From Podarcis vaucheri (taxonomy: Eukaryota), in NCBI GenBank assembly GCA_965113315.1, contig OZ220366.1: a DNA stretch of 64,000 nucleotides; one strand, given 5' to 3'. Every line of letters begins with the position of its first letter. Within the stretch, counting starts at the first letter, position 1. Shown piece by piece: positions 1 through 64,000 of this stretch. The notes under the pieces were generated by a model. The model was not told the origin of the DNA. It worked only from the letters and a program-made list of their open reading frames with translations, and ran no database searches. A program made the position numbers and the translations under genes.

Positions 1-357
1 TGTGTCAAAAACCTCTTGTGGAATATGCCAACCAAAACACCAAACTGGAGAGGTTTAGGTACCAGAATCACAATTTATGTGTAATTTTTCAGTTTAGTGG
101 TATTATTTGGGGCTGATGGTAGATTTAACACTGATGCATATTACAATGCCAGTGGTGTTATATGGGGCTGGGATTGCAAAGATTTTTCAGGGGGAATATG
201 AATTTAGGTCCCTCAGCCGGACACAATATCAGGGCCAGGGGAAGTGGCAATGTCCCAGGAGCATGCTTGACTTCATTTACATGCATAGGATCTAATCTTC
301 CTGCTTTATGTGTAGCGGCAGCAGAAGAGAGCTTGTAGCCTCTCATCCAGCAACTAC

Positions 358-616
358 CAGCCAGCATGGTATAGTGGTTAAGTGTGGTGGACTCGTAATC
401 TGGTGAACCGGGTTCACTTCCCCGCTCCTCCACATGCAGCTGCTGGGTGACCTTGGGCTAGTCACACTCCTCTGAAGTCTCTCAGCCCCACTCACCTCAC
501 AGAGTATTTGTTGTGGGGGAGGAAAGGAAAGGAGAATGTGAGCCGCTTTGAGACTCCTTAAGGGGAGTGAAAGGCAGGATATCAAGTCCAAACTCTTCTT
601 CTTCTTCTTCTTCTTC
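358..616 (+). mobile_element. Squam3-type tRNA-derived CORE-SINE with (CTT)n tail
   Basis: tRNA-like head with A box (TGGTATAGTGG) and B-box-like GGTTCACTTCC, CORE-like GCTGGGTGACCTTGGGCTAGTCAC, ending AAACT(CTT)n. A reverse-complement copy lies at 10554-10795. Confidence 0.8.
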
Positions 617-756
617 CCCCATGACACAGACATGCACACTTCCCTGAATTCCTCTGGAATGACACATTGAATATCTACGGGGGCAGAATGGCAATTGGAA
701 AGTTCATTTGCTGTGACTGCTGGTGCCACAGACCCCCTTCCTTCCTTCCTGAATAA

Positions 757-804
<48 letters not shown>
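757..804. repeat. (AAT)n microsatellite, about 16 units
   Basis: Directly visible; explains the poly-Ile ORFs. Confidence 0.97.
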
Positions 805-810
<6 letters not shown>

Positions 811-3800
811 GCACCACCACAGTAAGCATGTTAACCCTCTGAATTGGGAAGAGTTATGTTTTAGGATGGGCATTTATAACTTGGATAAATTCCTTCCCCC
901 CACCCCACTCACAAGACCAGTCGATGACAAGAAAACTTTTGTGGAAATACTACTTTTTTGTATGACAACAGAAGGAAAACCAGAAAAAAGGCATATTGAG
1001 CCTTAACCTTTAATGTCCCTTAATGTAACCAAATTACATAGTCAGAGATAGATAACTTCTGTCCTAGGTACTTTATCTAGTAAAATCTCCCAAGTGCTAT
1101 ATTTTTACAAAGGCTAACTTCTCAAACCTCATGACACATTTCATTAGGATCCTAGGGGGGTTGCTTAAGTATATTATTAGAATGACTCATTTTTCTGTCC
1201 AGCTAATCTCCGTAGCCTGGATATTGTAGCAATAATTGACAGATAAAGATAGGTTAACGCAAATGTGCCTTTTCTGTAGAGATTAGGAGGTGCAAACTTA
1301 CCGTACTGCTTTTCTGTTGTTGTTGAGTACCCATAATGGAGTATGTTGCCATGTCCCTTTCTGTCCTTTACAAGCATTATCTGTAATAATAGTTTATAGA
1401 AAGTTTGGTGTCATTGCTGTGGAGATGGGAGTGGGGCAGCTTGAAACTTTAAAACAACCTTTTCAGCATTTACTCATTTAAAATCATTGTCATTGGCCAT
1501 TGCTTTCTGTTACAGCTCATCCTCTTTTCATAATTTGAAGTAATGAATAGTGATGAGTTTTTATCAGATTATGCAGAATCTGTGAGGAATGGCTCATAGA
1601 ACCATTTCTCTCTGCACATGTCCGAAATAGAAAACTATATCCTAAGTTTGTTTATAAGGAGCATGTCAGAAATGTACCCACTGTTTCATTTCCTGCATTT
1701 CATATACCCAACTCCAATTTTCTGCCATTTTTATTGAAAGCCCACTTCAGTGCATTATCCAAGCTCTTGCTAGCAAACAAAATCTCTGAGATGACATATC
1801 CATTATTGGGGATGATTGAGGCAATGGCATCAGCTAACTTCCTGAAACAGACATCTCCAATAGAGTAATAACTATCAATCAGATAGATTATAGTATGATA
1901 AGAAACAAGCAAAAAATGAACAAATAATACTTGTATAAAGGAAAAGCACATAGTAACCCATTACAAGCACAGCACAGACATCCTCCCATGCTTTCCCACC
2001 TTATTAAATCCCAGGGTAGTAGCAGAAAAAGGAAGAAATGAGCCGAAGTGGAATGGAGGACAGGAAATAGGCAGAGTCTCTAAACAGTATCATCCACCAG
2101 TGATTGTCCACCGGCAGAAAGGACTTCTGCTTGCACAAGAGGGCTTCCCCATTCTACTCTCAGAAGCTTCTCTGGGGGATTCAGGGACCTTCAGGAGCAG
2201 ATTGGGGGGTACTCAGGGAGCTGCACAGAGTGGAGTCCAACTACAAATAAATGATCAACACAGATTCATTTATTACTACCCAGTGCTGGGAATAGACACA
2301 ACATTGCTTTCAATGAATCACCACCACAAACAAATTTATTATTCTCCCGCAGAAGACAGTATGCTGAAACGCAGTGGACATACTGCTTCTTTTGATGTCT
2401 GTTTACAGCCTGAGCATCATTTTGAGGCTTTGCACTTTACCATACCACTTATTTAGTATGATGCAATATCAGTTCCACCAAGTTGTTTTCAATTGAGAGC
2501 AAATGGCCCTTCAAGAAAAGCTTGCCAGGCTTTTCAGACACCTGAGGTCCCATTTGCTGCTCCCCTCCCACTAAGGACCTTATGCAAGTCACTTAAGTAG
2601 AGCCCATTTACAAGGACTGCCATTGAATTAATGAGTCATTTTGAAAATTGCTATCCAGCTCCAATATAAAAATCTAGCATGATAAAAACTAGTAGGAGGC
2701 AGTAATGTTGCCTCATTTTGAATCCTAAGCTCCTAGCTTATTGCTGGGCATAAAGAGGCTGCAGTGGTTAAGGCAAACCTTAACTTTAAGGCAGGAGTTT
2801 TGACGTGTGACCATGGATGGTGCAGAACAAATGCATAACAGGACTTGGGAGTTCAATGTTTTGTCGTTCCTGAAATTAGTCCCTATTCCTTTCACTTCCC
2901 CAGTTGTCATAAATAGATTCTCTGTTCCTCTTGTTCCCACAGGGAGCAGCTTCATCCCTTCACTTTTGTGCTGGTTTGGTCTATGTGGTGAGAATACCAC
3001 AGGGAAAATGCAAAGCACAATAAGCACCACTATCACAGTGCCAAGAAAAAGCAGCAGAAATATGTTGGTGGAAGAAGATAAAGCCACCTGACTTTGCATG
3101 TTTTTATCCTCTCTGCATGGTGAAAGCACCACTCAGAGATAGAATCAGCACAAAAAGAACCTAGGAAACCATCCTTTTGTAGAATAAAGTGGTAACAGAG
3201 AAAGAAAAAGAAAACATCTTACTCTGCCTAGTCTTGGAAATGTTAAAATGCATCCTGCAAATTCTGGTTGTTGGTGGGTTTAACCATTAGGCAGAACACT
3301 TACAGCCTACTTTGCAGCATGCCTGTATATGCTGTTCTCTGTGTGCTATGCATTTGAAAAGTTAAGCCACTTCAGCCTTCTCACCCAAGGCCATGTTGAG
3401 CATCTGCAGTCACAACTCTTTTTTCTGCAGAAGAGGTGTGCAGGTGTTAAGCTGCCTTTGACACAAGGGATTTTGCTTGTATCACTTATATGGATTTGTG
3501 CATTTACATTTTAAAGCCCAAGTCTTAAAAATGTTATCACACTAATGCAGGAGGTCTTTCACTTCACCAGACTCTGAAAGCTGCTCTCACATGTAATGAA
3601 AACTTCTGTATGGCATTATGTTTAAGCTACCCTGTTCCTGCACTCAATTAATACATCTACCTTTATAAAAAGGGCACCTTCTGGTTTGAGTGAGTCATGC
3701 CTCATTTTTCTCTTGAATATTCAAGGCATTTCCAGGCATGGGTGCTTACGAGTGTCAGGTATACTCTATCAGACACTCACAAGCCCAAACGGGATTGCAC

Positions 3801-3843
3801 TGATCCCTGCAGGAAAAGCCTGGGTCACTTCAGCACAAGGATA

Positions 3844-4084
3844 CAGTCGTACCTTGGTTCTCAAATGTAATCCATTCTGGAAGTCCGTTTGACTTCCAAA
3901 ATGTTCGAAAACCAAGGCGTGGCTTCCGATTGGCGCAGGCACCCCAGAAACAATAGCCGACAGCCACATCAGACGTTTGGCTTCCAAAAAATGTTCGAAA
4001 ACTGGAACACTTACTTCTGGGTTTTCGGCGTTCGGAAGCTGAAATGTTCAAATACCAAGGCATTTGAGAACCAAGATTCCGCTT
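3844..4084. mobile_element. Tc1/mariner-pogo (Tigger-like) MITE with a decayed right end
   Basis: Left end TA|CAGTCGTACCTTGGTTCTCAAA; partial inverted copy TTTGAGAACCAAG at about 4063-4075. Confidence 0.65.
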
Positions 4085-4974
4085 TGGAAACATTTGGTTT
4101 CCTCTTTAGAAAAGCAAACACCCAATCAAGTGAGCTGCCACAGGGTGGGAGGAGACAAGGAGATAAGAGGCCATAGGCTGCTAAAGGATTAGAACTATGT
4201 ATTGTAGTGGCAGAGGACCCCTACTCAGAAGAAAGTTCTGCTGTGTTCAGTGGGGTTTGCTTCCTAATAAGTGTGTCTAGTATCGTTGCTTAAATATGGC
4301 CGTGGGGAAAAAGTATTGTAGTGCAAACCTTGTCTTGTAGAAACGGTCATGTGGAGACCTGTGCAGGCAGACAAGCTATTCTATACATATGAAGTCACAT
4401 GGTGATTCCAGTTATATAAAATGGGCCTAGGTTTTCCCCCCTGTTCCCAGTAGCTATCATGCATAATGAATAGAAATCCCACACACAAATTTACTTCTTG
4501 TTCAAAAGCTAGTTTAGAAAAGGGTGTGTATTCCTTTTTAAAGTGTTTTGCAAGTCCTCATTCATTATATTTTTTCCACTGTATGATTTAAACTTCAAAA
4601 AGGGTTTTAATGCACAAGGAGGGGTTGCCATGTTGATAAAAACCACTTTGATGTTAGCAACAACACCTTCTCGAGGAAACATGAAAAAAATCTTGCTAAT
4701 GAATTTGTATGAAGAAGTACAAATTATTAAAGCAGACATGGCTCAGTCCATGTGTAGATTATAAATGAGGGTGGCAGAAATGTTAAACTCAATTCACACT
4801 AAGCATATGTGATGTTATGGCACAGTTCACTACATTAAGCTGTTTCATTTGCTAGCGTAGTGATGTTCGTGTATTGATAGCTGAACTGTAAGAATCCTCT
4901 CTCTTGAAAAGCAGGAAACATTGTTCACTGATTCAACAAAGCAAGATGTCACACTACTTTTATTTGCATTTTAG

Positions 4975-5062
4975 GTCAGCCTCAAAACATGTAGATAAAG
5001 ACCTTGGAAATATAGAGGAAAACAAAAAGTTAGAAGAAAACAATCACAAATCGGAAGCTTGA
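4975..5062 (+). CDS. ALCAM: ALCAM/CD166 last coding exon (cytoplasmic tail); the exon continues as UTR to 5094
   Basis: Acceptor tttgcattttag at 4974. Translates SASKHVDKDLGNIEENKKLEENNHKSEA*, matching the recalled ALCAM C-terminus (human TASKHVNKDLGNMEENKKLEENNHKTEA). Donor CAG|GTAGGT at 5095. ALCAM-CBLB synteny is conserved. Confidence 0.96.
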
Positions 5063-5687
5063 GATAGAGAACTTGTCAGTCACCACCATTCCAGGTAGGT
5101 GTGAACAATTTCATAATGTTGTCTATCTGTACTCTGTATATGATTTGAATGGCTTTTAGTCTCTGCATTGCTGAAGTGTTTGTAGTATTTACACATCAAG
5201 ATGAACCTAGGTTTATCTGCTCAACATTTGGAAGGCCTTCAGAAATGCTTTCAGTTGCTTGGGGCTTTCTGTGGTGTTATTTGAAAAACAAACAACGGTT
5301 ATCACCTCACCAAGAGACAAACTGTTATCAATAGAATCTTATCAATTGTTATCAATAGAATCTGCTATCAATAGAATCTATCTTGGACTTCCTAAGACCT
5401 CTAAGCACTTTAGCACCACACTGTTCACTAAAATAACACACACTATTCACTAAAATAACGGAAGCAACTCCAGGGCTAAGTATACTCCTGGGTGTCTTCT
5501 AGGTCAACCAGTGTGCCTGTTTTGACTGGATATGAACTCCTGGTTCAAACAGGCCACTCTGTCCACCACCAATCACTGCAATTTATCTATATGTCTCTGT
5601 ACACCAGGGGCTCAGTGCTATTTGTTTAATCTTTTTCTCGAAGGTCAAAAGTTTGAAAGAATATCTAGCCATGACAGATTACATGTA

Positions 5688-5862
5688 TCCAGTTACAGAT
5701 AGGTAGCCGTGTTGGTCTGCCATAGCCAAAATAAAAAAAATTCCTTCCAGTAGCACCTTAAAGACCAACTAAGTTAGTTCTTGGTATGAGTACACGTGTA
5801 TCTGAAGAAGTGTGCATGCACACGAAAGCTCATACCAAGAACTAACTTAGTTGGTCTTTAAG
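5688..5862. mobile_element. Short Penelope-like element (PLE) with inverted-repeat structure
   Basis: Starts TCCAGTTACAGATAGGTAGCCGTGTTGGTCTG. 34-bp perfect inverted arms at 5757-5790 and 5829-5862. Flanking direct repeat AGATTACATGTA at 5676-5687 and 5861-5872. Carries a hammerhead motif; related copies at 37707 and 42791. Confidence 0.75.
5796..5836 (+). ncRNA. Minimal type I hammerhead ribozyme (PLE-associated)
   Basis: GTAT-CTGAAGA-A-GTGTGCATGCACAC-GAAA-GCTC-ATAC: stem I GUAU/AUAC, core CUGANGA, palindromic stem II, GAAA, palindromic AGCU stem III. Cleavage predicted after C5831. Confidence 0.75.
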
Positions 5863-6588
5863 ATTACATGTAGGTTGTGCTACTTCAAAGCAGTAAGTTG
5901 GACTGAGTTTGTTCTGATGGCAGTTCTATACCACTGTGAAGAGACTTTCTTTTCAGAAGCCCTGTGCTAGCACTCTCCAGAAACAAAGTATGAATAGATT
6001 TTCGGTCCAAAAATACTCATTTCAGAATGAGTAACACTGGGACCAAGACTCAAGAGTTAGACTGTGTACATTAAAAGTACATCCTGGGCTAAGTGTAGTT
6101 TACCCCTTATAGAGCTGCAATTTCCAGCACACTTTACAATCTACAGTTACCAATATTTGAGGGTGGGGTGGGGGAAGGATGCTTTAATTGTATGCAAGAC
6201 AAAGAGCTAAGGCAAAAAAGAGAAGGCAGTCAATGTTTAGGAAAGCCTCAGGAACAGAGCCTCAGGCAACAGGGCCGGCACTGATCGAGGGCTTGCTCAG
6301 CACTGTCATGGCACCTTTATAACTTTTCAAAAGTCAGTCGAGAGATTCAAAACCTTTTATGATTTTGGAAAATATTTTTAAGACTTGCTGGCGAATTATA
6401 ATGCACTCTTCATTGTTGTGCATTTCACGGTGTTCTATGGTAGCCTTCATTTATTTCTTCCTTTTTTATTTTTATGGCATGCATTTTATGTGGGAAAACT
6501 AATATCCCTCGTCCCACCCACCCCCATTTGTGTATTATCATCAACATACAAGTTCATCTTGACTGACCTTGTTTTTTCTCATTTTCAG

Positions 6589-8410
6589 AGAATAAACATA
6601 GACCAACTGAAGCATGAACATGGATTGTATTTAAGATATATACAAAGACATGACAGCTATTCATGGTTCAAGTATTACACAGATCATTCTATCAAGTTTT
6701 TGGAGGAATTTACACAGTTATTTCAAGCTTACAAAAATATCAGCAAAACTAATTTTGGCGGCAGCCGTGATAATAGGTCACAAATTTGTGTTCTGTTTGA
6801 ATATCTTTTTTCCTTTTCCTTTTTCTTTTTTTGTAAATGTCTGCACTGAAGATTTCTTTTGGTTTGCCTTTATGTAAATTTTTTACGTAGCTATTTTTAT
6901 ACACTGTAAGGCTTTGTTCTGGGAGTCGCTGGTAATCTGATGTATAGTGTAATGTTTTTATTTCCATTGTTTTTTGCACCCTTTAAAGAGGTACATTTCT
7001 AATTCTGATTGCTATCAGTAAAGCTCTTACTTTGCACAGCAAGTATCTAATTTATAAGATTGCCTTATGGGAAAATGAGACACTTCTCTCTATGTTTTTC
7101 AATCACCACTAAAGGAAAAAGGGGGGAATAAATCTGTAAAAGAAAAATAAGTAAAAGCAAACTAACCGGTTTTTGAAATAATGAACACCTGCTCAACTAC
7201 AAAGGACATGTATATAATTTACAAAAGGAGAGTAAGGTATTAAACAAGATTCATGTTGTCATGTATACAGATGTCCTACTAACAAGTCTTTTTTAGACAG
7301 GAAAATCTTTTTATTGATAGCATTCTGGAAAACTAATTGTTATTGCAATTCCATGATATATAGTGTGAATGACTGAAATTAAGAATTAGTTCTGAAATAT
7401 TTTTGTTATCCACTGCCTTAAATATTATCTATCTTTTTATTTTAAAAGAAAAAAAGATCAGTTGAAATTGGAAGTTTTTGGGTTTTTTTAAGTGGTCATA
7501 TCAAAGCTGCATTTTTCCACAAAATAGAATATATATTTTTGTGTGTGTGCGTTTTTGTTAACTACACTACAGATATTGCACCTTGAGATAATTTTAGTGT
7601 TTTTAACTGGTACATAATTTATCAAAAAAGTACATGAAATTGTAACAATGAAATGAAATCTATGTATCTTTAGTTACATTCAAGATTGTAACTTTATAAA
7701 CCTGTTTTATGCTTGATAATTTTTTTAGAAAGTTAGCATAAAAAGAAACATTTGAATAGATCGGGGCAAATAGACAGCAGTATTTAGCAGTGCTCTTTTA
7801 GCGGAAAAATAGCATCTGGGAGAATGTGCTAGATAATTTTTGATAACGGCAGGAAAATATTACTGGAATGGAAGTTTCTGTTTACAGATTTACGAGCCAG
7901 GAAAACAGGAAGATTCTGTAGATTGTGGGGAGTTTAAGAAGAAGAAAAATAGAGATGGAAATTAGGAAATGTATTTTGCCACTTTGGGGGGGGGGAACAC
8001 TGTTGTAAATTTGTAAAATGTTAAATGTCTGGGCAGTAGTGACTGATGTCTTAAATAAAAGCTTCCTGTAGTGTACTGGCATGGATTAAATACATGAAAT
8101 GTCCTATAAATTCAATACTGTATAAAATATTACAGAAAAAAACTGTTAAAGTCCTCTCTGCATTGGTTAAGGCTTTATTTGGCAGGGGAACAAAAAAATT
8201 AATCTTGGTCAATGTTTAAACCAAAGTTAAAAGGGGGATAAAACCAAAGTCATTTGTTTTGCATGGCAAAGCCATTTATGATATCTTTGTAAATACTGTG
8301 GTTGTTTTTTTTCCTTTTCCTTTTTTTTAGAATTTTGTTTTTTTTTAAAAAAAATCTAAAATTTTTAAGCACCTGTTTTCCAAAATAAAATGTGAACACA
8401 CACAAAAAAA
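6589..8410 (+). other. ALCAM: ALCAM terminal non-coding exon (3' UTR)
   Basis: Branch-like CTGAC at 6563 and pyrimidine tract ending TTTTCAG at 6588. The start resembles the recalled human ALCAM 3' UTR (ATAGACCAA.TGAAGCATGAAC.TGGATTGTATTTAAGA). AU-rich with no recognisable transposons. 3' end approximate. Confidence 0.8.
8384..8389 (+). terminator. ALCAM: Likely ALCAM polyadenylation signal AATAAA
   Basis: AATAAA with U-rich sequence upstream and U/GU-rich TTTTGTTTTGGCGTG about 35 nt downstream. Confidence 0.7.
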
Positions 8411-9163
8411 GATTATATATAATTTTGTTTTGGCGTGAAGACATCATTGCTTATAAGAGAAGATCCAATTGGTGTGAGTACAGTAAAGGGAAAAGACTTG
8501 CACTGCAATATCATGTCTTTTAAGTTTTATGAAACGTAAGCATACAAAAGTAGTCCCATTAACAAAAGGATCTCTCCTGATCTGTAAAAGAGCCATGCAA
8601 CTGACCAGACTTGAAACAAGAGTGGACACCAAAAAATGAGAGTGCTCAACTTCTGCATCCAGTGTCATTATGGGAAACCAAACTCTCACCTTTTGAATTT
8701 CTACTGGCCATTCCAATGTAATTCTTGGGGGGTGTTTCTTCACTGTTGACATCAGACATGTTTCAGGAATCAACAGTACAAATTAATTGTTGCAATTCAT
8801 GCCTGAAAGACAATAAAAGTGAAGTATGTTTTCACATTCCTGTCTGACATTTCAGTTCAAGTGGGATATTCATACCTGCATGAAATAGCTCAGTAATTTG
8901 GTTGGCATGGGTCCTGGTCAGGCAGATGCTTTTGCACATGCATAACTTCAGTCTGTTAGTGCCAAGAGACTGGACAGCTGGGAGTTGTGGTACAGAGAAC
9001 ATTGGGAAGCTCCATGAATGTATTACTCATGCACACAGCAGGACAAAGAGATGGACAAGACAAAAGGGGATAGTAAAGTAGCAGAGAAAACACATTCAGG
9101 TGCAACCCAGAGAAAGTAATAGACTCAAGTCCTATGGTAATCAGTGAACCACAGCACACAGTA

Positions 9164-9530
9164 AAGGTAAAGGTAAAGGTACCCCTGCCCGAACGGGCCA
9201 GTCTTGCCAGACTCTGGGGTTTGTGCGCCCATCTCACATCTATTGGCCGGGGGCCAGCGCTGTCCGGAGACACTTCCGGGTCACGTGGCCAGCGTGACAA
9301 CGCTGCTCTGGCGAGCCAGAGCCGCACACGGAACGCCGTTTACCTTCCCGCTGGTAAGCGGTCCCTATTTATCTACTTGCCCCCGGGGGTGCTTTCGAAC
9401 TGCTAGGTTGGCAGGCGCTGGGACCGAGCAGCGGGAGCGCACCCCGTCGCGGGGATTCGAACCGCCGACCTTTCGATCGGCAAGCCCTAGGCGCTGAGGC
9501 TTTAGCCCACAGCGCCACCCGCGTCCCACT
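9164..9530 (-). mobile_element. Full-length Sauria SINE (Squam1), young and CpG-rich
   Basis: Minus strand begins GGGACGCGGGTGGCGCTGTGG, has B box GGTTCGAATCC and ends (TACCTT)n. 13-bp TSD ACAGCACACAGTA at 9151-9163 and 9531-9543. Confidence 0.92.
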
Positions 9531-9623
9531 ACAGCACACAGTACTCAAGTACTATTGTTTCCACTGGGATTTTTTTTTAAGAACTCAACTTTTGCTGGCT
9601 TGGGTCTGGCCCATGAAGAGATA

Positions 9624-9977
9624 AAGGAAAAGGGACCCCTGACCATTAGGTCCAGTCATGACCGACTCTGGGGTTGCAGCGCACTCATCTCGCTTTATTG
9701 GCCGAGGGAGCCGGCGTACAGCTTCCGGGTCATGTGGCCAGCATGACTAAGCTGCTTCTAGCAAAACCAGAGCAGTGCAAGGAAACGCCGTTTAACTTCC
9801 CGCCAGAGCGATACCTATTTATCGACTTGCACTTTGACGTGCTTTCGAACTGCTAGGTTGGCAGGAGCAGGGACCGAGCAACGGGAGCTCACCCCGTCGC
9901 GGGGATTCGAACTGCTGACCTTCTGATCGGCAAGTCCTAGGCTCTGTGGTTTAACCCACAGCTCCACCCGCGTCCCT
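9624..9977 (-). mobile_element. Full-length Sauria SINE (Squam1), second subfamily
   Basis: Same head and body as the copy at 9164. 28-bp TSD TGGCTTGGGTCTGGCCCATGAAGAGATA at 9596-9623 and 9978-10005. Confidence 0.92.
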
Positions 9978-10553
9978 TGGCTTGGGTCTGGCCCATGAAG
10001 AGATAGGGAAGAATAATTATGCATATTGCATACGGGGTAGACAGACTAGAAAAGAGCCTGGGAAAGGTCCAAGTCTCATGGATGCAAGCTACCCAGAGAA
10101 CTCTGAAATGCTCTCCAACATACTGATGCCAGAAACTGGGATGCGCATCTTCCCAGCCATGCTGCCATGCAAGAGCACAGTGCCCCAAAATGGGATGTCC
10201 TGATTTAATGGGGGCAGTAGAGCAGTGTTTTTTGATACTTTATGCACCTGTGCATGCAAGTATGGCTGAATGGAAAATGGTAAGCAGGCTTCTTTGACTT
10301 CCCTTTCATTCTGTGATTAAAGAATGAGTCTGACTCACGGCCAGAGGACAGGGTAAATGCTCAGACGAGGCCTTTGTTGTTTGTAAGTGGTGACAGATGA
10401 CAAGGAAAAAAATTGTTAAAAATATAGAAACTTAAAAATGGGCTATGTTAAATTCAGTTATTAAAAAGATTGTAGGAAAAGGAAGTACCACATTTGCAAG
10501 TAGGTGGTTTGGAGCGACAGGAAGAAGAGAATGGATTAGGCCTTGGAAGTATA

Positions 10554-10795
10554 GAAGAAGAGTTTGGATTTGATATCCCACTTTATCACTACCCTAAGGA
10601 GTCTCAAAGTGGCTAACAATCTCCTTTCCCTTCCTCCCCCACAACGAACACTCTGTGAGACGAGTGAGGCTGAGAGACTTCAGAGAAGTGTGACTAGCCC
10701 AAGGTCACCCAGCAGCTGCATGTGGAGGAGCGGAGACGCGAACCCGGTTCCCCAGATTACGAGTCTGCCGCTCTTAACCACTACACCACACAGGG
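10554..10795 (-). mobile_element. Squam3-type CORE-SINE
   Basis: Reverse-complement homologue of 358-616, with the (CTT) tail at its left end. Confidence 0.8.
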
Positions 10796-11656
10796 CAATG
10801 AAATGGGGCTGTGAGGCTTCCTCTCTATTAGGAAAGTGACTTTGGGTCCCTACCAGGTTACAACCTCCAACTTACCAATTGTTGTCACTCAAGCTCCATA
10901 CAGGAACAGGAAATATCCACAATGGGAGTGAGACTGGGTATGCCATGCAAATCAGCCTCACTGTCCACAATGTTTTCTACCCACTTCTGCTTGAATGAGA
11001 GTAGAACTCTCCTTGCAACCAGAAACCCAGATAAAGGAAGATTCCCAATCGTGCAGCAAATTCTACTCATGTTGAAATGAATGTGCATAGAAGCCCCCTC
11101 CAGACTTTAGAAGCAGGAAAGTTAGGGGCTCAGCAGACACAGATGTTGATGAAATGGGTGCCATGTGCTGCCCAAGGCTCCTTACACAGCTCGTTCCTTG
11201 TTCAAGTATATGCAGCCTTTGGGGGCAGGGCCTCAGGCTCCTAGCTAGAGTGCTACATCTTGCTTGGGCATAAGGCCTGAACAGGGTTTTTTTCAGCCTT
11301 TTCCAAAAAGAGATGGCTTAATAATTCTCAATAATCTAGTGCCTTTATCTAGCTCACTTTCTAGTCTACTGCATTTTGCACCTTTTCTCAGGGCAGCCTA
11401 CACAATGGCATTGTATCTACTAAAAGCAAATTCTGCTCCTTACATAGCCAAAATGGCACAAGAGAGAGTGGTCAGCTGGTTTTGGGGAAGTGCAAAATGG
11501 AGGAGGAGGAGGAGGAGGAGTGGTGTGAGGGGCTGAGCCTGTCAAGAGAGAAATATAGAGTGAATTGAATAGTGTCCTAGAAGGCAGCACTGATGGATTA
11601 GCTGTAAAGCTGAACAGGAACACACCACACTACAACATTTTGTTGCAGAACATAGT

Positions 11657-12111
11657 GTTGTTTAGTCGTTTAGTCGTGTCCGACTCTTCGTGACCCCATG
11701 GACCAGAACACGCCAGGCACTTCTGTCCTCCACTGCCTTCCGCAGTTTGATCAAACTCATGCTGGTAGCTTCAAGAACACCATCCAACCATCTCATTCTC
11801 TGTCGTCCCCTTCTCCTTGTGCCCTCCATCTTTCCCAACATCAGGGTCTTTTCCAGGGAGTCTTCTCTTCTCATGAGGTGGCCAAAGTATTGGAGCCTCA
11901 GCTTCACGATCTGTCCTTCCAGTGAGCGCTCAGGGCTGATTTCCTTCAGAATGGAGAGGTTTGATCTTCTTGCAGTCCATGGGACTCTCAAGAGTCTCCT
12001 CCAGCACCATAATTCAAAAGCATCAATTCTTCGGCGATCAGCCTTCTTTATGGTCCAGCTCTCACTTCCATACATCACTACTGGGAAGACCATGGCTTTT
12101 ACTATACGGAC
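11657..12111 (-). mobile_element. 5'-truncated BovB/RTE LINE 3' end
   Basis: Uninterrupted ORF MVFPVVMYGSESWTIKKADRRRIDAFELWCWRRLLRVPWTARRSN...VHGVTKSRTRLND is the characteristic BovB C-terminus. Short tandem tail; TSD GCAGAACATAGT at 11645-11656 and 12153-12164. Confidence 0.93.
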
Positions 12112-13051
12112 ATAGTATAGCAGAACATAGAACTATAGAACATAGAACTATAGCAGAACATAGTAGTATTCCATATAAGCCTATGGCCACACTAAAGATG
12201 TCGTTTTGATCCATGCTGCTTTTGCGTCTATCTGCTCCCCCTTTGCATCCTGTATCCTTAATGTATTGAATCGATCTATGGTTAATCAGACTCTTCCCCA
12301 GGGATGCCTGGCAACAGGGCTAATTTTGATTGCCCTCCTCCCATCAGTCTCCAATAACTCTGGCAAGAACTGTGAAATTGTGTATCCACAAGTATCGATT
12401 GTATTTGCTTTTAACAAAACACTGTCTGTATTCATTACAAGCCCGAGTGGTCTTTGAGTTATTTCTCTTTGATCCAGATTCTGGGATTTCCCCATAAAAA
12501 CTGCAGTGATGGGAGAAGTTGCAGCTGGTCTGATTTCCCCACCTATGCTAGTTTTAAAGGCACAGAAACCCATGTGGCTTTTATTATAATTAAATTTTAT
12601 ATTATTTATATTCTGCTACATTCCACAGACTCAGAACTGCTAACAACAGGTTGTACTAAATGTTAATAGTGCTGCAAGTTTAAGTGGGATTGGGTGATAG
12701 TTTCTTTGGAGCTCTGCCTAGGAGGGAGATAGTTCTTCACTCCCAGGTTTTAGAGGGCCCAAGCAGCAGCATGTCAACTGAGACCTTTGGAAAAGGTGGC
12801 ACAAAGTAGGTTGGACTGCAAGCAGATTTTGGCCCACCAGTGTAGACAGTGTGGCAATGATATTCTTCGACAAGAAAAATGATTATTCCATATGTATCCT
12901 CAGCTGTTGCTATTGTGGCTTGTGAAGGCCAGGTTACATTACAAATATAACAGACTTCCTTGCAACCTGGATCCTGCAGCCAAGGTTATATTCCTTAAGA
13001 GCAATTACCTAAGCATCCAAAATTTGCAAAACAGGAGAAGAAAGTTATATA

Positions 13052-13293
13052 CAGTGGTACCTCGGGTTACAGACGCTTCAGGTTACAGACACTTCAGGTT
13101 ACAGACTCCGCTAACCCAGAAATAGTACCTCGAGTTAAGAATTTTGCTTCAGGATGAGAACAGAAATCGTGCAGCAGTGGCGCAGTGGCAGCAGGAGGCC
13201 CCATTAGCTAAAGTGGTACCTCAGGTTAAGAACAGTTTCAGGTTAAGAACGGACCTCCAGAACGAATTATGTTCTTAACCCAAGGTACCACTG
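13052..13293. mobile_element. Tc1/mariner-pogo MITE, family A
   Basis: TA|CAGTGGTACCTCGGGTT...AACCCAAGGTACCACTG|TA; further copies at 23705, 33480 and 57203. Confidence 0.9.
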
Positions 13294-13479
13294 TACATAA
13301 AAAAAGGAACATGGGCTATTTGTAACAGATTGAGGAGAGGAGAAATCGAGCAACACCCACCCACACACCAACACGACAATGCTACACATAAGTATCAAAT
13401 TGGGATTAATGAAAGTAGAATCTATAACAAAGAACTGTCACCAAAATATTATAACAATTCCACTTTATATTAGTACCAG

Positions 13480-15050
13480 TAAAGTTCCTAGCAGGCACCA
13501 AACAAGGCTGTATTCTTGACCCCACATCTATTTTTGAAAGATATGAAACAACATCTACTCGTTGTGAATGGCCACCCTCCTAGGTTAGGGCCTAAGGCAG
13601 TGGCCCATACTTTTATATGCAGATGACACTCTCCTCTCCTGCACCAGAGTTGGGCTCCAAAGGTTTCTAAAAGCATTCTTTCATTACTGCCAAGGAAATC
13701 ACCAAGCAATTAATTACTAAAAATCCAAGATCTTCGTATTTTTAAAGAGTTGGCATCCATCTAAATCAGGCTTCCTCAGCCTCGGCCCTCCAGATGTTTT
13801 TGGCCTACAACTCCCATGATCCCTAGCTATGGTCAGGGATGCTGGGAAATGCAGTCTCAAAACATCTGGACTGCCGATTTTGAGGAAGCCTGATCTAAAT
13901 GGTGTATTGTGATCAAGAAATCGAACAAGTTAAAAGCTTTAAATACTTAGGGATCACCTTTTATTACAATCTAAAATGGGTGACCCATCGTAACAGGATA
14001 ACCAATTCAGCTAAATGCTCTGCAGAAAGAATTAAATGATTCTATTTTTTTTATGGTAACCAGAATGTGCCTGCAGTGGTTAGGTTAGGACCTATTGCAC
14101 AAAAAAACTGTTTTGCAACTCCTTTATGGGATTCCCTTATGGATAACTGACTTTAACAACAAAGTTAAGGGTGTGCAGGCATCCTTCTCCCGACAAACCA
14201 TAGGAGTTCCAAAATGTTTCTTCTATCTGGCTATATGTGCAGAGTTAGGTCAGCATCTCTTAGAATCTAGGGGCTGAATTATGACTTCCAAATACTTGTT
14301 AAAAATTCACTTTAATACAGACCTGGAAAGTTTACTAACCTCTTTGTTGAGAAATATACATAATTTTACATGGTTTTCTCAGGTTGCCCTCAAACTCAGG
14401 AATATAGGGATTGTAATAGATTCCCTTCTTCTATATGAATGGTCACAAATTTTCTCCCTCATCAAGCAGAGACTGCTAGACCATGAGATCCAAAAACTCT
14501 ACCCCTCCCAGCCTTTTGTATGTTCATCTGCTTACTTAGGATTGCAGCCCCACCATGGAATAATGCCTAATTACCTTTATAATTTATATACTCCATCACA
14601 TAGCTTTTGCGCTAGCTCGTCTAAACGCATTCCCTTCATCTGTTTTGTTCAGAAGGTTTCCAAAAAAAACCACACAAAAAAGCCCTTACGGAACATAGTC
14701 CGTTCCTGTAATAAGAAAACACCAGGTACAATACATCACTTGTTTTTGGACTGCCCTCTTCTCGACACCCTTCACAAAGATCTCCCTTACAGCTTTAAAA
14801 AAACACCACGGATTTACAAAGAGTCTGTAATCCAATATTTGTTGAAGGATGATACACCCGGAACAAAGAAGATTGTTTCGGAATATCTAGCAGAGATCTT
14901 TAAAGCTAAAGCTAAAATTGCCTGATTTATTCAGTGGTGGCTATCCAGTCTTTTCTATATTGCATGTCTTTGGATTATTAATGTATTCACATGACTTTGT
15001 ATGGTTTTATTGTTTAAACTTATGCCAATAAAGGCCAATAACATCAATAA
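13480..15050 (+). mobile_element. Decayed non-LTR retrotransposon (RTE-X-like), RT domain through 3' end
   Basis: Frameshifted RT motifs GTKQGCIL, ILLYADDTL (YADD at 13616-13627), IEQVKSFKYLGI, LLYGIPLW and AICAELG. C-terminal zinc-knuckle-like TIHHLFLDCP; AATAAA plus a short tandem tail near 15030. Clade assignment is tentative. Confidence 0.75.
13767..13892. mobile_element. hAT MITE inserted within the LINE RT domain
   Basis: TIRs CAGGCTTCCTCA/TGAGGAAGCCTG; perfect 8-bp TSD ATCTAAAT at 13759-13766 and 13893-13900. Confidence 0.9.
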
Positions 15051-15425
15051 CATCCGAAACCCAGCAGACTGCACTTCACCACCAGGGTTAGATACCTGTG
15101 GTACTCCTGACGACTCTCTCTATCTTAGGCAGTTAGCACTTATCTTTCAGATTCTGTCCCATGCAGACTTCCTCAGCACTCCTCTCAGAGCAGTCCCCCC
15201 AGACTTCTCTCGTCCACTTTTGGAATTATGCCCTGTCCCTGGCACAATCAGAAGCCTCCTCCTCCTCCTTCTCAGTCCCCCTTCTCACTAGCCCAGTTGC
15301 TTGTCGATGACTGCTGACTCAATCTGTTGCTTAGCAACTTGGGGAAAAGGGGATCGTCAAGGCAAGCTGCTTCATCTTTGTTTCAAATGAAAATCAGCAA
15401 GTGAGCCCTGCTACAAAATGTTGCC

Positions 15426-15471
<46 letters not shown>
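15426..15471. repeat. (AGAT)n microsatellite
   Basis: Directly visible. Confidence 0.97.
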
Positions 15472-17043
15472 GCATCCCCCTTCCAGGACACAGTGTTTCA
15501 TTCTTCCTCCCTCGCCCATGAAATGCTCACTGAGGATGCTCAGTTCTTGTTTGGCTACTTCCCTGTATGTCCTTCCCCATAAAACAATAGTTAACCCTCA
15601 AAAGGTGTATCCTTTTATGGAACCTTGAAGATATCAGGCTCCATATATGCTTAACATTTCTCCCATGCTTGGCGAAAGGAATCAATCATGTATGCTTTAT
15701 ACAAAATGTAACCATGATTAAGTATCCTATAGTCACATGTGCGCAAGTGTTATCAGTTTACTTTCAGACAAAAAGCTACATTTTTATGGAACTACACAGA
15801 ATTCTTCGAAAAGTTAACTATAAAAATATCCAGGAAGCCTTTGCCAAGGTCGCCAGCTTTCATACGTATTGCTTTCTCTCTTTTTCAAGTGCAGGTAGAT
15901 AATTGCCTAGGCACAGAGTGTTTTAGCGTGCCAAATACCACACACTGGATTATGAACAGTTGCAATGATCCAGGAGCACGAGATCTTCGTTCAACTCATT
16001 TGAACATTTAAATGACAAAATCAAATTGTGGCAATAACTCATTAAACATTTCTAAGAGAACAGGAGAACAGCACTCTCTCAGAGCTTATGAGCCACAACC
16101 TCAACTGCTGCAAATTAGCATGAAGCTAACAGTCAACAATTTGATCCTAAATGATTTTGCAAATTTGCTCCAATTGAGCATCAAATCATGCGATGAATTT
16201 CTAGATTAAAGGAACAGGGAGTCTGTGTGTTCATAAAGCGAGTGTGTAGCTTCCCTTCCACACCCCACTGTCAATATGGACACTATTTGAAAGCAGGGTT
16301 GCAATTGCAACACTTTTTTTCCCCTCTTCCCCAAACGACCAGAGGGATGTGCTTTTCATTTTGAAATTAAGCCTTCTTGTAAACAAATCCTTCTTCAAAT
16401 GTGGCATGATAGCTAGCTTGGTAAACAAAGTATTATACACTCAATCTATTTACAGCAAATCTCAGAAGGTTTAAAAGGATTTAGGATTCATCTCTCCAAA
16501 TTAACACACATTCTGATTACAAAAGTTACGTTATGGCACGATGCATCTCGCATTACAAGGGAGCTTTCCTAAAATGAAAGATAGAAAGAAAGGGTATGGC
16601 ATCTCTTTCCTGACTTGCCATTCCCAACCCTTGTAATTAATCTGTCAAGCACGACAGCTTAAAACCCCAAGTTTAACACTTTGACATATCTCAGATTTTA
16701 AACAGCAACTTTACTTATCATTATTATGATGACTAATGCAAAGCTATTTGTTGGGAGATGGGAAGGAATGGAAGCACATCAACAAAAGCATTTTGCCTCG
16801 TTTACATTCAGGGCTGGCTCTCCCAAGGTGGTACAGAATTCAACTGTGATCGTTTCTCATGTTTTTATTTGTGTGCAATTGGATGGAGAAGGGGTGCTTG
16901 GTACAAGAGGAGTGATGCTCTTAAGACATCCCAGTGGCCATTCCTTGAAGGATGTGCCTGTTCAGTACACAGGACTAAAGGACTCATTTCACCCAGTGAA
17001 ACACTTGTGCAAAACACATGCCTATTATTTTATAAAGCCCCAA

Positions 17044-17158
17044 TCATAGAATTGTAGAATTTGAAGGGACCACAAGGACCATCTTTTCCCCCAAGTAGGG
17101 CTTAAACCCATAACCCTGAGATTAAGAGTCTCATGCTTTACCAGCTGAGCTATCCAGC
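17044..17158 (-). mobile_element. tRNA-Lys(CTT)-derived short SINE with CR1-type 3' tail
   Basis: Minus strand GCTGGATAGCTCAGCTGGTAAAGCATGAGACTCTTAATCTCAGGGTTATGGGTTTAAGCCC resembles tRNA-Lys-CTT, joined to GGTCCCTTCAAATTCTACAATTCTATGA (CR1 terminus-like). Confidence 0.75.
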
Positions 17159-18353
17159 ATCAGTTTAAATTTTTTTTATCTTGCTTTTATATTGTTAAAC
17201 ACAACCGGGGAAGAGCTGATCTCATATTTGGCAACTTTCAGTTTGATCGACCCGTGTAGAAATTTATGTCTCAAGGACTTGCTTCCTTTCACAGGACAAA
17301 AAGAAAATCTAAGCTGCTCACTCGTCTGCACTAGCAGCACCACTCGCCAGTCATTAACTTCCCTCTCTCAGATCTTGAGAAGCCTATAAATCTTTTTTTC
17401 CCTTGGACTCATATTTGGGATTTTAAAAAAATCATTTATCTTCACTCGTGGTGCAAATTCTCCCCATCCTTCCCTACACCTCCCTCCGCTCATTTGTCTT
17501 CTTCTAAGTTGATCTCTAATTTGTTTTGCTTTTTTCAGTTTAATGGTCAAACACTGTTAATTAGACAATCTGGGTGTCTCCTTTCCAAAAGAAAGAAAAA
17601 AGTGATTGGCACAGGCAATTAGACTCAAAGTGAGGGCACACCAGGTGGATAAAAGCTCCCCATTACGAGATGGCACAAGGAGGAGGGAGGGGGTGAGAAA
17701 GGAAAGATGGAGGGGGGTGAACACACATTGACAGGAATGACAGCCTGAAAGTAGCACAGAGACAGGAGAGCCGTGCAACCAAAATTAATCACGTTCACGG
17801 GAGAATATTGAAAGGAAATTGGGCTGCCAGGGCTTCGTTCCCACAGTGGATCAATAGCAAAAATAATCACAAGCCAAAGAGCATGAGATTACATTTAAAA
17901 TGGGCAGAATAGAAAAGAACTCCCAAGGATGTAGAAGTATGGAAAAACTTAATCTTTTTGCAATTATTGGTCATGAGGGCTCAAAGGTCTTATGGCACAT
18001 AAAGTGGCCTAGAGATGCCAATGTGTGGTCTGTCACAAAGAGATGCACGTAGAGGCAGTACAAGTTCGGGAGGGTTTTTTCTCTCCGGTACTGGCCAGAA
18101 TTGCAAAAACCAGAACCTTACAGATCCCCAGTTCTACCTCAAAGCTCAAGTCACTACTGGTCCAGTTCTGATGGACTTGGCTGGTTACTTACAAAATTGA
18201 TCAACTCTTTGTTTTGCTTTTAACACAAAAGTTAAAGGCAATTGAGGAATCATTCCACACATCCACAGGGTTTGCATGGCTTTAGATTCATCAGGATAGG
18301 TTTAGAGGACAGGCACTAAAGTAGAGCAAACAGTACAGCAATAGCCCTAATGT

Positions 18354-18470
18354 AAGAACATAAGCACAGCTTGCAGGATCAGGCCAAAGGCCCATCTCAG
18401 TTCAGCATCCAGTTCTCAGGGTGGCCATCCAGATTCCTGTGGGATACCCACAAACAGGACCCAATCACAG
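18354..18470 (-). mobile_element. Old CR1-like 3' end fragment
   Basis: TAAGAACATAAG...GGATCAGGCCAAAGGCCCATCT resembles a reversed CR1 terminus; a similar fragment lies at about 57690-57760. Confidence 0.5.
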
Positions 18471-20504
18471 GTCCACAGGGCAGGTGATTCATTCAGGTTC
18501 CCCTGACCTCCAGGGAGGCTTTTCAAGCTGCTGCAGGAGGGAGAGAGAGCCAGTTTATTTTCTTACTGCGAACGTCCTTGAGTTAACGTTGGGCATAAAA
18601 CCTATGGGATGCTTTTGAGATGCTCCTTAAAGAGCAGGGAAGTGGGGAGTCTGGGAATATCTGAAGGAAATGAGTTCCAAACTGTAAAAAGGCAACATCA
18701 ACAAGCTAATATTGTGCATCAAACTGCAAAGCTGAATCTAGAAGCTGGGCACCAGTTCTGAAATTATACACAAACCGTTTATTTTAGTGGGTTTGTATGA
18801 CTGCATAGATAGCAAGTCCATTGAAATTACAGTACATTTCAGCTTAGCAGTTGCTTAATATTTCTAAACTGCTTTAATATCTCTGAAGATACCACTAAAA
18901 CTTTTATTGGTTCTTTTATTCAGGTTTCGTGTGGCATCTTTCTGTTAGTTTGTTTTCCATCTAAATTGAAACATCTTGTTTTATTGTTTGTGATTTTTAT
19001 TCTTTGATAACCCTAATATTGCTTTTTTGGTTGCAAAGTTAGCTTCAGGGCTTTCCCCCATTTTTTAAATGGAAAGGCAAGACAACACATTTATTTAAGT
19101 ATATTAACCCTTTTATTGGAGATGAGCAGAACTATTTATTGTTCACAAAAGTATGGGCGAGGCATAGCAGAGATCTATAGACTACAAGCACCAGAGCATT
19201 TGCACCTGCTAGTGAAGATCACCAGACCACTTTTTCTAATGAAGTTCAGTACAGACCAGAACTTTTTTATTTTGAAAGTATTTTAAATCAACGTGCAAGT
19301 CTTTTGGGCTCGTATTTTGTGCTCCTTTATTGCCTGTTGCTTTTGCTGCTGTTCAGATATATTAAAAAGTTTTACATGGTTTCAGGTGCTTTTTTAAAAA
19401 AAAGGCAGAAGGGGAAAGGCATACGCTTCATAAAACATAGATATAATAGGTAGCCGCGGGGCAAGATATTTGTTACAAAACACAGATTTCCAATTATGTC
19501 ACTAATCACTGAGTAATCAGTACAAGCTTCAACATTAATTAATAATACAATCCTAATGACATTATGCTAAAGTCCTATGCAGTTTGAGACACGAAACTGA
19601 ATAGGACCTCTGCATAATGTCATTAGGATTGATTTGCACTCTGAGATGAGAGTTAGCTAGACAAAGCAGGAAATCTATGGTTGGTTCATATGCATGTCTA
19701 AATCACTTGATTTCTGATCACTTGACAATAAATTCATTGCAACCAGCTCCATTAGACGTTACTATTGCCCTGTTCAAGCATTTAAAATCACCCCGTTGCA
19801 TGAGGACATATTGTGGAATGGCCCTTACTGGCCTGCCATGATCCTGCACCATAAGCACATTGGGGGAATACTTCCAACAAGGAAACCCACCTGAGATGTG
19901 TAGGCTCTCTCTGTGATCTGGAGTCCTGCAGCTGGCAGGAGTCAAAGCAGCAATGACAGGACCAGAAGGCAGTGTCTGGTTCTCTTCCTTGTAATGCTGT
20001 GAATTTAACACCTCAATAGGACCTTGGTCTCCAGATGTTGTTGGGACTATAAAGGCCATCAGCCCCAGCCAGCAGTGTGTTGTGGTCCAACAACATCTGG
20101 AAGGCAACAGGTTGGTGAAGCTTTGTTTAAGGAATGTGAGAAATTAAAATTTCCACACATAACAGAAGTCACCATTGGTGCTTCAGTCACAAAGTGTTGA
20201 CCATTCATATGGGAACCATCCCTTAGGCTTAGGCTGAAACCCTCCATCAACATCGCTTCCTCCATCATCTGATTTGAGGATTAGCCAGATGCACTCACCT
20301 GCAAGCTGGTTACTGCCTCATCCTCCAGACAAATCTGTTTATCATGCTGAAAATAAGACACATCCATGTGTACTTTCTTCTTCCCGTGTGTTTTTTGTTA
20401 TGTTGGCCAGTTTGAGGGTGCAAGCTGGTGAGGAGCGATTCATTCAATTCAGAGTGCTTTACAGGACCGTAGAGGTTATGAACACAGAATTACATCAACA
20501 TCAC

Positions 20505-20705
20505 GTTTTCCATCTAAGGTTCCCAACATAGGGCACACGCCCCACAGGGGGGCAATTTGATTTTTAAGGGGAGCAATTTGAGAATGAGTTATTAACAGTG
20601 AATGGCCTTTTAGGCTTTTTCCATGTGAATTATATGTCATGGGGGGGCATCAGGATTTTTGAGATGCTTAGGTGGGGCATGGCCAAAAAAAGGAACCACT
20701 GATCT
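20505..20705. mobile_element. Decayed hAT (Charlie-like) MITE
   Basis: GGTTCCCAAC left end and GGAACCACTG right end followed by ATCTAGAA, a Charlie-type target site. Confidence 0.5.
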
Positions 20706-21622
20706 AGAAGGTGCTTGAAGCAATATTGTCACAACAGAAGACTTGCAATTAAACAAAAGACATGCAAGAGGCATGCATTTAAATCTTTTAAAGTATCTAA
20801 CCCTCTTGAACTTTGCAGCCCCCACAATGCTTCCTCTTCCCCTGCACAAGCCTTTTAAGAGAAACCTTAAACACTGGTCAGGAGGGGTTGTGGACCAGTG
20901 TTTTCAGACAAGAGTGCAGCAGCTGAAAGGAGTTTGAAACTTCAATTTTTAAAAAAAAGCTCTTGAAAAGGAAGGCCAGCTCTTTAGCACAAAGAAAGGG
21001 AAAGATACGAGGTCTGCTTGAAGAAGAGCCAAGCCCTTGCAATACATAGTAATGCCTGTGCTCTTGAGACAATGAGAGGAATGTCACGGCCTTCACCTCT
21101 CAGTTGAACTCTTCATTATGGGACAGTTGACAGAGCTGCAGCTTTCCTTCTAAGTCAGTTGATTTAATTTATGATATGAGCCATGGGACAAGATGTTTAA
21201 CTGAAACTAATGAGACTGAAATCAATAGCATAGGTGAGCCGGGGCTTTTGTTCCGTCCAGCCTCTCTTCTTTCCCATTGTGTTACCCCATATATATTAGG
21301 TATTGACTACCGCTGCTGAAGGCAAACATTTCAAATAACTCGAAATGAAACAGACAGCTTACTCTGTCCAGATGCCAATACGTCTTTTACTCAGGCATCT
21401 TTCACAAAAGCACAGAGCCAGGCACGAGTTTTGAGTGTGCGGATAGACATATTTACTTCAAAATTCAGTACACGATTCATATGCAACACAAGTTTTTAGA
21501 AGAGTGGCCTGGTTAGTCTACTGCAACAAAAACAATGGAAAACCTGTTGCAGCCTAGCATTTTATTGCAGTCTTCGTTTTTGTAGATTGTGGCCTAACTT
21601 TGTCAGATGAAATGGTCTAGAC

Positions 21623-22179
21623 TAGTGCTTCTCAAGCTATCTGAACATTCAGGTAGGACTTTTTGAGGGTGCAGGTAGCTACAGAGGGAAGTAGGAGCCA
21701 GTGGTGTAGCGTGGGTTGTCAGCACCCGGGGCAAGGCAAGTAATTTGCGCCCCCTAACCCCTAACCTGCCACCGCTGCCAGCTTCTTCTTGCTGCTGCCT
21801 GGGCTGGTCTGGTGTGGTTCTCTCCCGCGCTCAGCACTGCGCTGGGCGGCCGCTGCACTGTCCCTCCCCCAGATAGTCCCTCGCTCTCTCTCCGCACCGC
21901 ACGCCTGGCACCCACCCCCTCCACAGTGGGCGGCAACCCAGCGGCTCGGATCGGATTCGCACAGCCAGCACTGCAGTGAGAGAGAGTGAGTGAGCCAGGT
22001 AGGGGCAGAGAGCTGAGAGTGCGAGCGCCCCCCCAGATGTTGCACCCAGTGCGGCTGGCCCCCCTGCACCCCCCACGCTATGCCACTGGTAGGAGCCAGG
22101 GAAATTTTCCTTCTGTGAACTTCCCTTCTGTGAAATTTTCTTAGAACTGGTCTGCGGACCACCCCTTTGAGTAGCACTG
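21623..22179. mobile_element. Older hAT (Charlie/MER5-like) MITE hosting a nested insertion
   Basis: Ends TAGTGCTTCTCAA / TTGAGTAGCACTG; left flank GTCTAGAC, right flank GCCTGAAC (decayed 8-bp TSD). Confidence 0.6.
21699..22088. mobile_element. Young GC-rich hAT MITE (Tip100-like ends)
   Basis: TIRs CAGTGGTGTAGCGTGGG / CCCACGCTATGCCACTG; perfect 8-bp TSD GTAGGAGC at 21691-21698 and 22089-22096. Confidence 0.9.
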
Positions 22180-22399
22180 GCCTGAACAATCAAAGGTAGG
22201 AACTATCACATACTAAAACCAACTTGAATGAAGTTTCATCACGTTCAGCATCTACATCAAGGCTAAGTTGCAAATTTTGGATTCACTGAGACTTAGTGCC
22301 TCATCAGAGCTAAGTGCATGTTGATACTGACTGTGATAAGTTCCTTCTCCATAGGGAGGAAGGGGTCCTGTGTGGGTTGCCACTATCCATTCTCAGCAA

Positions 22400-23060
22400 A
22401 GGCCATGGCAGGGTGCAGACAGCTCTGGCTTAAACAATGGCAGGCAGATGCCAACGCCATTCTGGCCAGTGACCCCTTCGAAGGAGACAAGCAATTTGGG
22501 GAGGGGCTGGAAGACACCCTGGCAGAGACCATGTTAACTCTGAAGTAAGCATTGAGAGAAAGGGTAAGGAGGGAAATTATTCCTCCTTTGGTGCCTACAA
22601 AGGCTCCTTCAACAACATATATACCAAGGCCTAGAAGCCCTCCGGGTGGGCAGGTGGGGTTCTTCTCAAACAGAAGCCAGAATAACCAGAACTCTTTCTT
22701 CAACAGGCCTTAAGATAGTTACTACAAGAGGCAGCAACAGGCCTGACTCCGACCAGCTTCCAGGGAAGTGCGGCAGGGAGATATAGCACTTCCTCAGTTA
22801 CAGGAGGCCACAACTACATACCGGTGGTTGCTCAGCATCATCCAGCAGGGTTACAGGATAGGGTGTGACCAGCTACTCCTTCCCCATTTCCCCCCTTCGC
22901 TCCTGATGCTTCAGGCACTCCAGCATTTGCTGGATATCAGGGCAACAGAGCATGTGGCAGAACCACAGCGCGGATCTGGCTGCTACTATTTTGTTAATGG
23001 TTCCAAAGAAGGCGTAAAAATGGACGGCCATCCTGGATCGCAAGAGGGTCAATCGGTATT
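22400..23060 (+). mobile_element. DIRS1-like tyrosine-recombinase retrotransposon fragment (end of ORF1 and start of RT)
   Basis: PFEGDKQFGEGLEDTL fits the vertebrate DIRS ORF1 motif PFxGxxLFG. WLLSIIQQGYRI, LQHLLDIRATEHV, GSGCY and frameshifted VPKK...AILD match the DIRS RT N-terminus. Confidence 0.7.
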
Positions 23061-23704
23061 TGAACCAGGACATCTGCTCAGACACTCTTCAACAAGTTGC
23101 AAGTGATATAACAGAGACCCTAGTCTGTCTACAAAACCACAGCTTTGTGGTGAACATGGAGGGGGGGGGGACTCAGCACAGATAATGGTGCACGAGGCAG
23201 CAGTGATAGACACCAAGTATGGCATGTTTAGCCTTCATGCAGAGCACACAGCCAAGATTTGGAGGACAATCTGACAGGTCCTGAGAGCAAAGAGCACGGA
23301 CACCCTTCAGCTGGCCCAACTAGAGGGGCCCATGAAAGATAAATGCGCATTCAATCATCTTAATACATGGCAACCTAATAGTCTTCAGAGTCTATTGATT
23401 TTCCATTTGGTCTAATACCTACCCTTGAAAGCATGAGTGGGGAAAATGCTTATGTTAGAAAACAATTCTTGTTTTATTGTGGATCATTCTGATTTGATTG
23501 TTGTGGATAGCCACATTTCCCTGTATGATGAGCATCATACATGGGGCACATTTGAAAATCTGCTGAATTAAAAATGACTTCTTCAGTCTGATTCCAACAA
23601 CTGCACCATTGGCAGCTCCTAATGTTGGCTGCCGTGGATGACAGCTGCCAACCATTGACCTGCCATTTTATGGAGGAAGTTCACATTACAACCCGTGACA
23701 AATA

Positions 23705-23933
23705 CAGTGGTACCTCGGGTTAAGTACTTAATTCGTTCCGGAGGTCCATTCTTAACCTGAAACTGTTCTTAACCTGAAGCACCACTTTAGCTAATGGGGC
23801 CTCCTGCTGCTGCCACGCCGCCAGAGCACGATCTCTGTTTGCATTCTTAACCCGAGGTAATATTTCTGGGTTAGCGGAGTCTGTAACCTGGAGCATATGT
23901 AACCTGAAACGTATGTAACCCAAGGTACCACTG
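23705..23933. mobile_element. Tc1/mariner-pogo MITE, family A
   Basis: TA-flanked CAGTGGTACC...GGTACCACTG; opposite orientation to the copy at 13052. Confidence 0.9.
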
Positions 23934-26343
23934 TATTACAAACAAATCTAACAAGGTATAGCATACAGTTGCTTCAAGAATTGAGTTTGGGGCTATCAAT
24001 GTTATTTTTACTGTGGGCTCATGAAAGCCCCACATTTCAGTAACTTGTTTAAAGTGTAAATTGCCAACTTTCCACCTGGTACATTACTCATCATCCATAT
24101 CAACTGATAGCCTTCCATTGGCTCCATAGCATTCTCAAAAGTGTTGTCAAAAGGAGCATTATGCAATTCCTTTTTAAAATGATCGCTTATCGTTCCCCAT
24201 CACTTAAGTATCCTTGCTTCAGCAGAACCCTTTATCTTGCATTAAGACTTACTAGTTTATTCTAACTTAAGAGAATGGGTCTGATTTCTGTATTACATTG
24301 GGTTCTTGAAAACCATGAACTGAGTTGTTTCAAATACTTGTTTCCATAGCTTCAAAGTATTATTACAACTCAACTTTTAATTGCTAACAGAAGATGAAAT
24401 GCCCAACTCTCTTCTAAGCCAAAAGTAGTATGTGTTAAGAGTGCTATCTAGTGGACACCTCCTCTGAAGATGAAACCAGAATGAGTGCTAGCTTTTCCTT
24501 AAGAAAACTGAAATGCCAGCCACCAAGACAGGGACTAAAAGGATACAAAGTGATTTAGGCTGGGCAAGAAGTCCACACACACAGATCACATCCCTACAAG
24601 GATTCGGACAGAGAAAGTGAAGTGCTACGATGCTGAAGGAACCAGATAATAGAAGAGAATAAAACAATTGTATCTCATCAGCGATCCCATTCTCAGAGAA
24701 AGAAGCCAGTTATTCTATATACAGTTGTCACTAGACAATTTATGAGGTAGTCCCAGACACACTATAACATACTATTGTTACATATCCCCAGTCTTATAAA
24801 ACAAAACGAATCCTATTTTGCTCATCAAACTTGAGTTCTCAAATAGGCCCCCATGCCACAAAGGAAGACACTTTTGAAACTGATACGCCTTTTAAAAGTA
24901 GTCTGTGTTATGGCATGGTGGTCTGTTGTTTAAAGGCGGATATGCCATGATGTGAAGTCCTCAAGTATGTCTATCATTGCTCTTTGGAGTCTGACCATTT
25001 TTTTTTAAAAAAGGAACCTATTATGCAAATGGTGTATTCACCCAACAAACAAGGACTATAACTGTAACTATAACAGGAACAACAATTCCTATGCAAGACC
25101 AGTGGAAACTCACAATTGCTATGCAAACACACACACATGAACTTGAGAACATGATTATTAAGTCAGTGGTACAGAAGTTTCCTGGATATCAACATATTAT
25201 TAAAAAAATGTTAATCTTCACAAGTCCATATAAATAATATCAAATCCATCCATTTGCAGGTTAACTGTGGAAATGACATGATGCTTGGGTAAAACAAGTT
25301 AATAAACACACTCCAAGAAAATGTATGATTCTGTTAACATTTTTATAAAATACCTTACAAGAACAGATAAAGTAATTTGAGGTTACATAATATTCAGAAT
25401 TGAAAAAAGAATGTTGAATAAAATAGGAATTGATCACATCACTATGTTTGCCACGTTAGACAAGTTTATAAAAAGGCTTTTTTCAGATAAAATAGTTATT
25501 TAGAAGATAAACCTTCAAAAATGAAAACTATTGCAGTCCTTTCAAGAAACCAGTCCTAGAAGCACTACGTTCCAGGTCAACAGGCAGTACCTGATTAAAA
25601 ACACACTTATCTGCTTCCAAGTTTGTCAAGCTTTTAAGACACAAATTAAAATATTTACCAGGTCAGTGCAAAGTAAAGCTTCAAGCTGGAAATATGATTC
25701 TGGTACAAATAAATTCACATTATGAAAAATCCTCAAGCACACACATGGGATTTAAGCAAACCTGGCACAAGACTAGTTGGCTATTTGAGGACACTGGCAG
25801 CTCATTTAACAGACGTTGAGTTTGCTTGCATTACATATTGTCTGCATTGTCGATGTGCCCCATCATCTGAGTCAGCAATTTTAGAATTCTTTAGCAGAAA
25901 GCTGACATTATGCTGAAATGATTAATTAAAGCTCTTGAGTGAGTCTTCGATGTAGGAACAGGATCACCATTATGAGTAGCTTAAATACCTCTGAAATTGA
26001 TTCATTGAGAATTATGTGCTACCAAACACAACAGTGTGCTTAAATATGTGTGAATATTTGTATGAACAAGCCCTTTTTCTGTGGTAATGTAGAGACCTTG
26101 TTCAGAACAGAACTCTTGCCATATTATTCTGCTAATTCATGAGCAATAATCAAACCATCAGAGAGATAATTTTGCATGGCTATACTATTAAGAATGCTTT
26201 TCAGGACCATTCTGTCATCCATGGGATGACTTTGAGTGGGCATTAGTGTGAACATTCTTCACTGGGATATGATGGCCTTGTAACTTCTTCAAAGACTTTA
26301 TGAATCCTAGAATCATTAGATCCAGACTTGGGACAGTTTATGA

Positions 26344-26478
26344 CAGGCTTCCTCAACCTCGGCCCTCCAGATGTTTTTGGCCTCCAACTACCATGATCCC
26401 TAGCTAGCAGGACCAGTGGCCAGGGATGATGGGAATTGTAGTCTCAAAACATCTGAAGGCCGAGTTTGAGGAAGCCTG
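26344..26478. mobile_element. hAT MITE, same family as 13767
   Basis: TIRs CAGGCTTCCTCAA; perfect 8-bp TSD GTTTATGA at 26336-26343 and 26479-26486. Confidence 0.9.
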
Positions 26479-26612
26479 GTTTATGAGTACGTTGACACAT
26501 TCTTTCACAAGCTTTCATCTACTGGAATTAGTCCAAGTCATCCCAGTAACACAAAACACCACACTGTGCACTTTAGGAGAGTAGAATTAGTGCTTTTCCT
26601 AAATACCCATAC

Positions 26613-26965
26613 CAGTGGTTCCCAAAGTGGGCAGTACTGCCCGCAAAGGGATGGTGGAATTACCTAGCATGGGCATTACGAGGCAAGGGGATGCTGAAGG
26701 TGTAAATGACTGTCAGACTTTGAAAAGCAGGCATGACTGGATCAAATGCATCAATTTTTTTAAACTTTAAATAATTTAATTGGATTGTGAATAAATGTGC
26801 AATTAATCGTTACTGTTTTGAATTTTATTGTATTATTCTCTTCCTTTGTGGGTTGTGCATACCACTATTTTGAATAATGCTTTTTATAGGGTAGGGTAGA
26901 AGGGCGCTGGGGCTGAGTTTATGGAACCCAGAGGGTGGTGCCCCCAAACAGTTTGGGACCCACTG
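26613..26965. mobile_element. hAT MITE
   Basis: CAGTGGTTCCCAAA...TTTGGGACCCACTG with decayed 8-bp flanks ACCCATAC/ACCTATGC. Confidence 0.7.
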
Positions 26966-28949
26966 ACCTATGCTAAAAAGAATGGCCTCTACTGCAATGA
27001 AGGTCTTGTGCTATGACAAGCAGTCCTTTCCCTCTTCATAATATATTAATCTTTTAAAATGGCAGAATATAACTTGTGTTTTCTGTAGGAAAATTGAAGC
27101 TTTTTAACTTAGCAGCACATCAACAAGGTTCTTATTAATTAGAAGGCTCAAAACCAGTCTTAATGATCTTTTTCGGGACTTATAGATAAGTCCTCTTCAT
27201 GAGGACTAAAGAGATAGTCAAGTATGACTGCACATTACATTTTGAATAGTTTAGAAGTGGGTATGTCATACGATCAGATCTTTAGGAGAAAATAGAGGAT
27301 ATGAAAAACTGGAATTCCAATATAAATTATATTTAAAACTTGTCACCATAAATGAGCTAGAGTGCCAAAATCAAATCAAGTAGTGTTGTGACAATGAGTT
27401 GCTAGGTGAAAGACCTTCTCAAAACTGGCCCAAGGGAAAGGGCTGAGGATGTGCACCACAAACTGAGATGTCCCTGATCTTGCCTAATCTGATTTCTGGA
27501 AAATGGATCACAGCCTTAATTTTGGAGACCTGGTTCCTGATTCCCTCCTTGCAGTACTTTTTTCCACTAGTCTATATTCAATCAGGAACAGGAGTTCCTC
27601 TGAATGATTGCATCTGTTTTTATAAAGTCACAACAGCTTCACTGGATGTTGAATCACTAGGCCAGGTGATGTTGGGCATGTCACATATGGTGGTAGGGCT
27701 GAAGAGATGGGTGCCTTATATTGGCTCTAAACCAGGGGCAAGGAACCTATGAACATCTAGAAAAGGAGTGAGGAACCCTCAGGCCTCCCTATCTGGCCTT
27801 GGGACTCTCCCTGGACCTCCCTCAGATCACATCCCTCACCGGACCTGCTCCATGCCTTCCTTGAGTGCTTGTGCTCATCTGGAATGTAGCCTTCAACAGT
27901 GACCATGTCATGCTTGATCAAGGATGCAGATGTGTAGATCAATTTCTGTCTGCATGGCTGAAATGTAGCCTATTAGTCAAAGGTAAGAGTCACATCCATT
28001 GCTTCACCACATTTGCTGCTGCCCCACTCCTCATAAGTATGCGGATCCCAGAAGGTTCCTCACAAGAGAATGTAGGCCTTGGGTTGAAAAATGATCCCCA
28101 CCCCTTGCTGTAGACGTTGTTGAACTCCAGCTTCCATAAGGCGAAGCCAACTTAGCCAATGATTATGGAGGAAAGGAGTTGCAGTCCAGCAACATTTGTG
28201 GAGCCACACCTTCCTCATTCCTGCTCTGAACACAATTGTGGTATCAGAGCAGTCAGTGTATTCAGACTGTATTCTTCACAACAGCTACATGAGCAATAGA
28301 CGATATGCATTTTCCCCATCTCACAGCTTGTATTCATTTGACCACCTGTCATTCCGGCTAAACAATGTCAGGGAGTGTATGTGAAAGTAAAGGGGGAGAC
28401 TTCAATGTTGACAAGAGAAGGAAGAATGAGAGCACATGTGGATTTTTTTCCTGGAGCTTACCAATAACACTTCATTTAAGAAGTCAAAGGTCTTGATTCA
28501 GCCTGTGCTTTGGAACGTCACAGTGTGGGGCACCACTAGGAACTCAAGGCAAACATATTTAAGGTATCTCCAAAAAGGAAGCTTCGAAGAAATGGTGCCA
28601 CAATAAATGCATTTGGATTCAACAGGGCAAAGATTCAAAGTACCTGTGTTAATATGAATTTGTCCCCAAAGCTGTGATGAACCAGCAAATAATTCTTCAC
28701 ACAGGAAATTAACTGATCCCACCTTCCAGGAGTGCAATCTACCTGGTCACTGCTAATATAACTCGACACAATGGATCTATTTGGCATGCCTGATAATATT
28801 CAAGGCATGAACATGGGCACCTTTCATCAAGCTCATCATGGAATGAAGGGCTAATCTGAAATGCATACAAATGGATTTTTAGTATATGTTCCAGGTACAA
28901 TTTACATTTCAGGGAAACTATCATATAATGCAATTGAATATTGTGAACG

Positions 28950-28960
28950 TTTAATTTATT
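28950..28960 (-). terminator. CBLB: Likely proximal CBLB poly(A) signal (overlapping AATAAA/ATTAAA)
   Basis: Minus strand AATAAATTAAA about 710 nt after the stop codon. Confidence 0.6.
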
Positions 28961-29670
28961 TTAAAATTGAAGCCATCTAGACCTTGAAAGTTATCGGCCA
29001 TATGTCAAAGAAAAGCTGCCCACTGTGTTGCAGTCAAAATGCCCTCCAAGAGGCAGACCAAAGACAATACAATGTATTACACATTCAATTTTCTCTCTCT
29101 AAATAGCAAAGATACAACAGTAGGGAAAAATCAGTAGTGAAGGCCACATTTTCCCTTGCATTTGCTTGATGCTAAAATGCAAAAGAAAAGAAGAAGAAGA
29201 AGAAAAAGAGATTAAAGCTTCTTTAAAAGAAAAAATGGAGATAAGAAATAAGTGACTTATAGCTGATGGGGCAAGTCAGTACAAAAACAGTTGGAAATGC
29301 TACACAAGAGTAGAAAATATGAACAAGAACAAAAGAGGACTATCAGCTTGAAAATGGTCACTCACCACCTTGTAAACATGAAAATGCATTTCACAGATTA
29401 AAAGTTTATGGGAAGTAAACTTCTTTAAATTATTTGTCAGTTCAACCCTGATTCAAAAAAGTATGGCTAGCAAAAATACAGAAGATCAAATCCACTTATG
29501 TCTTGAAAGGAGCAGTTTCCCCTCCCTGAAAAACTGCTGGAACTCTACTCTTTGAAAATGTCTAGAGAATAATCTCTCTCTTGCACGCAGTGTTGCACTT
29601 GCATGTTAGCTCTCATGTTCACACTCACAAACTTCTGAAGGACAGGCTTGCTGCAAGGTTTTCCACACTG

Positions 29671-29933
29671 CTATAGATTGAGACGTGGGGAAATGGTCGG
29701 AGGAAAGCAGGCAAATTCTCTTAGAATGCTCCGTGCTACATCAAGGTTGTTTTGGGCTATTTCAAGCGCCCGCTTCACTTCTTCAAAGGAATAGCCTTCT
29801 CCCATAAGTTTTGCAATTTTTGCATCAACATTTTCTATAGATGGGTCAGAGTTATGTGCCTTCCTATGGTGTATTTCTGGAGCAGTCCGGCGGGGCAGTG
29901 GTTTAGGAGGTCTGGCTGGTGCTTGTGAACCAT
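29671..29933 (-). CDS. CBLB: CBLB last coding exon (exon 19): PxxxPR motif and UBA domain
   Basis: [25 protein letters not shown]...[52 protein letters not shown]; acceptor tgtgcag. Confidence 0.97.
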
Positions 29934-30508
29934 CTGCACAAGAAGAAAATCAAAAGAAAAACACAATTTGATATTCAATAAATGTAACAAGAGCCAACAT
30001 TCTTAGTTATTCACAGCCAATGTTTCTGTGTGGAATTTTTTATTAATTAGCTTAATTTGTTAGAGTGCTGGGGAAGTGTTTGCAGCAAACCTGAATCATC
30101 ATATGTCATTTTTATTTTTACACATACTGTTTCCTAAATGCACCATACGATTACACTTAATGAAGAAGAAGGTAATATGAGACAACAGATCACTGATAAT
30201 CAAGATTGGGACTAAATTTGGCTTCTTGCCTTTTTAAATCTAAGGACCAATCTTACATAGTTATCAAAGCTCACAATGAAACCTGAACGGAATTGGAAAT
30301 CTGGTACAACGCCATGTACCAAAACAACCCACAGTTCCATTTAAATTCTGTATAGGTAAGATCAAAATGATTTTCCATTTTATTTGGTGGCAGAATTAGT
30401 CATACATGCCTGAAGCCAACAGCAGAAAAAGAAAGGACACAATCAGTCAAAATTAAGCTTCTTAAATCCCACTGGTTTCAGTGCAAGAAGTAAGCTAGGG
30501 TTTAAATA

Positions 30509-31050
30509 CCGTATTTTTCGCCCTATAGGACGCACTGGCCCATAGGACGCACCTATTTTTTTTGGGGGGGGGGAATAAAGGGGAAAAAATTATTTCCCCC
30601 CCCCCAGGCGCGGGGCTGGGGTGGGGGAAGCCCGAGCTTCCCCCGACCCCAGAACATGCAGCTCTCCGCAAGCGTGGGAGCCCAGCGCTTGGCTCCCGCG
30701 GCTTGCGGAGAGCTGCGCGAAGCTAAGTCTGGGCACGCTGCGCCTCCGTGCTGTCCCCCGAGCTTGCGGGGCTGGCGGCACAGAGAAGTACGCTTCTCCC
30801 CGCCGCCAGCCTCCAAACTAGGTCGGGAGACAGCGGGATGGCGGCGTTCCGCCTCCCCACTGTCCCCCGAGCTTGTGGGGCTGGCGGTGGGGCTCTCCTG
30901 AAGCCTGGAGAGCGAGAAGGGTCGGTGCGCACCGACCCCTCTTGCTCTCCAGGCTTCAGTGAAAGCCTGCATTCGCCCCATAGGATGCACACACATTTCC
31001 CCTTCATTTTTGGAGGGGAAAAAGTGCGTCCTATAGGGCGAAAAATACGG
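30509..31050. mobile_element. Young Tc1/mariner superfamily (Tc2/pogo-like) non-autonomous element
   Basis: Perfect 28-bp TIRs CCGTATTTTTCGCCCTATAGGACGCACT flanked by TA; CpG-rich interior. Confidence 0.92.
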
Positions 31051-32736
31051 TATCTTCCATGGATATCAACTATGGAGTGTGAAGCTTTATGTCTTCACCA
31101 CACAATTTGCAATTTTACAAAGAACATAAAAAACAATGAAAGCAATTTCTATGGTGATAGATAGCTGATATTTCGGAAAGAAGCCGGAACTGGCATGGCC
31201 AACACATTCTCCAGTAAATGAAGAGGAAGAGATGGCACTACAGGACCTTGTCTATCAGCTCTCCTGAAAAACTAGCCCAATCAGGCTCCTCCCTCATCGC
31301 ACCAGCCATTCCATTAGACTAAAGAAGAGAGAAGATTGGGGTTTCCGGCCACACCCATGATCAATGGTGGATGTTCTTCGGAGCCCTCTGGGGGTTGAGA
31401 GGAAGTTCAGGCAGGGGAAAGAGAGGATTTATGAGGCATAAATCCTCGCAATGCTCCCCAGTGGAGTCTGGGGAGTTTACAGTATCTTGCATGCCATGCA
31501 ATCCTGTGTCTGCCAACTTGAAAGGCAAAGTGGGAGTGACCTGGGAGGGTGTCCCTGCTATGGATGATCCTCCACTACCGGCATGGTTTGCGGATGGTTC
31601 CTCCTTAATCTGAACAACTGGCTTTAATCAAGAGGCGCTCCTGGACCAAGTGAGAGATGACAACTGGACACTAAATAAGAAATGCTGCTGCTATGGGAGG
31701 AAATGATCGACTTGTATTTGCAACAGGAGCGGAAAACCTGATTTTAAGAAATTGTATTAAAGTAATTTGGCTTAATTTGTAATAATTCGTGGGAATTATA
31801 AAAATAAATTTAGAGGGACAGAAAGAGAGAGAAGACTGGGGTACAGCTCTATTGACATAGCTGAGAAACCAGTAACGGTTGGTGTCTCTTTGAACGGTTA
31901 CCTTTCAGCTGGCCACTATAAGGGCTCTATAGCTATTAACTAGTGTTTTGAGTTTGTCCCCCTGCCCCCCCAAATTCCTTTTTCCTATTGGGGTGTGTCC
32001 CTCAGATTATAAACCCAAGGGCAAGGACTGTCTTATTATATATCATGGACGGGGAACATAGAGTCTCAGAACATCTGGAGTGTGACCACTCCCATCATTT
32101 TTACACATGATAAATTAGTGATTCATTTGTCATATTTTAAGGTTCCTATTCTGCCAAATAATTAAACAGATTCTGATCGCCCATAAAATGAGCTGGAATG
32201 AATATAAAATATGCATTATGTGTTGAATTGCTCAACACAATACAGAATACAAATGCTACCCACAAGTGTTTTATTCAATTTAGGTTAAAGGTGGAACAGT
32301 TCCTCATGAATATTATTAATTACACAGACTATAAATCCAATAAAAAACTTTCCAGTTTATACTATGACATGATTTAGTATACAGATTTTCATTTAATTCA
32401 GCTTAAATTGAAAGTATTGATACAATTCACACTGCATCATTATTTGAAGTGCTGGTTGAAACTCGTGGATATTTTAGAAGATTGTGGTAGAAATCGTCCA
32501 AATATTGTAGCCCCCACAAATATCAAGACGACTATAAGTACGTCATGCAGCAATTTGGTTAGCATTTAAAAAAGAAATTTGGCTGGGATCAGAAGGACCA
32601 CCAATAATGGAAAACAATTAGTTCAAGTTAAAGAATCACACCCTTAGTAAGTTAAAGCATGGACAAAGTTAACTATGCAAGCTTTAATGGTGGCATTTTA
32701 TAAAGAGAACTGTTTTGTGTTCATTGTGGACTAGAG

Positions 32737-33040
32737 CAGGGGGTGGGGAACCTCTGGCCCATGGGCCAATCTTGGCCCACCAGGGAGTCCAATTTGGCAC
32801 TGCATGAGTTGGCATCACTTGTGACATCAGCGGATGGTGGGAGGGCAGGGAATTCAGCATTTCCTGCAGGTTGAGCAATGCTGAATTCCAGCAGGGAACA
32901 GGCACCAATTCATGGGTTAAATCCTGCCACGTTGGATGCAGGTGAGTGACAGATTAGCTATGAGATGCCCGTTAAATGCTGGCTTCTTTCTCCCCATCCC
33001 CCAATGGGGAAAGCAGAAAGAATGGCTTTGCTACCCCTGT
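32737..33040. mobile_element. Decayed hAT MITE
   Basis: CAGGGGGTGGGGAACC...GCTACCCCTG ends; related fragments near 50930-51270 and 53990-54180. Confidence 0.5.
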
Positions 33041-33479
33041 GCTTTGTGAAATGCTGAGCATAGGGCTCACAACAGCATTTGTGCTGCTGCTTCTAAAAGC
33101 CTGACAGCAAGCTGGCCGTGAGGCACCTGGGAACACAGTGCAAGGGCTTTTGGCAGGTCGGCGGGACAACCAACCTGTTCATCTTGTCATGCAATAATGA
33201 CAATATGTGACTGAGAGTTAGGCAGGCCCACCCACCTCTTGAATTTGGCCCCTTGGAGCAAAAAAATAATAATGTATCCATCCTTGGAATAGAACCAAAG
33301 AACCCCAGCTGCAGCCATGGTCTTCTGAGGGGAAAACTTCTAAAATCCCAGTTAATGTTTATCACGGAAATGTTTAGGAATAAGGAGATCATTTCCCAAC
33401 ACCAGCTATGTTTATCTAAAGAGTTTATCTAACTATCTTCAGTTAGGTATGTTTGGTCTGTAATGTCTGTTTCCAATTA

Positions 33480-33721
33480 CAGTGGTACCTCAGGTTAAGT
33501 ACTTAATTCGTTCCGGAGGTCCATTCTTAACCTGAAACTGTTTTTAACCTGAAGCACCACTTTAGCTAATGGGGCCTCCCACTGCTGCTGCGCCACTGCC
33601 GCACAATTTCTGTTCTCATCCTGAAGCAAAGTTCTTAACCTGAGGTACTATTTCTGGGTTAGCAGAGTCTGTGACCTGAAGCGTATTTAACCCGAAGCGT
33701 ATGTAACCCGAGGTACTACTG
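33480..33721. mobile_element. Tc1/mariner-pogo MITE, family A
   Basis: TA-flanked TIRs; homologous to the copy at 23705. Confidence 0.9.
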
Positions 33722-34399
33722 TACATGAAACTATACTTCATTAGTCTAGGTATACAAATGAACATTCAATACACTGTAATGTGTAATCTTATTTGGTGGA
33801 ATGCAATATATATCTATGTCGGTGGCTTTTCTATTTTCAAGTGTTGTATTCTAAGGTGTGTAAATGATAAACGGGCAAGTGCCTCATACAACCAGGTCCG
33901 ATTTTTAAAAATATACATATTAATACTAGGCTTCGGCTTGCAGAACTACATTTTCATCTAACATCATGTGAATGTAGGGTCAAGTTTTCACAATGTGCAT
34001 ATGCTGCCTGGGCAGCTACTGTTGCATTCAATAACTGTCCAAACTATGAACTTGTGGAGTACAAATCACACACTTAGCACATTCCTGAGGGATCTTGGAA
34101 GAATTCTGGTTGGCATAACGGGCACTCCTCTTAATTTCCTAGGTTACTCTGTGGAATGCAGATACCACTTAAGTGGTTGACAGGATGGCTCCCAAGTGCC
34201 TTCTCCTGCTAGGTAGAGCATGTTCAGCTACCTCAAGTAACTGAGAGCTAAAAGCAGGCAGGGAGAATGCCAAAATATAAGCAGCAAAACTCACTGTGAC
34301 TCTGACCTAACAAAATTCAGAGCTCATTATCAAGCCTATTCTGTGGTGGTGACGACAGTGAAGAAGTAATACTTCTTCACGGCTACTGTGTCCTTACAA

Positions 34400-35040
34400 T
34401 GCTTCTTATAAGAGCTTTTCTGAGTGATTCATGGCCTACTTCGACTTGGCCCAGCTGATGATGTCAAGTTTGATGCATTTACTAAGTGATGATGTGTATA
34501 CCACTTTGAGGACAAGCTCACTCACCTACGCTGTGATTTGATGCTAATGTTGTGAAAGTTCTAGCTAGTGATAAAGTGCCCCATTTGATCCTGTGTTACT
34601 GGATGAATTTCAGTTGCAGTGGCGGCAGGACACAGGCAAGGCTCTTGAACAAACACACCCAATTCAGGTGAGGCAGTGGAAATGTTAAATTGGCCACACA
34701 GAGGTGCGTCTTGCATCTTCATATCTTCATTATGCAGTTTCTGTCACATACTGAAGATACACTTCTTTATCCTGGCCTTTTGACACCTGAGATGTATATT
34801 TGCATGACTCACCCTATATTGTGATTGTAACTTGTTTAAAACTGCTTTTAACATTGTAGCTTAAATTGTTGAAACCCTTCATGGGGCCTTGTGGTGAAAG
34901 GTATATACATAATGTTAGCAATAATCCATCAGTCGGACCATACACCAAGATCTTCTCCTGAGGCATTCTTGTGGTTGCCCTGCCATCTGAAATGTGACAG
35001 GCAGGGACTAGAAGAGGCTATTCTTAGTTGTGGCACACCT
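34400..35040 (+). mobile_element. Old L2-like LINE remnants
   Basis: CTGAAGATACACTTCTTTATCCTGGCCTTTTGAC resembles an L2 ORF2 end, followed by a T-rich tail; heavily decayed. Confidence 0.35.
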
Positions 35041-35367
35041 CTTGTGCTGTTCCTGCAATATTTTCCTAGACCTTATTTCATATAGTATGATTTCCATTTG
35101 TCTATATGTAATATTACCTTTGTGTAGGGAGGGAAACTAGTATGTAGTGTGGGCTTGAGAAACACAGCTATCTCTCTAATAAAGTAATAGAAATACAATA
35201 GAAGTTCAGATAAAGATGGACAGTGCCATAGATCACCAATTTCAAATGTTTTTTTTCCCTTATAGTAATTCATTGTGTTCAGTATCACAAAAAGGACAAA
35301 GTTATCAATTTGTTCTTTGGGGGAGAAGGTGGCAAAGAAATGGTTCTGTATACTGTGCTTTGCTTAC

Positions 35368-35487
35368 CTGAACAAGATGGAAGCTGGTCATAGTCCTGCG
35401 ATGTTCTGTGTGTTTTCATATTTTCACCAGTTAATCTTCGAACTGGAGGCAAAGGAACTAAGCCATTTACAGGATCAAAGAAAAGAT
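35368..35487 (-). CDS. CBLB: CBLB exon 18 (120 nt)
   Basis: [40 protein letters not shown]; AG/GTAAGC sites, phase 1-1. Confidence 0.95.
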
Positions 35488-36620
35488 CTATACAATTTTA
35501 AAAACAAAAGGAAATTTAATGTTCATAGGACAATTATAGTAATCAAAGAATATGAAGATCAGAAATGAATACAAATGAGATCACTGATAGGCTAATAAAT
35601 ACAGGCTTAATTCAAATGCCACAAAATGAGCTATGGAAATGTGCACTCCTCCATACCCACATGCAGATTTCCCCTTTCCTCCCATGCTATGTCAACCAGG
35701 TAAATCACAATCAGGTGAAAAAGGATTTATTTCTTCTAAACTATGGTTTGCAAACCTATTTCAAAATATAGTTTCAAATGAAGGTTGGGCTAGAGCTGCT
35801 GTGGATTTTTGCCTCCAAATCTCAAGGTGAAAAATACAAATAGGCCTCTGGTGGCTACCCTACATCAAACCTTCTCATGCTGTTTTTCAGTACTGCAGCC
35901 ATTGCTCCCCACTCCACCCACTGAGCAGCAGCACATTAAAAAATAAAATAAAATCTGAGCAGCAAGAGTGGAAATACATTCAGGCAACAGGGCTTCTGTA
36001 CCACCTCCTCCCCTCCACTACAGCTCCAAAGTTCCCCTGAAAAGTCATTCTTGAGGATACAAGACTCTCCAAAATGAGATGGAATGCTCTTTGCTGTAGT
36101 ATAGCAACAGAGTAGTATGTATCAACAGTAAACAGTGAGAACAGAAGTAGATCCAAATGGTGGTGTTTTTGAAGGGTTATGGAAATATAAGGCTACTTCA
36201 AGAGATTTGGACAATGTTGTACGGTAGGCGCTGTACACTGTTACCTCACTATTTCAGAAAAAACCCCTATAATTTTGCAATAGTCCTGTAACATATGCTT
36301 ATTCCGCTTCAGCATGAGAAAGAGAGTTTCAGTTTGAGACTTAGTTACGTGCACGCAGACACCTGCTGCGTGATTTCTCCAATATGCCTCTTTGAACTTC
36401 AAGTGTCCTATCCAAAAGTGGTGCATACATTTGTATTTGTCCTTGCAATTTATCATTCACTATAGCATACATAAATCATCCATTTTCTTACGATGTCTAA
36501 ATGGTAAGTTTATAGTTAGAAATATGACCAAATCTAGCTAGCACTTGATGACAGTTCCCACCCCCGTCTGTCTATGTCTCTACTAGAAGATGAAAAATGT
36601 ATTCCCTTTTGAACTCTTAC

Positions 36621-36761
36621 CTGCAGGAGGAAGGTAGAGTTCGTGTCCCGACAAAGGTCTGCTTCCTGCAATGAGTGGCTTTGATTGCTCAATGAGGCTG
36701 TGGCGTGCAGGGGGTGGCGGAGGGGGAAGCGAGGGTGGCGGGTTGTCAGATGCATCTTCGC
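36621..36761 (-). CDS. CBLB: CBLB exon 17 (141 nt)
   Basis: [47 protein letters not shown]; AG/GTAAGA. Confidence 0.95.
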
Positions 36762-37706
36762 CTGCATTGAGAGAAAACTCATTAAATAAGCGAATCTTCA
36801 TTAATGCTATGATCAAAAGTGAATCTTAAAATTGATTTTCTCTGGCCAGGAAGAGAGGTGCTTCCTCCAAAGGTTTATCAAGGAGTTCAGTGACTCCAGT
36901 AATGAAATTGTGCATCATAAAAGTGAAGCTTCCAAACAACACTTAACGCATGCTGTGAATGACCTTTCGCTGTATCGTTTTTAGAAGTTTTCTCTGTGTT
37001 GTAAAATTATCTGTACATCTGCATTTGAGCTTTTGTGCATTGTGGGTTCAATGATGAATGCAGGATGAACTTTCTTTCAGGTGATTATGACAGATCATAA
37101 TTAAACCCATAAACAAGTACATATATGAATGCTCACATGAGCTGTAATTTTAGCACGCAGCATCACTACCAGGAAATGCTTATTGACAAGGCAAGGGTCT
37201 AAACAGCAAGAAGAAACATGGGCAGGATCCATGGACCTGTCAGCTCAATTCACTGAGCCATGGAACATCTTCAGTGGGAAAATGCAATGGCAGCAAACCA
37301 AGAAATCTTAATGACTTTAAAACGAACACCGTAATATAACGAAGTAGAATAAGGCTTGTGATGTCATTTCTTAAGAGCTTTTGAATTCCATTGTGCTTTT
37401 AAAACTTTGCTTTATGCAATAATCTTCTCACCTACAAATGTATTACTTAAGTTATAGCCTGGGTTACAAAGAATTATGTAGGGAAGTCCACGTGCAGGAG
37501 AGTAGTTCTTCCCTTCTAAAAAGCAGCACCTAGTATCATGCTAGAGTCATTTGTATTAAACTGTTTGACTACAAGATATTTTTGCTGTGCTACATTTTAG
37601 CATTTAAAATATAATATATCTAGTTGTATATGCATGTGTGTTCATTTATGTCAAGTTTAAACATATACACTATACCTACAATTTGTGGCATTGTTTGGTC
37701 TAATAT

Positions 37707-37829
37707 AGATAGGTAGCCGTGTTGGTTTGCCATAGTCAAAATAAAAAAATTCCTTCCAGTAGCACCTTAAAGACCAACTAAGTTAGTTCTTGGTATGAGC
37801 TTTCGTGTGCATGCACGAAATTTTTTTAT
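37707..37829. mobile_element. Short Penelope-like insertion with a truncated hammerhead
   Basis: Near-identical to 5697-5790; 13-bp TSD TTTGGTCTAATAT at 37694-37706 and 37830-37842. Confidence 0.75.
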
Positions 37830-37947
37830 TTTGGTCTAATATGTTTAAGTAGTCCAACTGTGAATTCATAAAAGAGAAATTCATTATTCCACCAGCTCTC
37901 CTCTGCATAATTTATGCTACAAAAATAGATGTAAAATAATGTATTAC

Positions 37948-38076
37948 CTGGAGGGTGCACAAGCAGGTCATAATCGGAGGGAGTCCTGTTGACTACTGAG
38001 CCATGTTTTAAGTTTTCCCTCAAAGGAGGTCGGGCAGGTGGTAAAGGTACTGGAACAGGAGGCTCAAAGGTATCAC
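37948..38076 (-). CDS. CBLB: CBLB exon 16 (129 nt)
   Basis: [43 protein letters not shown]; AG/GTAATA. Confidence 0.95.
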
Positions 38077-38168
38077 CTAAATAGCAAAAGTAGATTTCTT
38101 AAAACTCCACCTTAAAAAATAATCTGGTTTTCTTCTAAGCATGGAAAAACAAAGTTTAGAAGTCATAC

Positions 38169-38245
38169 CCATCTCTGGATGTTTCAATCTTTTCATCTCA
38201 GAGGCAGAATTGTGTGTTTCACTCATTATTCCATTCTCACATACA
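38169..38245 (-). CDS. CBLB: CBLB exon 15 (77 nt)
   Basis: VCENGIMSETHNSASEMKRLKHPEM; acceptor ctttcag, donor GTATGA; phase 2-1 fits both neighbours. Confidence 0.85.
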
Positions 38246-39447
38246 CTGAAAGCAGAGATTGAACACCGGCATGTTAGTTACATGAAAACAGAAAAAGGAC
38301 ATTCACCATAGATGATCATTAATTTATTAAGCCATTGTATTTCTAAAAAAACCTACTGGTTCACCTTTCTAAAATGGGGACAGGGGTCAGAAAACAAAAC
38401 ATTACTATTTAATAACAATTTTAAAAATTGAAATAGTTTTGATGTAATTTTTATTACTATCTTTGTAAACCACTTCAAGGTGCATTTGTAATGGTACGTG
38501 GTACAAAAAATTATTTATAAATAAATACTATCTCCGGAAAAGAATTCAAGAGCAATGCGTTGGGTGCCTCCCCCTTTTGTTTTGTACTTGGTTAGAAAAT
38601 GGAATTTTTGTTGCCCAGAGTTAAGAGTCTGGATTGCCCTATTTTTTGCTTCTCAGAGTTGCTATACCACTCAGTGTGAGAGACCTAACCAATATAGGGA
38701 TGACCCTACTTTGGCAAGAGATGGGGAGGGAGATGTCATGTGGCTGTTTGCATGGCATTACATTGCCTCAGATGGAGCTGGGTGAATGAGCTGGTTTTAA
38801 ATTACACTTAATGTTGCTATATAGTTTTAATGCCCTGTAACAACTGGTTGACTGGGGATTAGTTGAGTTATCTGTATGGCTGGAATAAATGAATGTGAGT
38901 GAGGTTTGGCTGTGGAAGATGGTTAAGGATGTATTTGGGAGTTGTTACAGGTGTAGGGATGTGTGGGTATAATGGAACTGCAGCTTCTATTTCAGTTATT
39001 TTGCTTAGTTACTAATTATACTGTTTTATGTAGTTCATGTGCAGACAGTTGATTTTTATCTAATATTTTATGTTTATGTTTTGTTTTCCTGTTAAGTTAT
39101 TTTAAATGTGCATTTTTTAATATTTTAACATTGTACTGTAACGTTTTGTTTTATTTTGTAATGCTTTGTTTGGTGTCTTGATTCAGTCTGTAAATAGTAT
39201 TGAGATTATTATGATGTTTTAAATATAAAGCAATGGAGACACTATGTAAGCAAACAAGCAAGCATCTGGAGGATACCTTCAAAAAAGGTATATTGACCAC
39301 ATCATATTTTGTATGAAAATGATAGTAGTTGGTATCACCCTAATTTGAACATTTGCATCAATAAATTAAAACATGAAATTAAACTGAAACTAGATATACT
39401 ATCATGCCAAATAATGATTCCACCATTGCCTTCAAACCATGCCTTAC

Positions 39448-39588
39448 CGAATGTGAGACTTTATATTATGACAATGAGGTGACTGTGAAGTCAAAGAAAC
39501 AGGATGGGATGAAGGAATCTTGTATTCATCTTCTTCTAAACATTCTCTTGGTTTCTCAGGGAGGGAATTTTTAACAGGAACAGGAGAC
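39448..39588 (-). CDS. CBLB: CBLB exon 14 (141 nt), includes the EYKIP phosphotyrosine motif
   Basis: [47 protein letters not shown]; AG/GTAAGG. Confidence 0.93.
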
Positions 39589-41486
39589 CTCAAAAGAAAA
39601 GTAAATCAAACCCAGATAAGTTTCTTTGTTATAGTAGCAGATATTGATTACATTTATTGGTGATTTAAATTGAGCTTTTTCCAGGGCTGTTAGGTTAAGA
39701 TTAGCAGGTGGTCACCTAATAGGCTTCCCAACTGAGGAGGGCTTTGAACCAACAACTTTCCTGGATCCAAATGCAACACTCATTGTGCCACTCATTTGGT
39801 GATTTTTCACACTGTATGTAACAAAAATATGCAATAAATTCTACATACATGTGAATGGAATATGATGCTTATTGATAAGGTAGTTAAATAACGTTTTCCT
39901 CTTAGAGCTAAGGAAAATTATGAGATTTCTGTTGCCCCCTCAGTTAGATGTTAGAAGCAGGGGACACAACCCTTAACATAGTAATTTTATCTTCAGCTGA
40001 TGTCCCAAAGGAGAGAGAGAGATAACGGGAACTTAATTTTTTTTAAATCATTCATCAAATGATCCTGAAATATATAATGTAGGTGCCCAATATTAAATGA
40101 CAGAGAAATGACATGTTTAGCAAGATCTGCACACTTCCATTTTCATTAGTTTAGGAACAAACTACATGCAAGTTTAAGAAAGCCTGATTCAAAAAAAAGA
40201 CAAGCAACAGCCATTTTGGGTGGAGAATAACTAGGGAAGGGTAAAATAGGAAATGCTTAGTTGTTTTCTATCAATGGCATTTCCACTCAAATTTCTTCCC
40301 ACCCTCTGTGCAGGGTGGGTTCCAGATATCTGTTTTAACTATTACACTTCATTCAATGTACTACATAAACTGCGTAAGGTGATTCCACATGTTCAACCTC
40401 GCCATTATGGGCAAGTTAAGAGTGTAAAAGCCAAGCAGAGTGAGAGTTCTACATATATTAAACATACTCCAAAGTTTGAAGAAGAAAAGAAGAAGAAAGT
40501 CAGTTAAAAGAACTCAAGACATTTAAAAAATGTAAAGCAGAAATTTAACTGACAGTAACAGAAAATGGATTTTCAGTAGAAGATGAGAATCTGAAATTTA
40601 AATATTCCTGCAGTGCAATATTTAACCACCTTCTGTAGAGGGAGCCAAAGCACATCATATATTCAAACAAAGAGGTTTCTGCCTCTTGTCTGTACCCCAA
40701 CTAAATATTCAAAGCTAAAAGTGTTATCATAATTTTAAATTTAATGTTGCTAACCCACAAAACCAGGAGAACAGGATAAAGCTTTGTGTGTTCCTAAAGC
40801 CCTTCCATTTTCTCTAGACTTAGTTTAAACCATGTTGAATCCTCATTTGCCTTCCTTAAATGAGGATGACTATTACATCTGAATAGATTAATTTTTGTCT
40901 TAAAATCTAGTCTGTTTTTACATAACATTAAGGGGAATTACCCACCTTAGTTCATTCAATCCAGTTTGGTATATCCAAATTAACTTAACTTTGAACCCAT
41001 CAAATGATCTTATTGTTAACGAACTCAAAGAGGCTTACTAAAGCCTCTTATTTATCTGATGGGATCTCATTGAGTTTCCTGGCATATATTGATATGTTAG
41101 GCTGCAATCCTACCCACAACTACACTGAAGGAAGCTTTATGGAACTCAGTGAGACTTACTCCCAGGTAAGCAGGTCTAGGATTGTGACCTTAAACATGTA
41201 AGACTGGTTTATTTAAAGGTGACTCCCATGTTCTGCAAATAGCTTTGTAAACCTCATTCTGCTTTAAAATCTCCCTACTAAACTATTTGCACCAGTCTTT
41301 TGAATTCCCGTTTAAGTTACAATAGCCATAAAATATTATTGATGGATATGGCTAATTTTACAATGCTATTAATAAATATGCCAAGAAATGTTGTATGCTT
41401 TAAAATGTGCTCCTATTTATTTTAAGCATTTATATCCTACTCATCAAAAAACCTATTAAGGGCAACTTATCAATAAACAAACCAGC

Positions 41487-41522
41487 ATTGATTGATTGAT
41501 TGATTGAGTGATTGATTGATTG
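41487..41522. repeat. (ATTG)n microsatellite
   Basis: Directly visible, with one interruption. Confidence 0.95.
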
Positions 41523-42790
41523 CACTCAACAATGTTAAGCCAATACAATGACTTCTAAGCATATTAAAGTTCCACAAGAGAGTCACATCATATAGTTTGC
41601 TCGGGAAATATTAATTGTTTTCCAATCAGTTGAAAAGGAACATTCCATCTTCCAAAGTTTTACAATGAGTAAAAGTTCATGGAAAGTGTTTGTTTTCCCA
41701 TTAACAGGATCTGCTGTGCTTAAACAGCATGGCACATCCAGCTTACAAAGCAACAAACATATAGCAAAAAGCTGTTTATTGAAACTACTAACCTATGTAT
41801 GCTGACACTTGTTACGCTACCACTACACTATTATATAACACTTTTGCTATTTATGAGGAAGTATCATGTTCTGAGAGCCTGCTACTGGGTCAGCAAAGCA
41901 AGAAGTTAAAACAAAGAACATCTGGAAACACAGCATAATATTAGTATGGTAAGAGGTTACCAAGAACAATAATCTAAACACAGAACACATTCCACACATG
42001 ATGCATTGACTTTATATTAATTCAATACAAATGTGCACAATACAAGAATGTACATGCCGCATTATGACCAGTAGGAAACCAGTATAAAAACTGTGACCAT
42101 TAGAAGGCAGGGGAAGCATACTAATGAACCCAAGAAAACACTTCATTATTACTCATTTGAAAGAAGTGGTTTCTTGGGCTCATTAGTATGCATTTACCCT
42201 AAGTTCCCATTTGCCTTTGGCTAGTATCTGATGCTGGGCTGCATCTTTCTATGAAATAAAGGATGGGGGTGGGGAAGAGTGTATTTATTGTTCAGTTATG
42301 AGAAGCAAACCATAGGATCTAATCAAATGGGGCGTAGAATTTATTTGGCGGGTTTTTTTCCTCCTGGCAAAAATGCCTCCTGGGGAGCTGCTTCAACAAA
42401 ATATACAAAATGAACTGCTAACATGCTTATTTCTTCTATCACGATGAACTGGAAATAGGGGAACAGGGGAAGAAGCAGAGTAGCTCTGACAGGTCTCTTC
42501 ATATTTTAGAGTATCTCCTTGAGAGGCAAAATCCTCATTTCCACCACATGCTAATTCTGGATTTTACAACACCCCTGTCGTATGTGCCACCAAACCCATG
42601 CTTTTCCAGAACTTGACCAAAGAATGATGCTCATCTCTTGTATAACTGACACATTGTCCCACAATGGGATTTGGAGGAACTAGAGCATGCTGATTTTTCA
42701 TTTCATATTCCTCCAGCAGGAAATTCATCCCCGGTTTCTTGTAAATATGAATCTTTTTAGGGTGTTTTAAAATCACGCACAGACAAGGTA

Positions 42791-43019
42791 TAGATTTAGG
42801 TAGGTAGCTGTGTTAGTCTGATGCAGTCGAAATAAAATTTTTAAAAATAGTCCAGTAGCACCTTAGAGACCAACTAAGTTTTTCTGGGTATTATATAAGG
42901 GTCTAGTGACTTCTGTTTTGGTGTATCTGAAGAACTGTGCATACACACAAAAGCTTATACCCACAACAAACTTAGTTGGTCTCTAAGGTGCTATTGGACT
43001 ATTTATTAATTTTTTATTT
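42791..43019. mobile_element. Older Penelope-like insertion with a degenerate hammerhead
   Basis: TAGGTAGCTGTGTTAGTCTG start; inverted arms TAGTCCAGTAGCACCTTAGAGACCAACTAAGTTT; 10-bp TSD AGACAAGGTA at 42781-42790 and 43020-43029. Confidence 0.75.
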
Positions 43020-43132
43020 AGACAAGGTACATTTTAGTTTTAACAGAAATTTAATTTGTTAACTTAATCAAGCCAACTTTCTTTTCCCTCATACTTTGTA
43101 AGCAGTATTTGTAACTTTAAAATAAAACTTAC

Positions 43133-43227
43133 TTCATATTCGGCAATACTGAGGCAACTGGAGGTGGTGGTGAGAGCCGAGGTGGAACATCATACTCTTC
43201 ATTTCCTAGATGGCCATTTGAAAATAT
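43133..43227 (-). CDS. CBLB: CBLB exon 13 (95 nt), includes the EYDVP motif
   Basis: [32 protein letters not shown]; AG/GTAAGT. Confidence 0.95.
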
Positions 43228-43350
43228 CTGCAAAGGATGGATTTCTCAGTATTATAACTCTTCCACAACGAGTAGGTAAAATCAATAATTTAAGTCCTTC
43301 TCCTCAAATTTAATGTATCTCAATCTGCTCTTTGTAGTCCAATACCAATA

Positions 43351-43675
43351 TAGGTAAAGGTAAAGGACCCCTGACTGTTAGATCCAGTCGCGGACGACTC
43401 TGGGGTTGCGGCGCACTCATCTCGCTTTATTGGCCGAGGGAGCCGGTGTACAGCTTCCGGGTCATGTGGCCAGCATGACTAAGGCGCTTCTGGTGAACCA
43501 GAGCAGTGCACGGAAACGCCGTTTACCTTCCCGCCAGAGCAGTACCTATTTATCTACTTGCACTTTGACGTGCTTTCGAACTGCTAGGTTGGCAGGAGCT
43601 GGGACTGAGCAATGGCAGCTCACCCTGTTGTGGGGATTCGAACCACCAACCTTCTGATTGGCAAGCCCTAGGCTC
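43351..43675 (-). mobile_element. Sauria SINE (Squam1), slightly 5'-truncated
   Basis: Homologous to 9624-9977, with the (TACCTT) tail at its left end. Confidence 0.9.
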
Positions 43676-43730
43676 ATAATTCTATACAAATAGTGGTCTT
43701 TTTCTGAACTCCAGGCATTTAACACAGACT

Positions 43731-44132
43731 GGCCTAGTTTGCCATCATGCGAAGACAAACCATGGCTGAGTGTGTACAAACAAGCTTCTGAGAATATTGT
43801 GGCTGCTTTGTTCCTCTCTGGTTGTTTTGCTGCTGTGTGTCACACTGAGCTAAGCCATAAGGCTTCATATGTAATCTGAACCAGGGCTAGTGGTTTAGCT
43901 GTCTCCAAAGTAACTATGAATCAAAACCAAGGTTTGTTCTTTGTTCACAGCATATGGTTAGTCTGGAGAGAGCTAAACTATGAGCCAGAGTTTGAAAGAC
44001 ACAATAAACTATTGCTGAGCTCAGTGTGGCACAGCAGCAAAATAACTGGGAAGAAGCAAGGTAGACACAATCTCCTTCCCAGGAGGTTGCACCAACCCAT
44101 GGTTTGGCTTAAACTGATGTGCAAACCAGGCC
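43731..44132. mobile_element. Palindromic non-autonomous DNA element (possibly PIF/Harbinger-like)
   Basis: Ends GGCCTAGTTTGCCATCA / TGATGTGCAAACCAGGCC; internal AAACCATGG(T) motifs also occur at about 46290-46530 and 58580-58830. Confidence 0.5.
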
Positions 44133-44521
44133 TATATTCTATGTTCCTTTCTGCCTTACTCTTCTCTCTTACTTAAATAAATGTATTTATAAAAACACAA
44201 AGAAATCTCCAGAAAACCACAAAACAGGAAAAAATGAAGCCATTGGCAATAGAAAGTCACTATCATAATAATTTGATTAAAGTTTTTAATAGCTCCCTCT
44301 TTCTGGCCTTTTTTTGTAACCAAGTAACCCCCAAATTAAAGTGTACAAACTGTAGCGTTACTTTAAATGAGTAGATGTAATTATTCTTTGATTGTTAACA
44401 GGATTTCAATTATATAGCTGTCAAATGGTAAGTAAAGAACAATAAAATGGCACTTGAACTTGTGGGCCACAGTGCCAGAGTGTGAAATAAAATGAAGCTT
44501 CATACACCATGGATCTCTCAC

Positions 44522-44890
44522 CTTGGCACTTTCTGAAGGCAAATCATGGCGTCTGTGTTTTCGCAGAAATACTGGGTCAGAACCCATTCGACAGTGCCGA
44601 CCATTAATATTTGAGCTTGCTGTGAGTCCAGGTTTGGGAGAACCATCACCTCCTACTATTCGACATCCTGTGATATTATTTGTTCCGCACACCTCTCTGG
44701 GGCACCAGGCTTCGAGCGGCATAGGCTGGTCTCTAGAAGGCACACTTTCAGGATGATGCAAGTGTCTGCTTAACCTATTATCTGGTGGAATGGGCGGGGG
44801 TCTTTCTGGCGGAGGTGGGGGAGGATCTCGTACAGGCGGTGGTGGTGCAGGAAGAGGCTTGTCTTGCTTCCTCATCATGCATGGAGAAGA
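44522..44890 (-). CDS. CBLB: CBLB exon 12 (369 nt), proline-rich region
   Basis: [39 protein letters not shown]...[15 protein letters not shown]; AG/GTGAGA. Confidence 0.96.
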
Positions 44891-47714
44891 CTAGGGAGAC
44901 GCAACAGAAAGTAATATATCTATAACTGCATGCACTACAAACAGGTTTGCTTTATCCGCAGAATTATCTTCAGAAAAAAACTAAGCAAGGCTTTAAAGCG
45001 CTGGGAAAACTATTCTCTACCTGCAATGTTTTTCATTTACCACACAGCCAGCCCAATCCTAATTATTGCAAGTGAGATTGTAATAATAATTCTTGACAGG
45101 AAATTGAAATTTAAAAGACCTATTTTCTTTCCCATATAAGTGGGAAGCAATATTCTGCATCTATGACATTTATTGGCAAGAGAATAGAATATTCTTTGCA
45201 TGTTCACGCAGCACCAAACTTTTGCTAAGTAATAATGATCAGAGTATAACCAGTTGAAAACTTTAAAAATAAAAACACTATAAAATAGATAATGTGAGTT
45301 GTAAAGTATTCATTACAGAAAATCAGCAATATACTCAATTCCCAGAATACACCATCATGTTCATCATCTTAAACTAATGTCTGCACTCACGGCTAAAGAC
45401 CAGCAACACTGACCCTTCACTGCCAGTTTAAATGACAGTTAATTAAAATTATGATAGCAATGAATAAACATTTTATGTACTTCAGTTGTCTAAGAATTAT
45501 GCAGCTAGAATGAAATTTAATTTGCAAATAGAACTGCCAAGTTAAAGGCAAAATGCTGATAAAAAGTAAATTGTAAGTTATCACTGGTCATCCACACACA
45601 TACAGGCAGGCACACAGACTCACTAATACAGTTTTCAAAGCATGCCTTCAACATTCAATTAAAAATCTAATTATATTTGGTGTACCAATTACAACCCAAG
45701 TGATCTTGCTGTAGGAAGAATGCTTGTGAATGACTGTACTATTTTGTTGACTATTCTTTCTGCCTTAAAGAAAGCATATTTTTCTGAATGCTTTCCTTCT
45801 TAAAGAGCATTTGCAATTTGCAGAGAGTTCAGCTTTCCCTTTATGTAACTGTAAACCATGGGTCGCAAATTTCTCACCTTAATTTCAACAACATATGACA
45901 AGTACAAATTATGGGTGGTATTCATCCAAGTAGAGCAAAAGCTTCCAGCTGCACAATGGAACTTCATCTCCTCCTCCTCTCCCACCAAACCCTCTAAATC
46001 TGTTCTGGTGAACCCTCCAACTATCTGGAACGGATTTGGAGAAGGTGCAGTGTATGTGCAGGAAGAGGAGAGGGAGGTGAAAATCTGTTGTGTAAATGGA
46101 AATGCTTATACTAATGAAGCATTTTTACTTGATACCACTCTATGCAAATGGAAATGGAGATAAATTTGAAAACATTGCACAATTTAAATGTAAGTCAGAT
46201 AATCAATTTTTCAAAGGCTGCATTTGGATGTAATGCAAAGCCAAGAACCATCTTTTATTAAGCCAAACTGTACACTGGTACACAATTCTCCCTTCATTCA
46301 CGGGGGTAAACAAATCATGAAACAGGCTAGCATGGTGTTGCACCCAAGGTTGTGGTTTGTTAGGGCAAAGGAAACCATGAGGTCAAATTCACATGTAACA
46401 CTAAGTTGGCTTCTCCATGGCTTTGGAAAGAGGTGAAAAGTGGGGACGCTTGCACTGTGTGCACCAGTATGTAGCTTGTGCACAAATGATTAAGCCAAGC
46501 TTTATGACTTCGTGTTATGTGTGAACACGGCCACTGTTTTTCACTTGCTATTTAGTTTTGCAAACTGGAATAATAAATAGTGTACTCTATTGGCATACTT
46601 AAGTATTCATAGAAAGGTGAGATACAAGTAAAATTTGACACCAGCATTTCTACTGCGTTAAATTGGTATGGCATGGGATGGGGGATATTACAATAGAAAC
46701 ATGTTGGGTTTTTTAATGTCATAGGGATGCCTATGTCAAACATATAGCTTAGATTCTAATGCCCAACTTAATGTATGCTTTGTGGTATTTTTACTAACTC
46801 TAAGTCACTGAGGATCTTTACTATAGCTCTGTAAGGGCTCCCAGGTTGACCGTAAAAATTACTTTTAACCCAACTCTGGATGCAGGGTTATGCGGGTCTA
46901 CAAAGTGGGAGAACAATATGTGGTTTTTTGAGGGGAGGGGGTTTGAACAGTCCAGAATAAACCGTATTAAACTACAAATGGTTTTAAAAATTTATTTCCC
47001 TTTTTCTTACATCCTTACCAAGTGCATGCATAGAGGATAGGAACTCACACTGTACTGCCTACTCCTGCAAAGGCAAATGAATATTGGATGGGGGGAGGTA
47101 GAGGTATGGAGTGACAGATGACAAGTCAGTTGAGTGATGGAAGAAAAGCAGAGAAGATCAAAGATGAAGAGGAGCAGCAGTGGAGAAAGCAAAAGGAAAG
47201 CAGTGGGGATGAGAATCTAAGTGTGAAAGAAAAAGAGGCAGAGGTAGACCAGTCTTCAGCCAGACAGAACACTGTCATTCAACAGCGGCAGCCAGCACCA
47301 AATGACTGGGAAGCTGTAGAAGCAATTATTACTGATTCAACAAGAGTAACACTGTTCTTTATGGGTATATGAGTTATTTGTATTTGATTAGAATTGTTAT
47401 GTTTATTATTTAGTTAATGTAGTCACTTGTGAAAAATCCAATAGATGTTCTCTCTCTATAGCTAGACAGACAGTGATCAAGACAGAGAAAGGATTTGTGT
47501 GTTGACACAACAGTTTTCATCACTGGCTTGAACCTCTTGTGGTGCACTGCAGCCTGCTCCTAAAGCAGTAGTTTGCAAGAATGGTGAAAGTAGCAAGGGC
47601 AACTTGAGAAGCCTTCCCATGTACCAGCAGGCATCACATATGTAAACACTTACGGATCTCATCTAATTTCTTGGGTGAGGGTGTCAAAATCATAAATGGT
47701 ATAAATAAGACTAC

Positions 47715-47900
47715 CTTTGGTGAGCTAGTAGGGCTGGCACAAGGGGATCGAGCAACTCCCTTTTGAATTAGATCTAGTCGAGGAGGCACTGGTGGGAGGC
47801 TAAGATGAGGTCCTTGGAGGGGTTCAGGAAGTGGCTTTCTTCTTTGTGCAAGTGGAGAAGATCCTGGAGATGTCACTGGGGAATTCTGTCTTTCAGTACA
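47715..47900 (-). CDS. CBLB: CBLB exon 11 (186 nt)
   Basis: [62 protein letters not shown]; AG/GTAGTC. Confidence 0.96.
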
Positions 47901-49096
47901 CTGCAACAAAGTATTCATAAGCGTTATAAAACGGTTTTGGTTTTGTTTATTGGGATACTTTCATATACACTTTCAAATTCTTATGGCTTATGCATCTATC
48001 AACAATTACACTGGCTATATTGCTATGATGCCCATAATTTATTTTGAAGTATTAAATAGCTATTTTCACAGCTAAATGGCAATTGCAAAGAAATGCAGCA
48101 GTGCTAGAATTTGGACAAACAGAGCAGAGATTCATATTATGAGGAAGATAAAGATATTTGCTCAAAGAAAGAGAAATAAAGACAAATGAATATAATTACA
48201 AATTGGTTCCATATGAGAGCATAAATATACCCTACACCAGGGCTTAACACTTGCCACTTGCTGGAGGTGGCAACTCTGACACTAGACATCCCACTGAGTT
48301 CAAGGGAACAAACTTTCTAGTGCTGAGGATTTTAGTTTTAAGATTATTTAAGATTGCTCAGTTGGGGATTTTTAGGGTAGCATATTGCTTCAAGTTACAA
48401 CATCTGGAGACTCTGTAGTCGAGTTCTATTCCAAACTCCAGCAATATTTTCAAAATACAGTTAATTTAATGCACGGCAATAATTTAATTTAACACAAATT
48501 TCTTTGCTCTTTTATATTACATCTTTTAAATGTTGATGTACTAATAAAGCCTACAAGAAAGACACTTTAGCTAAAACTGAACACACTTGAATATCTTGGA
48601 ATTCTTAGATACATAATCCCATTGAAGTTTTAAGTTAATTAGAAATGAAACTTATTAGAGCAGTACTTCTGCAAGTAGGGCTATACCCACGAAATGTTAC
48701 TACGTTTGGAACACCTGCAAAGTTGCTTGAAGATCAAATCTTTGGTATTTCACATATCAACAATGTGCATTCACTGCAATATACATATATTCCATATATT
48801 CCATATATACACATATACACAATATACATATATTTCATATATTCCACAGGGATAGACAGAAGCCTAAACATCTAATTCACACACATTATCTGACACTGAT
48901 GTCAGTTTTGAATACTTCTTTTTAACCTGTGTTGTTTTTGGAAAATATTTATTGCTGGAGATATTGCAGTGTGCATGCTATCCTTCACAGTAAGTGATTA
49001 TTTGTAATTTTGCTGAGCTTTTTAGCTCTTCAGTTGTGTTCCTGAGCCATTATTGCCTAACTAGTATTAATGCATTTAAACTGTTTCCATTATCAT

Positions 49097-49465
49097 GGGT
49101 GCCACTGTGGTCTAAACCACTGAGGCTTTGGGCTTGCCGATCAGAAGGTCAGCAATTCAAATCCATGCGAAGGGGTGAGCTCCCATTGCTCTGTCCCAGC
49201 TCCTGTCAGCCTAGCAGTTCGAAAGCACACCAGGGCAAGCAGAGGAATAGGTACCACTGCATCGGGAAGATAAACAGCATTTCTGTGTGCTCTGGCTTCT
49301 GTCACGGTGTTCCGTTGCACCAGAAGCGGTTTAGTCATGCAGGCCACATGACCCAGAAAGCTGTCTGTGGACAAATGCTGGCTTCCTCAGCCTGAAAGCG
49401 AGATGAGTGTCATACCTCATAGATGCCTTTGATTGGACTTAACCATCCAGGGGTCCTTTACCTTT
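49097..49465 (+). mobile_element. Sauria SINE (Squam1), older subfamily
   Basis: GGGTGCCACTGTGGTCTAAACCAC head and GGGGTCCTTTACCTTT tail; possible TSD ATTATCA. Confidence 0.88.
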
Positions 49466-49483
49466 ATTATCACATCAATAGTA

Positions 49484-49701
49484 CAGTTGTACCTCCGCTT
49501 ACGCATCCCTCTGGATATGTAATCTTCGGGATGCGAATGTGGCAAACTTGGAAGTATTTTTCCGGGTTTCGCCCCGAGCGCATGCGCAAAAGCACTCTAT
49601 GCGCCGCATGCATTCACAGAAGTGGTCGTCCGGTTGCGAATTCCTCGGGATGCGGCCGTGACCTCCAGAACGGATCCCGTTCGCAACCAGAGGTACCACT
49701 G
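49484..49701. mobile_element. Tc1/mariner-pogo MITE, family B
   Basis: TA|CAGTTGTACCTC...GAGGTACCACTG|TA; the interior differs from family A. Confidence 0.8.
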
Positions 49702-51312
49702 TAGTAGCTTATCAGCTTTAAAACCTACTTCTATGGATGAGGTAAGTATTCCACATGTCCCCTCTGCTCAAACTGATTGACTACTTTTTGAGTTTGAGCT
49801 ATTGCCCTTGGGGGGCGGGGAAATCTTACCTTCAGGAAGGAGGTGCCAGGAGAAGGGAATGATGACAGGGCAGATGAAACCCAAGAGGGCCTCCTCTTGG
49901 TGGCCAGCTTGCTTTATACATCATTTATAGTGAGATGCACAATGTCTCATGATATGGTGGCACATGATCTAGGAAGCTTTGCTGCTGAGCAAAGCCCCTT
50001 TCCATTAAGATAAGCATTATTGCAATACGACATTTGGGAGGGTGGGGCAGAGCAGAGGAAATCAGGCTGCTTATAAGTCAAGCCCTTGTAAGGCCCATCA
50101 TGGTTTTTCAAACTTTCAACTTAAAAACAAGCAGTCAAACTGCAAGTTCAGCTGAGCAGCTGGGTGTTTGCCCATCTCTACCATTTTCTTATAAGTAAAT
50201 AAAGTCTGTAAAACATGAAATACTTTACAGTTTCAGTCTTAAAACTTTTACAATTGAAATAACATGTCCACACTTTGTTCTTTAGTGTTTGTACAGGGTG
50301 AATACACTTTTAAGAATCTGCAGGCTTGAGCCCAAATGAAACTACATGGAACGGAGGCATAGAAAAAAGGCATAACTGAATAATCATCAGCTTTAGCATT
50401 CTGAATCCAGACCAATTACAGTAGCTAGACTTTAATATTGTATGACAACTTGTGCTTTGAGAGCATTTGCACATGGTATATTGGTTGGGTTGATACAAGT
50501 TTAACCTATCAGCTATTCCCATTAGAGTTTTCCTGTGAGAAAGATTGTCACTTCAGTTTTGTGATTTATTCCTCAGACATTACAAATTTGCATTTTTTGC
50601 ATGAAACAGAAAAACATATCTGAACCTCATTACTTTCTCTTCAGACATTACAAAGCAGCTACTAAATATGCTCAAGGCAATTGCTCTGGTTCTGGCAAAA
50701 GAGTAGCAAACCAGATGGTATAAATGTTTCACAATGCAAAGCAATCTGGATACTGACTCGGCATGATGCACAGCACCATGGAATTCCCAGATTGCTCTGA
50801 GACTGCAGCAAGTGGGTAGGGAGATCATGATTTCTGTTAAATGTTCTGAGCATGAAATTGGGTATTTCTGTCCGCAATTGTGCAAACTGTGCTTTAGAAG
50901 GTAAACAGGATTCATTTTATTAAATTAGGAGAGGGGTGGGGAAACTCCATCCCATGGTCCAATCTTGGCTTGCTAGGTGTTCCAATTTGGCCTGCTAGGC
51001 CATTTCCCCCAAACTTTTCCCATCTGCCCATCTACTGACCTCACTGGGTTTAATTCTACATTGGCTGTGTATCCTGTCTGAAGGGAACAGGATCAAATAG
51101 CCAAGGCAGCAGAATTTAATCCATGGTCATCAGTAATTAGTAATGGCAGCAGAGACTCCTCTTTTCACACACTTGGCTGCTGCCTGCCCAGTCACTTAAA
51201 GGAGAACCGTCAGCTGTTTTAAGCAGCACTTTTGCAAAGTGCTTAAAAACAGCCTTGACACTCCCATATCAGCCTCCAGAGCTATATTTTAAAGCACATG
51301 ATATATCTGGAA

Positions 51313-51337
51313 ATATATATATATATATATATATATA
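51313..51337. repeat. (AT)n microsatellite abutting the exon 10 donor
   Basis: Directly visible. Confidence 0.95.
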
Positions 51338-51338
51338 C

Positions 51339-51542
51339 CTTCCGCACAGAAGCTAATCGATTCATCATTAAAGATTCTTCTCTGTCGTCGTCGTCATCCA
51401 ATTCGAGCATGGGTATACCAAAACTATCCATAATGCTGCAGCACCTTGTGTTCTCATCTCGGGGATCAAAGGGGTCCACAATTATGGGTTCAGTTCCTTT
51501 GATTTCACAGCGGCAGAAAGGACACCCCTGACCATCAGACTC
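51339..51542 (-). CDS. CBLB: CBLB exon 10 (204 nt), RING C-terminal part
   Basis: [68 protein letters not shown]. Confidence 0.97.
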
Positions 51543-54500
51543 CTATATGGGTGAAAAGCAAAGTCCTTAATTACTGAGCACTATTTTTATTTGTATGTAT
51601 AGAACATTCCTCAAGAAAAGGGAAATCAGTGAAAAGAATTTTAATTGTTAATTAAAATTACTGCAAAAGAAAACCCAACTGAATGTCTGTTATTCAAATA
51701 TAGTTCTGTTTTATTTTGTCTTCCAGGCTTGCCTCTTCATGAATGTTCAGATATACATCTGGACTTGCAGTTGTCACTAACATGTTGCAGTATTGTGAAT
51801 AGCTACACTAATGGGAACCTCTTTCATTTGGTAGAATTCCAAAAATTAGGTCAAAAGCTTTCATACCAATGAATTTACACAAACATTTCTAAGCAATTAG
51901 GGACATATTATCTAATAGCTTTCAAAAGGTCATATTTGTTTACCTTGCACATGAACATCATTGGTATTATGTTCCCAAAATTGTTAAGAGGAATAAACAT
52001 AAATTACCCAATCTGTTTTTCTCCCTACAGAAGTAAGCTTTTAATTGTGCATGGTTGTTTTTTACATTTATAAGTAAATGCAACACAAACATAAACAACC
52101 GGAGAAAAAATACATGTTTTAAAGAACGGAGCAAAAGAAAGGCAGGCAGGCAGAGAATATCACTGTACAGCATAGAGGTACTATTTACTTTACAGTATAG
52201 AGGTACTATTTGAGGGGAAAAGAAGAAATATTTTTTGCTTTTTAACCACAGGCTCTATGCTTTATCAAGTGCTTTTGAAACTTCTCTCTTGTTTATTTAT
52301 TTCTATATCACATGCATCCTCACACCATTTTGAATGTAAATTATATCTATTCAGTCAGACTTGCTTAAATAAGACAATATACAAGTGACTTTTCACACTG
52401 CCTACTGGAAAGGAGTCTCCACATTTTGTCAGTCCTTGATAACTTACCAAATACTGACTCTGCCTTATCCTCAAAATCAGAACAGGAGTGCTGTCCTGTG
52501 TCTGAAAATGCTCAAAGCTTTAGAGGCATAGGGAATGCTTCTGAAGCAAAATGCAAAAAAATAAACAAACTCTGAACTTGGTCTCACTTTGTGCAGGAAG
52601 GTAGTCACATTAAAAGAGATGACTGTTACTAGCAACCTTGACAATGCATTTGTAGATACCCACTTTGGGCTTTAAAATAAGCAATGATTCTATACAAATG
52701 AGTGATTGGCTACGCACACATATAAATTCAATTCAATGTTATAAGCATACAGGAATATTAGGGCAGTGCATGAGTATGAGGAAAAAAAACTATTTTTAAA
52801 AAAACCCCAAGATAGGTTCCTTTTTCTTATCTTATACATTTTAATTTTTATTTCAATGTTTATTTATCCTAGTTTTCTCTCCATTAAAAAGTACTGAGAA
52901 AGTTGACATTCAGTACAGAATACCCAGAATAACTGAAGACATGGAGTAGCTTATTTTATTTAATAACGCAGATGTTTCACTATGGGAAAAGGGGACTGGC
53001 AATTTCTCCTTAGGCATGTCTAATGAGCCATTATGACAGCAATTAAACACTAACCACTAGCAAGTATCAACTGACATTGCTACAGTATGTTCCTTTCATC
53101 AACTCATTAATTATACAGAAGTTAAATTTGCAATGAAGTTTGATTAAATAGGAAATGTGGCTGCTAATGCAAGAAAAGCCCAATGCTCTCTTTCTCATTA
53201 GAATTCACTTATTAAGGGTTACACTTTAGCTGGAAATACACGATCTGTGTGTTTGGTTTGGGCCATATTCTTCATCCCCACTGAGGCGTAGAAGGAGGAA
53301 CAGCACTCCAATGGAAAGTTAACACCTGCAATTTGCCTCTGCACTTGTTTTTACAGCTGCTACACCTAAAGACCCAACAGAGAGTGCAATCCCCATTGGT
53401 GAAAGGAGGAAAAGGGATATTTTTAATTTAATTGCCACCATTTCTACGGCCTTCTTAGCATCCTTAATAGTTTTTTAGATTCCACCAGACAAACAAAAGC
53501 ATGTAAAAACAGAGCCTAAAATTTATATACACAAAGATCACACTGGGTGCAATATGAGAGAGTTTACTTCCTGAGAGTCTGCTAGAAGTAATAGGACTGG
53601 ACTCGCTGGTAGCTTCCATCAGATTTAAGTGTGTTTAACTTTCTTTGAATGGTTTCTATTTTAAATGCTTAGGTACAATTTAGGTACAAGTAGGCAGAGT
53701 TCAGGCTTGTCAGATTAATTTTGCTTTTTCCGAGAACCCCAAGATCTAGCAACAAGAGCCTGGCACAATATTCTAACATATAGCCTCTGAGCACGACTGA
53801 GCATAGCAAATTTTGTTTTCATTACTAGAAACAAGCAGAACGTACTGTACTTTCACATAAACATTCACTCCTGGTTAAGTTTTCTCATTTTGAGAAGCCA
53901 AAAGTTATTTTGAAGTGAGCTGCTTCAAATAGCCATTTTGAGCAGGATTTAATCTCTATCCATCAGCTGAAGAGCAGAGATTTCATCCTGTTGCCTTGTA
54001 CCCATGATCATGTTCTCTGCTGGGTATACAGCAAAAAGCCACGGCGGAATTAAATCCTGTCCATCAGTGATGTCAACTGATGGGATAGTGTAGGCATGAT
54101 TTGGGAAAAATAGCCTTGCAGGCCAAAATTGGATCCCCTTCTGGACCATGACTGGCCTGGAGGACAGAGGTTCCCCATTCCTACAGTAAGGGTTCTCCAG
54201 ATTTGATAAAGCAAAGGAAGAGGGGTAGGAGAAAGAGAGATGATTCACCTTAGCTTCCTTCTCGGCTTGGTGTTTTATTGCTGGGTGAGTTATTTATCGC
54301 ACAAGTTCTTAAGAGTGCTGACCATTTGAGAAGTCTCTCTCTTCTCCACCCATACACCGCCACTTATCTTCTCCATCCAATAATTTTTAAACATCTTCCT
54401 TGACAAGATCTCACCTAATAATGCTGTTACTTGTAATTCTCAATAGCTTATTGATCTAGCTTTGAATACAGCCCTGCATTTATTTTTATATATGATAAAG

Positions 54501-54876
54501 TGTGTCAAAGTGCAGGGCCAGATGCCCTCCACCCCATTCCATATAAAGAACATAACTGGACTGGCAACTGAAGCTTATTTCAATGCTGGTAACACAATAG
54601 CATTGTCCACAGCACCTGAGGCAGCACAGTAGTTTGAAGTGGCTATGACAGTCCATGTAGCATACATAGGTCTGTCCTCCAACAAAGGGAAATAGCTGCT
54701 ACTCTGTACCTCAGCATCTGCCACTTGAGGTGACCCTTTCACTTTGCCTATTATAGGACTGGCATGACAAAGTGGAAGCAAAGTAGCAATATTTCAAAGC
54801 ATATTCCTGAAGCCGATACTGCTGAAAATGAACAGTGAAAAGAGGACCACAACAAGTCGGAAAATAAACCTACCTA

Positions 54877-55062
<186 letters not shown>

Positions 55063-56520
55063 CTATTGCAGTTAAGTGGCTCTGTGGGATGGTAAGTTTA
55101 CAAGCTTGCTTCTAACACAGTTTGAGGTTTTTAAGCAAAACAGTGTTTGAGATCACCTATTTTTGAAGACATTCATGTGACAAAAAATACCTCACAGTAA
55201 CTGGCTACAGTTACTGGCTAACATTATGATAGAAAACTATTTCAAAACGGGCATAACTTGAAAACAAATGGGGTTGGGGAGATACCCAGAAGACCTGGAA
55301 ATGATACCTGAAAGCAGCAAAGGAATTATCTTTTTGTTAATTCCTCTTAATTTGCCATAGCAAGTGAAAGTTCATGTTCCAGCTAGAAAGTTGTGTCCAT
55401 TTCCCTCTGTTGGGAACTGGAACTGCACGACAGTATGAAGTATCTCTAGCTTATATTTTAGTCTTTTCTAACAAAATCTTATCTTTGCCAAAGTTCTGCT
55501 CTTCTTCCTTAATTTTCCTGTCTTTTCATTTTTATAGTAGGTGAAATACCAATCAAAGATGTGTAAGGAAATTATAATCTTCCAATATCATCTTCAGCAT
55601 GTCATCACTGCTAGAAGGATAATTATCTCCTAAGTGCTCATAACATTTGTACTCTAGGTGCCAATTCTTCCTTAAATGTCAGAAAAAATAATGTCACAAT
55701 GCAAGCCGTAATTACAGCATTGTTAGCATACTCCACATAGCATGTACAGGCAACTTGGGGAGTATTTGAGAGCTTGTTTGTTATTGTTGTTTATTTTAAG
55801 TGATAGTGATTTATCTTTACTATGAAAAAATACTTTGTAATGCCTATCAAAACATCAAGTCTAACAACATGACACATGCATCAGAAACATTCAAAATGCA
55901 GCCAGGGTATTGGCCAATCCACAACAGCTACAAAGAATGAATAGACCATCCTCATCAATATGACAAAACTACCAATGGATGGTGCAGCGAAGAAGAGATA
56001 TGGATTTCTGGCCAACACTTCCTCATTTTTGTATCCTTTCACCATATACGACCAAAGGTCACTCAAGCCTTAAGATGTAATTATCACCAGAGAGGCATCC
56101 AGAGGGGTCAAGCCGCTTGATAAAAATAAATTCACAGGCTACCAAGATCATTACGGTTTTAAACACCCTCCCTACTACAGTTCACAACTAACACACTGCT
56201 TTTCATGAAGGTAACTGAATAGAGATTGTAAAGCAATTAATTATGTTTTTGAGGTTAAGGATTATTTTATCTGGATGTTATTTTGAGACTATTGAATGAT
56301 AATATTATATTTAGCTTAATTATAAAGTAAATTCAAACTTTTTCAGAGAGCCCCTATGCAAACCCATCTCATATATTTCCCCACTCCCCTGCCACACCTC
56401 AATAGTGAGTGCCCATTAATGGGTGTAAATGAACATCTTACTAAATTTTGGCATTTAAATCTGTTGCATTGTTTTTTATTAATGCTTTTGCTATAAATGA
56501 AGTGATAATATGGAACGTAC

Positions 56521-56608
56521 CTGTGTAACTTTTATGTGATCATGTGGGGTGGGTTCACACAGTCCTGTCAGATCAGGATTATAACTTCTTCCATCTGGGT
56601 ACAGATAG
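56521..56608 (-). CDS. CBLB: CBLB exon 8 (88 nt)
   Basis: [29 protein letters not shown]; AG/GTACGT. Confidence 0.97.
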
Positions 56609-57202
56609 CTGGATTACAAAGAAATAAAGTTTACAATTTTACATTGCTTCTAAATTTTTTAACATTTAATCACACAATGTGCACTAACACATATATAGCT
56701 ACAAGTTAAGAAAACCCAAACATATGGCTTTCCGAATGAATTTGATAAAACTGGGACAAGTTCAAAGGTCACTAGACAACACAAATCACAATAGTTACAC
56801 CTGAAAGCATTCTACCACCAAGCTATTCATGAATGGTAAATTTAGATGAGGGTTCCAAAGGTTTTCTCACCCCACTCTAAGCATTTGCTTCCAACAACTT
56901 TTTACATTTCCTCTTGCCATTCATTACAATGTCCATGTTTATGTTGTTTTTCTTTATGCACTATCTGCTGATAATTGTAGCCCACTTTCCCTTTCATTGT
57001 CGCATATAAGTTCACCCTCACCTCTTCTCTTCTCGTCTCCTTGTTTTACTGTTAAGTCAGCAACATAGACTCTAGTTTGCCTAAATTTGGGACACTAAAG
57101 AAGAGTGTTTGTTTCCCTTTCCCTGCATGAAAATTATGAGCACTCATTGCAATAAAGATCTAATTTTATATTGGATAACTAAACATTGGTCAGACTGAAA
57201 TA

Positions 57203-57444
57203 CAGTGGCACCTTGGGGTAAGTACTTAATCTGTTCTGGAGGGCCGTTCTTAACCTGAAACTGTTCTTAACCTGAAGCACCACTTTAGCTAATGGGGCCT
57301 CCCACTGCTGCCGCGCCACCGGAGTATGATTTCTGTTCTCATCCTGAAGCAAAGTTCTTAACCGGAGGTACTATTTCTGGGTTTGAGGAGTCTGTAACCT
57401 GAAGCATATGTAACCTGAAGCGCACGTAACCCGAGGTACCACTG
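57203..57444. mobile_element. Tc1/mariner-pogo MITE, family A
   Basis: TA-flanked TIRs; 78 nt from the exon 7 donor. Confidence 0.9.
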
Positions 57445-57522
57445 TACATACCACTCTTAGGTGCATTCCATTTGTCAAAGAACCAAGATTCTGTATTTAA
57501 AGTAGTAAATATTTATACTCAC

Positions 57523-57660
57523 AATCCCTCCCGGCTGCCATCAATCAGAGCTTGAAATAAAGGCTTATTATGAGGTATTGTCTGTAAAATATTTCCATCG
57601 CCAGTGACATATCCAATGGCCCACTGTCCTAGTCGAGTGCAGCTTAATCTGAAAATGTAG
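57523..57660 (-). CDS. CBLB: CBLB exon 7 (138 nt), TKB SH2-like region
   Basis: [45 protein letters not shown]; AG/GTGAGT. Confidence 0.98.
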
Positions 57661-58269
57661 CTATAAGGCAATGTTACAAAAACACACTTAACAACATACA
57701 AAAAGACCTCCTGGATCAGGCCTAAGGCCCATCTAACCCATTGCCCTCCATGTTGTTTCACCCTCAATTTCCATTAGCTCAAAAATATAGCTAATAGTGA
57801 TGATGGGAGATGTGGTCCTGCAACATCTGGAGGGCCAGAGGTTAACCATCTCTTCACTAAAGCTGCAGTATGTGGTGCCTATAGCCCAGCCTCTACATGA
57901 AAAACATGGGTCCTGTTAAAAGTTAGGAAAACTTTCATTTAAAATTAGAAAGAGGGGTAATAATCCCCCCAGTTCTGAAAGAAAGGTAAAAAAAATCTGG
58001 AAGCAGCACATTTAAAAGGCTCAGCACTTAAAACAAGGGATCTATGTTTATTAGACTTTACTATGTTCACATAAGTGCATTTTATAATTTTAAAATGCAA
58101 ATTCAGTCAGGTGAGCAACACCAGGGTTGCAGGTTTTTCCAGTGTAGCTAGGAATCTCAGAAAATATACTAAGTGAACACTGGTCAAAATAGCACAAAGA
58201 GCAAAAGGTTTTACTGAACACAAAGGTCAAATGACCCTCTTCTAAGAAGTATTAGCAAAAATGCATTAC

Positions 58270-58391
58270 CTTCCTGGTTTGGTGCTGTATTTTTGTAACC
58301 GTGCTTTAACTTCATCGTAAGTCAGAAATGCCATATATCCAGGATGCGTTACAGCTAGGAAGTTCCAGTTTCTTAATATTGAACCCCAAGG
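58270..58391 (-). CDS. CBLB: CBLB exon 6 (122 nt)
   Basis: [41 protein letters not shown]; AG/GTAATG. Confidence 0.98.
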
Positions 58392-59844
58392 CTAAACACA
58401 AAGTGAAAAGAATATTATATTTTTGTCCCATCTTTCCTCCAATCATTGTGGTGGCATACACTGCTATTTCCCCACTACACTTGCGACCATGTGGGGTAGA
58501 TTAGGCTGAGAAAGAGGGCCAGCTTGAATATAACAAGCTCACTAAAACATGCTTTTGTAAGTCAGGATTTTGTTCCATGATTTGGTAAAGCAGGCAATGA
58601 GCTTCATGCCTGTGGACTCCCTGCATTTCTCTCTGTGTTACTGGTTTCTGCCATGATTACTTTAAATCACAGTTTATCATTTTGGAAATAAAGGGAAAGT
58701 CCTTTAAAGCAAGCACGATTTTTTAAAAAAACACTTAAACCAGCACATGAGGGGATGGGGAGCATGAGAAACTGTACCCATCTTAATAAATCATGGTTTA
58801 TTAAGCCAGGATCTTTATGTCTGAACCAGCACGTTGTGACTGGGTCAAGGCCACTCAGTAAACTTTATGGCTAGATGTAAATTTTTGCTCAGCTATCCTC
58901 AGTCCAAATTCAACATTCCAGACAGTCACCATATCAAAGTGTCTCACAATGTATGCAAGATATACTTCTGAAGTCTATAGAATTATTAACATAATTCATT
59001 CAATGTACGTGATTAACTTTGATACAATTTAACTGGGGGAAACATGCCTAGTTTCATAGCAGGTGAAGAAAAGCCTACTGTCAGCTAAATATAAACTGTT
59101 GCTCCTCATGAAGCAGCTATCAAAACTTTGATCTTCAATCAAAACTATTTCTCTCTCTCTCTTTATATACTGCCTTTAATAAAAATAATATTAACATGAT
59201 TCACAATACAATAAAACAATGCAATAAAACATAATAGAAAGCTGTAGTACCCAACATCAGGGGCCCAAGAATACAGAAGCAATTTCTATAATTTTACCTA
59301 GTGTTCAGTATGCAATTTATCACAGCAGTGATGCATGGTAATATACTAAACCTGCCAACTATTACAATTGTTATTTGGAGGTATATAGAGTTCAAGAATA
59401 TAAACAGATCCTATCTCATATTCCCATACCCAGATGTTTAGTTTGTCTGAGTCTTTAAGCTGCCCTCATAAAGGGAAGAATTTTTTTCTTTTCTCATCTG
59501 TACTCTCTCCTTACACCATTATATTTATTGTAAAGGTGAGAAAAAAGTAATAGAGGAGCTCTAAGCATAATAAGCAAACTGGTTTTTTTATTTAAAAAGT
59601 TAAGCCAAAGATAATTCACACAAATAAAGTTTCCACGACAAACCAAGCCTCAGCTTTTATTCAGTTTTAATCAGACTTTTTTCTTAACATTTTCTCTGAA
59701 CAAAATGTGGCAAAGATTTTGTTTTTAACTGAACAAAATGGTATATTGACTTCAACCATTAGTGAATGCTTTGTAGGGTTTAAAAAAACATACTTGGTTG
59801 TAGACAACATAGGAAGAGGAGGTTCAATATTAGGCTGAATATTA

Positions 59845-60063
<219 letters not shown>

Positions 60064-62432
60064 TCACATCCTGTAAAATCAGAGCCATGTAGGTTCATGA
60101 TTATACATCATGTTCGCTTACATCTCCAGGTGAAGGGTTACCAGCAACCTTCTCCTGGCAGCACTATGGCCAGGGGCGAGGAGAGAAGATAGATGATGGA
60201 AGGAATTGGTGTCTGAACAGCACAGCAAGATTTTAAGTTGGCACCGGGGGGAGAGCACCATTCAAGGTCTACTTAGGCAGCAAAAATACATGGCTCTGTA
60301 TCTAGGTAAAGGATACACAAAGGCATGGATATGTGCCTTTAGTGGTGGCAAGCCACACTTTGGAACATACTGGAAATATACCTGGCCAATTCCTTTTTGT
60401 AAAAAATTGATTGCCCAGAAAAAACATTTAATACTGGTTCACAGCCCTTTAAATAATGTGCAGATTTTGTAGGCTTCTTAAAATTGGTATCTTCACATAA
60501 TTCTTTTCAAAATATTTTCCACTTGTATGATGACAATTATTATCTTTCCCGTGGTTTCCAGTTTATAGGAATGAGTACTATTGCTCAGATCCCAGAATGC
60601 ACCACCCACAAACGAGAGGTAGCAATACATTTGGGGAAGCCCCGAGGTTTGCAGAAGGAAAAGAAACTGAAAATAGGGAAGGGGAGAACCCAACACAGCA
60701 CCAAGGACTCAGTGAGCACTTAAGGATGACTGACTATTGAGGGAGGATGGAAAACTGGATGGAAGGAGAAAGCAATGAAGCATCTTGGGTGAACAGCACT
60801 GGCTGACTGAAGGAAACACTGTACAAGAGCAGCCGACATTGCAAAACTGTGTTTCAGGTCCCATTTGCTATTCCTGCTATTTGTTCACACTTCAACTCTC
60901 TGACAATAGAGTAATTAAAATGCTAAATAAATAGATAACAATGACTTAAGACCACCTGAAAATGTGGACTACAGGGGGAAATATTGCTATTGGCTTCAAA
61001 GTTAATAGCCCACCTTTAAATAATATTTTAAAATAGTTCAAACCAGGAAGATGCTGCCCATCATGATTCATATCCAGACAGTAGCTGAATGCTAAATTTT
61101 AGCAATAAACTTCTGAAGTCTTAGTGCCATCTCAGCAAATTTCCCAGCTAATATATAGTGTAGACTTTTTTCCTTTTGATTTATTACTGCATGTATTCTT
61201 TCCCAATATACCCAGATGTTTCAATAATGCAACTTGCTGAAAGACAAGTAGGTAGATAGGTTGTAGGGTGTGAGGTTTTGAAGAGCCTATACTCCAATAG
61301 TTAAGAGACACAGACCTGCCATAAGCAATCTTGCCAAAGGAATTTCCTACCTTGAAGCAAAAATAGCTCACAGGGAGTGGCTGTGTAAGAACTCTGTGGT
61401 AAACTTCACAGAATGAAATTTTAGATGGCATCAAACTCACAGAGGTGAGCAGGTTCGTTAATATATGGATTACACAGAAATGAGCTTCAGTCTTCCAGAT
61501 CATGCTGAATTTCAACACAACCTTCAGCACTAAATAAGGTCATAATCACTTTTCCTAGTACAATAAAGGCACATTTTCTTACTCGTGCAAGATCAACATG
61601 TTACCTTATATATGGTCTGGTGTTTTTTTCAGGGGTATTGTATTTTCTGAGAATTTTAATACAGTATTTTTGTGCATCAGGAAATGTAATACTTAGATAA
61701 CACCTATCATGATAGCTGTGCAATATTCAAATTTATTACCTTATAAAACCTGTTATCAATAATCACAAACCCACTCCTACCATTTGAATACAGCTACTGA
61801 AAATGGACCTTTCAGTCCAAGCCTTCCTCAACTGCTGACCACTAGAATGCACAGCTTCATATTGTTAGTTTCAATATTGTTAGTTTTAGTAATCTAATTT
61901 TCCTTTTGAACTTTTTATATCTTTTGATTTCCCTTTTGAACTTTTATATCAATTACCTGAATATCAATATTGAGTTTTTTGTGGGTTTTTTGAGTCTCTG
62001 ACTCCTTACTGTAATCTGCTTCAAGATATACAATTATATAGCAAATTGGTCTAGAAACAAAGGCTAGAATACAAGCGGCAAAAGATGTGTTGTGAATTTC
62101 ACTGAGTACAAGTTTAACATGCCTACTGTGTGGTGGCGAGGGGCTGTCTCACTTCTCTTCCTCCATTGCAGCCTCAAGTAACTGTCCAGCACACCTTCTT
62201 TGTATTGTCTGGGGTCTGTTAACATCTACTTCAGGCAATTAAGTCTGTTATGAATAGTTTGCAAGGCACTTTAGCCACATCTGGTCAAAACCTTACATGA
62301 CAAGTGTCTCTTATGTACTTGTCTTTATACATAAATGTTAAAAGGATACTAAAAATGGGGGCGGGGAGACTTAAGGACATCCTTGGGAATCATATGCAAC
62401 ACAAAAACTTTTGCAAAATTGACTATACTTAC

Positions 62433-62579
62433 TTCTCACCAAAAAACTTCTTCCAGAATTCTGCAGCATCAGCTTTTGTGATACGAAAGTTGTCACCCTG
62501 GAACTGACCATTAGGAAAGATTGCCTTGATTTCTGCAAGCATGTGACTGAAGATGAGGGACAGCTTTGTAAGATTTCGC
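62433..62579 (-). CDS. CBLB: CBLB exon 4 (147 nt), TKB four-helix region
   Basis: [49 protein letters not shown]; AG/GTAAGT. Upstream exons lie beyond the window. Confidence 0.98.
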
Positions 62580-64000
62580 CTTTTAATGAAATAAAACAGG
62601 GGGTAAACTAAGCAAAATATACCGAAGAAGTCTCTTGTTTGAAAGGAAAACGAAGACCTGAATTTCAAAAATTCAAAAAGCAACGTGTGTCCCATGTTTT
62701 CTTATTTTTAAGACCACATTCATACCACAATTAAACAGTGCTTTAGAAAACATTTGCTAAATAATAATGCCAGTTCTTGGGTACATTTTAAGGTATTTAA
62801 ATAAAAACAAAAGCCATATATTAAATTTGATAAATTGTTTATGTATATTCAAAAATCTTCAGTAAGGGAAGTTACTGCACTTTAAAAGGTAAAATATAGC
62901 CATATTCAATGCAGTTGTTTCTTAAAACTGTTGAGGTTATGTCATAAGAAACAACAAAAATTGATAGCTCTATTGTTACAAAACAATGCCTCAAGTAGCC
63001 ACTGTAGGCATATAAGAGAAGATTTGTAAGACATAGTAAGACAAAAGAAAACAACCTGTTGATACTTATTGAATGATATCCAGGGAAATCAACTGGTTTT
63101 ACAAAAGGAAGTGGAATTTATTTTAAACCACATATTAAGTTATTCTAAGGGCAAAACTGCTTTTCACAAAGTTCTTTCTAGCATAGATTTATTTAATGTA
63201 CGCATAACATTAAATTTCACATTCCTTCCTGCAGAGGCACAGTTTACTTTCAAATAAAAATGAAACATGTTCCAGGTGTACAAAAAGAAATGCAGGCAAA
63301 AATACTTTACTAGCCCATTTACTAATATCCACATGCACATCACAGGTCAGATAGTGAGCCCAAAGAGCTACTTGCTTTGATAAAAATTGCTAATTGTCTT
63401 AGGCAAGTAGCAAATTATAAGGTTGGCCTTGATCTCAGCTTTTCAACAGCCTGCAGTTTTCAGTGATTAACACATAAGGAAGCTTCACAGACTTGTATTT
63501 TTCAATGTACATAGTACTTTACACGCAGTAACATTAGCAAGGAAACAGAAAAATTCTGACCCCAGGGAGCACACAGTCAAAATCTGGGAACCATTCAGAA
63601 ATTGGAAAAGCAAGGTTGACAATTTAATGTCCCATGATGACTTTGAGTGATGTTATATTGGGGGTATTGTGATTAATTAAAGTGACAGGCAGCTCAGAGA
63701 CCCAGACCCTGAACAGGGAGGCCCAAGGCTGGCATCAGAGTGAGACCCTGACAGATGGCCAATGATGCCTCTCCTGTGTGCGTTCGAACATATATTTCTC
63801 TCCAAACTAGAACACTTTTCTTACTCAAAGTAGTCTGTGGTATGTCAACTGATATTTGAAGTGTATGTATTATTAACTTTGTAGTGTACTTCCTTTTCGT
63901 TCTTTTGTAAATTCTATTCTTTAATAAAGTTTGTATTTTTAAAAAAGTCATCTTGGTCCACTAACAAAAGGAAAAGTGCTAAGACACATCCTAAACAATG

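Follow-up and report, generated by a model that had tools for sequence, protein, structure and literature searches.

A young, doubly truncated Penelope-like element in a putative 3' UTR intron of ALCAM carries a hammerhead motif that is predicted to be self-masked

Minimal type I hammerhead ribozymes (min-HHRs) have been described from the Penelope-like elements (PLEs) of metazoans by Cervera & de la Pena (2014, PMC4209133), and also by Lunse et al. (2017), as cited in PMC6765202. According to the former account, these motifs have a full catalytic core, an extra nucleotide, a G10.1-C11.1 pair, a helix I of 4 bp and a palindrome at positions 15.2 to 16.2; they are located in the pLTRs of the elements and occur as thousands of dispersed solo copies, some of which form pairs on opposite strands. 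All of these features are shared by the locus studied here. As for activity, monomeric min-HHRs were reported to remain uncleaved and dimers to be weakly cleaved (PMC4209133; PMC6765202). The hammerhead of an anole PLE was reported to cleave only together with the PLE protein, and the same source describes RNA-seq ends as absent at the cleavage site (PMC11167929).

The endonuclease-bearing Neptune and Nematis PLEs, as presented in PMC8557442, contain a single ORF that encodes a reverse transcriptase followed by a GIY-YIG domain, with a CX2-5CxxC linker that is also found in the source family of our locus. Their partially tandem pLTRs, inverted truncated pieces, one-sided tails and 12-bp TSDs have likewise counterparts here. 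The tail is described as 30 to 40 bp on one end of the element (PMC8557442; the mechanism is treated in PMC11167929), and 2 start sites for reverse transcription are said to define it (PMC11167929). Another PLE-related group, the non-LTR retrozymes, likewise consists of non-coding elements that bear hammerheads; in Xenopus, 42% to 44% of the retrozyme copies were reported to overlap introns, and 1 of 9 retrozyme dimers was cleaved (bioRxiv 10.64898/2026.07.22.740005).

Self-cleaving motifs in sense orientation to host introns are known from CPEB3 (PMC10919898) and, according to de la Pena & Garcia-Robles (2010), from conserved intronic hammerheads in amniotes. The CPEB3 ribozyme cleaves in cis with a half-life of 2 to 3 min that is matched to an intron of about 10 kb, and it can tune expression (PMC10919898). 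According to PMC2995048, which cites Dye 2006 and Fong 2009, splicing proceeds across an intron cleaved by a hammerhead and fails only with a fast HDV ribozyme.

The window examined here is a stretch of 64,000 nucleotides from Podarcis vaucheri (contig OZ220366.1, assembly GCA_965113315.1). The exon with an open frame and splice consensus sequences at positions 4975 to 5094 on the plus strand is the putative last coding exon and would encode the C-terminus of ALCAM; its stop codon (5060 to 5062) is located 32 nt before the putative donor. Within the 80 kb preceding the window, an exon matched CD166/ALCAM (PDB 5a2f, E = 6e-35), and a transmembrane exon (L031:2304-2421) is in phase with the exon at 4975 to 5094. 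The CD166 match identifies ALCAM, on the plus strand, as the host gene. The putative last intron of 1,494 nt (5095 to 6588), the limits of which are set by the donor and acceptor consensus alone, lies entirely inside the 3' UTR, and is followed by a putative terminal 3' UTR exon (6589 to 8400) that begins at the acceptor consensus and contains AATAAA or ATTAAA hexamers at positions 6591, 7127, 7239, 8054, 8085 and 8384. The original prediction had placed a hammerhead in sense orientation to ALCAM, past the stop codon and within this intron, and both the CD166 match and the splice consensus agree with this placement. Local tandem duplications were also observed in the intron, with three 20-nt copies at 5320 to 5379 and two 21-nt copies at 5417 to 5459. 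Elsewhere in the window, a partial tRNA-like match on the minus strand (17094 to 17153, Rfam 31.8 bits) may correspond to the head of a SINE of tRNA origin.

The minimal type I hammerhead motif, as read from the core and recovered with a structural descriptor, spans positions 5798 to 5835 on the plus strand, and the cut would nominally fall between 5831 and 5832. Stem I consists of 4 bp, formed by the strands at 5798 to 5801 and 5832 to 5835, within the range of 4 to 5 bp for helix I in this class. The C3-A9 core (5802 to 5808) is followed by an extra A between positions 9 and 10.1 (5809), by a stem II region that is a perfect 14-nt palindrome (5810 to 5823, with G5810 and C5823 as the G10.1-C11.1 pair), by G12-A15.1 (5824 to 5827) and by G15.2, C16.2, U16.1 and C17 (5828 to 5831). 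The catalytic core (C3-A9, G12-A15.1, U16.1 and H17) is complete, and every element named in the original prediction was recovered on the plus strand, including a self-complementary tetranucleotide (5827 to 5830) that replaces a stable helix III. The descriptor matched only at 5798 to 5835 on both strands of the window and of the 80 kb upstream, and gave 0 matches in 100 dinucleotide-shuffled windows.

The bare 41-mer was predicted to fold into stems I and II, with a stability similar to that of shuffled sequences (z -0.44). Stem II of the monomer was predicted to contain 5 bp and a 4-nt loop; the palindrome had been recognized correctly in the original prediction, but not the proposed stem of 6 bp with a 2-nt loop. 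A search with Rfam, in which a hammerhead model had been suggested as a check, recovered no hammerhead in the whole window when the gathering score was applied, and none among the 15 matches obtained at E<=10 for positions 5600 to 6000.

The motif is part of a PLE insertion of 173 bp (5688 to 5860) that is flanked by a 12-bp TSD (5676 to 5687 and 5861 to 5872). The left arm (5688 to 5790, minus strand) is an inverted, 5'-truncated PLE end that begins at C16.2 of the hammerhead, and continues through the end of the pLTR, the first codons of the ORF and a tail that is present on this arm only. The right arm (5796 to 5862, plus strand) is a 5'-truncated sense fragment of the pLTR that carries the hammerhead and stops 27 nt after the core. 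The left arm was 94% identical to the junction of the pLTR and ORF of an apparently intact PLE in the same genome (L049), the right arm matched each of the two pLTRs of this element with 98.5% identity over its 67 nt, and the assignment of the motif to the PLE-type minimal hammerheads is borne out by these values. Between the arms is a 5-nt junction (5791 to 5795) that partially mirrors the start of the right arm. In comparison with the Neptune and Nematis elements, the window copy has no ORF beyond the first few codons, which remain in antisense orientation, and its right arm ends short of both clusters of element ends seen in the family. In comparison with the min-HHRs, it has no partner hammerhead in the 144 kb scanned, the inverted arm begins at C16.2 and so supplies the cut site in antisense only, and the perfect 14-nt palindrome of its stem II could also pair between molecules.

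The insertion would have arisen through target-primed reverse transcription in which a second piece was added in inverted orientation, a route that we infer from the usual footprint of PLEs. A 28-nt pattern across the junction occurred once in the genome, and the insertion in the window is therefore a one-off truncation product. A propagated subfamily of hairpins was rejected on the same grounds. The insert was also rejected as a non-LTR retrozyme: retrozymes, as described in the preprint cited above, are propagated units that are often arranged in tandem, whereas the junction in the window is unique and the loci of the family are variably truncated.

The exact 34-nt core of the motif was identified in at least 9,164 copies in the 1.61-Gb genome (4,592 forward and 4,572 reverse), with 0 matches to the reversed control. 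At locus L004, a GIY-YIG frame was located upstream of the motif, and a search with the adjacent frame, in which 150 of 2,639 candidates were scored, most of them with 93% to 99% identity, led to L049 (L049:2811-7399; G000:C25:3428001-3437500). This apparently intact PLE contains an open frame of 921 codons between two pLTRs that both bear the hammerhead, with a distance of 3,019 nt between the hammerheads. The frame encodes an RVT_1 domain (residues 449 to 597, E = 3.4e-12) and a GIY-YIG domain (residues 819 to 866, E = 3.3e-5), a CX4CxxC linker at residue 781, and a CCHH-like set (C825, C828, H848 and H864) that was read by eye without a reference alignment. A partial copy is located ahead of the full element in a partial tandem with 99.8% identity over 1,549 nt. 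By its domains, linker and tandem layout, the sequence of L049 fits the Neptune/Nematis type. Many copies have 97% to 99% protein identity, so that the family looks recently active. It was also observed that L049 is inserted in a LINE-like reverse transcriptase frame, and that a frame of 235 codons beside the family copy at L001 resembles, by eye, a Copia-type RT/RNase H fragment. The base at the cleavage site, position 5831, is C in the window copy and T in L049 and L050, and in three DNA-type runs T made up 13% to 25% of the family depth. This points to 2 subfamilies.

The variation among copies was examined at the first 30 exact core matches on contig C1, a non-random sample that represents 26 independent insertions after the merging of four overlapping pairs. 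An inverted arm over the cleavage region was present at 17 of the 30 loci and in 13 of the 26 independent insertions, and within a distance of 110 nt in 9 of the 26, indicating that this layout is a common by-product. Flanking direct repeats of 11 to 16 bp were identified at 21 of the 30 loci, and stem I was missing at 4. The loci were shortened to varied lengths; the element ends after the core formed two clusters, at 49 to 58 nt (9 loci) and at 84 to 95 nt (12 loci), about 35 to 40 nt apart, which matches the start sites of the PLE tail as reported in PMC11167929 and PMC8557442.

To place the insertion in time, we compared one run per organism, using the genome-type runs X15 (organism C), X17 (organism D) and X18 (organism A). 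Single contigs in X17 and X18 joined position 5675 to position 5861 across a single copy of the 12-bp TSD sequence, with flanks that were about 99% alike, and the site is empty in these 2 organisms. In X15, contigs extended across both junctions at the depth of the flanks, so that the insertion appears to be homozygous, and differed from the window at two positions in the flanks. Conservation at the orthologous site fails, as the site was empty in 2 of the 3 genome-type runs, and the insertion is young; its presence or absence can serve as a clean marker to tell close relatives apart. The intact core of the window copy and the apparent homozygosity in X15 could count against the view that the motif is inert, but the youth of the insertion accounts for both.

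The left arm also folds back over the cleavage site. Positions 5757 to 5790 pair perfectly with positions 5829 to 5862 in a stem of 34 bp around a 38-nt loop region, and this stem engages C16.2, U16.1 and C17 as well as the 3' strand of stem I. The original prediction was right about the motif itself, but missed the inverted left arm and the perfect stem that it forms over the cut site. The fold of 5760 to 5870 had a predicted free energy of -57.4 kcal/mol (z -10.6). In a folding model that takes no account of Mg2+, tertiary contacts, proteins or editing, and with the competent fold defined by forcing stems I and II and keeping the core open, the cost of the competent fold was 16.2 kcal/mol in context versus 1.2 kcal/mol for the bare motif. 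The predicted competent fraction was about 4e-12 and did not change when the context was extended from 106 to 601 nt. It was predicted to be already as low as 8e-6 when the RNA ends at position 5835, because the left arm is transcribed before the motif is completed, and the arm would be finished in about 0.5 s, given the elongation rates that PMC10919898 cites. At 12 family loci with an intact stem I and no inverted arm, the competent fold cost 1.1 to 6.4 kcal/mol. The cost at loci with a close fold-back was 34 to 62 kcal/mol, except for the tandem pair L029/L030 with values of 5.2 and 11.6 kcal/mol. Editing of adenosine to inosine in the 34-bp stem, which contains 22 adenosines, could loosen it.

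These results point to a course of events in which the left arm, made first, would need no more than about half a second to capture the cleavage site. The hammerhead would be a passenger of the pLTR, locked in an inactive state by the inverted arm in the ALCAM pre-mRNA. The hairpin would act as a short double-stranded RNA that is probably edited by ADAR and probably degraded along with the intron, which would be spliced out uncut and leave ALCAM unaffected. Taking the folding models at face value, we consider it highly probable that the insertion is a young, doubly truncated 173-bp stub of a high-copy, endonuclease-bearing PLE, predicted to mask itself and likely to be inert for ALCAM, although the lack of an effect on ALCAM is something that we infer. 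Compared with the ribozyme in CPEB3, the motif in the window would need a partner and is predicted to be masked; its distance to the acceptor is 757 nt, and close relatives lack it.

The family is transcribed in a relative. In about 12% of the RNA run X23 (organism A), 1,127 reads mapped to the repeat and 0 to the unique flanks, so that the reads stem from other loci; the DNA run from organism A is without the insert. Family RNA was present on both strands. Other letters than those in the window were observed at 18 positions, 10 of which were A>G or T>C, and 8 of these 10 were strand-asymmetric in the RNA (9% to 33% versus 0% to 1.4%; Fisher p 1e-3 to 1e-18), while reaching at most 0.6% in three DNA runs, which were obtained from other individuals. 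The A>G or T>C changes at 5732 and 5761 were DNA variants, as were 7 of the 8 positions of other types; an A>C change at 5737 was rare in DNA and strand-biased, which does not fit with editing. Provided that the library was stranded, which is not recorded, the asymmetry, noted over positions 5757 to 5862, is consistent with A-to-I editing of both strands of the element. Massive editing of Penelope in a lizard has already been reported, with inverted Penelope copies as the substrates according to that account (Porath et al. 2017, PMC5625713); family reads are likewise strand-asymmetric here, but they derive from other loci of the family and not from the ALCAM locus. No pile-up of molecule ends was seen in X23, a weak indication given that fragmented libraries lose such ends and that the organism is without the insertion.

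We considered whether the insertion could affect ALCAM in another manner, by supplying a poly(A) signal. The left arm contributes an AATAAA hexamer at 5730 to 5735 (plus strand), the only one in the intron, which otherwise contains one older ATTAAA at 6070. The hexamer was predicted to be unpaired (0.92 to 0.97), and its position past the stop codon means that the coding sequence is kept whole, so that its use would yield the full-length protein with a short and different 3' UTR. However, a GU-rich candidate downstream element (5770 to 5790) was predicted to be fully paired in the hairpin, an A-rich stretch is found at this place in every antisense copy of the family, and the hexamer is located 635 nt from the 5' splice site. 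Poly(A) sites at such a distance from a 5' splice site are usually suppressed by U1 snRNP. We regard the use of this signal as decidedly improbable.

It is also decidedly improbable that the hairpin itself is active, either as a precursor of miRNA-like molecules or endo-siRNAs directed against PLE RNA or by slowing down splicing. The perfect 34-bp stem, its z value and the complementarity of both arms to the more than 9,000 copies of the family would accord with such a precursor, and generic miRNA-precursor models matched the hairpin. These matches were the 15 obtained from Rfam for positions 5600 to 6000, all of which had scores far below the gathering score and were discarded as generic hairpin matches. 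Furthermore, the terminal region of 38 nt includes a further helix, and the fold-back is a frequent by-product of insertion in this family that is absent at this site in the relatives.

The original prediction had further proposed that cleavage, perhaps templated in trans by another PLE-derived RNA, would turn the insertion into an RNA switch that separates the coding sequence of ALCAM from its 3' UTR. No second hammerhead was found in cis by the descriptor in the 144 kb scanned, which comprised the window and the 80 kb upstream, with intron 1 covered up to that distance. Three relics of the family were recovered in the scan: a minus-strand copy at 37704 to 37816 that is cut within stem II, an older fold-back at 42798 to 43019 with a hammerhead that lacks G12 and G10.1, and a degenerate fold-back with an incomplete core in an earlier ALCAM intron, about 5.5 to 5.7 kb upstream of the start of the window (in L031). 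All three were dismissed as partners because their cores are truncated or mutated.

A partner RNA supplied in trans would have physical access to the insertion, since a 69-nt toehold (5688 to 5756) lies outside the perfect stem. In co-folds with 3 family RNAs, the sense partner paired over about 100 bp with the left arm and displaced the right arm in all 3 cases, and the duplexes were about 104 to 107 kcal/mol below the separate strands. The active co-fold that the proposal requires did not hold up as well. In each of the 3 best co-folds, the palindromic stems II paired with each other and the cleavage site of the partner was buried, and the active double hammerhead was located 32.6 to 34.7 kcal/mol above the best structure, as compared with 19.5 and 23.1 kcal/mol for unmasked control dimers. 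Since the controls are penalized too, the co-fold model appears to underrate active dimers in general, and the extra cost at this locus is about 10 to 15 kcal/mol. The value of 50.7 kcal/mol obtained when the insert was co-folded with the bare motif was dropped, as it was inflated by the pseudoknot-free constraint.

The complete core in sense orientation to ALCAM, the family RNA on both strands in the relative, the intact element in the genome, the activation of hammerhead cleavage by a PLE protein in vitro as reported in PMC11167929 and the precedent set by the intronic ribozyme in CPEB3 (PMC10919898) would nevertheless accord with a scheme in which sense PLE RNA invades the toehold, frees the hammerhead by displacing the right arm, stays tethered next to it and, with the PLE protein as a chaperone, leads to cutting of the coding sequence from the terminal exon. 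Besides the cost of the active form, it speaks against this scheme that the 3' splice site is transcribed 11 to 13 s after the cleavage site, which is the time that a second molecule would have to bind, that the site is empty in two relatives, that thousands of copies could titrate the partner, and that splicing tolerates slow intronic cleavage, as reviewed in PMC2995048, so that even a cut would not need to matter here. With at least 9,164 copies, predicted masking, no partner in the 144 kb, inactive monomers and slow dimers, the switch proposed for ALCAM is very unlikely under these models, and invasion of the toehold at this locus must be considered highly improbable. We hold it equally hard to believe that PLE stubs which fold back and bear a tail on one side are, as a class, toehold-gated ribozymes in which the transcript of the active element invades through the single-stranded tail, unmasks the hammerhead and keeps a partner next to it. 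If true, such gating would be a new way for retroelement RNA to cut host transcripts: the ALCAM pre-mRNA would be cut between the stop codon and the terminal exon only when the retroelement is expressed, and thousands of stubs would couple PLE activity to the cleavage of host transcripts genome-wide.

Under the preferred reading, that of a self-masked and probably inert stub, the presence of a complete ribozyme in a gene says little, given the more than 9,000 identical cores in the genome and the predicted self-masking of this copy. Nevertheless, the insertion lends itself to a natural test of the importance of PLE hammerheads in introns. The family, which is young, includes an apparently intact element of the Neptune type, and the in vitro work cited here was done with a Poseidon element. 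Among the matches listed in a literature search for ALCAM, hammerhead and ribozyme, the titles and the starts of the abstracts held nothing about this locus. This element could correspond to a family that already has a name, be it in a Repbase-type table or in the supplements of PMC4209133. Finally, five exact cores were observed in tandem at G000:C1:5631954-5632397 with a spacing of about 101 to 104 nt, in addition to the tandem pair L029/L030 (48 nt), and active dimers are more likely to be found among such tandem cores than at the copy in ALCAM.
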